Positions 1 to 64,000 of a stretch of 64,000 nt of DNA are shown piece by piece; the stretch's first letter is position 1, and every line of letters begins with the position of its first letter. A program made the position numbers and the translations under genes. The notes beneath the pieces were generated by a model. That model made no database searches. It saw nothing but the letters and a program-made list of their open reading frames with translations, and was not told where the DNA came from. The DNA comes from TPA_inf: Saccharomyces (taxonomy: Eukaryota), in contig BK006936.2 of assembly GCA_000146045.2 (NCBI GenBank), positions 320,001 to 384,000 on the forward strand. Reading direction: 5' to 3'.

Positions 1-11832: not shown

Positions 11833-12360
11833 ATGCTTATCAACCACTTGAGTAAGATCCGAACCGTAAGGCACTTTTCTAATATTAAACCCGTTTTATC
11901 CAAGGAAGTTTCGCGACGAGTAATTGTTGCACCTGCATCACACTTCAAAACCTCCAGTCCAAATGTGAAAAGTAACATCCCTATTCATGAATATAAACAA
12001 CTACCGGAAGATTCTAACTACATTGAAAAGCATTATAAGGAACTACAAGTATTTTTGAATGAGTTTTTGATTAAGAAATTAAACAAGACCTATGCGGATT
12101 TTGAAGGAGATCCAGACGAGTTGGTATTTCAATTGGAAAAATTCATTGAACTAGAAGTTACTCCGAGATACACAAATCATTCAGCACCTGATGGTTGTGA
12201 AGAGAGATTCAAATCCATCGGAGACAGGATAGTCGTTGACCGCTATTTAGATTTTGTGAAAGATGTCAGACTAACACTGCTGCTAAATGGAGGACACTCC
12301 TTCATATTTGATGTCATGCTACAAGCCAAAGAAGTATTTGACAAAATGCAGAAAGAATGA
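11833..12360 (+). CDS. FMP23: Mitochondrial protein of unknown function, 175 aa.
   Basis: 175-aa ORF; length and position match YBR047W. Confidence 0.7.
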   Translation: MLINHLSKIRTVRHFSNIKPVLSKEVSRRVIVAPASHFKTSSPNVKSNIPIHEYKQLPEDSNYIEKHYKELQVFLNEFLIKKLNKTYADFEGDPDELVFQLEKFIELEVTPRYTNHSAPDGCEERFKSIGDRIVVDRYLDFVKDVRLTLLLNGGHSFIFDVMLQAKEVFDKMQKE

Positions 12361-12524
12361 AGAAAGCTATAAAAAATTTGAATTATACTCATTCAGTTAG
12401 TTTTTTATTAGTAATGTACAAGTAAATAGCGTATAATATATAAAGGTTTTACGTTTCTCTCAGTATCTGGGAATGCCTTATTATCGATATACACAAGAAT
12501 TTCTGGAAGAAATATTTCCTTGCT

Positions 12525-12537
12525 GCACCCATACAAT
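12525..12537 (+). promoter_or_regulatory. Rap1-binding-site-like motif (GCACCCATACAAT) about 300 bp upstream of the RPS11B ATG.
   Basis: Close match to the ACACCCRYACAYM Rap1 consensus that is typical of ribosomal-protein promoters. Confidence 0.5.
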
Positions 12538-12830
12538 TCTAAACCCAAACATGTTTCCCGCTTTGTTTTTATTCCACACTCGGCATATTGCGTCTATGAA
12601 AAAGATGCGAAGTGTCTTTGTGAAATGAGGAAGTGTTCTCGCTAGAGTCCGCCTGGTTCCACGCCAACCTTTCAGCGGGCAAGTCCAATAGCTTTACGTT
12701 TCCCTTCTCTGCTGCGTCTGTTGAAAATCTATAATCAATAGGTAAAATAGTGATAATAACATAGCTAGTACAATTTACATAGTAGCATTTGCTGAAGACT
12801 TAGAGGAAACGTATCAAGCCAGGGAAAAAG

Positions 12831-13812
12831 ATGTCCACTGAATTAACTGTTCAATCTGAAAGAGCTTTCCAAAAGGTATGAAAGAATTATAACCTGAATG
12901 AGGTAATCAATGAAATATTCAGTACGGAAAGGAAAATTGCTCGAGGTAATATTATAATTTTAATGGGAATTTCCAGATTTATCAACATAAACGTTAGCAA
13001 GCGCAGTACCATCAAGTAAAAGTTTACTGGTGAAAAGCAGGACCTCGAATGATTGAGATTTCGTTACACAGTACGAGTAAAATATAAATTATTTCAAGAA
13101 GAAGAGAACTTTTGATCTGAAAATGAAAATGTAACCACGGAGAAATGTTGAGAATACATAAATAACCATGAGGCCAAAACACCTTAATATGAAGTATAAC
13201 TTTTACTGTGCTCAATGACTATTTCACCCGACTAATGCCAAGTAAGGAGGATCTCCATCATACGGAACAATTTTCCAACCGCCACGACACAGTTAACGAT
13301 TTCCTTTTCGCCTAAAAATAGTAGGAATGAAGTTCATGATTATATTTTAGATCAACCGGTTTACTAACATGCTATTTTTCATACAGCAACCTCACATCTT
13401 CAACAATCCAAAGGTCAAGACTTCCAAGAGAACCAAGAGATGGTATAAGAATGCCGGTTTGGGATTCAAGACCCCAAAGACCGCTATTGAAGGTTCTTAC
13501 ATTGATAAGAAATGTCCATTCACTGGTTTAGTTTCCATCCGTGGTAAGATCTTGACCGGTACCGTCGTCTCCACCAAGATGCACCGTACCATTGTCATCA
13601 GAAGAGCTTACTTGCATTACATTCCAAAGTACAACAGATACGAAAAGAGACACAAGAACGTCCCAGTCCACGTCTCCCCAGCTTTCCGTGTCCAAGTTGG
13701 TGACATTGTTACCGTTGGTCAATGTAGACCAATCTCCAAGACTGTTAGATTCAACGTCGTCAAGGTCTCTGCTGCTGCCGGTAAGGCCAACAAGCAATTT
13801 GCTAAATTTTAA
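12831..13812 (+). CDS. RPS11B: Ribosomal protein S11 (uS17), 156 aa, spliced. Exon 1 is 12831..12875 ([15 protein letters not shown]). The intron is about 12876..13386. Exon 2 is about 13387..13812. Coordinates in the 13215-13812 interval are ±1.
   Basis: ATG plus 15 codons is followed by GTATGA (5' splice site). A TACTAAC branch point lies at about 13361-13368, and a TACAG 3' splice site follows. Exon 2 translates to [30 protein letters not shown]…KANKQFAKF, the canonical S11 sequence. The flanking genes FMP23 and REB1 match YBR048W. Confidence 0.9.
12876..13386 (+). other. Spliceosomal intron of RPS11B (~511 nt; GTATGA…TACTAAC…TACAG).
   Basis: A canonical yeast 5' splice site, branch point and 3' splice site are all present. 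The frame is restored exactly across the junction. Confidence 0.85.
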
Positions 13813-14385
13813 AGAAATAAAATTAACAAGATGATATAATAATAAGTGGAGGATAAAACGTAGGACTTCTGGTGAATTATTTGAACCAAAGTGTCGTATA
13901 TTAGGCTCTTTTTCTTTTTCTTTTACCAGACTTGGTTTTTTTCTCTCTTTAGTAATTGTTTCTATATATGGCTTATCAATTCTATATATTTTTTAACTTG
14001 AATATATGAATGACATCTTTAATAATCACATCTCGGCAAACGACTGATGAGTTCCACCTGCTTATTGTTTATTTCCTTTCGTACACGCCGCGCTTGGCCA
14101 GTCCTTCCAAGAATGTAGGCAGAAGAAATCAAACTAACTTGTAAGAGAAAGAATAAAATTCATTATACATATAGGTAAAATAATATAAATACAACGGCTC
14201 CATGTGTAAGTTGGAAATAAAAACAGTTGGCGTCAAGGAAGAAAAAGAAAGTCAATATCCGGCAATAAGTGAAGACAAGATTTGCCAAATTGTTACAGGG
14301 CTAAAAAAAAGATAAATGATGAAAAATAACGCGTACTATCAAACATTATTGAGTTTTTCGCTTTCACCAATTATATTTTCCGGAA

Positions 14386-16818
14386 TTAATTTTCTGTTTT
14401 CATTGAAATATTGGAGCTAAAATAATCAACTAGCTCTTTACTGATTTCATTGATTGATTTTTGCTTATAGCCTTTGACCTTTTTCTTCATTCTTTCATAG
14501 CACAATTTCAACTCTAACCCATTTAATTTCATGCCAGGCTTCAAAGCTGCAAGTTCATCCCAATCTACTTGAGAATCTTCTGTTATACCTAAATCTCTTA
14601 ATTTTTCAAAAATCCATAACATATCATCATCTTTTACAGTCTGAATTTTGGCAATTGCTTCCCTTTTGACCAATTTATTCCATTTATAACGACATTGAAT
14701 ACGTGATCTCGTACCGCCCATACGCTCACTGACAATGGTCCAGTTAATGATGTCTTTGAAATCTAACTTACCGTTACCCATCAAAGATTTCCTCAGTTTA
14801 TTATTGTGACGTCTGATTGTATTTGACAAACTTTTAGAATGTGTGCTTGTTGCTGATGGAGCAGGTACCATTGAGTTCTGGGAATTATCATCGAGCTGTA
14901 TACCTAATGAATCGTGGGGTTTGTCTTCGTCTTTGTTGTCTCCCAGGGATGAAGAAGCAGCAGCGGCAGCAGCGGCAATAGCATCGTCATCATCTTGCTG
15001 CTTTTGTTGAAGAAGTTGTTGTTGTTCTTGAATAGCAGCAGCAGCAGCTGCTGCTGCAGAAGCTGTATCATCATCGTCTTCATCGTTATTGCGATGATCA
15101 TTCTGGTCATCTTGCAGTAAATGCTGTTCTTCTTCCAATAAGTTTGGATGCAATTGAGACTGTTGTTGCTGGGCTTCTTCCAACATATCGCTGATAACCT
15201 TTTTCAGAAGCTCTTCTTCTTCAACGGACCATCTATTTGATGCTCTATTGGTACCACATTTTACGTAGTTTCTCCAACGATCCCTACAATCTTCTGGCAT
15301 TCTGCCTAAAGTTTTACCTATTTCTGCCCATTGACCTTCTTTTTCTGCACATAATTTAGCTAGCTCTTGTTCCTCCTCCGCGGTCCATTTACCACGTTGT
15401 TCAAAAATGTGATATTTTCTTCTCATGTGTTTGTAGATAGAGGAGCTAGATCTATAGGGTAAGACTTTGTAAATATTATTCCAAAAGTTGTCCTTTGGCC
15501 TGTCGGAACTCCATATCCTTTCACAAACTTGTTGTCTAGTCAAACGTTCAATGGCCTCATACTCGTTAATAAATCTTTCTAAAGCGGCGTCTTCGGCTTT
15601 ATCAAAAGCTTTGCTATTGTTAGACCTTGAAGTCGATGGCGTTGCTGAGGATGAGGATAAAGATACCAAAGATGATGCCTTTGTGGCGGCTGATTGAAGT
15701 AGTTGAGATATTTCTGAATTGTCCACGCTGCCAGCTTCATTATCATGAGAGGGAGATTTTTGTTGGTGTGGTTGAGTATCTTGAGAGATAACTTTGGGCA
15801 AGACTTCCATATAATTTCTAGATTTGTTGAGGGAACTATCCAGCATAGAGTCTTTCTGCAGTTCAGAGTATTGCTTTGTACTATTTGATAAATCATCTGT
15901 ATCATCATTGTGATTCTTGTTCTGATGATTCAAACCGTGTGTACGCATCAAATGATCTTTAATATGCTTTAATTTTTCGTTATCGTCAGTATCAGCCGCA
16001 GTATTCAAGTATTGCTGGAAATCAGGATGTTGGGTAATCGAATCAGCGTCGATAATGGCCTTATGGACCAGTTGATCACGATCAATCACATCATTATTAG
16101 TATCGTTGTCATCTGCATCACCCAAGGTGGTTAATTCCGGATCTACGTTTCCAATTTGTCTGTCATCGTCATCATTATTGTTTTTCCGCTTTTTCTGTGA
16201 ATTCTCATGATTATTTCCGTTATCATGCTGTCTTTTACGCGAATTGCTATCGTTCGCAATACTGTTATTATTATTGTTATTTTTCGATAGAGTGTAAGCA
16301 GCAGCGACGGCGGCCATCGCCATAGATTGATGATCATCGTCCACACCAACACCCGCATCTTTCTTATTCTTGTCGTCGTCGTCATCCACGACTATGTCAG
16401 ATTGAGAAAAGTGATTATTACTGTCATTGCCGTTGTCAGTGTTATTATTGTTTTCGTCATCTTCGTCGTCTTGTTGATTATGCGCTGTTTGCCTTAAATA
16501 CCAATCCATAACTGCGTTATGTTGTTCATTGGAGTTGGCATGATCCACATTCGAAGATGATTCGTTCGCATTCAATGCGCTAATATTTTCAGAATCATCA
16601 TTATTATCCTCGTTTCTATTACTGTCATCATTGTTATTAACATCAACATCACTACTACTTTCCACAATATTCTGCTTTTTCGAGTGTTTGTTTTCCAGAT
16701 CCTTCGTATGCAATTGAGGGTCATGGTTCTGGTGATCTAGACCTACACCGACATATTTCAAAACAGCCTCTTCCACAGACTCTTGATTTGCGTTTTTATC
16801 GTTATGACCTGAAGGCAT
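14386..16818 (-). CDS. REB1: Myb-domain DNA-binding protein (RNA Pol I enhancer/terminator-binding, general regulatory factor), 810 aa.
   Basis: 810-aa ORF. It has poly-N/D/Q/A low-complexity N-terminal regions and C-terminal Myb-like repeats (WTAEEEQELAKLC…, W…RW spacing). Length and position match YBR049C. Confidence 0.9.
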   Translation of the reverse strand: MPSGHNDKNANQESVEEAVLKYVGVGLDHQNHDPQLHTKDLENKHSKKQNIVESSSDVDVNNNDDSNRNEDNNDDSENISALNANESSSNVDHANSNEQHNAVMDWYLRQTAHNQQDDEDDENNNNTDNGNDSNNHFSQSDIVVDDDDDKNKKDAGVGVDDDHQSMAMAAVAAAYTLSKNNNNNNSIANDSNSRKRQHDNGNNHENSQKKRKNNNDDDDRQIGNVDPELTTLGDADDNDTNNDVIDRDQLVHKAIIDADSITQHPDFQQYLNTAADTDDNEKLKHIKDHLMRTHGLNHQNKNHNDDTDDLSNSTKQYSELQKDSMLDSSLNKSRNYMEVLPKVISQDTQPHQQKSPSHDNEAGSVDNSEISQLLQSAATKASSLVSLSSSSATPSTSRSNNSKAFDKAEDAALERFINEYEAIERLTRQQVCERIWSSDRPKDNFWNNIYKVLPYRSSSSIYKHMRRKYHIFEQRGKWTAEEEQELAKLCAEKEGQWAEIGKTLGRMPEDCRDRWRNYVKCGTNRASNRWSVEEEELLKKVISDMLEEAQQQQSQLHPNLLEEEQHLLQDDQNDHRNNDEDDDDTASAAAAAAAAIQEQQQLLQQKQQDDDDAIAAAAAAASSSLGDNKDEDKPHDSLGIQLDDNSQNSMVPAPSATSTHSKSLSNTIRRHNNKLRKSLMGNGKLDFKDIINWTIVSERMGGTRSRIQCRYKWNKLVKREAIAKIQTVKDDDMLWIFEKLRDLGITEDSQVDWDELAALKPGMKLNGLELKLCYERMKKKVKGYKQKSINEISKELVDYFSSNISMKTEN

Positions 16819-17079
16819 ATTGATTGAGCTATAAATATTCTAATTCAGCAGCAACACGTGAGTTCAAACTAATAACGATAGTGTGTAGATAACCTTGCTT
16901 GTGATGATGTTTATTTATTTACTTTAGGTTGGGTCCACAGCAGGGTAATAACAGCCTGAGTTTTGTTGTTTTATCTTGTGTGGTCAAGAAAGCTGCCATT
17001 TGTTTGTCGTTGTCCTTTGTGAGGGTAGGTCCCTTGGCCGCCTTTGGTTTGCCACCCGGCATGGGCCCAATTTGAAAGA

Positions 17080-17086
17080 CGGGTAA
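17080..17086 (-). promoter_or_regulatory. Reb1 consensus core (TTACCCG, present as CGGGTAA on +) about 265 bp upstream of the REB1 ATG.
   Basis: Exact match to the Reb1 core in REB1's own 5' region. Possible autoregulation or nucleosome-depleted-region organisation. Confidence 0.4.
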
Positions 17087-17182
17087 CAAAGTTGTTGCTA
17101 TATATCACGTGATCAATTTTTCCGAGGAGCTTCTAGAAGAAAATGAGACACAATTTCAATGTATTGAAAGTTTACGTAAAAT

Positions 17183-18199
17183 TTATAGGAGCAGGTTGGG
17201 TATACTGGTGTCTATGTAAGCGTCAATGTCATTTTCTGTTTCAGCGTCAGTATCAGTATCAGTGTCAGTTTCCGACTCGAAAATGAAGGTCGAATGACTT
17301 GAAGTTGACGAAGGTTTTACGGGGGAATGATGACTTATGTTGGATAACTTGAGATCGGAGTCAACCCGAAGCACACTACTGAAATCTGTTTCTCCTGCCT
17401 GTAACAAAACATTTCTTGGAACATCGCGAACATCGTGCCCACGCTGATAGTCTCCACTATTACTACTGATAATGGCAGTGGCAGCGGCAGTCGTAATAAT
17501 TGCGTCACTCGCGACGTAAACGCTGTTATAATCATAGAAACTTCGCTTACTTGCTGCGTTGCCAATACAGGGATCTAGTTCAGACTTTGAACAAGGGCGC
17601 TGTTCATCAGTCGAATTCAACCGTGTAGAAGGAAGCCTTTGTATGAAATGCTCATCAGTTATAATACACTGTTCAACGTTATCGTTAAATTTGATATGCC
17701 TCTCTCGTGGCTTGCCCATTATATCTCTCCTTTTGCGTGCCTTAAACCAGCTTCTCCAAAAAAGGTTCTCCAATCTTTGATCATTGTCCACTTTCTTGTG
17801 TTTTTGTAACGGTAAAACATTTTCATTTTTTACAGTGTTGTTCGAGCTTCTCACATGCTTATTATTTTTATTGTAATTGTTTTTACTACTACAATTGATA
17901 AACTTGATGAATTTCCATAAATTTAAATTCAAGATTAAACTTCTTTGCTCGTGAAAGTCGAAATTTTTCTTCTTTACTGCTGGCAACATGCACATTCTTT
18001 TCTTGTTTATTTTCCACTGTTTGGCATTCAAAGACTTGATTTTTTTTAAGCAATACGTACCATTTGCAGCGGCGGGAGGATATCCCATATCGTTTCTATT
18101 CATCAAAGTTCTGACCGCCTCAACGAATTTACTACTTTCTTCTTCCTCTGGAGGGTCCTGGAATAAGTTATCCAAAGAGTCGCAATTACTCAAAGTCAT
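17183..18199 (-). CDS. REG2: Regulatory subunit of Glc7 type-1 protein phosphatase, 338 aa. The track ORF extends to 18298 with a non-ATG start.
   Basis: The ORF was trimmed to the internal ATG (MTLSNCDSLDNLFQDPPEEE…), which gives 338 aa, matching YBR050C. Confidence 0.8.
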   Translation of the reverse strand: MTLSNCDSLDNLFQDPPEEEESSKFVEAVRTLMNRNDMGYPPAAANGTYCLKKIKSLNAKQWKINKKRMCMLPAVKKKNFDFHEQRSLILNLNLWKFIKFINCSSKNNYNKNNKHVRSSNNTVKNENVLPLQKHKKVDNDQRLENLFWRSWFKARKRRDIMGKPRERHIKFNDNVEQCIITDEHFIQRLPSTRLNSTDEQRPCSKSELDPCIGNAASKRSFYDYNSVYVASDAIITTAAATAIISSNSGDYQRGHDVRDVPRNVLLQAGETDFSSVLRVDSDLKLSNISHHSPVKPSSTSSHSTFIFESETDTDTDTDAETENDIDAYIDTSIPNLLL

Positions 18200-18719
18200 T
18201 CTCACACACTTTCTTGTTCCTATTTTTTTTTTCTTATTCCAATATATTATTTTATCAGAAGACAGACAGCAAGAACGACAGCCTAAGTTTCGAGACAACG
18301 CTAAATTTGACGGACATGCGAAGACATGCCATATATAACAGTACGTCCAGGAAGAAGCTGCAACTCAAGAAGCAATAACTATTTTATGCATTATTAGTTA
18401 ATTAAAGGGGGTATGGTGTGGCTAAAAACGAGTAAAAAAGCAGCTTGTTGCGATGTTAGTAATGATAACTATAAGGTTTCCGTGTTGACACAATAAGCGT
18501 ATAAATTTAATCACTCCCCCCACGTTTTTTTATCCAGTGCTGCCCCGCCACATGCAATCGGGCCGTCGGAAAAGCAAGAGAAGGACAAACTATCGGGCAA
18601 ATGGCCTGGAAGGGACCTTCCCCATTGGCCCTTGACTATAGTCCTTCAGTCCTTCAGTCCTTCAGTCCTTCAATGTTACAGTTATACCATATCGTACTTA
18701 TGTAAAGATATATACGGTT

Positions 18720-19352
18720 TTACAAATCTTTGATACGGTCGTAAAAGGCCTTCCCTTGAAGTTGGTGAACTCTTAGCTCGGATAAACTGGGAGGTCTGCC
18801 ACCGTCGATTCCAGAAACACATCCTGCGCCCCAGGCGCAAGACCCGTTCACATCTTCAACGTCGGTCAATTCCTTGTATGCGTTCTTATACCCCAATGGG
18901 ACATAAATGACACCATGATGGACCAGAGTACTCATTGCGTTCATGATACACATTTCTGTATCACCCTTGCCGCTTATTGCGCCTGAAACAAACAAACCGG
19001 CAATTTTGCCATGGAGAGAACCCTTTGCCCAAAGCCCACCAGTATTCGAGTCCCAAAAGCTTTTCCACTCCGCGGGGAAGTTTCCAAACTTAGTAGGTAT
19101 TCCGAATAAGTAGTAATCGTACTCAACCAACGTTTCTCTTGTTAGGATTTTATAGGAAAAATCTGCATTAGTTTTGGCGACTTTGGCTGCCTCTTTTCCC
19201 TCTTCTGTCGCATATTCAGTTTTATAGCTGACGTCTGGCACTTGGAAAATCTCAGCCTCACCACCAGCTATCTCTATACCTTTTTTTTCATTTTCTGCTA
19301 ATGTGGCAATTATATCGTCCACTGAATAAATCAAAATAGCGACTTTCGGCAT
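18720..19352 (-). CDS. RFS1: Flavodoxin-like fold protein (NAD(P)H:quinone oxidoreductase family, Pst2/Ycp4 paralogue), 210 aa.
   Basis: 210-aa ORF with flavodoxin-like motifs (MPKVAILIYS…). It matches YBR052C. Confidence 0.85.
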   Translation of the reverse strand: MPKVAILIYSVDDIIATLAENEKKGIEIAGGEAEIFQVPDVSYKTEYATEEGKEAAKVAKTNADFSYKILTRETLVEYDYYLFGIPTKFGNFPAEWKSFWDSNTGGLWAKGSLHGKIAGLFVSGAISGKGDTEMCIMNAMSTLVHHGVIYVPLGYKNAYKELTDVEDVNGSCAWGAGCVSGIDGGRPPSLSELRVHQLQGKAFYDRIKDL

Positions 19353-19674
19353 TATCTATGTGGCGTAGTATGTGCTTATAATAGTGAGTAGTATGCTGGA
19401 GGTCTTGATGTTCGATGTTTCTCGAGAAAAGTGTGATATAAAATGTGGTTTCTTTTTATTTCTTTTCTTTTCCGCTCTTTTATGTATTTTTGATTGTCCG
19501 CCCCTTAGGTGTTCCCTCCTTATAACTAGGCAACCAAAATGGAACGGCTATTATTCGATGTATAAGGACAAGTTTGGGAGCTTCGCTTCAATTTGCCCAT
19601 AAGCGGTGTCATATGACGCTAGTTACATGCGCTGGATACGTATGCTGCATATATATAAACATATGTATATACAC

Positions 19675-20751
19675 CTAGTGGAGAGGTTGTCGCTTTGTAG
19701 ATTCCAGAGGAACATTTCCGTCTAGCACGTTTGGAATTTTGTAGATGCAGCCACCATTCTTGTCAGTATTGGTTCTTACAGCATCGTTGATTTCTGCATT
19801 GGCAGTGGTCACGAAGAGATCTTTACCAACAAAACAACAACATGAAACTCTTGGTGTCTGCTCCGGCAAAATGAACTCCTTCAGCAATTTTCCGTTAGTT
19901 AAATCGAACATTTGAACCTTACTGGTGGACCAGACAGTGATAAACAGAAACCCAGAATGTTTTCCGTCTTTGCTAAACCAAATTGCACTTCCATCTGGTT
20001 CAGGAGACTCAAAAGATTGATTGTTGGAGTTCTTCACGTCAATTAACTCGTCACGTTTTAGCAAGTCGCCACCAGGACATTTCCAAATAGTGAAGTTTAA
20101 AGAATCAGTCACGTACATCGTCTTTTGATCACTTTCATCCCAGTGGATCGCGTTAGGAATTAACAAGCAATTCCAAACAAGCTCTATCTTGTGAGCTAAT
20201 AGGTCAACACGAAGCAAACACCCAATAGGTTCCAAATCAAATGGAAAATCGCTCATTAGCCCCACATAAATATATTTTCCATCTGGCGAAACGTTCCCAT
20301 CATTAGATCTCAACTTATATGCTCTGTCTGTACTCAATTCAGGACATTCGGAATACAAAATGACATATTCCCATTCACTTTTGCTAAAATCCAATTTTCC
20401 TATGCCAAATTTACTACCAAATAATACTTGTTTGATTTCATTTTGTGAAGCCCCATCAAGTATTGGAAATATACAGCCCACGGATTCTTTTAATTCATCT
20501 GGATTGGGAGGGTACTCAATTGACGCATTCTTGCCATAATTGGCTCTACTAATGGAAAAAAAAGAATGACTGGATTCAGGCTGTTCTATGTCTTCGACTT
20601 TATGAACCTCTCCTTTAAAAATATCAACCCACAACAGTGTACCGGTTTCCTTAACGAAGGTTATTCCTTCACTATGTATGGCACCGGGAACGTGATAATA
20701 AGGTTTTAAATCATGCAAAATAATTTCTTCAAAATCGCCAACACTACTCAT
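19675..20751 (-). CDS. Uncharacterised protein with SMP-30/gluconolactonase/regucalcin-like beta-propeller features, 358 aa.
   Basis: 358-aa ORF at the YBR053C position. Length matches. Confidence 0.75.
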   Translation of the reverse strand: MSSVGDFEEIILHDLKPYYHVPGAIHSEGITFVKETGTLLWVDIFKGEVHKVEDIEQPESSHSFFSISRANYGKNASIEYPPNPDELKESVGCIFPILDGASQNEIKQVLFGSKFGIGKLDFSKSEWEYVILYSECPELSTDRAYKLRSNDGNVSPDGKYIYVGLMSDFPFDLEPIGCLLRVDLLAHKIELVWNCLLIPNAIHWDESDQKTMYVTDSLNFTIWKCPGGDLLKRDELIDVKNSNNQSFESPEPDGSAIWFSKDGKHSGFLFITVWSTSKVQMFDLTNGKLLKEFILPEQTPRVSCCCFVGKDLFVTTANAEINDAVRTNTDKNGGCIYKIPNVLDGNVPLESTKRQPLH

Positions 20752-23100
20752 TTTACGAAAAGTGTCTAGTTGCTCAATGCATATAAACTTAATCTAAGAA
20801 TCTTACAGGACATCTTCATATATGTCCATATGCTTTGAATAAGCATTGGCTTCCCCTTAAAGCCCGACCGGGTAAACTTTCACCTAGCTGTTCTTGGCGA
20901 CCATTAAATAATTTTGAATGCATTTCTAGGAACAAAATCAAGTGCAAGCTACAGCTTTACAATTATAGAATCTGTTGACCAAGTAAAATGGATGAGAAAA
21001 TTTACGTACGATTTTGTTCCTTATCCATTCAGCTTCTCAGTTAGTCAAGAGGTAGCTGTAGCGGCTTAACGAAAAAGGTATTAAAAAGGGACATACTTTT
21101 TTTATATCTTTTCCTTTGGCGTTCACAGTTACTCTTTTAGAACTCCTTGTTGTTGTGTAATGCATTTACCCATTCCCGATATAACTACCACTTTGGAGAA
21201 CTGTAGACAAAGACCGCTCTTACTGAGTATACATTTTACTTTCGTAGACCGACTTTTAACTCTATTAGGAAAAGCAATTGACTTTTGAACTTCGATGACG
21301 ATTGTGCAAAATACAAATCGTTTCAAGCGGTGTTCGGAATAGCTCACAGAAATGGCGAAGATATGTTGAAAAATACATACCGATGTCATTTGTGAAAAAC
21401 AAAAACACAAGCTACAATTTGTATATTTACTCAATTACATATACCAATTGAGTAATAATTAAACAAGAAGGCAAAAATAAACTAAAGCAAAATAGTATAC
21501 CATCTTTGGTTCCTGGACCACATTTTCTCTCAATATTTTTGAGATGTTTTTCTTTACTTTGTTTTAAGTAGTCTTTCCATCTCCCTTCAACGGAAACAAG
21601 TGCACGCAACATGTTATTTTCCTGTTATCCGCCCTGAGCAGTTTTCTTCCCCGGGTGGCAACCATTCTCCAACATTAGACAAACTTTACAAAGAAGACAC
21701 CCTACCCGGTTGCCTCCAAAGCCCTTCTTTCTTAACGCGAGTACCGCTTTGGGAGGCCTCATCTTGGTTGTGTCCTCGTATGGCAGCATCTGCCATTGAG
21801 CGAACCCTTTCCCGTTTTACGCGCATGGCCTAGACCGATCTTTAGCAGACATGCCGAGTGAATTTACCTAAGATTTCTAAGGACTCTTCTGCATGTTTCC
21901 GAAAATCACCGGAAAAACCTTCGGTTTTTTTAGACGAAAACTAGGAAGTTGCTTAGCTTTCCTTGTCGTCTTCAAATCTATATGCCATCGGAAGAGAATC
22001 AGAAGAGAAGATCACGACTTAAGAGCTTTGCTGTTAAGATAGCAAGAAAGCTTGCCAATAGGCAGTTATGTAACCTAGTTTATCTACACCTTCTTTGATT
22101 AACTTAGCTATGTAGGCCGGTGTGTTTGTTCATATCACGGCATACGTTAACACAATGTAAATCTTGCTTTGGGTTGACTGAGGGAAATAACTATAGACAT
22201 CACACCAATGGCTAAGGGATATTTCGACCTCGCTATGGGTTCTAAATGAGGGAATGGAAAAAAAGGGTAAATTGAAAACAACCTACCGATTTTGGTACCA
22301 CTTCCGTGATTTTCGATTCTTCAATTTCCGCATAATTTGCCTCAAATAGGAAATCTGAGCTGTTTTTTTCTTACCCTCGAGTGGTCGTTCTGCGGACTTT
22401 TCTCCGGTCCAATGCATGAATCCCTTTAAGAAGCATGAAGAAAAAAAAAAATAGCCTCTTGTAAAAGCAAAAATGCCTTTCACTATTTCTGTGTAAACGA
22501 ATAATTTCGTCATCTTAGTAGTTCACTGGATAATTGTGCTTTCCAATCAGATTAGTTAGTAAAACCCCTAGAAAATTTCAATGTTAGATCGGGATGATTC
22601 CTCATCGGGTTGTTGCTTATTCATGATCCTTTCAATTACTGGAAGCTTACCGAAAAGATATATAAAGAACCGAACTTATTCGGTTTACATGTAAGACAGT
22701 GTGTTAGTTATGGTTTTCCGCCCTTTTCTTCTCTTGTTTTCTTCGATATTTGTTATTAACCTTTTCTCATTTACGATTATATAATCAAGTGTCAAGATTG
22801 TGTCAGCAAATAACAGTAATATTCCAACCCGAAAAAAACTATCTATTTATCTTTGGATACTTTAACATAGACAAGAAGTCCTAAGAACTTACCATAATTT
22901 TTTTTCTAAAAACCCTTTTTTACTCAAAACTAATAGCTTATTCTGGTTATTTTTAATCAATCTAGAATTTTTTTCTTTTAATTCCAAACAATCTAATAAC
23001 GTTTAACCACTAATTCTTTAATTATTAATATTTAATTTTAAAAATCTTCTAATTTTCCTGATAACTTAAAGTGACACTATTTTTTAAAAAAAGCATCAAA

Positions 23101-24135
23101 ATGTCTGATTATGTTGAACTATTGAAAAGAGGTGGTAACGAAGCCATCAAAATTAATCCACCAACCGGTGCTGATTTCCACATTACATCTCGTGGTTCAG
23201 ACTGGCTTTTCACCGTTTTTTGTGTTAACCTACTATTCGGTGTGATTTTAGTCCCACTAATGTTTAGAAAACCAGTTAAGGACAGATTCGTATATTATAC
23301 GGCCATTGCTCCAAATTTGTTCATGTCAATTGCTTATTTCACCATGGCTTCTAACTTGGGTTGGATCCCAGTCAGAGCAAAGTACAACCATGTACAAACT
23401 TCTACCCAAAAGGAGCACCCAGGTTACAGACAAATTTTTTACGCTAGATACGTTGGCTGGTTTTTGGCTTTCCCATGGCCAATTATTCAAATGTCTCTAC
23501 TTGGTGGTACTCCATTATGGCAAATTGCTTTCAATGTTGGTATGACTGAAATATTTACTGTCTGCTGGTTGATTGCTGCCTGTGTCCACTCTACTTACAA
23601 ATGGGGTTACTACACCATTGGTATTGGTGCTGCCATTGTTGTTTGTATTAGTTTGATGACAACTACATTCAACCTGGTCAAGGCCAGAGGTAAGGATGTC
23701 TCTAACGTTTTCATTACTTTCATGAGTGTCATCATGTTTTTGTGGCTGATTGCTTACCCAACCTGTTTTGGTATCACAGATGGTGGTAACGTTTTGCAAC
23801 CAGATTCTGCTACCATTTTCTATGGTATTATTGATTTGTTGATCCTATCTATCTTGCCAGTTCTTTTCATGCCATTGGCTAACTATTTGGGGATTGAAAG
23901 ATTAGGTTTAATCTTCGACGAAGAACCCGCTGAACATGTTGGTCCAGTTGCTGAAAAGAAGATGCCATCTCCAGCTTCTTTCAAGTCATCTGATTCTGAC
24001 TCTAGTATCAAGGAGAAGTTAAAGCTAAAGAAGAAGCACAAGAAGGACAAGAAGAAGGCTAAGAAGGCTAAGAAGGCCAAGAAGGCCAAGAAAGCCCAAG
24101 AAGAGGAGGAGGATGTAGCCACCGACTCTGAGTAA
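23101..24135 (+). CDS. YRO2: Plasma-membrane 7-TM protein of the Hsp30/Yro2/Mrh1 (bacteriorhodopsin-like) family, 344 aa. It has a C-terminal lysine-rich (KKAKKAKKAKKA) tail.
   Basis: MSDYVELLKRGGNEAIKINPPTGADFHITSRGSDWLFTVFCVNLLFGV… matches Yro2p. The ORF was trimmed from the track start 23071 to the ATG at 23101, which gives 344 aa. Confidence 0.9.
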   Translation: MSDYVELLKRGGNEAIKINPPTGADFHITSRGSDWLFTVFCVNLLFGVILVPLMFRKPVKDRFVYYTAIAPNLFMSIAYFTMASNLGWIPVRAKYNHVQTSTQKEHPGYRQIFYARYVGWFLAFPWPIIQMSLLGGTPLWQIAFNVGMTEIFTVCWLIAACVHSTYKWGYYTIGIGAAIVVCISLMTTTFNLVKARGKDVSNVFITFMSVIMFLWLIAYPTCFGITDGGNVLQPDSATIFYGIIDLLILSILPVLFMPLANYLGIERLGLIFDEEPAEHVGPVAEKKMPSPASFKSSDSDSSIKEKLKLKKKHKKDKKKAKKAKKAKKAKKAQEEEEDVATDSE

Positions 24136-24601
24136 ATGCTTTGATCTGCTGATGTAGCAATGTTTTTTTCCTTCTTTTTCCTGACGTATTATTATTTGAG
24201 ACCGAAACTTCGCTGGAAAAGAAACACTTCGATCCTTTTTTTATCTTCTGCATTATAACGCGCAACGATGAAGTGTTAATACATGAAAGAAGATGGGATT
24301 GGATTGTAGCGACCAAAGGCCACAAATAAATATGCACTGTTTTTAAATTTTTTTTTCATTAAAAAAATACGAATAAATTCCTTAAACACATACATCATTT
24401 TGCTTCAAATTTTTACGTTTGTAAGAAAGACCATTTGTTGTCTTAATACCTATGAAGCACTACTTATAATCTTAATTAAATCTAATTCTTTTCTTTAACT
24501 TTTTTTTTGAGCATCGCTTCTATCAATTATGTGTATACATACATACATACATATAAATATACGCGCAGGCTAAGTAGAAAACAACGCAAGATAGAATTAC
24601 T

Positions 24602-27301
24602 TTATTTGTCATTCATCAAGCGCAATAAAATCTCTCTAGGTGTGCAGTATTGCATTTTTACGTTCTTGGAGGCGGCTATCCATTCGGGTCCGTAAGTAGG
24701 CTCACATTGATCGAACATATTGTAGAGATCAACAGTATCCTTGCCTAACCTTGCATATGTCCTAAATAGCCAAACCCATGTATCTCCGTAACGCGAGCAC
24801 TTTTTCAGAGCTCTTTCTAACCATTTTAATGATGTTTCATATTGCGCTTCTGCATAAAAGGATACTCCAATCTCCAAAAGAACGCGATGATCGTTTTGTG
24901 TCCTTCTTAAAGCATCTTGAAAAATTGTTTTTTTTAACGAACTTTTGTTTCCATGCTTAAACAGCTTGATTTGCTCCACCCAAAGTAAAGCATTGCTTGG
25001 AAACTTTTGCAATGCCTGTGTGACGAGTAACTCCGCCTGATCTAAGTTACCAAGTCTTATTTCCATTTGGATTTTAGCAATGTAAAATAATACATCGTCA
25101 GGATTTTTTAACAATCCTCTATCTAAAATTGATCTTGCCCTTACTGGATTTTTTAGATCAATCTCGTCAATCTTTGATAGGGAAACCCATAATAAAGGGC
25201 AATTGGGCACTAACCTTGTACCAGACAAATAGGTTTCTCTACTCATTTCAATATTGCCCATGGAATGATAAATTTGACCCAGCTGTAAAAAAAATTTGTG
25301 GCAGATGGGAAATGATTTCAAACATCTCTCATTCAAGAATTTTATAGCCTCTTCATTCAGATCTTGGTACCGCAGAAAGTTTACGTATTTATAATATAAT
25401 CTTTCCGTGCCACTGATCTTAAAATCCTCTAAAGAGGAGAAAGTTTGCTGAAAAAAATCTCGTAATTCATCAAGTTGTAGTGAACGACCTAATAACTTTA
25501 TCTTGAAAAAGCGTAAATCCAAATTATGCGGGGCGAAATCTATAATCTGGTCAATCAAAACTAGTGTTTGCCTAGTATCCCCTTTTTGGGCCTTCCAATA
25601 TTCGCTTACATACATCATTAACAAGCCAGGGCTTTTCTCCCTCATATTTGCTCGTATATCATCACTATTCTTGGTCTGAAATAGCAGCTCCTGGAAAAAT
25701 GCTAATAACTCTTCAATTTTATGGTAGCTTTCAGTGGCCATTTTCAGTCTAGACCAAAGAACTGTATCACAAGGATCCCACTGAATAAGCTTTTTTAAGA
25801 CAGCAATTTGTACCTTTGAGTGTGGCATTTTTTCTAATATCTGATCAACATTATTCAACTCAGACTCATACTCGCCACTTTCTCTTAACCATTCTAATAT
25901 AGCGTAAACGATGGCTTGACAGGTTAAATTTGAATTGGGCGCATCATTTAGAGCCTCTGCACGTTTCAACCATGCTGACAAGGTCGCTTTGTACCCATTT
26001 TTAGAGAGTTCCAATAAACCCTCCTTGAGCAAACTAACTAGTTTATCTACAGGTATATCTGGGTTATTTCGTTCTTCCAAGAGTGTAGAGATAATCCAAA
26101 TTTCCGGTTCTTGCGGAAGGATTTTTCTGAAGGAATTCAAAGTCATTTTAGCATTATGATAGCTTTGCAAATTAGTATATGCAGTCAAGAGATCCATACT
26201 TTGTGGAATAAATTGTGTGGCTTTCTCTAACATTTTTATAACTTGCGCTTTGTCAGCTTCAAAACTGACAGCTAGCTTCCATAGGCCCTCATCTCGAGGA
26301 ATCTCTTGCAGTGCTTTTCTCACTACTCTATATTTGTTAACCGTTGTGCTTTCCAAATCAATAGCTTTGAACCAAAGAAGCGGAGACGTTGGATTAAAAT
26401 TTATTGCCGTTGCCACTAATGTTTTACAGTAGTGAACATCAGATTCGTGTAGTCTAATGTTTTCTAGCCAAATATCGGAGCTTCGAGGGCACTCTTGGCA
26501 ACCATTTTCTATTATTTTTTTTGCTACTGAAAATTTTCTTGCCTTTTCTTCTAATCTGGCAGAAGCTATCCAACCCTGTGGATTTGTTGGATCGGCCTTT
26601 CTGTATGACTTTAAAATTGTGCGCATTTTCTGTAAATCTTCTAACGTTGCGTCTGAGAGAGAATTTACTCTATCGTTTTCTAAGTCCTTTAAGTAACTTA
26701 GGGCATCGGTAGCAGCGTTCGGTTTATTAACCTGTATAGGGTTACTTGCATTCTTCGTTAATTGTGCAAGATTCTCATCTATTTGAGATTGCAATAATTT
26801 TTCTCGTTCTTCCGTTAATTTATTTAAATCAACATTCCCAGGTATTAGCGAATCCGGTGCAGCATAAGTTTTTCTGTTTAATTGCTCTTGAATTCTATTT
26901 CTCTTGTTTCTTCTTGTAAAATCTGTGGCATCCGGAATATCCATCCACTCACTCTCCGTTACAGCAGCTAATGATTCTTTCAAATCGGCAAATTGCCGTT
27001 TCACGTTTGAAGAATCAACTGAATTGTCATCATCCTTTTCATTAGCTCTTTTCTTTTTCTTTTGTGCTAATTTCAATTCAAGCGTTTTGAATACATTTGC
27101 AGCTTCATCATCTTCATCATCTTTCGGTTGGCTTTGAAGATGGTTGTTCAAATTTTCACGGTACCTTTTCGGTATTCTTCTTCCTTTGTCATCATTACTA
27201 ACCACTTGCTTTTCTTTTGTTGAAAATCCAGTGGCTCCACGACCAATACCTGGTACGTAACCTGCAGGTGGTTCTTGATCCAAAAAAGATGGCCTCTCCA
27301 T
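24602..27301 (-). CDS. PRP6: U4/U6.U5 tri-snRNP splicing factor with HAT/TPR repeats, 899 aa.
   Basis: 899-aa ORF with repeated TPR/HAT-like helices. Length and position match YBR055C. Confidence 0.85.
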   Translation of the reverse strand: MERPSFLDQEPPAGYVPGIGRGATGFSTKEKQVVSNDDKGRRIPKRYRENLNNHLQSQPKDDEDDEAANVFKTLELKLAQKKKKRANEKDDDNSVDSSNVKRQFADLKESLAAVTESEWMDIPDATDFTRRNKRNRIQEQLNRKTYAAPDSLIPGNVDLNKLTEEREKLLQSQIDENLAQLTKNASNPIQVNKPNAATDALSYLKDLENDRVNSLSDATLEDLQKMRTILKSYRKADPTNPQGWIASARLEEKARKFSVAKKIIENGCQECPRSSDIWLENIRLHESDVHYCKTLVATAINFNPTSPLLWFKAIDLESTTVNKYRVVRKALQEIPRDEGLWKLAVSFEADKAQVIKMLEKATQFIPQSMDLLTAYTNLQSYHNAKMTLNSFRKILPQEPEIWIISTLLEERNNPDIPVDKLVSLLKEGLLELSKNGYKATLSAWLKRAEALNDAPNSNLTCQAIVYAILEWLRESGEYESELNNVDQILEKMPHSKVQIAVLKKLIQWDPCDTVLWSRLKMATESYHKIEELLAFFQELLFQTKNSDDIRANMREKSPGLLMMYVSEYWKAQKGDTRQTLVLIDQIIDFAPHNLDLRFFKIKLLGRSLQLDELRDFFQQTFSSLEDFKISGTERLYYKYVNFLRYQDLNEEAIKFLNERCLKSFPICHKFFLQLGQIYHSMGNIEMSRETYLSGTRLVPNCPLLWVSLSKIDEIDLKNPVRARSILDRGLLKNPDDVLFYIAKIQMEIRLGNLDQAELLVTQALQKFPSNALLWVEQIKLFKHGNKSSLKKTIFQDALRRTQNDHRVLLEIGVSFYAEAQYETSLKWLERALKKCSRYGDTWVWLFRTYARLGKDTVDLYNMFDQCEPTYGPEWIAASKNVKMQYCTPREILLRLMNDK

Positions 27302-27602
27302 AAAATGTGACGTTTTCTTGCTGTTAAACTCTTTATGTCAACTCACCCGTATATTTTCTGAAATTTTTCGTTTTTTTTTGCTTAATAGAACAATCTGACA
27401 CACTATAAATGTACTGGTTAAATTAGCCCAAGGTTCTATCAACGGTAAAGAAGACTTTTAAAAATACTTTCGTTACATTATTTATTAAAAGAAGAAACGC
27501 CATCATTTCATAAAGGTCTCCGGAGGAGCTACTAAAGAAAGAGTGCTGCAATTAATACAATTAATATAAGTGTGGTTATTGAAAATAACTATTCATTTAT
27601 AC

Positions 27603-27686
27603 GGAGGGTTGGCCGAGTGGTCTAAGGCGGCAGACTTAAGATCTGTTGGACGGTTGTCCGCGCGAGTTCGAACCTCGCATCCTTCA
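27603..27686 (+). tRNA. tL(UAA)B2: tRNA-Leu, anticodon UAA, 84 nt with a long variable arm.
   Basis: The sequence is GGAGGGTTGGCCGAGTGGTCTAAGGCGGCAGACTTAAGATCTGTTGGACGGTTGTCCGCGCGAGTTCGAACCTCGCATCCTTCA. Its anticodon loop is CTTAAGA (anticodon TAA). A box TGGCCGAGTGG and B box GTTCGAACC are present. Confidence 0.85.
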
Positions 27687-27878
27687 GTAATATTTTTTTA
27701 ATATACATTTTCTCTGCCATCATGGCTTAAAAAATGCTTAAAAGAAGGGAATTAGGGGGGATGGATGAACTAAGACATAACTTTCTTTTCTTCAATTCGA
27801 ACTCTGTTGGGAAGAGTTGCTTTAAAAAAGACTCTCTATCCATCTATAAAATTTATTAAAACTTTTGAACTGCACAGA

Positions 27879-29384
27879 ATGATTGGCTCACTTAGAAACA
27901 AATTTGAGCATTTCAAAGTTTCTGAAAAGGGAGGTCAAAATTTATCTACAACACTACCGAAACTACCCCCTGCAAAGGACCTTGATAGATCAACTATCTA
28001 CAAGTACCGTTACAATTATGGTGTAAACTTGGGTGCGTTATTTGTGCTCGAACCATGGATTTTTTCTAAAGAAACCATTTGTACAATCGATGGGAAAGAA
28101 TATGATAGCGAATTTGATGCTATTTCCCAACAATTGAAGAAGCATTCTTCTGAAGACGTTGCGAAAATGTTAAGCGATCACTATAAAAAGTACATTGATC
28201 GAATTGACTGGGAATGGCTATCTAAAGATGCCCATATTACAGCGTTACGTATTCCAATTGGATATTGGCATGTCGAAGATGGGAAGCATTTAGATTCGCT
28301 TCCATTTGCCCCATTGAGAAAAGTTTATGAGTTAGCCAAACCTTGGGAAAAACTTGGCGAATTAATCAATAATGCCAAGAAAATGAGCATTGGTGTATTG
28401 ATAGATTTGCATGGTCTACCAGGAGGCGCTAATTGCGACTCACACAGTGGCTCGAAGAGTGGTGAAGCTGCGTTTTTCCACAAGGAAAAGTACATGACCA
28501 AAGTCTACAAAGATATTTTACCTGCAATTATTAACACAATGACTCTGGGCAACGAAAACATCATTGGTATTCAAGTGGTTAATGAGGCATGTTTTGATAA
28601 TAACCCAAAGGGCCAAAAATTCTATTATTCAGAAGCCATTAATACCGTTGAAAAACTTCAACCAGGTTTACCTGTCATAATATCCGATGGTTGGTGGCCC
28701 CAACAATGGGCAGACTGGGTTAAAGAAAAACATTTTAGTGAAATAGTGGTCATTGATTCTCATGTCTACCGCTGTTTTTCTGATTCTGATAAGTCGAAGG
28801 ATGCCAATTCCATTATCAAGGATTTGCCAAATACTGTGAATTTTCCTCATGAAGATGCCGATTATACTGTTGGTGAATTTTCTGGTGTTCTTGATGGACA
28901 AACTTGGAATAAAACTTCTGGCGACAGAGACGCTATTGTTCAAAAATACGTACAAACCCAAGCAGATGTATTTTCTCATGTAGCTAGTTGGGGTTGGTTT
29001 TTTTGGACTTTGCAGTTTGAATACGGTGATGGAGGTGAATGGGGCTTAGCTCCCATGATGCAGAAAGGAAATTTACCAAAACGTCCTCACGGTGATGACT
29101 TACAAGTCGACAAGAAGAAAATAGATTCAATAATCCATGAACACGAGGCTTATTGGAACGGTAAAGGTAAAAATTTTGAACACTGGAGGTTTGAGGATGG
29201 CATAAAGACAGCTGTTGATGATATAATTGCCTTTAGGAAATTTGACAATTCATTAATTGGTAGATGGCATTCATGGAAGTCGCAAAGAAGAGCTGAATAC
29301 GTTTCTGCCAAAAAAGATAGCGAATTTATGTGGGAATGGGATCAAGGCTACCAACGTGGGTTAGATGAGTTTAATAAGTATTAA
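27879..29384 (+). CDS. Putative glycoside hydrolase family 5 (exo-1,3-beta-glucanase-like) protein, 501 aa.
   Basis: The ORF was trimmed to the ATG giving MIGSLRNKFEHF…, 501 aa, matching YBR056W. GH5-like conserved segments are present (…IDLHGLPGGANCDSHSG…, …GEFSGV…). Confidence 0.75.
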   Translation: MIGSLRNKFEHFKVSEKGGQNLSTTLPKLPPAKDLDRSTIYKYRYNYGVNLGALFVLEPWIFSKETICTIDGKEYDSEFDAISQQLKKHSSEDVAKMLSDHYKKYIDRIDWEWLSKDAHITALRIPIGYWHVEDGKHLDSLPFAPLRKVYELAKPWEKLGELINNAKKMSIGVLIDLHGLPGGANCDSHSGSKSGEAAFFHKEKYMTKVYKDILPAIINTMTLGNENIIGIQVVNEACFDNNPKGQKFYYSEAINTVEKLQPGLPVIISDGWWPQQWADWVKEKHFSEIVVIDSHVYRCFSDSDKSKDANSIIKDLPNTVNFPHEDADYTVGEFSGVLDGQTWNKTSGDRDAIVQKYVQTQADVFSHVASWGWFFWTLQFEYGDGGEWGLAPMMQKGNLPKRPHGDDLQVDKKKIDSIIHEHEAYWNGKGKNFEHWRFEDGIKTAVDDIIAFRKFDNSLIGRWHSWKSQRRAEYVSAKKDSEFMWEWDQGYQRGLDEFNKY

Positions 29385-30458
29385 GAAATATACAAACACA
29401 TATATACTAACTATAGGCGTTTCTATTCTTTTGGTTTACTGTCGAAAATAAAAAAAAAGCTGTTGTGGCGGCACTTCGTAAGTTTTCAATTATCCAGCTA
29501 CTGCCAGTAGAGTACTCAATACTTTTACTTTCAGCTGAAATGAGGTTTTTCTTTAAATGAAGTTGATACGCAATATCATAAAAGCACCGGAATAATGGTA
29601 ATCAAGATGAAGCGCTATGATATTTTTAGTATTTGCCATCTTCAAATCATTCTATTTTACCCAATAGAACATTCAAGTAAGGTGAACTATTTAAATTAAA
29701 AACTCAAGTAACATGGGCGATCTTTAAGCATTTGAGAGTTATTAAAAATTTCCGAATAGAGCAATAATGGAGGAAATTAAGTAAAAACTTTGAGCCAAAA
29801 TAAATAATATTACAAAGCAAGCCAGAGTCTCTTTTTAATCAGAGGAAAGATGAGTTGATAAGCGTATAAGCTACTCTGCTGTGAATGTTTGAATCAACCT
29901 CCCAAAAGATGTATTGGAGGTATTAAGCTGCCTTGAAGTTGGGATTTGGCAGGGTTATAAAAAAGGCGTCATTGGCTAAACATGCAGCCACACATATTGT
30001 TGTTTCATAGCCATAAACTTTGATATAATGACCGAAAATTGTTTTTGCGTTGTTCCATAAGCCCAGCTGCCCGTTGGGTATTTTGAACTTTTGTCGCCAG
30101 GTATCGGCCGTTCCTAATATTATAGTAGCTTATACCATCAAGAAAGACACTACATCTAACTACTCAAACAAAAGTAACCCCACGGTTATGTTCACCGAGT
30201 TGCGTACGGTTAACATGTATTATATGGCAGCGCAAAAAGCGATGGCTGTGACAGATGATGAAGTCATCCATCGGTAATTGTCCATCTTAGGTAACAATTG
30301 CGAGGCAAGTAACACAGACTCTCGAGTACTTGTTTTTCAGGGTGTGAGAAGAGCCGTTGTTTACTTAGTGATAATTCACGCTATTTTGTTGAGCAAGTCA
30401 TTAAACAATCTACTACCTGTAGCTCGTGAGTGGAATATCAAGGTGATATACACTTTTG

Positions 30459-30751
30459 TGTTCTAATGAAATTCAAATACTAATATTGACGAGTTTTCAT
30501 ATTACTAGTATATTATCATATAAGGTGTAAGAGAATGACATAAAGATTGAAAAAAAGTCAACGGATGTAATGGAAGCTGGATGACAACTTCTACAATGAA
30601 AGGAGAATAATAATGCTATAATGTCGAAATAGCAACTCTCTTTGTGAATTCTTCGCGTGGAGTAATTCTAGTGTCTTTTGTATTCACAATATTATAGCGT
30701 TTGAAAAACGATGTACTTCCAACAATTATTCCAAAATTCATCTATTTCTCA
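30459..30751 (+). mobile_element. Solo delta LTR fragment (Ty1/Ty2), about 76 bp upstream of tQ(UUG).
   Basis: …CATATTACTAGTATATTATCATATAAGGTG…GGAAGCTGGATGA…CATCTATTTCTCA parallels the delta consensus from its 5' region to the TCTCA terminus. Confidence 0.65.
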
Positions 30752-30826
30752 ATGGTAATTCCTATTGATCAATTATTTTTCAAACCACTCAATTTAAAAA
30801 ATTGTCAGAAATACCATCAATAAAAG

Positions 30827-30898
30827 GGTTTTATAGTGTAGTGGTTATCACTTTCGGTTTTGATCCGGACAACCCCGGTTCGAATCCGGGTAAGACCT
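30827..30898 (+). tRNA. tQ(UUG)B: tRNA-Gln, anticodon UUG.
   Basis: The sequence is GGTTTTATAGTGTAGTGGTTATCACTTTCGGTTTTGATCCGGACAACCCCGGTTCGAATCCGGGTAAGACCT. Its anticodon loop is TTTTGAT (anticodon TTG), with a GGTTCGAATCC B box. Confidence 0.85.
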
Positions 30899-31254
30899 TA
30901 TTTTTATATATTTTTTCATGAATTATCGGACACTCTTAGAATGGAGATCTCGCAGATATGGGGCTGAGCCGTGCTGCATCAGTTAAGAAAGAAATAAGCC
31001 ACCTCGATGCTGTGGTGAATAATTTACGGGAAATTTCTTGGCGTTTCTGTAAGTGACATGATCCGTTATAGTGCCGCAAAGCCAAAAATGTCTTATTTTT
31101 AGGTTAGCATCTTTTCAGCCTCGAAAAATGCTTGTTCAGCAATAATATATAAAAGTATCAGTAAAACAACACTTTTTGTTAGATGAACAATTGATTTTGT
31201 CTAGGTCCTTGTACTTTGAGAAATATCATCAAAAAAAAAAAGTGCGACATCACA

Positions 31255-31455
31255 ATGAGACATCAATACTATCAACCACAACCGATGTATTATCAACCAC
31301 AACCGCAACCTATATACATACAACAAGGGCCGCCGCCACCAAGAAATGATTGTTGTTGTTGTTGTAACTGTGGCGATTGCTGTTCAGCAATTGCGAACGT
31401 TTTATGTTGTCTGTGTCTAATTGATCTATGTTGTAGCTGCGCTGGCGGCATGTAA
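31255..31455 (+). CDS. MNC1: 66-aa cysteine-rich tail-anchored CYSTM-family protein (PQ/Y-rich N-terminus, C-run CCCCCNCGDCC, C-terminal TM).
   Basis: MRHQYYQPQPMYYQPQPQPIYIQQGPPPPRNDCCCCCNCGDCCSAIANVLCCLCLIDLCCSCAGGM, trimmed from the track start 31216. It matches YBR056W-A and has the CYSTM signature. Confidence 0.75.
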   Translation: MRHQYYQPQPMYYQPQPQPIYIQQGPPPPRNDCCCCCNCGDCCSAIANVLCCLCLIDLCCSCAGGM

Positions 31456-32192
31456 GCTGTGGTTTGCCTTGTAAGCTGTGGTTTGCCTTGTATCATCATG
31501 AACGCTTTTCTTCGTGGAGTAGTCTTCCTATATTGTTTCCGGTGGTTACCATCAAGATAATTTACACACACAAAATTTTCCGCTGTACGTTTGCGAGTGG
31601 CATAACGAATAATATGTATCCTATCATTTCAATGAATCACAGCTGAGCACATTTGAATTTTATTGTTAAATGGAATGCCGTTAAATGTATTATGTAATAT
31701 CCATAAAAGTTCACACTGATTGTTCACTTTTATGAACCTCTAGGATTAAAAGTACGTCTTTGTTAATGAAGCCAGCAAAAAATGGAGAACATCAGGAACA
31801 AAGCGGCATAGCTTTGATCTTGCCTTGATGCTTCTAAAAAAATATATACGTTTGTAAGTATATACTCCAATTTTCAATAGTATTTTAATGAATAATTTTT
31901 ATAAATAGAGGTAAGAGATTAGACACGTTATCTGGAGGTAATAACTAAGTAAATAAATAACAGCTACGTTGCTCTTTTTGGAAAAAGCATAAAACTCAGC
32001 CATCTAAGACAACATACTTAAAAAAGTAATAGTCTTTGATACATTCCTCGTGTAGGACAAAAGCAAAAATTCTCTTCCGTTTATTTTTCATGAAAAAAGC
32101 TTGTATCATATACACATATCTATATATTTGCATATTATTCTTTTTCGTTTTTTAGAATTAGCCATATGTTCTCGATAATGAGTAAACCTCTT

Positions 32193-33293
32193 TCAATTAG
32201 CAACGTCCTCCTTTGAAGACTCCTTTGAAGCCAAATGGGCTTCCAAAGATGCGATTTTTTCTCTTAATTCTAGATTTTCTTTTTTGGCCAACTGCAGTTC
32301 AATTTGGGTCTCTTTTGATCTGCCATATGCTAACATCTTGGCCATTTCTTTGTTCTCGTTTGTTAAGTTTTCTAATCTTACCACCATTTTGTGAGCAATC
32401 GATTCTGCATCATACCTGCCATACTTAGTCACTGAATTTGTTGGATTTAGCGCCAGTGCAGTTAATATACTTTCCAGATTTTCTTTCGTCTCTGCTAACT
32501 CCTTTTCCTTTGCATGCAGTGACGATGACAGTTTTCTGAATATCACTTCCAAGGAAGCTGGCAATTCGAAAGTTTGGGGTATATGGCAGTTTTCCTTCTC
32601 ATACTTATGCTCATTCTGCTTGTAGTTTAGCCCCTCGTTGAAAATTTTCTTTAGCCTTTGAATTTCGTTCTCGAGTGATTCGATTTGACTTTCCTTTATT
32701 TGTAGTTCTACTTCCAATGCTTCCATTCTGTCATCTTTATTTGAATTCATCTCATTGCTGTTGACATTATTCATTGAGAGCGCTGTCACATGATTAAAAG
32801 GAACAAATGAATTCTTGAATGCCGTACTATTGATTGAGGTTTTAGCGGTCATATTAGACATTGATGACATCGAGTCATTAGGATTCCCATTAGTATCCTT
32901 GTTATTTGTCATATTATTCATTGGATCCAGCCAATAATCATTAGCAGTTGCCCCATTCATGATATTGTTATGATTGAGAGTATTTCTCATAGATGCTTGT
33001 GGTACATTCTGGTAATTATAGGTATTCATTGATGGGGGCATGTTGAAATTTGTTGTACTGTTCAAGCTATGTTGACCCGTTAAGGGACTAGCCGACGAAC
33101 CTTGAGGAAGCATGGAATTATTCATTTTACTCGCCTGACCTAAGGTGTTCATTAATCCCGGCCTGGCATCGTTTCTTTCACCAGATTCGTATAGGGCTTG
33201 TTGCTGTGACTGTTGGTGGGGATGAAATGCCAAATTGTTAAAGGACGTTTCCAACGAATGTTGGGGATCATAATCATAAGCCATGTAATTCAT
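32193..33293 (-). CDS. MUM2: Sporulation/meiotic DNA replication protein with coiled-coil, 366 aa.
   Basis: The ORF was trimmed to the ATG ([14 protein letters not shown]…), giving 366 aa, matching YBR057C. It has an N/S/Q-rich N-terminus and a C-terminal coiled coil. Confidence 0.75.
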
Positions 33294-33589
33294 TTTTACA
33301 ACAGTATTCCAAACGAGCCGTGTATGCAAAAAGAATGAGGTCAAATCAAAAGATCAAGTACCAAGCCAGCTGATTCTCTTCTTACTAAGTTTGACTATCG
33401 TTTACATTTCTTGCTTGTTGTTTCATCAAACAATGTACTCTTTTCTTGTTTTAAATGATTTTTTAGCGGCGAAGGTAACAGCAGCAAAAAAAAAAAAGAA
33501 AAAACATTGCAAAATAGCTAATGGAAATGGATTTATTACTGAAATATGTAGAAATATTTAACTCGATAGATTTGATCATACACATATAA

Positions 33590-33592
<3 letters not shown>

Positions 33593-33661
<69 letters not shown>
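33593..33661. repeat. Compound dinucleotide microsatellite (TA)~21 directly fused to (TG)~13.
   Basis: Read directly from the sequence. It lies in the gap between the UBP14 stop and the MUM2 start. Confidence 0.95.
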
Positions 33662-33671
33662 AAACGTTCTT

Positions 33672-36017
33672 TTAGCATCTTGTATAGAAATAAATATAAC
33701 CATTTTTTTTCATATCTTCAATGCTGTCGGCAGCAACTAGTTTCTCATCGTTATAAAGAACCCACTTCCATTTGTCTGCCACTAGTTTACGAATAAAAAC
33801 AACATAGTGACCAGAATGGACAGAATTTCCCTTATGACAAATAACTGCAGTTAAAGCGTACGGTTTAGCGGTCGAATATCCAAGATCCTTTTTTTGTTGC
33901 TGTTCTTCATTTGGCACTTCAGGTTCGGGAAATGTTCCATCATCATCCATGTTGTTAAATACCCATTCAACACTACGATTAACATCTCCGTTGTTGAGTA
34001 TCAAGGCTTTACGACATAAGTTGGGATTTAGTCCCATGGATAACATTGAAGTCAATGATACCTCATCCACTTCTCTCTTATCTTTCTTGGGGACATTAGG
34101 AGGCGGGACAAAGGGATCATTTAAATCAGGGTCATCCATATGCTGGAATAGCCAATTCATAGCGCTCTCAGCGTCTTGGTTTCCGGTGTTAAATAGGGCG
34201 CGCACGCTAGCATTTTGAGTAAAGCCCATTTCAATTAATTGAGAAATACTGCATTGGTTTGGCGTAAAAGAGCTACGGTTTTCGTCCTCATCAGGCAATA
34301 AGTTTTCAGTTTGAGGATCAAATCCTTGTGATAAATAAGACGAAACATCTAGCATATCATCCCTGTCTATTAAACCTGGTAAAGAAAGCTCATTACTTGT
34401 CTTAACAGGAATCCAGTTCTGTAATCTAATCCTTATTGGGTTCAAAATAAGTGTTTGAGGAAGAGATTTGAAACCAGGTTTTTTATTTGCGGTAACCTTT
34501 TCCTTACAATTAGCACATTTAAATTCAATCGTCTGCCCTTCAAAATACGCCTTGATTCTCTCTAACATATCTTGAGGTTCATCATTCTCCTCTAAGGGAA
34601 TCTGTATAGCCTCTGTGGGTTCATAAGAATATTTAACCTTCCCGCAAATGTTACATTGGAGCCTATCCTCCATCATAAATCTAACTAAATCGTTGGGATT
34701 TGGAATACCTGAAGAACTACTTGAAAAAAATTTCTTGTCTAACAAGTCTAAAAGGAAGGTTAGAAATTCCATCGCATCCTGTTGTCTATTGGAACTGAAT
34801 TCCTGATGATTTTGCCCAATGCATTTCTTGAAAGTAGTAGGTTTGATACCATTTGGATATAGTTCGGGTTCACATTTCATGGCATTGAGTAGCTTGATCC
34901 ATTGGCACTTTAAATTATTGTCCGGATATACAACATCCAGTGGAAATTTACTTCCTAGAAAATCCAAGGACCAATTCGGGACGCCACCATTCACCAAGCT
35001 TTGTATAACCGAATTTAAGTAACAGGAATTACCCAAATTGATCAGACCACAGCCATAATTCTTACTAGCGGATAATTTTTCAAATTCTTTACCGCTAGAA
35101 TCGACCATTCTAAATTGCCAATTTTCGTTCTGTTCCACTTGTAATTGAACTAGAGTCTTTTCATCCGCAATCTTTTCTTGTATGTTAATTCCGTATATTT
35201 GTAGTGCACTGCCTAAATTAACATTATCTGGAAATCTAGTTTCGTCGTCACATGCGTAACAATACAGATCATAGGTTGAAGAGCTTAAAGACCCTAATTT
35301 GATAGCTAATGGGTGATTATTATTACTCCGATAATGATCCAAAGCATGCGAGTGACCATCAATCCCGATTTGTTCCCTGCCACATCCGATATTACCACAA
35401 TGTAGGCATAACCAGAGATTTTGAGTCAAATCACAGGAAGAGCATTGGTTTAAATTCACAGTATTTTCGGGCTTAGATGGAATTTGAAAGTTTTCTGTAT
35501 GTGGACAGGTGCTGATTTCTAACACCCAGGAGTTCTTCTTATCCTCGAAGTCTTGTGACTTCGCCTTTAATATCTTTTCAATCTTCTCCAAGGCCGTAGA
35601 AGAAATGTCAGAGTCTGTCGACTTCGAAAGTACGGTCCTGGGAACATTTTCACCATTGAACCTTTGTAAACTCCAAATAGTGTTGTGGGTGTCGTCTTCT
35701 GACGTCTCAATTACCTGTAGCTTTATTTTTTTGTTGTTATTATTTTCTTCTACATTTTCTTGCTTAGGTTTCTCCACTTTAGCAATAGTTAAATAATTGG
35801 AATGTATGGTATCGCAAGCATATTCTGTGACTCGGATATGGAGTGGAACATGTCTGTTGCACGTAGCTTGGAAACAGTTTAAGCATATATTCAATGAATG
35901 TTTAGGTGATGCATTGAGGGCCAATGGTTCATTATAAGGGGATTCAAAGCAATAAATACACTCATCTTTTGAAACGACTGCAGGAACGTTAACGTTTTCT
36001 AGTACTGCTTCTGCCAT
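33672..36017 (-). CDS. UBP14: Ubiquitin-specific protease (isopeptidase T homologue) with a ZnF-UBP and two UBA domains, 781 aa.
   Basis: The ORF was trimmed to MAEAVLENVNVPAVV…, giving 781 aa. It has a USP Cys box (GLINLGNSCYLNSV) and the His box near the C-terminus. It matches YBR058C. Confidence 0.85.
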   Translation of the reverse strand: MAEAVLENVNVPAVVSKDECIYCFESPYNEPLALNASPKHSLNICLNCFQATCNRHVPLHIRVTEYACDTIHSNYLTIAKVEKPKQENVEENNNNKKIKLQVIETSEDDTHNTIWSLQRFNGENVPRTVLSKSTDSDISSTALEKIEKILKAKSQDFEDKKNSWVLEISTCPHTENFQIPSKPENTVNLNQCSSCDLTQNLWLCLHCGNIGCGREQIGIDGHSHALDHYRSNNNHPLAIKLGSLSSSTYDLYCYACDDETRFPDNVNLGSALQIYGINIQEKIADEKTLVQLQVEQNENWQFRMVDSSGKEFEKLSASKNYGCGLINLGNSCYLNSVIQSLVNGGVPNWSLDFLGSKFPLDVVYPDNNLKCQWIKLLNAMKCEPELYPNGIKPTTFKKCIGQNHQEFSSNRQQDAMEFLTFLLDLLDKKFFSSSSSGIPNPNDLVRFMMEDRLQCNICGKVKYSYEPTEAIQIPLEENDEPQDMLERIKAYFEGQTIEFKCANCKEKVTANKKPGFKSLPQTLILNPIRIRLQNWIPVKTSNELSLPGLIDRDDMLDVSSYLSQGFDPQTENLLPDEDENRSSFTPNQCSISQLIEMGFTQNASVRALFNTGNQDAESAMNWLFQHMDDPDLNDPFVPPPNVPKKDKREVDEVSLTSMLSMGLNPNLCRKALILNNGDVNRSVEWVFNNMDDDGTFPEPEVPNEEQQQKKDLGYSTAKPYALTAVICHKGNSVHSGHYVVFIRKLVADKWKWVLYNDEKLVAADSIEDMKKNGYIYFYTRC

Positions 36018-36323
36018 TTCTGAATGTGAGAAAGACTTCGGGCTCTCTTTTTGGATGAATTTACCTGTCATCTCTACTGCCATTGCAAGTCGCTTTTCAC
36101 TGTGATTTCATCAAGTGATAAATTTGATCTCATTCCAAACGATGTCATTTTTCAAAGGCACATCAACTGTTATAAATTATATCCTATAGCCACAAGCAAT
36201 TATTAGTTTATGTATTGTGTGTATATTTATGTAACTCTATCCTCCATGATATCCTCCTAAATTTTCTGTCCCCTTGCCTCCAGCTTATACTATTATTAAC
36301 CGAATAAGGATATAAATAATCAT

Positions 36324-36566
36324 TCAAAGGAAGCAATACTTTAGTATACCGAAGAAACTCAAACTGAAAATTGTGAGAAAAAAAACATGGAGGAAGAATG
36401 AATCAAAAGAGGCCATTAAATAAAAGGGTAAATGTATGTAGTAGGTCCAATAAAGCTTTTCCACCACTTCTTCAATAGTATTTAGTATGCCTTCTGATTT
36501 CCCATTACGTCTTTTAGCTTCCTTAGTGGTGGGTATGTACACCATCGAGCTTTTATGTTGTGTCAT
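36324..36566 (-). CDS. TSC3: 80-aa membrane protein, activator of serine palmitoyltransferase.
   Basis: 80-aa ORF with a hydrophobic C-terminus. It is at the YBR058C-A position between UBP14 and AKL1. Confidence 0.7.
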   Translation of the reverse strand: MTQHKSSMVYIPTTKEAKRRNGKSEGILNTIEEVVEKLYWTYYIHLPFYLMASFDSFFLHVFFLTIFSLSFFGILKYCFL

Positions 36567-36860
36567 TTCTTCCCCTTATGATATGTTCCACCTTTGTTCT
36601 TCCGGTTTCTACACTCTTTATCTCTAGTACTTTTAAAATGGTGTCATTTCTGTCAAATTGCGAGCACTATTACTCTTCACTTAACCGCTTCTCGTTAAGC
36701 GCGTCAGGAGTAAACGTCATCTCGCACGATATGCTTAATGCATATGATTTGAGTTACTATTGTTCTATCAATTTAGTTTTTGAGGAAGATATACGGATTG
36801 TCTGCGCCTCTATATGTAACAATGTATGTATATGATTTTATATGTGCTCTATTTATCGAA

Positions 36861-39800
36861 TCATTTCTCGCTTCTAAAGACTGAGAAAAAAGATCTCCTT
36901 TTCCCGTTACTGCCACCACTACTGGATGCACTACTTGCCATCGCTTCACGACGGACCCTTTCCAAATCAAGCGATTGACGGGCCCTAGCGAAGGATTTTC
37001 TCATCTCTGATGGAGTTGAGGTGCTAATAGTAATGCTGCTATTGCTATCCTTATCCTTCGAATGCCGGTATCTTTCCAAATCGTGCCTTTGCTTGGAACC
37101 AGTCCTGTGTGTTTCATGCTTGCCATTTGACCGGGTTGACAGTTCGTGACCAGTACTGTGGCGCTTATTCTCAGTTATTGCGGTGGAAGCATGAGGTGAA
37201 ACTCTATACGAGTGATGTGAATTTGGTGCTGGCGAGTCGTTTTTATTTCTATGCTCTTGAGTTAACGTTGGTGAAGACAGATTTACTTCCTGGAAATTCA
37301 GATCCAATGACTGCCGCGGTTGCCTTGTTGATACGCTGCTGAAGTCCTTGCTTTTGAATTGATTAGACTTACTAGCATCACTTGATCTTGCCTGGTCTTT
37401 ATGACCTCTTTCATTATGGAGTGGTCTTCTTTCAGCTGTTTTTCCTCTCCTTGCATCATCCAAATCAATATCAATGCTTTCGCTGGAGACCATACTATCT
37501 CCCAATTCGTCTGTTGAATAATTGTTCCTCTTACTGGAACCTTTGCGTCCAGAAAGCTTAGCTTGTTGAATTGATGCAGACGATGAAGACGATGAAAAGG
37601 AGGAGACAGCAGCACCAGTATCATCTCTTGATAAGTCCATCTCATTCAAACTTAAATTTAAAACGCCATTTCGATTATTGTTCGAGCCTTTGATAGTTCC
37701 TGAACCGCCGGCATCTTCGATACCGCCAGTTTGAGGCTCATTTGTATCTTGGAAAGATTGCTTTCCTGCATCTTCTTTTAATGGAGATAGTTCAATTAAG
37801 AGAGCTTCATTTTTAGAGGATGAGTGCATTGGTTCATTTGCAGAATTTCCTGCAAGAATTGGAGGTTCACCCCCCTGAGCATTTCTCATATCTTCTGTGG
37901 TATGATTTGTTCTATCAGAGACGTAAGTACCATTATTATTTGCATTTTGAATTTGCATTTGCTGTTGGACTTGCAGTTGTTGCTGAACTTGCATCTGCTG
38001 CTTGGCTTGCATCTGTTGCTTTGCCTGCATCTGTTGTGCCTGCAATTGCTGGGCTTGTATCTGTTGCGCTTGCTGCTGATTCATGGAAATAACAGGTCTC
38101 ACCATTGGAATTGCTGGGGAATTTTGACTTGGGAGATATCCTGACTGGGAGTTCGTGGCGTAATTTTGAGAAATATTCTGAAAGTTGACTCTTCTATTAC
38201 CACTATCTCCAGCAATAGTTCCACCCAACTGCATAGGTTTATTGGACCGATCCCTCCCAGTGTAGAAATTTCTTTGGCTATAATTAGCAGGTCCTTTGGG
38301 TTGGTCCTGTTGTTGCTGCTGTTGTTCAACTCTAGATTGATACTGAGATTCATCTGGAAAGGTATTCCCTTGTGTACCTGTTTGATTTTGAGCTTGCTGA
38401 TATCTCTGGCCTTGCTGTTGTTCTTCCAGGAAAAAGTTACTTGCGTCATTGCTCAATTCATTCGTAGAATGGTATGCAACATTCATTTTTGGAAAGGGAT
38501 TATTCGATTTATGTTGTTTCATCTTATTAATACCAGCAGTTTTCTCGTTCGCCAAGGCTTCGTCTGACCCGATCGTTGCTGCACCATATGATGTGCTCTT
38601 CATTGATCTGCCACCTGAAGAATAAGAGCTTGTGCTCTTTTGCCTCTGTGGTAGTGATTGGGTATTCAAACGAGGACTTTGTTCAGAAATAGTCGGATCA
38701 CTTGATTGTTTGACCAATTCTTTGTCCAAATAAGTATCTAATTCGCTCACGCTTGGATAATATAACTCTCCAGGAGTTTTATTTTCAAAAATTGATTTGT
38801 CCTCTATACCTGGAGACTGGATTGTATTGATTTCTTGAGGATTATTGGCTGTACCAGAACTGTTAGCATTCGATGTTGTTCTTGACGATTTATCTTCGGA
38901 CAGGGTAGACTTCCTCTGATCGGATTGACTTTCTTTCTCTTCTTCAAGTTCTTGGCCGACATTTTGAGATGGTATTCTAGAAACAGCGGCATGACCGTCA
39001 CTAGCGTTCATGGGAAGTTTGGATGAGATTTCAAAAGAAGAAAGAAACATGTCATTCAGTAAGTTTTCTTCTGAGTCACTCAATTTATTGTTCTGCATAA
39101 TTTTCTTTTGTTGTAGCTGGTACATTTGCAATTGAACATTTTGTAATTTATTCTGAAACTGCGTATATTTAGAAAAATTATAGGCACCTTCCGCATACTT
39201 ATCCTCGATTGGAACTTCCACATTTAAAATCTCACATAAATGGTATAATACTTGATAAATGTTCGGTCTCAAATTTGGGTTTTCCGCCAACATGATAATG
39301 ATTAAGTTGATTAGTTTTGATGAATATTTGTTGACAGGAAATTCATATTTGGAATGTAATATAGCAAATTGACCTGTCATTTCAAAAGGGGTGGTGAAAA
39401 ATAATAATTTGTAAAGGAAAACTCCCAAAGCCCATATGTCTGATTTTTCGTTAATGGGCAGACATCTGTAAAGGTCAATCATTTCAGGGGACCTATACTG
39501 CGGAGTAGTATGCACATAGATGTTTTGAGTCAAAAGAGCAATATCTTGATGAGTAGTGACAATTGGGAAACATGTCGACGTGGACCCAAAATCAGCTAGC
39601 TTGAAATTGTTTTTGGCATCTACCAAGACATTTTCAATCTTGATATCGCGATGGATCAAGGACACAGGAAGGTAGTGCATTTGAGAGATAGAAAGAGCAA
39701 CGTCATACATAATTTTCACAATTTCAGCTTCTGTCAGTTTCGTTGACAATCGTTGGTTCATATAATCTAGCAAAGATTTGTTTGGACACAATTCCATTAG

Positions 39801-40187
39801 CAAAAGAACCTCAAATCCTTGAACGCCATCACGACGGCGAGAGGCGTTGGAATCGAAGTATTGTACTATATTTGGGGCCCCTTTCAATTTCTTCATTACC
39901 TCCACTTCATTTCTCATCTCGTTCAATCCATTCTCATCTTGAACTAATACTCTTTTCAGACATGCGACATCGCCAATCTTTAAGGGAACACTTGCTGTAT
40001 TATCAAATTCATTAAGATACTCTAGGAATTTCACCACGTAAATTTGAGCAAAGCCACCTTCTGCTAAATAATTTACCACTTCAACTTTATGTGTGCCTAC
40101 GCAGACAATATGGCCTGGAGTGTACCTCTCTACCGCCGGATGGCCCATTGCCGAAACGCTTCTAGAAGTACCATTCGTGATCGACAT
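36861..40187 (-). CDS. AKL1: Ark/Prk-family Ser/Thr protein kinase with an N-terminal kinase domain and a long Q/N/S-rich tail, 1108 aa.
   Basis: Kinase motifs are present (VAIKR-like lysine region, HRDIKIENVLV, DFG). The length of 1108 aa matches YBR059C. Confidence 0.85.
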   Translation of the reverse strand: MSITNGTSRSVSAMGHPAVERYTPGHIVCVGTHKVEVVNYLAEGGFAQIYVVKFLEYLNEFDNTASVPLKIGDVACLKRVLVQDENGLNEMRNEVEVMKKLKGAPNIVQYFDSNASRRRDGVQGFEVLLLMELCPNKSLLDYMNQRLSTKLTEAEIVKIMYDVALSISQMHYLPVSLIHRDIKIENVLVDAKNNFKLADFGSTSTCFPIVTTHQDIALLTQNIYVHTTPQYRSPEMIDLYRCLPINEKSDIWALGVFLYKLLFFTTPFEMTGQFAILHSKYEFPVNKYSSKLINLIIIMLAENPNLRPNIYQVLYHLCEILNVEVPIEDKYAEGAYNFSKYTQFQNKLQNVQLQMYQLQQKKIMQNNKLSDSEENLLNDMFLSSFEISSKLPMNASDGHAAVSRIPSQNVGQELEEEKESQSDQRKSTLSEDKSSRTTSNANSSGTANNPQEINTIQSPGIEDKSIFENKTPGELYYPSVSELDTYLDKELVKQSSDPTISEQSPRLNTQSLPQRQKSTSSYSSGGRSMKSTSYGAATIGSDEALANEKTAGINKMKQHKSNNPFPKMNVAYHSTNELSNDASNFFLEEQQQGQRYQQAQNQTGTQGNTFPDESQYQSRVEQQQQQQDQPKGPANYSQRNFYTGRDRSNKPMQLGGTIAGDSGNRRVNFQNISQNYATNSQSGYLPSQNSPAIPMVRPVISMNQQQAQQIQAQQLQAQQMQAKQQMQAKQQMQVQQQLQVQQQMQIQNANNNGTYVSDRTNHTTEDMRNAQGGEPPILAGNSANEPMHSSSKNEALLIELSPLKEDAGKQSFQDTNEPQTGGIEDAGGSGTIKGSNNNRNGVLNLSLNEMDLSRDDTGAAVSSFSSSSSSASIQQAKLSGRKGSSKRNNYSTDELGDSMVSSESIDIDLDDARRGKTAERRPLHNERGHKDQARSSDASKSNQFKSKDFSSVSTRQPRQSLDLNFQEVNLSSPTLTQEHRNKNDSPAPNSHHSYRVSPHASTAITENKRHSTGHELSTRSNGKHETHRTGSKQRHDLERYRHSKDKDSNSSITISTSTPSEMRKSFARARQSLDLERVRREAMASSASSSGGSNGKRRSFFSVFRSEK

Positions 40188-40651
40188 GATCAGTGCTAAT
40201 TAGAAAGAAAATAACAGGCGACAGGGACGAAAACAAGAGCTTGGGAAAACGTAATAGCAAAAAATGAATGGCAACTAAAATTATCTCTATGATGTCCTGT
40301 GTTGCTTATGCTCCCGAGGCACCGATTCTGATTCAACAATGCTATTGAATTTACTCATTCAAGAAAGGGGGTTCATAGGATTATGGCTTTTATTCAGTAT
40401 TTTTAAGTTTTTTCGGTTATTGAGCTCTGAATAGGGCATTTTCAGAATGGCGGGGTTCACCTAAAAAAAATGAAAAACAAATATAGGTCATAACTCGTCT
40501 GAATTTTCGAAGAGCTCATCAGACGTTTTTCAGTAGGGTTATATGAGAAGTTTTTTAGTCGTTTTAAGATACATCACTAAGTATTGTTGGTTATGGGAAA
40601 GCAAAGCTAGCAAGCCTAGTACTATTACAATTGTTCGTGATATGTATACAT

Positions 40652-42514
40652 TTATAGAGTATTTAAAACGGTTTTCAGAAGTTTTTCAAGTTCCGCATAC
40701 GTGTAGGGTACCCAAATAATTTCCATTCCAGAATTGTTCTTAGTTATGTTGGCCATTTTATGTTCTATGAATTCTCTAAGCATCGACCTTAGAGCTATCT
40801 CATTAGAAGCAATAAAATCAGCGGCACAGAGATGGTTGAAAAGTTTAAGTTCTACTCCAGTTCTTTGAGTACCACGCTTAGGACCTGTGTTAGCGGATAG
40901 ATTCCCCATATTCTGCATTTGTGTTTCAATAAGCAACTTATACATCTTCTTGGAGTTCACAGTAAGTGATTGTAAGACGTATTTCGCACCTTCAGCACCA
41001 CTGCTGGTATCGCTTTTACCCATCTTCATCACATCTTGGAACGTAGACTCGACTGTCGACGGTTCAAAATTCGAAATATCATGAAAGACAAAGTTGTAGT
41101 TTTGGGCCTTCATGTTGTCCCAGAGGAGCGGAGCGTAAATGTGGTCTGTAGAGGCGACTATGGCGATTTGTCTGATGACGGAGAGGAAGCTTAGCATCGT
41201 CTGAAAAGTGTTTTTCCTTATGCTAGGACCATCCAGATTATGCACTACAAGTATTAATTTGATATCTAAAGGTTGATTTTTGTAGAAATCAATCATCTTT
41301 TGGATCTGCAAAATCACATGATTGCCCCAGTACTTAGTTTCGCTTCTTGTCAACTCAGCGGGGACCAAAAGATCGGTAATCTCTTTGAAGACGTCACGAT
41401 AGTTACAGCTAGGGTTGTAACCATTTAAAATAAGGCATGGGATGGAATTTACAGGTTTGTTTTGTTGTAATTCATTCTCATAAGCCAGTTGCGAGTACGC
41501 GATTTTCGGAGACAAGTAGTCAATGGCAAACTCTTCCAAAAAATTACGTTTCGAACCTACACCATAAAATAATAAGGAGAATCCTTGAGTCAATTCAAAC
41601 CAATACTGGGGAAACATTTTTTTCTGAATTTCAAATAACTTTTGCCTGGGACGTTTTTGAAAATTTTCGTTGAAAAAGTTTGATACTAGGGAAAACTCTT
41701 CTCTGGTAACGTCAGGTGCCATTGACATGGTGTGCCTTGACTTCGCATTAGTTCTGACAATTTTTCTTTGGTCGAAATATCCTTCAAAAGTATCCAAAAA
41801 CGAGCTTGCTGACTTGGTTTCCGAAGTTTGGTAGAGCTTTTTATTTTTCGGTACAGGGGTTGGAGTAAAATTTCTACTCAAGGTTAATTTACCTGGGGAG
41901 GTTGAGTCTTTATATTCTTTTAAATTATTCATTATAATTTGCTTTAGGGGCGAAGTAAAATCATGATTAGTGGTTAAAGACTTCTTAGATGGTGTTGCAG
42001 GTTCTGGTGGCTCGGGTGAATTTGATACAAAATTATCATCAGTTTGTGGAGTCACATTATCTTCATATGTTGTGGTCGCTACCTGTATTTTTTCGCGTTC
42101 TCTTTTCTCTTTTATCCCCGTCTTTTCCATCACCTGCTTGTTGTTAGAAGTCTTGCTTTCCTCATTGACATTACCTGATGTATCTTTGTCCAATTTCCTC
42201 TTTTTCTTAGAGGAAATTGTATCTTTCTCATCCTTCTTGATCCTATCAGTTAATTCTTCCTGTATCTTTCTTGGTCTTCCACGTTTACGGGGAGCTTTAC
42301 TTGGCGTTTTAGGTTTGAGTGCCGGATCTGGAGATGTATTTTTCCTTTCGTTGCCTACAAGCGAGATTCTTTCCAACAAATTCTTCTTTGATGAATGAAT
42401 TCTTCTCAGTTGTCTTTCTCCATGTGGGTCAACCCTTTTTGGGGTTACATTCCTGCTTTTTGCCGGAGACGATAGGATATCATTATGCTCTACAAAGTCT
42501 TCCCCATTTAGCAT
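40652..42514 (-). CDS. ORC2: Origin recognition complex subunit 2, 620 aa.
   Basis: The ORF was trimmed to MLNGEDFVEHNDILSSPAKSRNVTPKRVDPHGERQ…, giving 620 aa and matching YBR060C. It has a basic N-terminal region with CDK-site-like S/TP motifs. Confidence 0.85.
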   Translation of the reverse strand: MLNGEDFVEHNDILSSPAKSRNVTPKRVDPHGERQLRRIHSSKKNLLERISLVGNERKNTSPDPALKPKTPSKAPRKRGRPRKIQEELTDRIKKDEKDTISSKKKRKLDKDTSGNVNEESKTSNNKQVMEKTGIKEKREREKIQVATTTYEDNVTPQTDDNFVSNSPEPPEPATPSKKSLTTNHDFTSPLKQIIMNNLKEYKDSTSPGKLTLSRNFTPTPVPKNKKLYQTSETKSASSFLDTFEGYFDQRKIVRTNAKSRHTMSMAPDVTREEFSLVSNFFNENFQKRPRQKLFEIQKKMFPQYWFELTQGFSLLFYGVGSKRNFLEEFAIDYLSPKIAYSQLAYENELQQNKPVNSIPCLILNGYNPSCNYRDVFKEITDLLVPAELTRSETKYWGNHVILQIQKMIDFYKNQPLDIKLILVVHNLDGPSIRKNTFQTMLSFLSVIRQIAIVASTDHIYAPLLWDNMKAQNYNFVFHDISNFEPSTVESTFQDVMKMGKSDTSSGAEGAKYVLQSLTVNSKKMYKLLIETQMQNMGNLSANTGPKRGTQRTGVELKLFNHLCAADFIASNEIALRSMLREFIEHKMANITKNNSGMEIIWVPYTYAELEKLLKTVLNTL

Positions 42515-42883
42515 GTTATGGCAATTCGCAGTACTACAAAAACTTGTTTTAAAGATATAGCAAATAAGATCAATGATCAATTATCAAATACAATTTCAGC
42601 TAATATATTCTACTTTGTCTTAATTTAAAGGTGGTTCCTATTTCTTTATAACTTTTACACATTGTGAAGAATAACAATTCTGCTTACTATTGTCATTTCC
42701 ACCTCAATGATGCGGTGAGTGGGTGTTCTGAAAAATTTTCCCGATTTTGCTAGACTAGAAATTGGTACTAGCTGATCCATATCACATTTACGCGAATAAG
42801 TCGATATTTATGCATGGATATTTGGCCTTTTACGACACTTATTCTTATGATCCATTGAAAGATGGTTCATATTACATATAAAG

Positions 42884-44571
42884 GTGCCACAGCAAGTTAA
42901 TGTCACGGCAGCTAGTGACGCTATTGCTAGTTTACACCTAGATGAGGCCACTGGAGAAATGGTCTCTAAGACAGAGTTGAAGAAGCGTATTAAGGGAATA
43001 CAAATTGAGGCCAAAAAGCTGTCAAAAAGACTCTTGCGAAACCAAAACCAGCTTCGAAAAGACTAATTTCCTGGCCGGTTTATAGTCATCTCAATACTAG
43101 ATCACAGCAAATCCAATTAAGAAACAGACTCTTGATATAAATTTTTATCCATACAAGTTCCGATTATATATATTCAATCCTGAATTTTTGGCCAAGTATG
43201 CCCATTCAAAAAGGCGAAAATTTCCCTTAAGAGAAGTTTCACATTGCTAGGAGAGTTCATGCAGAAAGAGAATCAGCTTAAAAATTGAAATTCTACGTTC
43301 TCAATGGTGGTGTTGAGCTCTAAATTATTTTACAATTTCAGGATTATTACGACGAGAACCCATAAAAAGGAGCATGACCTTTAAGGAGGAGTAATATATA
43401 TCCACCAAAGAAGACCGGCGGAGATGAGATATATTTTTTTCGTTAACAGAGTGCAATTGACAACTTGTTTGCACTTGCCTGCTAACTGTTTTGGTTTCAA
43501 AGATCAAGAAAATAGATAGAACCCGTTTTATTATTCAATTGACATCGCCCGTTATATCAGACGATTTTTGGATCAAAAAAAGTTTATTGGAGCAGAAGCA
43601 ATTCTGAAATGAAGGTCCTAATATGACCCCAATATGACACATAATTCGGAATCTGCCACTTGTGAGTTTTATCAAGCCTATGCGGATGTTTGTGACTAGT
43701 TGGATATGACTGAATTAATACTTTCAGAAATGGACAAGGAGATATGTGATTCTCTATTATCAAATACCATTTGAACCTTACTGGTCCAGCTAAAAAAGAG
43801 CTAGAATTCATCTGTTCTAGCCCATGGAAGAGAACCGATATGATTGGCAGATAGAAACCATACTGATTCGCGTCGTATCTAGCACAACCCACGTAAGAAC
43901 CTTAATTGACGAACAGTCAAACCTTCTTGGCTTTTACAACCGAGAGGAAATACTAAGTCAACATCAAGGTGGCAAACACAATTCACAGTATCTAATTTTT
44001 CGTTATATCACATTGGAAAAAGTATTAACGTATAATTTCCATCTGCTGAGCACTTGCTGCCGTTGAGACCGGCGAATTTTTGAAAGAAGTGTATGCCAAT
44101 AATAAATTGGAAAGCCCATTAAATAATGCTCTTATGTTGGATAAGCTTTCTTCGGTGGAATAAAAGGCACATGTATCAACCTGACTTTCACTTTTACTTA
44201 ACCCCAAGCTATGTCTCCATTGGCCAGGTACTCAAAAGAACAACCGGGTTTATGTGAGCGTTTCGAGGTTTTTGTATCTAAAAAGGAGATATGTAATGCG
44301 TAAACCCGAACTGAACAATTCGTTTGACCAAAAGGGGCTTTCCTACAAACAAGCAGGGCAATAGGAGCAAGGCAAATGGATCAAGGTGATGCTTATGCAT
44401 AATTTATACGATGGAATCCTTTGTAATGCTCCGTACTACGGTTTACCACCAACCGGCTTTTGGGTTGTAATATTGACAGATTCACCATGTTCTCAATGGT
44501 TCTGTCACAATTCGAAAGTTCTATTACTCGCAAATTCGAAAGCAGATGTTTTAAGAGACGAGGTGAAGTAA
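42884..44571 (+). pseudogene. Decayed full-length relic of a lysyl-tRNA synthetase gene (KRS1 paralogue). It is colinear from the eukaryote-specific N-terminal extension to the class-IIb motif 3 and C-terminus. It carries a GTG in place of the start ATG, multiple stops and frameshifts, and a ~70-codon internal deletion.
   Basis: In order along the + strand, the first segment at 42884-43066 is (GTG)[44 protein letters not shown], which matches the KrsRS N-terminus [37 protein letters not shown]…. At ~43170-43320, [22 protein letters not shown]…LKIEILRSQWW corresponds to [23 protein letters not shown]…LKFYVLHGDG. At ~43330-43520, DYYDENP*K…PPKKTGGDE…PANCFGFKDQENR* corresponds to DYCDPDSYEK…QPKKGGEGE…PADHFGFKDQETRY. 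RRFLDQKKFIGAE corresponds to RRFLDQRKFIEVE. At ~43650-43740, [27 protein letters not shown] corresponds to [28 protein letters not shown]. At ~43810, SSPWKRTDMI corresponds to FSRPWKRINMI. At ~44200-44330, a frameshifted stretch is nucleotide-similar to [44 protein letters not shown]. Finally, 44386-44571 reads YGLPPTGFWVVILTDS…VLLLANSKADVLRDEVK*, which is class II motif 3 plus the C-terminus. The comparison is from memory of Krs1p and needs blastx confirmation. Confidence 0.75.
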
Positions 44572-44786
44572 AAAAGAAGAAAAATGATTGCCATACTCCT
44601 CAATGCTTGCATGTAATATAATATAATATAATTACTGTTTCATTTTCTTTTATATTATACAATGGATATTCTACATAACCGTAACCTATATCGTTTTTAA
44701 TGATTGCAAGGAAAAGTTGATTTTGTAGATAATCTTATAATGTAGTGACTTATTTAATTGTTTGATTAGAGGTAGTAATATTGCAA

Positions 44787-45719
44787 TCAAACTGATCTAG
44801 TGAGTTTCCCGCTCCTTTTTAATTCCAAAGCTTTCTTGTAGGGAGGGTTCGTCGGGCTTTGAACAGGATCTAAGGACGATGAAGTGCCTGCAACCGAAGA
44901 AGGTAGGTCATGATAAGTGGCATCTGAGTCGAAACTTTGAAGACTTCCACAAGCCATAAATTCGGCTATGTTTCTCTCCTCTTCATTCCAATGAGACAAT
45001 TTGTCTGATATACACAATTTATTCAAAAAACAGCCTTGAAAAAATTCATCAACGGATGTATTTACATCTAATTTTGGTGTCCAATTGGATGGTGGGTTAT
45101 AGCCTAAACAAACAATAAAAGCTTCCAGAGATGTACCTCTTGATGATCTTGGCTTTGCGCAAACGATTTTATCGAATAGATAGCCCAATTGGGAATATAG
45201 CATATCTATATCACGACCTCTGAAGATCTTTGCCACAAAAGTTCCACCTTTTTTCAGAATGCATGCAGTAAGTTGCAGCGCACTCATAATTAACTGTTGT
45301 TGCACGTATTCGTCAAGATCGTGTAACCCAGTAACATCAGGTGCACCATCACTACAAACAAAATCGGCCTTTTCGTTGCCAAACAGTTTTAGAATCCTCG
45401 CCAATGTTTTAGGATGAGTGATATCGGCTTGCAACGTTGTCACATGAGGTATGGGGGACATCGGTTGTAAATCGACAGAGACAATTTTCCTGTCCTCCTT
45501 ATCTGAACTGGGACTTTCATCAAACAGTTTTCTCGAGAGCACTTGTGACCATGAACCTGGTGCTGCACACAAATCTACAACTCTTTTTAAGTTTGGATCA
45601 TCCAGGAAATGAAATTGGTCATTGAGTTGAAGTAGTTTGAAAGCAGATCTAGCCCTATAGCCCTGCTCTTTTGCTTTTCTATAGTACAAATCTCTTTTAT
45701 CTTTGCTGCTCTTACCCAT
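44787..45719 (-). CDS. TRM7: tRNA 2'-O-ribose methyltransferase (FtsJ/RrmJ family), 310 aa.
   Basis: [36 protein letters not shown]… with FtsJ-like motifs and the [17 protein letters not shown]-binding motif. 310 aa, matching YBR061C. Confidence 0.9.
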
Positions 45720-45975
45720 CTTGAATACTTTCTTTTTAAGCTTGCCTTGTACTCATCTACTGTTGTTTTACAGTAATGTTAGGAGCATCGCTTGAAAATT
45801 TTCAACTCGCGATAATTATTGTTAGCGCAGAATAATAATACCTAGTAAAAAGTTTATCGTTGCTTTTACTTCATCATGATAATCAAAATACTTGTAGGTC
45901 TGTCTTCTGTGAAAGAAGACGTAGTTACCTATTCTACTTAGGTTTGGTGTCTTTATATAATATAAAAGAAAGATA

Positions 45976-46600
45976 TTAACCGTACATACCCCAATCTTCT
46001 TCCAGTTCTGCTTCAGTTGTATCAATCTCATTAATGATTCGGTGGCCCATAACATTATCTCTGCATAATGGACATGTTGTACTTCGAGATAGCCAGACAG
46101 ACAAACACTCTAAGTCGAACTTATGATGGCAATGAGGTAATTCAACTACTAAGGGGTACTCATCTTCTAAATAATTAGTGTAACAAATGGAGCAGTTGTC
46201 AGTTGCTTTGAGCTTTTTTTTATTGATTCGTGGTAAAGAGGCTGCAAAAGTATCAGGACAGCCCGCACTCTTGCCTTTATCCATTTCTTGCAACCATTCT
46301 TCCTGTAATGATTCTGGAAGCATTTGCGATAATAATCGTAAAAGTAGTGTTGAATCTGAATGTGCATCACCCTCACCACTGGTGTTACCAAAGTTTTGAA
46401 ATAGACCTTGCAGTTGGGATCTGACCTGTCTTCTCTGCTCCTCCTGTGAAGTTCCTCCTACTTCTTGGTAATCCCTTGAGTTTTGTTGTATTCCATGTTC
46501 CTCTAATCTAATGATGAGTGCAGATTAAAATTCGGTTAGTTAATTGGCTTTGGGGAACTTACTTCATAATATATCATTACATACCTTCATATGTAGACAT
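45976..46600 (-). CDS. RING-H2 finger protein, 180 aa, spliced. Exon 1 is 46585..46600 (ATGTCTACATATGAAG). The intron is 46503..46584 (82 nt). Exon 2 is 45976..46502.
   Basis: On the minus strand, ATG TCT ACA TAT GAA G is followed by GTATGT. A branch-like AACTAAC follows, then CATTAGATTAG, then AGGAACATGGAATACAACAAAAC…. The spliced translation reads MSTYEEEHGIQQNSRDYQEVGG…MLPESLQEEWLQEMDKG…CSICYTNY…CHHKFDLECLSVWLSRSTTCPLCR. The total is 543 nt, or 180 aa plus stop. It matches YBR062C. Confidence 0.85.
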
Positions 46601-46969
46601 TTTTTTGATTGTGATTATGTTTGATGAATATATCTTTCTATTATTTCTTTAGTAGTTTAGGAGTGGCAAAACTGGTATTATAACGAACTGAGCGCTCCTC
46701 GGTGCAAACAAAAGCCGCCCACAACAATTTTGACCAACTTAGGCAAAATGAAGCCATTACTAGAAAACGAAGAGTATATATCATCACAGTAATTCGGGTA
46801 GGAGAGTTGGTCACCAAAATGGGACTCATATGGAAGGCAAAAATTTCGAGCTTATTCATCATGGTTGTACCCGTAAAGTTTTTGTTTCCGATATATAGAG
46901 TACAGATGTTTTCTAGTTAACAGTTGGCATATCTTACATTTTCCGGATTATGTATCAAATAAACTTTAT

Positions 46970-48184
46970 CTATGAATAGTTAGAGTACCACAGTAGAATC
47001 GAAGTTGCGCCTTTATCATTAACTAACAATTTTTTTGTGGGAACCGAACTATTATGTCTCCTGGAACAAATCTTTTGACTTTTAACCCGGAGCAAATTGC
47101 GAATCCTTGTCAAATTTTGAACTTCATCATAGCGGATAAGATCCTTATGAATCACTTCATCTAATCGCTCTCGTTTTTCTCGGTATGCTCCAGTTATTTC
47201 AATTGGGATGTTGTTATCAAAGAAAACTGGTTTTTCCATGAACATAGTCAGGAAAAGTTCGTCACCAAATTGGCTTTTTATAATCAAAAACGATTTACAG
47301 ATATCACGAATTTCTCTACTCACAGATTTAGTATTATCTCGAGCAGTGAAGCTTCTCATAATTGAAATATTTCCAGGCGCGTATTGTCTGCCATAATGGG
47401 AGAGAGATACATCGCATCCCATAGGAACTTTAACCATTGTTTCGTTAATACTTTTTTCAATACCTTTAAACGGCGTTTCATTCGCGCTATCAAGTAATGT
47501 ATTATTTACCACTGCTTTAAACTCGGGATTCGAGCCAGGTGATCGCGTTAAGACCTCTGTTGTATAATCTTTAGTTAATAAGTCGTACTCATCAAAATTG
47601 CCATAGGTGAAATTTTCATCGCTTTGGTTCAAAGTTACCATATTTTGCCTACCAATGCTGAGAACTGACTCCTTTGAATGTAAAACTGTGGATTCCTCAT
47701 AATTTCTCTCTTCGGTAACGTCACTTCGATTATTGAGGCAGTCTTCATTAAAGTTTATTACAATGGATATGGTATCACCAGTCTTGAACCTACAATCATC
47801 TATTTTAGGTGAGCTCGTAGGCATTATTGGAAAAGTGTTCTTTCTCTTAATAGAAGAGATTAAATACCCGATAATCACACCCAAAATTATTGTGGATGCC
47901 CAGATATCTTCTTGGTCATTGTTTTTTTTCGCTTCAATCTGTAATCTCTCTGCAAAATTTCGGGAGCCAATAGTGACAACATCGTCAATAATAAGTTTGA
48001 TGGAATCGGAAAAAGATCTTAAAAATGTAAATGAGTATTTCCAAATAATGGCCAAAATGCTCTTTATATTGGAAAATAAAATAGTTGTTTCGCTCTTCGT
48101 AGTATTTAACATTTCCGTTCTTATCATTGTAAAGTCTGAGCCATATTCATATGGAAAAGTGCTTTTTAAACCTAGTTCCTCCAT
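46970..48184 (-). CDS. Uncharacterised protein, 404 aa.
   Basis: 404-aa ORF at the YBR063C position; length matches. Confidence 0.7.
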   Translation of the reverse strand: MEELGLKSTFPYEYGSDFTMIRTEMLNTTKSETTILFSNIKSILAIIWKYSFTFLRSFSDSIKLIIDDVVTIGSRNFAERLQIEAKKNNDQEDIWASTIILGVIIGYLISSIKRKNTFPIMPTSSPKIDDCRFKTGDTISIVINFNEDCLNNRSDVTEERNYEESTVLHSKESVLSIGRQNMVTLNQSDENFTYGNFDEYDLLTKDYTTEVLTRSPGSNPEFKAVVNNTLLDSANETPFKGIEKSINETMVKVPMGCDVSLSHYGRQYAPGNISIMRSFTARDNTKSVSREIRDICKSFLIIKSQFGDELFLTMFMEKPVFFDNNIPIEITGAYREKRERLDEVIHKDLIRYDEVQNLTRIRNLLRVKSQKICSRRHNSSVPTKKLLVNDKGATSILLWYSNYS

Positions 48185-48583
48185 ATTTTAGTTTTTTATC
48201 GATATTGGAAAAAAAAGAGCTATCAGAAATCAGTCAATATATCATGTACCTATGGAACCTTATCTTTCTCAAAATAATAAATTATAGTGATACTTTTAGA
48301 ATTGTGTCACTTTCTTTTTATTTGTACTTACAAAATTCGGCCGAGTTATCATCTCGGTAACCGAGAGGAAGAGCCCGAGCAGCTAAAAGCGACAAACCGT
48401 ACAGATAAAATGTTCGTGCTAATCCAAACTGCAGCATTCCGTATAAATTTGTCAGATATACTGATCAACTTAGATAAAGTTCCCCACTCAACCTGCTTTT
48501 GTTTATTACTTGCAAGGTAGATGGATGGTCGAAATTGATCAAACAGTTCGTTTCTTCAACCCATGATTTTTCTTACGTTTCAT

Positions 48584-49678
48584 CTATATTGTTAACTTGT
48601 TAGCGCGAGGTTTCGATTTCTTTGATCTGTCCTTATGAACTTTTTTTGATGTCTTTTTCTTGTCATTCTTTGCGTTATCTGTGCTTTTTGTAGGAAAAGA
48701 AAGCCCTAGCTCCAACTGAATAAGCTTATTCAAACTTAAACTAAGTTTTATATTTTCTGCAGTGTTGGTTCCGAATGACGCAGCTGAAAAGCCAGACGAC
48801 CACGGAATGATAAAGATTCTAAAACGGTCAATAAGTAAAACTCCTCTCTTTAGGCCCTTTGGTGTGACAAGTGTCTCACTTATTTTACTGACAAACCGCT
48901 CCCCCAATTCACTAGATTGAAATCTTAGGCCACCACACTTCGCCTTGTGGTTGACTATTAATGACAATGAATTTCCATCCTTCCATTTCTTTATACCCAA
49001 TAATTGCGAAACTGTATCAGTTATTTTCCATTCAGGGATCGAGGCATCAATATTATACAGAAAAAATGATTTGGTGGAGGGGTTTTTTAAAAACGATTCA
49101 TTCAAGGGTAGTTTCTTCAAAATATGAGAAATGTCCACGGACGCGTACTTTTCCAAGTTTTTGACCTCATTTGCACCTTTTTCATTTTTATACAATGCAG
49201 TTGTGTTTTTTATTAACGGAGTACTTGGGCCATCTGATGTTGCTCGCAGAAGTATATTTTTCAATTTATCAACGATATTATCTGCTTCTGACGGATCACT
49301 CGTAATCTGAGCTCCTCCTAATTTCACGTTTTTTAGTGACAGAAACCTTTTCATCATGTCGTTTTTTGCTTCCTCCGTCATAACGTTTTCCTCGTTCACA
49401 AGGGATATTAAATGATCCCGCAGTTGTATAGGGATGTGCCATCTTGAATCAAGCATACAGCATTGACAAATGTTTCTCTGAGTGGCGCACCGTACACATA
49501 TTAATGTTTTAATGATATTATTGCTTCGTTTAGACGTCTTAAAATGGTATAAGGTGAACGGTAAGGTACAAATCTTACATTCAGAGCCTTGTGGAATTTT
49601 AGTCATTCGTATATTAGCCTCATCACCTAAGCACTGCTCACATATATTGGGCGGTGGCTCATTAATTTCATCATTCAT
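48584..49678 (-). CDS. ECM2: Pre-mRNA splicing factor (Slt11 homologue) with a Zn-finger-like N-terminus, 364 aa.
   Basis: 364-aa ORF with N-terminal CxxC clusters (CEQCLG…CKIC…CVRCATQRNICQCC). It matches YBR065C. Confidence 0.8.
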   Translation of the reverse strand: MNDEINEPPPNICEQCLGDEANIRMTKIPQGSECKICTLPFTLYHFKTSKRSNNIIKTLICVRCATQRNICQCCMLDSRWHIPIQLRDHLISLVNEENVMTEEAKNDMMKRFLSLKNVKLGGAQITSDPSEADNIVDKLKNILLRATSDGPSTPLIKNTTALYKNEKGANEVKNLEKYASVDISHILKKLPLNESFLKNPSTKSFFLYNIDASIPEWKITDTVSQLLGIKKWKDGNSLSLIVNHKAKCGGLRFQSSELGERFVSKISETLVTPKGLKRGVLLIDRFRIFIIPWSSGFSAASFGTNTAENIKLSLSLNKLIQLELGLSFPTKSTDNAKNDKKKTSKKVHKDRSKKSKPRANKLTI

Positions 49679-50036
49679 TATATTAAGGGTGCAATAACTC
49701 TTTTCCGTTAGCTACCTTCTATTCACCTGCTCAAAAGCCCTTCCATCATCATTACCACTTCTATCAATAAAATTTGCCATAGCATTTCTTTTTTTTTTTT
49801 TTAGTCCTTATTGCCTAAACGTCATCACAGGAGAGGGTAATCCCGGAATGAATAAGGTTTGAAACTTCACGTCCCTCCGGGTTGTGACTTAAAAAAATTA
49901 CGAAAGAGAACCGACTATCGTTCCTGCTATTGTTCTTGGTGAGTATTACTAACCCGCTTAGTTTTATTACTATTTATCAGTCTTTTATTTGTACGTTATT
50001 TGAATATTTAAATGTTTTTGGCTGAGCTCACTCACA

Positions 50037-50699
50037 TCAACTGCTAGCCTCCCTCCTCTTCCAGTTTCTTTTCTTCTTGTTTGCATGAGTTCGATAATGC
50101 TGATTACAGTTATCATGTCTACTAAACCTCTGTCCACAGCCCTCATGCGGACAGATATGATTTTTTTCACCTGTATGGATTCTGTTATGTCTTGAAAGAT
50201 GACCAGAAGTGGTGAACCCAGTAGAGCAGATCTTACAGAAATGACGAGTCCTCTGTCCTGCTGTATTGGTTTTCGTAGATTTCAATTTTATCACGGTTTT
50301 TGTCGGTTTGCTTATTTTAATTGAGCTATATGGATCTGATTTACCGTTACCGGTATTCTCTGCTTTTACAATATTAATATTTTGCAATGGCAGTATCGGT
50401 GACGTTTTTCCACTTGCTGTTAATCTTGAAATAGTCCCGTCACTCGTTCTGTTCGCTTGTTTTCCGGAGAAAAAATCGAAAGCGCACTTATTCAATTTAT
50501 CTTTCAAGTCATCATCAATTAGATGTGATGTTTTCATCAAGGGTATCAGGGTTTGGTATTTCCTTTCATTGTTAAAAGAGAACATTTCAGGCATAAGAGT
50601 TATCTGGGAGGGCGAACATTCGAAATTGATGGGAAATTCACATTTCCTATCTTTAGCTAGAATAGTTGACATCAAGTTGTCTTTGTAACCTATGGACAT
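50037..50699 (-). CDS. NRG2: C2H2 zinc-finger transcriptional repressor, 220 aa.
   Basis: Two C-terminal C2H2 fingers are present (CKICSTGFTTSGHLSRHNRIHTGEKNHICPHEGCGQRFSRHDNCNQHYRTH). 220 aa, matching YBR066C. Confidence 0.85.
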   Translation of the reverse strand: MSIGYKDNLMSTILAKDRKCEFPINFECSPSQITLMPEMFSFNNERKYQTLIPLMKTSHLIDDDLKDKLNKCAFDFFSGKQANRTSDGTISRLTASGKTSPILPLQNINIVKAENTGNGKSDPYSSIKISKPTKTVIKLKSTKTNTAGQRTRHFCKICSTGFTTSGHLSRHNRIHTGEKNHICPHEGCGQRFSRHDNCNQHYRTHANKKKRNWKRREASS

Positions 50700-52102
50700 C
50701 TGGAAATTTTGTAGAAGCTTTATATTTTTTGTTCTTCGAACAGTAGCGAGTGCTCATATGACTTGGTGCCGGAAATTCATTTGAGCTGTCATAATATGAT
50801 AAATATTTATATGTAAAAATTTAGGCCAGATAATATATAAAAGATAAACGATTTAAAGAGGGTGTAGGATTTGCCTGTTAGCGATGTAGGAGCTACTGCA
50901 CGATGTAGCATGTAATAGCCAGACGTGATTCCCCTAAACTCAGGCCCTTCTCCAAGGAGAATGCAACGGTAGGCAGTTCGTTTGAAATTGAAACTTTTCT
51001 CAACGACAATGATGTCCCGCAGCATAAGAAAACATGAGATCAGAAAAGCGTTGCAAAACGCAGAAGCCACTTATCAAGAGCTACGGCTGCGCGTTTTTCT
51101 GGGACGTGCTGACAAACGAGAAAAAAGATGGCTTTGTATTCAGTTCAAGGCCCTGTGTATTTTTTTCCTTCAAGAAATTTTTATTTTGGCCTGGGGTCTT
51201 TAAACGGACGGGTGCCCTGAGAGTACTCTCGCATAATCCAGGGATGGCTTTTTCACAGTCGTTTAACATTCGTTTATGAAGTAAAGAAAAAAAATACCAA
51301 ACCCCGTTAAAAGAGAAAAAAGGTAGCCGAACATTGAAGCAGCCCATGCCAGTTTGTCCTTGGGCAGATAGTTTTCCGTCTGGCTTGAAAGGTTATAGTC
51401 TCCTTTTTTTCTTGGCTTCGGGAAAAATACGATTTGTTTGTTATTCTATATGCAGAGCCGCTGCTCTGCAGGGATTTATGATCTCGAGTGCCATTGATCT
51501 TGAAGCATCTTTTGTTGAAAGGATTTGTATGACATCATACCCGAACTTTTTTAGCACGTGAAAATGGAGAAGTCTATGGTTTTAGAGGTTGCTATTAAGG
51601 CATTTTCTAAACTTGAGGGTTGTTTGATCTTATGTTGGTTGGTTGTAAGCCAGCCGGTGTAGCCACGTGTTAAATCTTGACTTTTTTTCCCGAAGAGGGT
51701 CTGGTCCTGTCTATTTTGTTTCATGCATATTTTTTCTCAAGGAGAAAGACTCTTCGCTGCGCCTTGGCATAATAACGTCTTCGGTAGGGTCCATTTTTTT
51801 AACGTTGGCGATGCCCATATTTAGCTCGTTTGGTCGTTCCTTCGAAAGATAATCGTTCGTAAATTAAAAATAAAAGAGAGTAGTTTTCGAGCAACGAGTA
51901 GCCAGCTGGTGCCAATTGTCAAGAAAGGAAACATTTCTTACGGATTGGGAAGAAGCACTAATCTCGAAAAAGAGAACGTTTTTAGAAAGTTTTAGAAGTT
52001 GATTATATTAATGAAGAAAAAATTTTCGAACTAACAATTACATAAAGAGAAGGTATAATAATGGAGGTAATTTTTCAAATATTTGTTGTAAAAGGTTCCC
52101 TT

Positions 52103-52735
52103 TTATAACAATAAAGCAGCTGCACCTGCAACAACAGCACCGAAAGAGGCAGCGCCTGCATTGACTCTTTGACCGGCATTGGAAGCAGTTTCGACTGTAG
52201 AAGTGCTGACAGAAGAGGTAGTTGGAGCGACAGAAGAAGAAACGGCCTTAGAAGATGATTCGGCAGATGATGATGGGGCAGCAGAAGAAGATGGGGCAGC
52301 AGAAGAGGATGGAGCGGCAGAGGATGTAGCTTCGGAAGAAGATGCAGCCTTGGAAGAAGATGCAGCCTCGGAAGAAGATGCAGCCTCGGAAGAAGCTGGG
52401 GAAACGGAGGCAAGAGCAGCAGCGATTTCAGAACTCAATCTTGTGGTGTACCATGGCAATTTAACAATTGTCTTAGTGATAGCATCAAAGTCCAATTCAC
52501 TAAACAAGGTAGTGTAAGCGTCATCGGTGTAAGTCATGACTTGTTGATACACACTCAAGACATCAGATGGAATTTGGAATCCACTGTTGCCAGTTTCTAG
52601 ACCCAAGTAGTCAGAAAGATGAGAGTTGATGTCACCGATAATAGCTTGCAATTCAGCAGTTTCGGCGGCGCTGGTGTCAGCGACGGCCAAAGAGGCAATG
52701 GCACTTAAAACGAAAGCAATCTTGGAAACGGACAT
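52103..52735 (-). CDS. TIP1: Cell-wall mannoprotein of the Srp1/Tip1 family, cold/heat-shock induced, 210 aa, with a GPI-anchor-type C-terminus.
   Basis: MSVSKIAFVLSAIASLAVADTSAAETAELQAIIGDINSHLSDYL… is followed by Ser/Ala-rich repeats (SSEAASSSEAASSSKAASSSEATSSAAPSSSAAPSSSAAPSSSAESSS) and a hydrophobic tail. It matches YBR067C. Confidence 0.9.
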   Translation of the reverse strand: MSVSKIAFVLSAIASLAVADTSAAETAELQAIIGDINSHLSDYLGLETGNSGFQIPSDVLSVYQQVMTYTDDAYTTLFSELDFDAITKTIVKLPWYTTRLSSEIAAALASVSPASSEAASSSEAASSSKAASSSEATSSAAPSSSAAPSSSAAPSSSAESSSKAVSSSVAPTTSSVSTSTVETASNAGQRVNAGAASFGAVVAGAAALLL

Positions 52736-53860
52736 TTTATTTTATTTAGCAGAGGGTATAGTTATGCAATAGCAATTATTGTTACTGATTGAATGCCTTT
52801 ATAATTTCGGTCCGAACAAAGTTAGGCAAGCGAGAATAATTGACGTTTGAAAGAGGGCTGCCAATGTACTATTTATATTAAATGGTGAATGAAGCAACGC
52901 AGTACCTCAAAGAGGTTGGAGACATATTCACCCTTACAGCAAACCTTTTTTTTCCTTTACTGGAAATAGCTCGAAGAATTGGAGAGAAAAAAAGATGCTT
53001 TTAGAAAATAAGACACATTTCCCGGAACAATCAATTATTTCCATCACAATCTTTGAAAGAAAGGGCCAAACCGCCGCAATAACTGCCGTAGGATTCAAAA
53101 CCACAAGTACATTCTTCAACGGAAAAGAGTCGGAAAATCGGAAAAGGGACCTCCCGAAGACATTAGTCTCATAATTAAGGTTATAGTCAAGAAAAACCAT
53201 AACCAGATCGTCTGATGCTCTTTTTGGGAATATTGATTACCCAATAAGGTCATTACTCCAATTTGTTGGGCTCCATTGTGTTGAGTATCGGTTGCTTGGG
53301 TTTTGAAAATCTTGCTGCCGTCCGGCTGCATGTGTGCGCCGCAAGTGCCGAGAAAGTAATTATCAATGTGGATCGCAAGCCAAGACAATAAATTTGTTGT
53401 TTCTGTGACTATTTCATGATGGCCTCCTAGTCAAAATACCAAGAAGAAGAAAGGTTTTTTTTTCTTTTTTTCCCTACCTGGCCATTCAAAGGTGAAATAT
53501 CCTTTCCATTACCCAAAGAGGTAGTACTGTTTAGGCGGGGTTTGACAGGCGCTGGAAGGGATAGGCAAGAATAGGAACGGTTTCCAAAGCCATAGAAATT
53601 CCTCCTTCACGTTCTGTTGAAGGGAGGATAAAGCAAAATTTGAAACAATAACGACATTGTGCGGGTATGTATGCTACGGATGATTAATGAATGTATGTAA
53701 AAAAAATATAAAATTACAGAAACGAATAAGGTCATTAAGGGAGGGGAGGGCACAAGCAAATGTGCTTGTGAAGTCATACCTACTCAGCGCTAAGGACATG
53801 CCGTGATATCATCAACCGGCTCTAATGGGAAGTGTCCAGACCTGAGTGGTGTAGTTAAGT

Positions 53861-55765
<1,905 letters not shown>

Positions 55766-56573
55766 CTAGAGATAGTAATAATCTAATGGCAAAATAGCCA
55801 TTATACGTACCTAATATATACGTATATATACGAGGAGATGTGCTCATCAAAGAAGTGGCATTTCACCCTGAAATTTTTTTTCTTTTTCTCGCTGAAGAGT
55901 CATTCCTAGTAAAGCATGCTACTTTTCAGTATATTCCATTATATTTTTAACTACAAGCGGCGCAGAAACCAGAGGATCAGCCACTGCTAGCAGCATTTGC
56001 TGCTGACATATTTACCGTTGAAGGCCATCATAAGGCAGTGTTCTGCGGGGAGTTGGAATGTGGATGCCGGTTCCGGTCCCACAAAATATGAGCCGTGAGA
56101 AGCGGCACATAATGCAGCGTGCGGCAGTGTCAGTAGCCTCCTTATACTCCTAGATCGAAAAAAGGGCTTTTCTTTTTGCGGCACCCCAAAGACAGCATTT
56201 CTTTTCTGTCAATTACGCGCCGTGTCGCCGTTTCTTTTCTTGGCACATTTACACACTTAGTCCGTTTCTTTTTTTGCGCGTTATATTCTGCTATGTTTTT
56301 TCGTTGGTTTATATGATGAGTAATCAAACTCATCCATCAGTCTGCAACATTAGTAGGTGCAAGGTGGAAGCTTTGTGCGCACAACATGTTTGATTGCAAA
56401 GATTTTTAGTAGAAATAAAACTACTCTTAACAGACTTAAAAATTTAATTTAATTATGCAGATTTGTCCTTTCTCGACTTGCATTAATGCTAAAAAACAAT
56501 TATATATTTTGTTATCCTGAAGAGTGGCAACGAAAGCCCGATGAAGCCAAGCGGAAAATGAATGGAATTGCTG

Positions 56574-58433
56574 TTAGCACCAGAAATTGGTCATCCTCTT
56601 AAAAAACTTTCTTGAACGCGAGCTGTTTGGATTTTCCGACGATTCTGAATTTTCATACTCTTTAAGATCATCGTTATCGTCAACTTTGTCGATCTCTGTA
56701 AGCGATGGAGACACAAATATGTTTCTATGTGAGTCCAAATCAATTTTTTCGGCTGGAATCCAAAAGCTCCATGATTTGAAGTATATCTTGTGACCAAAAT
56801 AGGCAAACAAAACGATGGGCATTGCCAAATAATTTTGGAAAAACACTTTGACGTTAAGTTTTCCATGTTCATTAACAGGTGCGATGGCTACCCAGAACTG
56901 GCACACAAGGAAGAAGATTGCAATTAAAACTGCAAGCCATGAACCCCAATAGCCAGTTTGTGCTTTGTATCCAACTTCGTTCATCGAACGACCTTGCTTT
57001 GCCATGGCATCTCTAAATCTTATATGTGACAAGGACATTGACATCCAGATAAATAATTGCGAAAGACTAGAAATTGCCAATAACCAGGTGAAAACCTGTT
57101 CTTCAGCGTCACTAGTGGCTACAAACCCAATGCATCCAAAGACAAGGGAAACAAAAAAACAAAGTAAAGGCCTGCCGTTTCTATCAACATATGCTAAGCA
57201 TTTAGGTAAGACGCCTTGTTCTGCCAATGATAATAACAATCTTGGCCCAGAATATAACGAAGAGTTTGCAACAGAAATGACAGAAATCAAAATAACAGCA
57301 TTTATAAAGTGAGGCACAACTTTGACACCATGTGATGCAACAGCAATGACAAATGGGGAGGCATGGGATCCAGAGGAGTCACTAGACCCTAATAATTCGT
57401 CACTGTTGTATGGAACAAGAAAGCAAACCAAAATGGTGGTGAGCATGTAAATCAGCAGAATACGGTATACCACTTTTTTGCAGGCATTGGGAATAGATTT
57501 TGTTGGGTTTTCCTGCTCAGCGGCAGATAGAAGTAGAACTTCAATTCCACCGTAGCTGAATGCAGCATAACAGAAAACCGTACATACACCTTTGAAACCG
57601 TGGGCAAATGGACCAGGATTGTGCCAGTACTCAGCACCGATGTATCTTCTGTCACCTGCACCACCACAATTGATGATAATCGCCAGAATGACGAATCCGA
57701 TTACCATCAATATCTTACAGGAATTGAAAATGAACTCGGCTTCAGCATAGCCTCTGGACCCAAATAGATTAATGATAATTACAAAAACGAAAACCACGGC
57801 AACAAAGATGTCTGCATTTACACTCGTCCAGTACTTAACTGTCATTGCCGCAGTGACCAATTGTAAGGGCAGAACAGTTAGCCATTGAATGGTGTAAACC
57901 ACAGAAACTGCAAAACCCAACGAAGGGTCGACTAAAATAGAAGGATATCTGGTGTAATTGCCGGTTAGTCCTGCATAACAGAGACCTAACTCGCCTGCCG
58001 CTTGGATGATACAGTAAAGCATGATCGATGCTATTCCGTAACCAAGGACTAACCCGGCAGGACCAGCTGTTCCCAGCACCTGACCATTACCGACCAGTAA
58101 ACCAGTACCTATACCGGTACCGAGACTGATCATGACTAAGTGACGAGATTTGATCGACTTTGTCAGGTTGTTTTTTTCTTGGGACTCTAGTTCGGAATTA
58201 CGGTCTGGTGGCAGCTGCCTTTTAAAAGAGTCGAAGAATTCTTTGCATTTCCTCTGTAATATGGATTTGCTGTCCGTCCTTCGAGGCTCCGCTGTTTGTC
58301 CAGATACCTCATCTTGTTTTTCTGTTATTGTAAAGTCTCTCTTTTGTTTTTCACTGTGTGTTCTTTCATGCAAACTGTGCGAATATTGTGCTGGACTGGC
58401 CTCTTTGGCAATGAAACTGACACTATCGTCCAT
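56574..58433 (-). CDS. TAT1: Aromatic/branched amino acid permease (APC family), 619 aa. It is the tandem paralogue of BAP2.
   Basis: 619-aa ORF, clearly paralogous to the upstream permease (shared blocks …[14 protein letters not shown]…, …NCGGAG…, …WLTVLPL…). It matches YBR069C. Confidence 0.85.
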   Translation of the reverse strand: MDDSVSFIAKEASPAQYSHSLHERTHSEKQKRDFTITEKQDEVSGQTAEPRRTDSKSILQRKCKEFFDSFKRQLPPDRNSELESQEKNNLTKSIKSRHLVMISLGTGIGTGLLVGNGQVLGTAGPAGLVLGYGIASIMLYCIIQAAGELGLCYAGLTGNYTRYPSILVDPSLGFAVSVVYTIQWLTVLPLQLVTAAMTVKYWTSVNADIFVAVVFVFVIIINLFGSRGYAEAEFIFNSCKILMVIGFVILAIIINCGGAGDRRYIGAEYWHNPGPFAHGFKGVCTVFCYAAFSYGGIEVLLLSAAEQENPTKSIPNACKKVVYRILLIYMLTTILVCFLVPYNSDELLGSSDSSGSHASPFVIAVASHGVKVVPHFINAVILISVISVANSSLYSGPRLLLSLAEQGVLPKCLAYVDRNGRPLLCFFVSLVFGCIGFVATSDAEEQVFTWLLAISSLSQLFIWMSMSLSHIRFRDAMAKQGRSMNEVGYKAQTGYWGSWLAVLIAIFFLVCQFWVAIAPVNEHGKLNVKVFFQNYLAMPIVLFAYFGHKIYFKSWSFWIPAEKIDLDSHRNIFVSPSLTEIDKVDDNDDLKEYENSESSENPNSSRSRKFFKRMTNFWC

Positions 58434-59220
58434 TTTTACGCCTTTTTATCGAGAAACTATATTAGGTAGCTACGGTGGTAAAGGCACCTTATAATACAGC
58501 TTGGTTCTATGTATTAATTTCAGACTATTTTATGGTCTGCTTTTTTTTACGGTCAGAGAAAAGATGAAATAGATGCCACAAAACAGGGATATATACGAAA
58601 ACAGCATCTTATATACTTTTTTACTCCAACATTAATTTCCAAAACAGGTGAGATGAGGTAACCCATTCGAAAAATTTAAATGTTCAGACACTGTCAAGTT
58701 AAAGAATATAACCTGGAGGTTTTCTTTTCTTTTTGTCCATCAAAATGCACTTTTTTTGAAAAAAAATGCCTTGTCAAGATAATGTGAAGTTTACTGGAAG
58801 GGCCCTTTCCTCATCGGGTTGCCGGCCCTGACTGACCTTTTTTGTATTTTTGGCCGTCCCGGCGCGGCGAAGAGTGAGACGACACCAAATAGCCGTACGG
58901 CAATAATCCTCGTGCAAAAATCTCTAAGACCGGTGTCGCATTATCCTTTACACACCAAATTTGGTGCCGTAATGCATTATGCATACACTGTGCAATTATG
59001 CAGACATGAAATGTGATTGTTTGCTTTGTATACGTAGTAATTGTAAGTAAGTGATTTACTGATTTACTTTCTGGTTAGCAGTGGTAGTTTTAATGCGTTG
59101 GCCGGATTGTTTATATTTTGTGAAGCAATCCTGGAAATTTTAAGCATCAAAGAAGGTGCGGTGCCACCATAAGACTTCAAAAATAGTTGGAAGTTTTACT
59201 ATCCTACATAAATGGTTTAC

Positions 59221-59934
59221 TTAAACAAGGATGCCGAACCACTTGGATCTTGGTAAATAATTGTCCCTCAATTCTTGCCACTGGACAATGAATTCATCCA
59301 CTACCCAATATAATATTTTTCCGGTCAGACTAGGAGTATTAATCCTTGCCAGCGATTCTACATAAACTATATGGGAGGAACCCAACAGGGGCAAAAGAAG
59401 TTCCATAATTTTCAACCAAAAGGATATTATACAGCATGTTCCAGGCCCATTCAATAAAAACAGATGAGGGGAACCACACATAGCAAATCTGATTCTAACC
59501 ACGTGCACAAAAGATTGTACCAACGTTCCAATGATGGTCTTTACACTTTGTAGGAGAGTCGCTTTAACTTCCCTAGCTTTCATGAATTCATAGTATTTTA
59601 CTTTGCAATGACCAAATTTTTTTATAAAGTGGGCGAATCTTTGCCTGGAAGCCTCATCAGAATAACCCAAGTACACAATCGACTTACCCAGTAAAAGATC
59701 CTGGTAATTTTCTAGAAGACGGATCATTTCACCAGTATGACCTCCCGATCCTAAGAATACAAAAATCTTGAGCGGTTTCTTTGACGATTTTCGTATTTTC
59801 AGTAGGTTAACTCCATCTTTCGTATCCTTTTCTGTACCTGCTTGAGTGTGGAAAAAAGGCAGAATCGCTATCAACCTAATAACATATGCTGTCGATACGA
59901 TGAGCACCAATGACGCCAAGTAGGCCGTTTTCAT
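59221..59934 (-). CDS. ALG14: UDP-GlcNAc transferase membrane-anchoring subunit (Alg13/Alg14 complex), 237 aa.
   Basis: The ORF was trimmed to MKTAYLASLVLIVSTAYVIRL…, giving 237 aa and matching YBR070C. It has an N-terminal TM segment and a GSGGHTGEM motif. Confidence 0.8.
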   Translation of the reverse strand: MKTAYLASLVLIVSTAYVIRLIAILPFFHTQAGTEKDTKDGVNLLKIRKSSKKPLKIFVFLGSGGHTGEMIRLLENYQDLLLGKSIVYLGYSDEASRQRFAHFIKKFGHCKVKYYEFMKAREVKATLLQSVKTIIGTLVQSFVHVVRIRFAMCGSPHLFLLNGPGTCCIISFWLKIMELLLPLLGSSHIVYVESLARINTPSLTGKILYWVVDEFIVQWQELRDNYLPRSKWFGILV

Positions 59935-60410
59935 GATCTTCAAGTCACTTCTTTCGACTTTCCTGATACAATAATAAACCGCCGATTACAGTTATTGCGG
60001 GCCCTTGTACATGAAATATTAGGATGGCTTCGCTAAGAACATTTTTGCTTCTGGACAGACAGAACACGTAAAAAAAGAAACACGAAATTACGACTAACTT
60101 TCGCGTAGGGGTAAAATTACCTAATGCGCGTAATTAAAAAAAAAAGCACAGCAGTGTAAATTGGAGCAATAGGAGAAAATGACCTGTAAAGGAAGTATTC
60201 GAATTCACTAGTGCGGATATTAATAGAATTCATAATTTCGCGCTTGGCTGCTCATTATATTCTTGACTATTTGCCAAACTGTTATAAAGAAGCCTCAATA
60301 TTCGTTTGGTTTATTGTTAAAGAAGGCGCAAGCTCGGCACGAGAAATATACGACGATAAAGAACATACCAACTATATATTGTGACGGCACAAAAAGACAA
60401 AATACGTAAA

Positions 60411-61046
60411 ATGCTAAGACGCTCTAAAAATTCCAGCACTAACACAAACGCAGACACCAAGAAAAGACAATCCATGCATTTAGGATCCAAAAGTTCGCTA
60501 ATCTCGCTGACTAGCGAATTTGGCCATGGACACTCCAAGACGAAGCAGAAAAAGGAGGAGGGCACAGCTCCTTCTCAATTCCTGTCTCCTACGAATAAGA
60601 GAAGCACATCTAGTCAGTCAAAGTTAAAAAGGAGCAGCTTGTTACTGGACGAAACACTGCTTAAAGACTACCACTCGGCCATGAGGCACATGCAAACAAA
60701 CGCTGCAAAGGAAGAAAAGCTGCGGATGGCTCCATCACCAACGCAGTCAACGAGGAGCGAATCAGACGCCAGTCTTTCCTCCACCAAGAGCTCGATCTCT
60801 TCCATATTTTCCCAAGATAATGACTATTCCATTCACGATTTGTTGTACGAAGATATTGAAGAGATGGATAAAACAGACGCTTTCAAAATTAACAACACAA
60901 TAGCAATCGATGATTCTAAAGCTCTCTTTGTCTTCTGTTCAAACGACTCCTCCTCAAGGACAGCGTCTATCGAAACATTGCACGAATCAAATTTGGACAA
61001 CCTGGATATGGGTTCCAGTAGAAGGACATCGTTGGACTTTTTTTAA
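60411..61046 (+). CDS. Ser/Thr-rich protein of unknown function, 211 aa.
   Basis: The ORF was trimmed from the GTG-start track ORF (60381) to ATG 60411 (MLRRSKNSSTNTN…), giving 211 aa and matching YBR071W. Confidence 0.7.
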   Translation: MLRRSKNSSTNTNADTKKRQSMHLGSKSSLISLTSEFGHGHSKTKQKKEEGTAPSQFLSPTNKRSTSSQSKLKRSSLLLDETLLKDYHSAMRHMQTNAAKEEKLRMAPSPTQSTRSESDASLSSTKSSISSIFSQDNDYSIHDLLYEDIEEMDKTDAFKINNTIAIDDSKALFVFCSNDSSSRTASIETLHESNLDNLDMGSSRRTSLDFF

Positions 61047-61162
61047 TATAACCTACCATAGGACACACTTTGTTGTTGATGTTGGACAATTCGTTAATTA
61101 AGAGTCCCTAAACGGCTCTACTAGTTCCAACCTCACTTTGTTTTTTCATTTTTTTATGTTTT

Positions 61163-61175
61163 TTCTAGAACCTTC
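61163..61175 (+). promoter_or_regulatory. Heat-shock element TTCtaGAAccTTC (three alternating nGAAn units) in the HSP26 upstream region.
   Basis: Perfect 3-unit HSE about 860 bp upstream of the HSP26 ATG. Further partial nGAAn/nTTCn arrays lie at ~61181-61215 and ~61811-61835. Confidence 0.55.
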
Positions 61176-61538
61176 TTTACGTGATTCTCGCTCGGAATCC
61201 GTCAATAGAATGTTTTCAGTCTCCGTTTCAATATTCTGCGCACATCAATCATTTTCTTACTACATACACTAACATTACTCCTAGTTTAATTTAATTGAAT
61301 TTTTAACTTTCTTTTCTTTTCATTTGGCAATTTGGCTCCTTGAAAACAAGACTATGGGTCTCTCTCATAAGCCTCAGGGGGGGACCCCAAAAAAATAACG
61401 CGGCCATCTTGCATGCACCGTTGAACCTGTAGCTTACAGTAAGCCACAATTCTCTTACCTTCTTGGCAATGTGGCACAAAATAATCTGGTTATGTGTCTT
61501 CATTTGGTAATCACTGGGATGTTACTGGGGCAGCAGCA

Positions 61539-61574
61539 ACTCCGTGTGTACCCCTAACTCCGTGTGTACCCCTA
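61539..61574 (+). promoter_or_regulatory. Tandem 18-bp direct repeat (ACTCCGTGTGTACCCCTA x2), each unit carrying a CCCCT stress-response element (Msn2/4 site). Additional STREs are AGGGG at 61376-61380 and CCCCT at ~61703-61707.
   Basis: The exact repeat is read from the sequence. The CCCCT/AGGGG cores are 320-650 bp upstream of HSP26, a promoter known to be Hsf1- and Msn2/4-regulated. Confidence 0.6.
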
Positions 61575-61875
61575 AAGAACCTTGCCTGTCAAGGTGCATT
61601 GTTGGATCGGAATAGTAACCGTCTTTACATGAACATCCACAACCAACGAAAGTGCTTTTTCAAGCATTGCTTGATTTCTAGAAAGATCGATGGTTATTCC
61701 CTCCCCCTTATGCGTCCAAAAATATAGGGTGCTCGTAACAGTAAGGTATTCGCACTTAGCGTGCTCGCAACACAAAATTAAGTAATATGCGAGTTTTAGA
61801 TGTCCTTGCGGATCTATGCACGTTCTTGAGTGGTATTTCATAACAACGGTTCTTTTTCACCCTTATTCCTAAACA

Positions 61876-61883
61876 TATAAATA
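61876..61883 (+). promoter_or_regulatory. TATA box (TATAAATA) about 150 bp upstream of the HSP26 ATG.
   Basis: Consensus TATA element at the expected distance. Confidence 0.55.
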
Positions 61884-62029
61884 GGACCTCCATTAGTTAG
61901 AGATCTGTTTTTAATCCATTCACCTTTCATTCTACTCTCTTATACTAATAAAACCACCGATAAAGATATATCAGATCTCTATTAAAACAGGTATCCAAAA
62001 AAGCAAACAAACAAACTAAACAAATTAAC

Positions 62030-62674
62030 ATGTCATTTAACAGTCCATTTTTTGATTTCTTTGACAACATCAACAACGAAGTTGATGCCTTTAACAGATT
62101 GCTGGGTGAAGGCGGCTTAAGAGGCTACGCACCAAGACGTCAGTTAGCAAACACACCCGCAAAGGATTCTACTGGCAAGGAAGTTGCTAGACCAAATAAC
62201 TATGCTGGCGCTCTTTATGATCCCAGAGATGAAACCTTAGATGATTGGTTCGACAATGACTTGTCCCTGTTCCCATCTGGTTTCGGTTTCCCTAGAAGTG
62301 TCGCAGTTCCAGTTGATATTTTGGACCATGACAACAACTACGAGTTGAAAGTCGTGGTTCCTGGTGTCAAAAGCAAGAAGGACATTGATATTGAGTACCA
62401 TCAAAACAAGAACCAAATTTTGGTTTCTGGTGAAATTCCATCTACCTTGAATGAAGAGAGTAAAGACAAGGTCAAGGTCAAGGAGAGCAGCTCTGGTAAG
62501 TTCAAGAGAGTCATCACTTTGCCAGACTACCCAGGTGTGGATGCAGACAACATTAAAGCAGACTACGCAAATGGTGTTTTGACATTAACAGTTCCAAAAT
62601 TGAAGCCTCAGAAGGATGGTAAGAACCACGTCAAGAAGATTGAGGTTTCTTCTCAAGAATCGTGGGGTAACTAA
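62030..62674 (+). CDS. HSP26: Small heat-shock protein (alpha-crystallin domain), 214 aa.
   Basis: MSFNSPFFDFFDNINNEVDAFNRLLGEGGLRGYAPRRQLANTPAKDSTGKEVARPNNYAGALYDPRDETLDDWFDNDLSLFPSGFGFPRSV…GVLTLTVPKLKPQKDGKNHVKKIEVSSQESWGN matches Hsp26p with an ACD fold. YBR072W. Confidence 0.95.
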   Translation: MSFNSPFFDFFDNINNEVDAFNRLLGEGGLRGYAPRRQLANTPAKDSTGKEVARPNNYAGALYDPRDETLDDWFDNDLSLFPSGFGFPRSVAVPVDILDHDNNYELKVVVPGVKSKKDIDIEYHQNKNQILVSGEIPSTLNEESKDKVKVKESSSGKFKRVITLPDYPGVDADNIKADYANGVLTLTVPKLKPQKDGKNHVKKIEVSSQESWGN

Positions 62675-63111
62675 AGTGACCTGGCTCTATAGTGTTGTCC
62701 CTCTCGCGAGGACCATTGTTGCTTGCATATGGGCTTGAAACATATGGTCATCACATCTGAGCGATTTTACCTCTTAGAATTAGTTTAGATATATATGAGT
62801 TGATGAATAAATAGTTATAAAAACTTGCTTTGGCTTCGATATATGACCGTTATTTTTGACTAAGTTTTAACGAAGGAATCTAACCTCGTTCTTGTAATTA
62901 CCAAAATCTTCAACAACGCGCTGTTGGAGGTATCTCTATGGATGTGGCTTGAAATATGGATGTCTTGCCTACTTCTACTTCTGGGAAAGGCATTTTTACT
63001 CGATCGCGTTAATATATGCATCAAGAAAATAAAAAATAAAACGCGAAGAGCTAAAAAAAAAAAAGAAAACCTACTATAAATAACCGATTAGAATCGAGTT
63101 TTTGTATTGAA

Positions 63112-64000
63112 ATGGCGGTAATAAGCGTTAAACCTCGACGAAGAGAGAAGATCCTACAGGAGGTAAAAAACAGCTCGGTATATCAAACGGTATTTGATTC
63201 CGGTACTACTCAAATGCAGATACCGAAATATGAGAACAAGCCATTCAAGCCTCCAAGAAGGGTTGGATCAAATAAGTACACACAACTCAAACCAACCGCC
63301 ACTGCAGTCACAACAGCCCCTATATCTAAAGCCAAAGTTACTGTCAACTTGAAAAGAAGCATTTCGGCGGGACCTACTTTAAATCTTGCCAAGAAGCCGA
63401 ATAATCTGTCCTCAAATGAAAACACTAGATATTTTACTATCATGTACAGGAAGCCTACTACCAAAAAGCACAAGACTTGGAGTGGTGATGGCTACGCTAC
63501 CTTAAAAGCCAGTAGCGATAAGTTATGCTTTTATAACGAAGCAGGGAAATTTCTTGGGTCAAGTATGCTACCAAGTGATTCAGATTCTCTCTTCGAAACT
63601 CTTTTCAAAGCAGGCTCCAATGAAGTACAATTGGATTACGAATTGAAGGAAAATGCAGAAATACGTAGCGCCAAAGAAGCCTTATCACAAAACATGGGAA
63701 ATCCCAGCCCACCGACCACAAGCACAACAGAAACAGTGCCTTCTACGAAGAATGACGGTGGCAAATACCAAATGCCTCTGTCTCAGCTGTTTTCACTAAA
63801 CACTGTGAAAAGATTCAAATCAGTAACAAAGCAAACAAATGAACACATGACCACAGTACCTAAAACCAGTCAAAATTCCAAAGCCAAAAAATATTATCCA
63901 GTATTTGATGTCAACAAAATCGATAATCCTATAGTAATGAACAAAAATGCAGCCGCTGAAGTTGACGTAATTGTTGATCCATTACTGGGCAAATTCTTGC
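63112..64000 (+). CDS. RDH54: 5' portion (first ~296 codons) of the Swi2/Snf2-family DNA-dependent ATPase involved in recombinational repair. It continues beyond the window end.
   Basis: ATG at 63112, open to the window edge. MAVISVKPRRREKILQEVKNSSVYQTVFDSGTTQMQIPKYENKPFKPPRRVGSNKYTQLKP… is consistent with the Rdh54/Tid1 N-terminus. Its position after HSP26 matches YBR073W. Confidence 0.8.
   Translation, partial: MAVISVKPRRREKILQEVKNSSVYQTVFDSGTTQMQIPKYENKPFKPPRRVGSNKYTQLKPTATAVTTAPISKAKVTVNLKRSISAGPTLNLAKKPNNLSSNENTRYFTIMYRKPTTKKHKTWSGDGYATLKASSDKLCFYNEAGKFLGSSMLPSDSDSLFETLFKAGSNEVQLDYELKENAEIRSAKEALSQNMGNPSPPTTSTTETVPSTKNDGGKYQMPLSQLFSLNTVKRFKSVTKQTNEHMTTVPKTSQNSKAKKYYPVFDVNKIDNPIVMNKNAAAEVDVIVDPLLGKFL

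Follow-up and report, generated by a model that had tools for sequence, protein, structure and literature searches.

A decayed copy of the lysyl-tRNA synthetase gene KRS1 between ORC2 and TRM7 in Saccharomyces cerevisiae, probably its dead whole-genome-duplication partner

Concerted evolution is found in a number of yeast ohnologue pairs, which include the ribosomal protein genes, TEF1/TEF2, and the histones. The pair formed by KRS1 (YDR037W), the gene of the cytoplasmic class IIb lysyl-tRNA synthetase (LysRS; structure 7f6w, human 3bju and 6chd), resembles these systems in that its copies occupy homoeologous positions and are highly identical in the coding sequence only, with no relationship between their flanks. 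It differs from them in that one of the KRS1 partners appears to have escaped conversion and decayed in one lineage, which would provide a dated end-point for the concerted phase. Other duplicates of the whole-genome duplication (WGD) have been lost differentially in the sensu stricto species, including GAL80, ARL1, YML020W, HEK2, and others listed in Table 5 of Scannell et al. (2011), in which KRS1 does not appear. As in these pairs, the KRS1 duplicates are kept in some species and lost or pseudogenised in others, with parallel, independent losses, although, unlike most of them, the surviving copies are near-identical, apparently owing to gene conversion.

The decayed KRS1 copy of S. cerevisiae is already known, having been catalogued in 2010 by Lafontaine & Dujon (BMC Genomics 11:260, PMC2876123) as SACE0Bp1, on the Watson strand of chrII at 362889-364586, with YDR037W as its best match, a relative length of 0.99-1, formation after the WGD, and transcription in tiling-array, 3' long SAGE, and RNA-seq data. 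The window analysed here is a stretch of 64 kb (64,000 nt), and at an offset of 320000 the published interval corresponds to its positions 42889-44586. The two are the same object, with no difference in kind, and the suggestion of the initial annotation that the relic might lie outside the known literature has to be withdrawn. The lesion counts do differ, with 24 frameshifting indels and 11 stops here versus 2/2 (Table S1) and 5/15 (Table 7) in PMC2876123. That study compared distant species only, and is silent on intact Saccharomyces orthologues, gene conversion, and the date of death. The recent split of the sequence, its nesting within Saccharomyces, the date of death, the paradoxus-type deletion, and the independent S. 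kudriavzevii pseudogene are new beyond it. Literature searches on KRS1/YDR037W in connection with a relic, pseudogene, or gene conversion revealed nothing on this object, which is described in the supplement of PMC2876123.

The features of the locus, in window positions, are the following:
40652-42514, minus strand: ORC2, the left neighbour, divergent from the relic (Pfam PF04084 and PF24882; 100% identical to S. cerevisiae Orc2)
42711-42741, no strand assigned: conserved block of the divergent ORC2/KRS1 promoter, TGCGGTGAGTGGGTGTTCTGAAAAATTTTCC (five-species alignment of the ORC2-LysRS intergenic region)
42884-44587, plus strand: whole KRS1 pseudogene, SACE0Bp1 (collinear tblastn HSPs, DNA alignment, published coordinates)
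42884-42886, plus strand: GTG where the initiator ATG stood (upstream alignment)
42884-43066, plus strand: residual 60-codon ORF, the eukaryote-specific N-terminal extension (ORF list, translation)
43391-43392, plus strand: junction of a 28-nt deletion (KRS1 nt 530-557, OB-fold domain; indel list)
43517-43518, plus strand: junction of a 41-nt deletion (KRS1 nt 689-729; indel list)
43607-43629, plus strand: large loss, of 47 + 100 nt within KRS1 nt 821-988 (alignment, tblastn)
43851-44011, plus strand: 161-nt insertion, absent from every intact copy (indel list)
44434-44492, plus strand: class II motif 3 remnant (YYGLPPTG.LGCNIDRFTMF), split across two frames (translation, tblastn)
44569-44571, plus strand: premature TAA, made by a 1-nt insertion (alignment)
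44787-45719, minus strand: TRM7, the right neighbour, an FtsJ methyltransferase (Pfam FtsJ PF01728)

The ORC2-TRM7 gap, of 2272 nt, holds a decayed, full-length copy of KRS1, which is read here, with a probability of about 0.93, as a non-processed pseudogene and the dead, chrII-track (ORC2-adjacent) ohnologue. When S. cerevisiae Krs1 (591 aa) was compared with the whole 64-kb window by tblastn, its residues 3-586 were covered collinearly by three HSPs in different frames (42890-43759 in +2, 43756-44568 in +1, and 44154-44492 in +3), with E values of 8e-48 and 8e-21, the next best match in the window having E = 0.12. The top database match of the relic is, in turn, S. cerevisiae Krs1 (4.5e-106). 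The global alignment with KRS1 gives 75% DNA identity over approximately 1520 columns and a projected amino-acid identity of 63%, and the relic measures 1704 nt versus the 1776 nt of KRS1. The initial annotation had claimed a collinear, roughly full-length LysRS copy in this gap, and these matches bear it out, with its estimate of ~1.69 versus ~1.78 kb needing only a slight adjustment; the peptides it quoted, including the terminal DVLRDEVK and its stop, are all found in the translation.

The class II catalytic core (PF00152) is recognised in the frame-repaired relic at 69.2 bits (cut-off 25), through profile positions 108-305 of 308 only, and this match requires a frame repair guided by the alignment, no Pfam domain being recognised when the 5' half is simply stitched by hand and translated. 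The N-terminal OB-fold anticodon-binding domain (PF01336) is not detected by Pfam in the repaired relic, in contrast with Krs1 and the S. mikatae copy (44.6 bits), although the homology of this region can still be seen by tblastn and in the DNA alignment. The relic thus has the domain order and the N-terminal extension in common with KRS1, but, unlike it, has neither a start codon nor motif 2, and its frame is broken along its whole length.

Pairwise alignment with KRS1 yields 29 indels, of which 24 shift the frame, together with 11 projected in-frame stops. Given these lesions, and the GTG in place of ATG, an uninterrupted frame with an initiator is absent, and the relic cannot encode a synthetase. 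The GTG initiator of the initial annotation is confirmed by the alignment, and is private to S. cerevisiae, with ATG present in the S. paradoxus-type, S. mikatae, S. kudriavzevii, and S. uvarum alleles; the first 60 codons, said to be open, do correspond to a GTG ORF in the ORF list. The frame is destroyed, as had been claimed, but the damage is far heavier than the half a dozen stops and frameshifts proposed. The large loss (147-168 nt) takes residues ~274-330, including class II motif 2 (…EIGRQFRNEG…), while motif 3 is kept as GLPPTG.LGCNIDR, with a frameshift within it. A single deletion of ~70 codons had been described here; the loss of motif 2 is real, but amounts to about 49-56 codons, and comes in addition to the 28- and 41-nt deletions. 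Similarly, the gene was thought to end at DVLRDEVK, and this peptide is in place, but the TAA that follows it is premature, and the ancestral stop is the TGA at 44585-44587. The 161-nt insertion has no match in the window or the fetched loci, no internal repeat, and no Rfam family.

The changes private to the relic amount to 18.8%, 20.0%, and 25.7% at codon positions 1, 2, and 3, respectively, and are evenly distributed along the gene, whereas those private to the functional chrIV gene (Scer_IV) amount to 0.7%, 0.3%, and 18.0%, and the functional copies show no more than 2.5% change at positions 1 and 2. Disabling lesions are combined here with similar rates of change across the codon positions, as in a pseudogene. 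No retained constraint is seen on the 60-codon frame, with position 1+2 changes of 7/49 and 8/55 in the first two 90-nt windows. The relic branch, of approximately 0.22-0.24 substitutions per site, falls between the per-lineage 4-fold distances of ~0.16 for cerevisiae-paradoxus (from TRM7) and 0.32 for cerevisiae-mikatae, all of which are rough Jukes-Cantor corrections, with the paradoxus calibration coming from one introgressed allele. Given this number of private changes, the ORC2-adjacent copy would have ceased to be under selection once S. mikatae had branched off, in the ancestor shared by S. cerevisiae and S. paradoxus.

The position of the relic is best understood from the non-WGD species Torulaspora globosa, in which the gene order (locus L013) is UBP14-EHD3-x-AKL1-ORC2-KRS1-ENA-TRM7-RSM10-YBR062C-like, with KRS1 transcribed divergently from ORC2, in the same orientation as the relic. 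This order interleaves genes of S. cerevisiae chrII (UBP14, AKL1, ORC2, and TRM7) with genes of chrIV (EHD3, KRS1, ENA, and RSM10), and the window, the S. cerevisiae chrIV locus (L001), and the T. globosa locus together show the interleaved sister regions of a WGD ohnologue. The ORC2-KRS1 adjacency is also found, from locus tags, in Z. rouxii and T. blattae. Among the post-WGD species, the orthologous slot holds the gene in S. mikatae (L004), S. uvarum (L008), and S. kudriavzevii (L005), and the T. blattae tags are adjacent; TRM7 adjoins the slot in all the Saccharomyces loci fetched. The WGD left KRS1 copies in two places, one beside ORC2 and the other beside EHD3.

The marks of a processed pseudogene are absent from the relic, which has no poly-A tract, target-site duplication, or flanking direct repeats, and its syntenic position and conserved promoter are not those of a processed copy. 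The promoter block at 42711-42741 is presumed here to be a putative Rap1-like plus RRPE-like element. The divergent promoter common to the relic and ORC2, which is still conserved, would account for the reported transcription, and no present function is assigned to the relic. The T. globosa gene order, the intact orthologues, and the published account all agree with the initial annotation in placing a lost KRS1 ohnologue at its syntenic position. Its picture of a gene caught mid-erosion is correct in that the ohnologue is dead, but the copy does not appear to have been eroding since the WGD, its death falling approximately in the cerevisiae-paradoxus ancestor.

The initial annotation had proposed looking for an intact second LysRS in the ORC2-TRM7 interval of other species, and one is present, with 591-592 aa, in S. 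mikatae (SMKI_02G1710) and S. uvarum. The EHD3-adjacent copy is kept as well in S. uvarum, where both copies are intact, and is found in a mikatae-like contig in the case of S. mikatae. In S. kudriavzevii, the ORC2 slot holds a pseudogene with five private stops, which is independent of, and younger than, the S. cerevisiae relic. The S. paradoxus-type sequence, represented by one introgressed allele, has lost the copy almost wholly through a 1.57-kb internal deletion, and has N-terminal replacements in common with the relic. Both sites are covered by N-runs in the S. arboricola assembly, and the ends of several contigs fall within the gene. Among the fetched loci, then, the ORC2-adjacent copy scores as a pseudogene in cerevisiae, paradoxus-type, and kudriavzevii, and as intact in mikatae and uvarum. 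No reciprocal loss was seen, with the EHD3-adjacent copy being kept, wholly or partly, in every species that could be scored. A further locus (L014, with ORC2 96% identical) was considered as a divergent S. cerevisiae lineage and rejected: this Logan contig is noisy, and matches the window exactly apart from short blocks that are locally complemented.

The two S. uvarum copies are 98.9% identical (98.99% over a stretch that begins 3 nt ahead of the ATG and ends 4 nt short of the stop), while their flanks are unrelated, and this coding-only near-identity indicates gene conversion. Both KRS1 copies persisted in Saccharomyces, with their coding sequences held near-identical by this process. Of 300 bootstraps, 297 place the relic within the Saccharomyces clade, and none joins it to the T. 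blattae copy that lies beside ORC2. Given this nesting, its divergence from KRS1 is not of WGD age, and the split between the two sequences is recent rather than as old as the duplication. As gene conversion explains this young sequence age, it provides no argument against a WGD origin by position. The relationships within Saccharomyces are noisy and near a star: the relic is sister to Scer_IV in only 46 of 300 bootstraps, and the informative sites are divided among four competing patterns, in which either two of the three functional copies or none of them have the base of the relic (26, 23, 17, and 11 sites). The sites common only to the relic and Scer_IV are scattered, not clustered, and thus reveal no late conversion patch from the chrIV KRS1.

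A recent small-scale or retrotransposed duplicate of the chrIV KRS1 might have inserted fortuitously in the ORC2-TRM7 gap and decayed there, as the branching of the relic within Saccharomyces, rather than at the WGD, and the limitation of the KRS1 homology to the coding sequence could suggest. Gene conversion, however, accounts for the young sequence age, and such an insertion would have to coincide with the ancestral position of KRS1 in T. globosa, between ORC2 and ENA/TRM7 and in the same orientation, with the ORC2-KRS1 adjacency of Z. rouxii and T. blattae, and with a slot occupied by intact genes in S. mikatae and S. uvarum. The relic also sits on a promoter block common to five species, with neither a poly-A tract nor a target-site duplication, and this origin is extremely improbable. 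A chance or low-complexity match can be dismissed altogether, given that the lysine-rich N-terminal segment, and nothing else, would speak for it, against a collinear match over residues 3-586 (E 8e-48), 75% DNA identity over approximately 1500 nt, and a Pfam match to the catalytic core in the repaired relic.

It is also very improbable that the locus is still functional, whether through a 60-codon peptide, a recoding product, or a non-coding transcript that regulates KRS1, ORC2, or TRM7. Codons 1-60 are open, but the initiator is gone in S. cerevisiae only, and the first 180 nt accumulate position 1+2 changes at the neutral rate, while the 24 frameshifts and 11 stops leave no room for recoding. 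ORC2 can account for the conservation of the promoter block. Transcription in three data sets (tiling array, 3' long SAGE, and RNA-seq; PMC2876123) would also fit a function, but the locus has no Rfam match, and 1.57 kb of it are deleted in the paradoxus-type allele.

As the dead ORC2-adjacent ohnologue of KRS1, the relic itself is of little weight, being published with its WGD origin already stated. It does offer a worked example of how a pseudogene in a homoeologous position can seem “young” when its parent pair has evolved in concert, in which case the divergence of the paralogues gives the age of the last conversion rather than that of the duplication. It may be suggested, tentatively, that the KRS1 pair was kept for approximately 100 million years by conversion of the coding sequence and is now lost in parallel in one genus, a case undescribed in print. 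The lack of KRS1 from lists of the ohnologues lost differentially among Saccharomyces species is probably an omission, and the likely reason for its absence from the table of Scannell et al. (2011) is that near-identical copies collapse in short-read assemblies. As KRS1 is essential, its copy number in each species bears on models of hybrid-spore viability.

Two short parts of the relic, one peptide stretch and 34 consecutive nt that match KRS1 exactly around 43652-43695, are unusually well kept, which could be due to chance or to a small patch of late conversion.

The 2272-nt interval between ORC2 and TRM7, inspected in all frames, contains a decayed copy of KRS1, the gene of lysyl-tRNA synthetase (LysRS), as the initial annotation had claimed. 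Of the 658 matches to the interval's stitched conceptual translation, the best was S. cerevisiae Krs1 (P0001, 591 aa; E 4.5e-106), and a tblastn search of the whole 64 kb window with this protein recovered three collinear plus-strand HSPs over residues 3-586 (E 8e-48 and 8e-21), with no match better than E = 0.12 elsewhere in the window. The relic is therefore real, and this collinearity rules out a low-complexity effect as the source of the similarity. No Rfam family matched the interval.

Features of the ORC2-TRM7 region (window coordinates)
40652-42514, minus strand: ORC2, with both Pfam ORC2 domains and 100% identity to S. cerevisiae Orc2
42890-43759, plus strand, frame +2: HSP (tblastn, Krs1 query)
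43756-44568, plus strand, frame +1: HSP (tblastn, Krs1 query)
43851-44011: insertion of 161 nt (indel list of the alignment to KRS1)
44154-44492, plus strand, frame +3: HSP (tblastn, Krs1 query)
44787-45719, minus strand: TRM7, FtsJ-type methyltransferase (Pfam)

The reference for the anatomy of the relic was the S. cerevisiae KRS1 locus (L001), in which the gene lies between the ARO3-EHD3 pair and the ENA ATPases, and is therefore YDR037W. In a global alignment, KRS1 and the window DNA are 75% identical over ~1520 aligned columns, with the homology beginning at the initiator position (42884) and ending at the ancestral stop TGA (44585-44587), for a length of 1704 nt, compared with 1776 nt in KRS1. 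The initiator is GTG, as originally read, rather than the ATG found in four other Saccharomyces alleles. The disruption of the frame exceeds the half a dozen lesions first described, with 29 indels relative to KRS1 (24 of them frame-shifting) and 11 stop codons when the relic is projected on the KRS1 codon frame. The largest indels include a 28-nt and a 41-nt deletion, and the loss of 47 + 100 nt (KRS1 nt 821-988) has removed residues ~274-330, including motif 2 (…GRQFRNEG…), a deletion that had been recognized, although its size is 49-56 codons rather than ~70. After frame repair guided by the alignment, the translated sequence shares 63% identity with Krs1 and matches the class II catalytic core (PF00152, 69 bits, profile positions 108-305 of 308), whereas the OB-fold model (PF01336) is no longer matched.

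The 161-nt insertion was overlooked in the initial annotation, which, apart from this and the points above, has the outline of the relic right. None of the intact KRS1 copies contains an equivalent of the insertion, nothing similar was found in the remaining window or the fetched loci, and its GC content (38.5%) is close to that of its surroundings. This segment may be filler DNA of double-strand-break repair.

The origin of the relic can be read from the gene order of the non-duplicated yeast Torulaspora globosa (L013), which runs UBP14 - EHD3 - small ORF - AKL1-like kinase - ORC2 - KRS1 - ENA ATPase - TRM7 - RSM10 - RING protein - …, with KRS1 and ORC2 transcribed divergently. In this order, the S. 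cerevisiae genes that lie in the window on chrII (UBP14, AKL1, ORC2, TRM7, YBR062C) are interleaved with those surrounding YDR037W on chrIV (EHD3, KRS1, ENA, RSM10), and such interleaving relative to a non-duplicated order is the classical signature of a sister pair from the whole-genome duplication (WGD). The adjacency of ORC2 and KRS1 is also found in Z. rouxii and T. blattae, based on locus tags. The relic thus lies at the exact place, and in the orientation, expected of the chrII-track copy, which effectively excludes the chance recent insertion of a KRS1 copy between ORC2 and TRM7. Together with the genes that occupy the ORC2 slot in other Saccharomyces, this supports the earlier interpretation of a lost KRS1 ohnologue at its syntenic position, and the relic is very probably (about 0.93) an inert, non-processed, WGD-derived pseudogene of KRS1.

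This pseudogene is already known, given that SACE0Bp1, in the supplement of Lafontaine & Dujon 2010 (PMC2876123), is listed at chrII 362889-364586 on the Watson strand, with YDR037W as its best match, which corresponds to window 42889-44586 at an offset of 320000, and is described there as WGD-derived. The supplement gives a relative length of 0.99, an amino-acid divergence of 0.52, and a nucleotide divergence of 0.37, while Table 7 of the same paper records 5 stops, 15 frameshifts, and a relative length of 1. Transcription of the relic is known from the literature only, with evidence in all three data sets, that is, tiling arrays, 3' long SAGE, and RNA-seq (PMC2876123).

The corresponding loci of other Saccharomyces were fetched through homologues of Orc2, Ehd3, and Krs1.

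KRS1 sites in the fetched loci
L002/L003:5314-6001: TRM7-ORC2 interval of only 686 nt, S. cerevisiae YJM1252 and a Logan contig
L005:3841-5606, minus strand: ORC2-adjacent LysRS copy, S. kudriavzevii subgenome of hybrid VIN7
L006:3998-5610 and L009:5386-7212: N-runs, S. arboricola H-6
L007:5451-7229, minus strand, and L008:8001-9776, plus strand: KRS1 copies of S. uvarum
L010:2-712, minus strand: intact N-terminus (237 codons) of an EHD3-adjacent KRS1, ENA 'synthetic metagenome' contig of an S. mikatae-like yeast

The ORC2-TRM7 interval carries an intact LysRS gene in both S. mikatae and S. uvarum. In S. mikatae IFO 1815, this is the 592-aa gene SMKI_02G1710, the protein of which is 96% identical to S. 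cerevisiae Krs1; the KRS1 of L010, a contig that stops within the gene, differs from this copy by 7% at the DNA level. In S. uvarum, both ohnologues are intact, one in this slot and the other adjoining EHD3. The S. kudriavzevii copy is full-length, with five in-frame stops (codons 33, 83, 235, 396, and 551), a 1-nt deletion, and raised private change at codon positions 1 and 2 (4.9% and 4.0%). It has no lesion in common with the S. cerevisiae relic, and is therefore an independent, much younger pseudogene. The N-runs of S. arboricola (1613 and 1827 nt) fall exactly at the two expected KRS1 sites, and the LysRS gene is interrupted by contig ends in short-read assemblies of S. uvarum and a mikatae-like yeast, which suggests that assembly failed to separate two near-identical copies.

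The S. uvarum copies are 98.99% identical in their DNA over a stretch that begins 3 nt ahead of the ATG and stops 4 nt short of the stop codon, while their flanks have no detectable similarity to each other. This restriction of identity to the coding region is the mark of gene conversion between old paralogues, rather than of a recent segmental duplication. In a neighbour-joining analysis (467 amino-acid columns, 300 bootstraps), the relic fell inside the Saccharomyces clade in 297 replicates, consistent with concerted evolution, and was grouped with the ORC2-adjacent copy of T. blattae in none. The divergence between the relic and KRS1 thus reflects the time since the last homogenization, and not the age of the WGD. 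Conversion may have maintained the pair since the WGD, and its redundancy would have permitted the loss of one copy.

Private change, scored only where all intact Saccharomyces copies agree, reaches 18.8%, 20.0%, and 25.7% at codon positions 1, 2, and 3 of the relic, compared with 0.7%, 0.3%, and 18.0% in the chrIV KRS1 of S. cerevisiae, and 2.5%, 1.0%, and 24.1% in the S. mikatae copy. These changes are distributed uniformly over the gene, with no exception in the open N-terminal frame of 60 codons, and the relic branch is therefore essentially neutral throughout. This branch (~0.22-0.24 substitutions per site, Jukes-Cantor corrected) was calibrated by local 4-fold-degenerate distances from ORC2, AKL1, and TRM7, and lies between the per-lineage values for cerevisiae-paradoxus (~0.16, from TRM7 only, because the allele is a mosaic) and cerevisiae-mikatae (0.32). 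Function was therefore most likely lost in the time between the divergence of S. mikatae and the separation of cerevisiae from paradoxus, although this dating is rough. Dead alleles in both cerevisiae and paradoxus agree with a loss before their split. The informative-site patterns within the genus are near a star.

The YJM1252 allele is paradoxus-like in TRM7 and ORC2 and cerevisiae-like in AKL1 at 4-fold sites, with divergence from the window falling from 0.26 (TRM7) to 0.17 (ORC2) and 0.007 (AKL1), which suggests that an introgression from S. paradoxus has its boundary within or close to ORC2. In this paradoxus-type allele, a clean 1.57-kb internal deletion, with AAG microhomology at its junction, has joined the ATG and ~35 codons directly to the last ~10 codons. 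Its N-terminal replacements (…TAASD…) are shared with the relic and absent from the functional copies. The ARO3-EHD3-KRS1-ENA segment is reported to be the most polymorphic region of the S. cerevisiae genome, which has been attributed to S. paradoxus introgression in most strains (Doniger et al. 2008, PMC2515631), so that in many S. cerevisiae strains the remaining KRS1 is itself derived from paradoxus. A further candidate allele, L014 (a Logan SRR5236065 contig), looks like an assembly artefact, with short complemented blocks (e.g., the equivalent of window 44565-44589), which account for its apparent 96% Orc2 identity, and a fragmented AKL1.

Among the fetched loci, the ORC2-adjacent copy is a pseudogene in cerevisiae, paradoxus, and kudriavzevii, and intact in mikatae and uvarum. 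Table 5 of Scannell et al. 2011 (PMC3276118) lists WGD duplicates with differential loss across five sensu stricto species, and KRS1 appears in neither this table nor the text. Given the pattern of differential loss, this absence may be an omission resulting from assembly collapse. While the relic itself adds little, a modest side result concerns the KRS1 pair, with its concerted evolution and its parallel losses in Saccharomyces species.

The divergent ORC2/relic promoter contains a conserved 31-nt block, TGCGGTGAGTGGGTGTTCTGAAAAATTTTCC (42711-42741), which hardly varies among S. cerevisiae, S. mikatae, S. kudriavzevii, S. uvarum, and the paradoxus-type allele, even though the LysRS gene that it faces is dead in three of the five. 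The block resembles a Rap1-like site combined with an RRPE-like site. It could drive the transcription of the relic, and may have been retained for ORC2.
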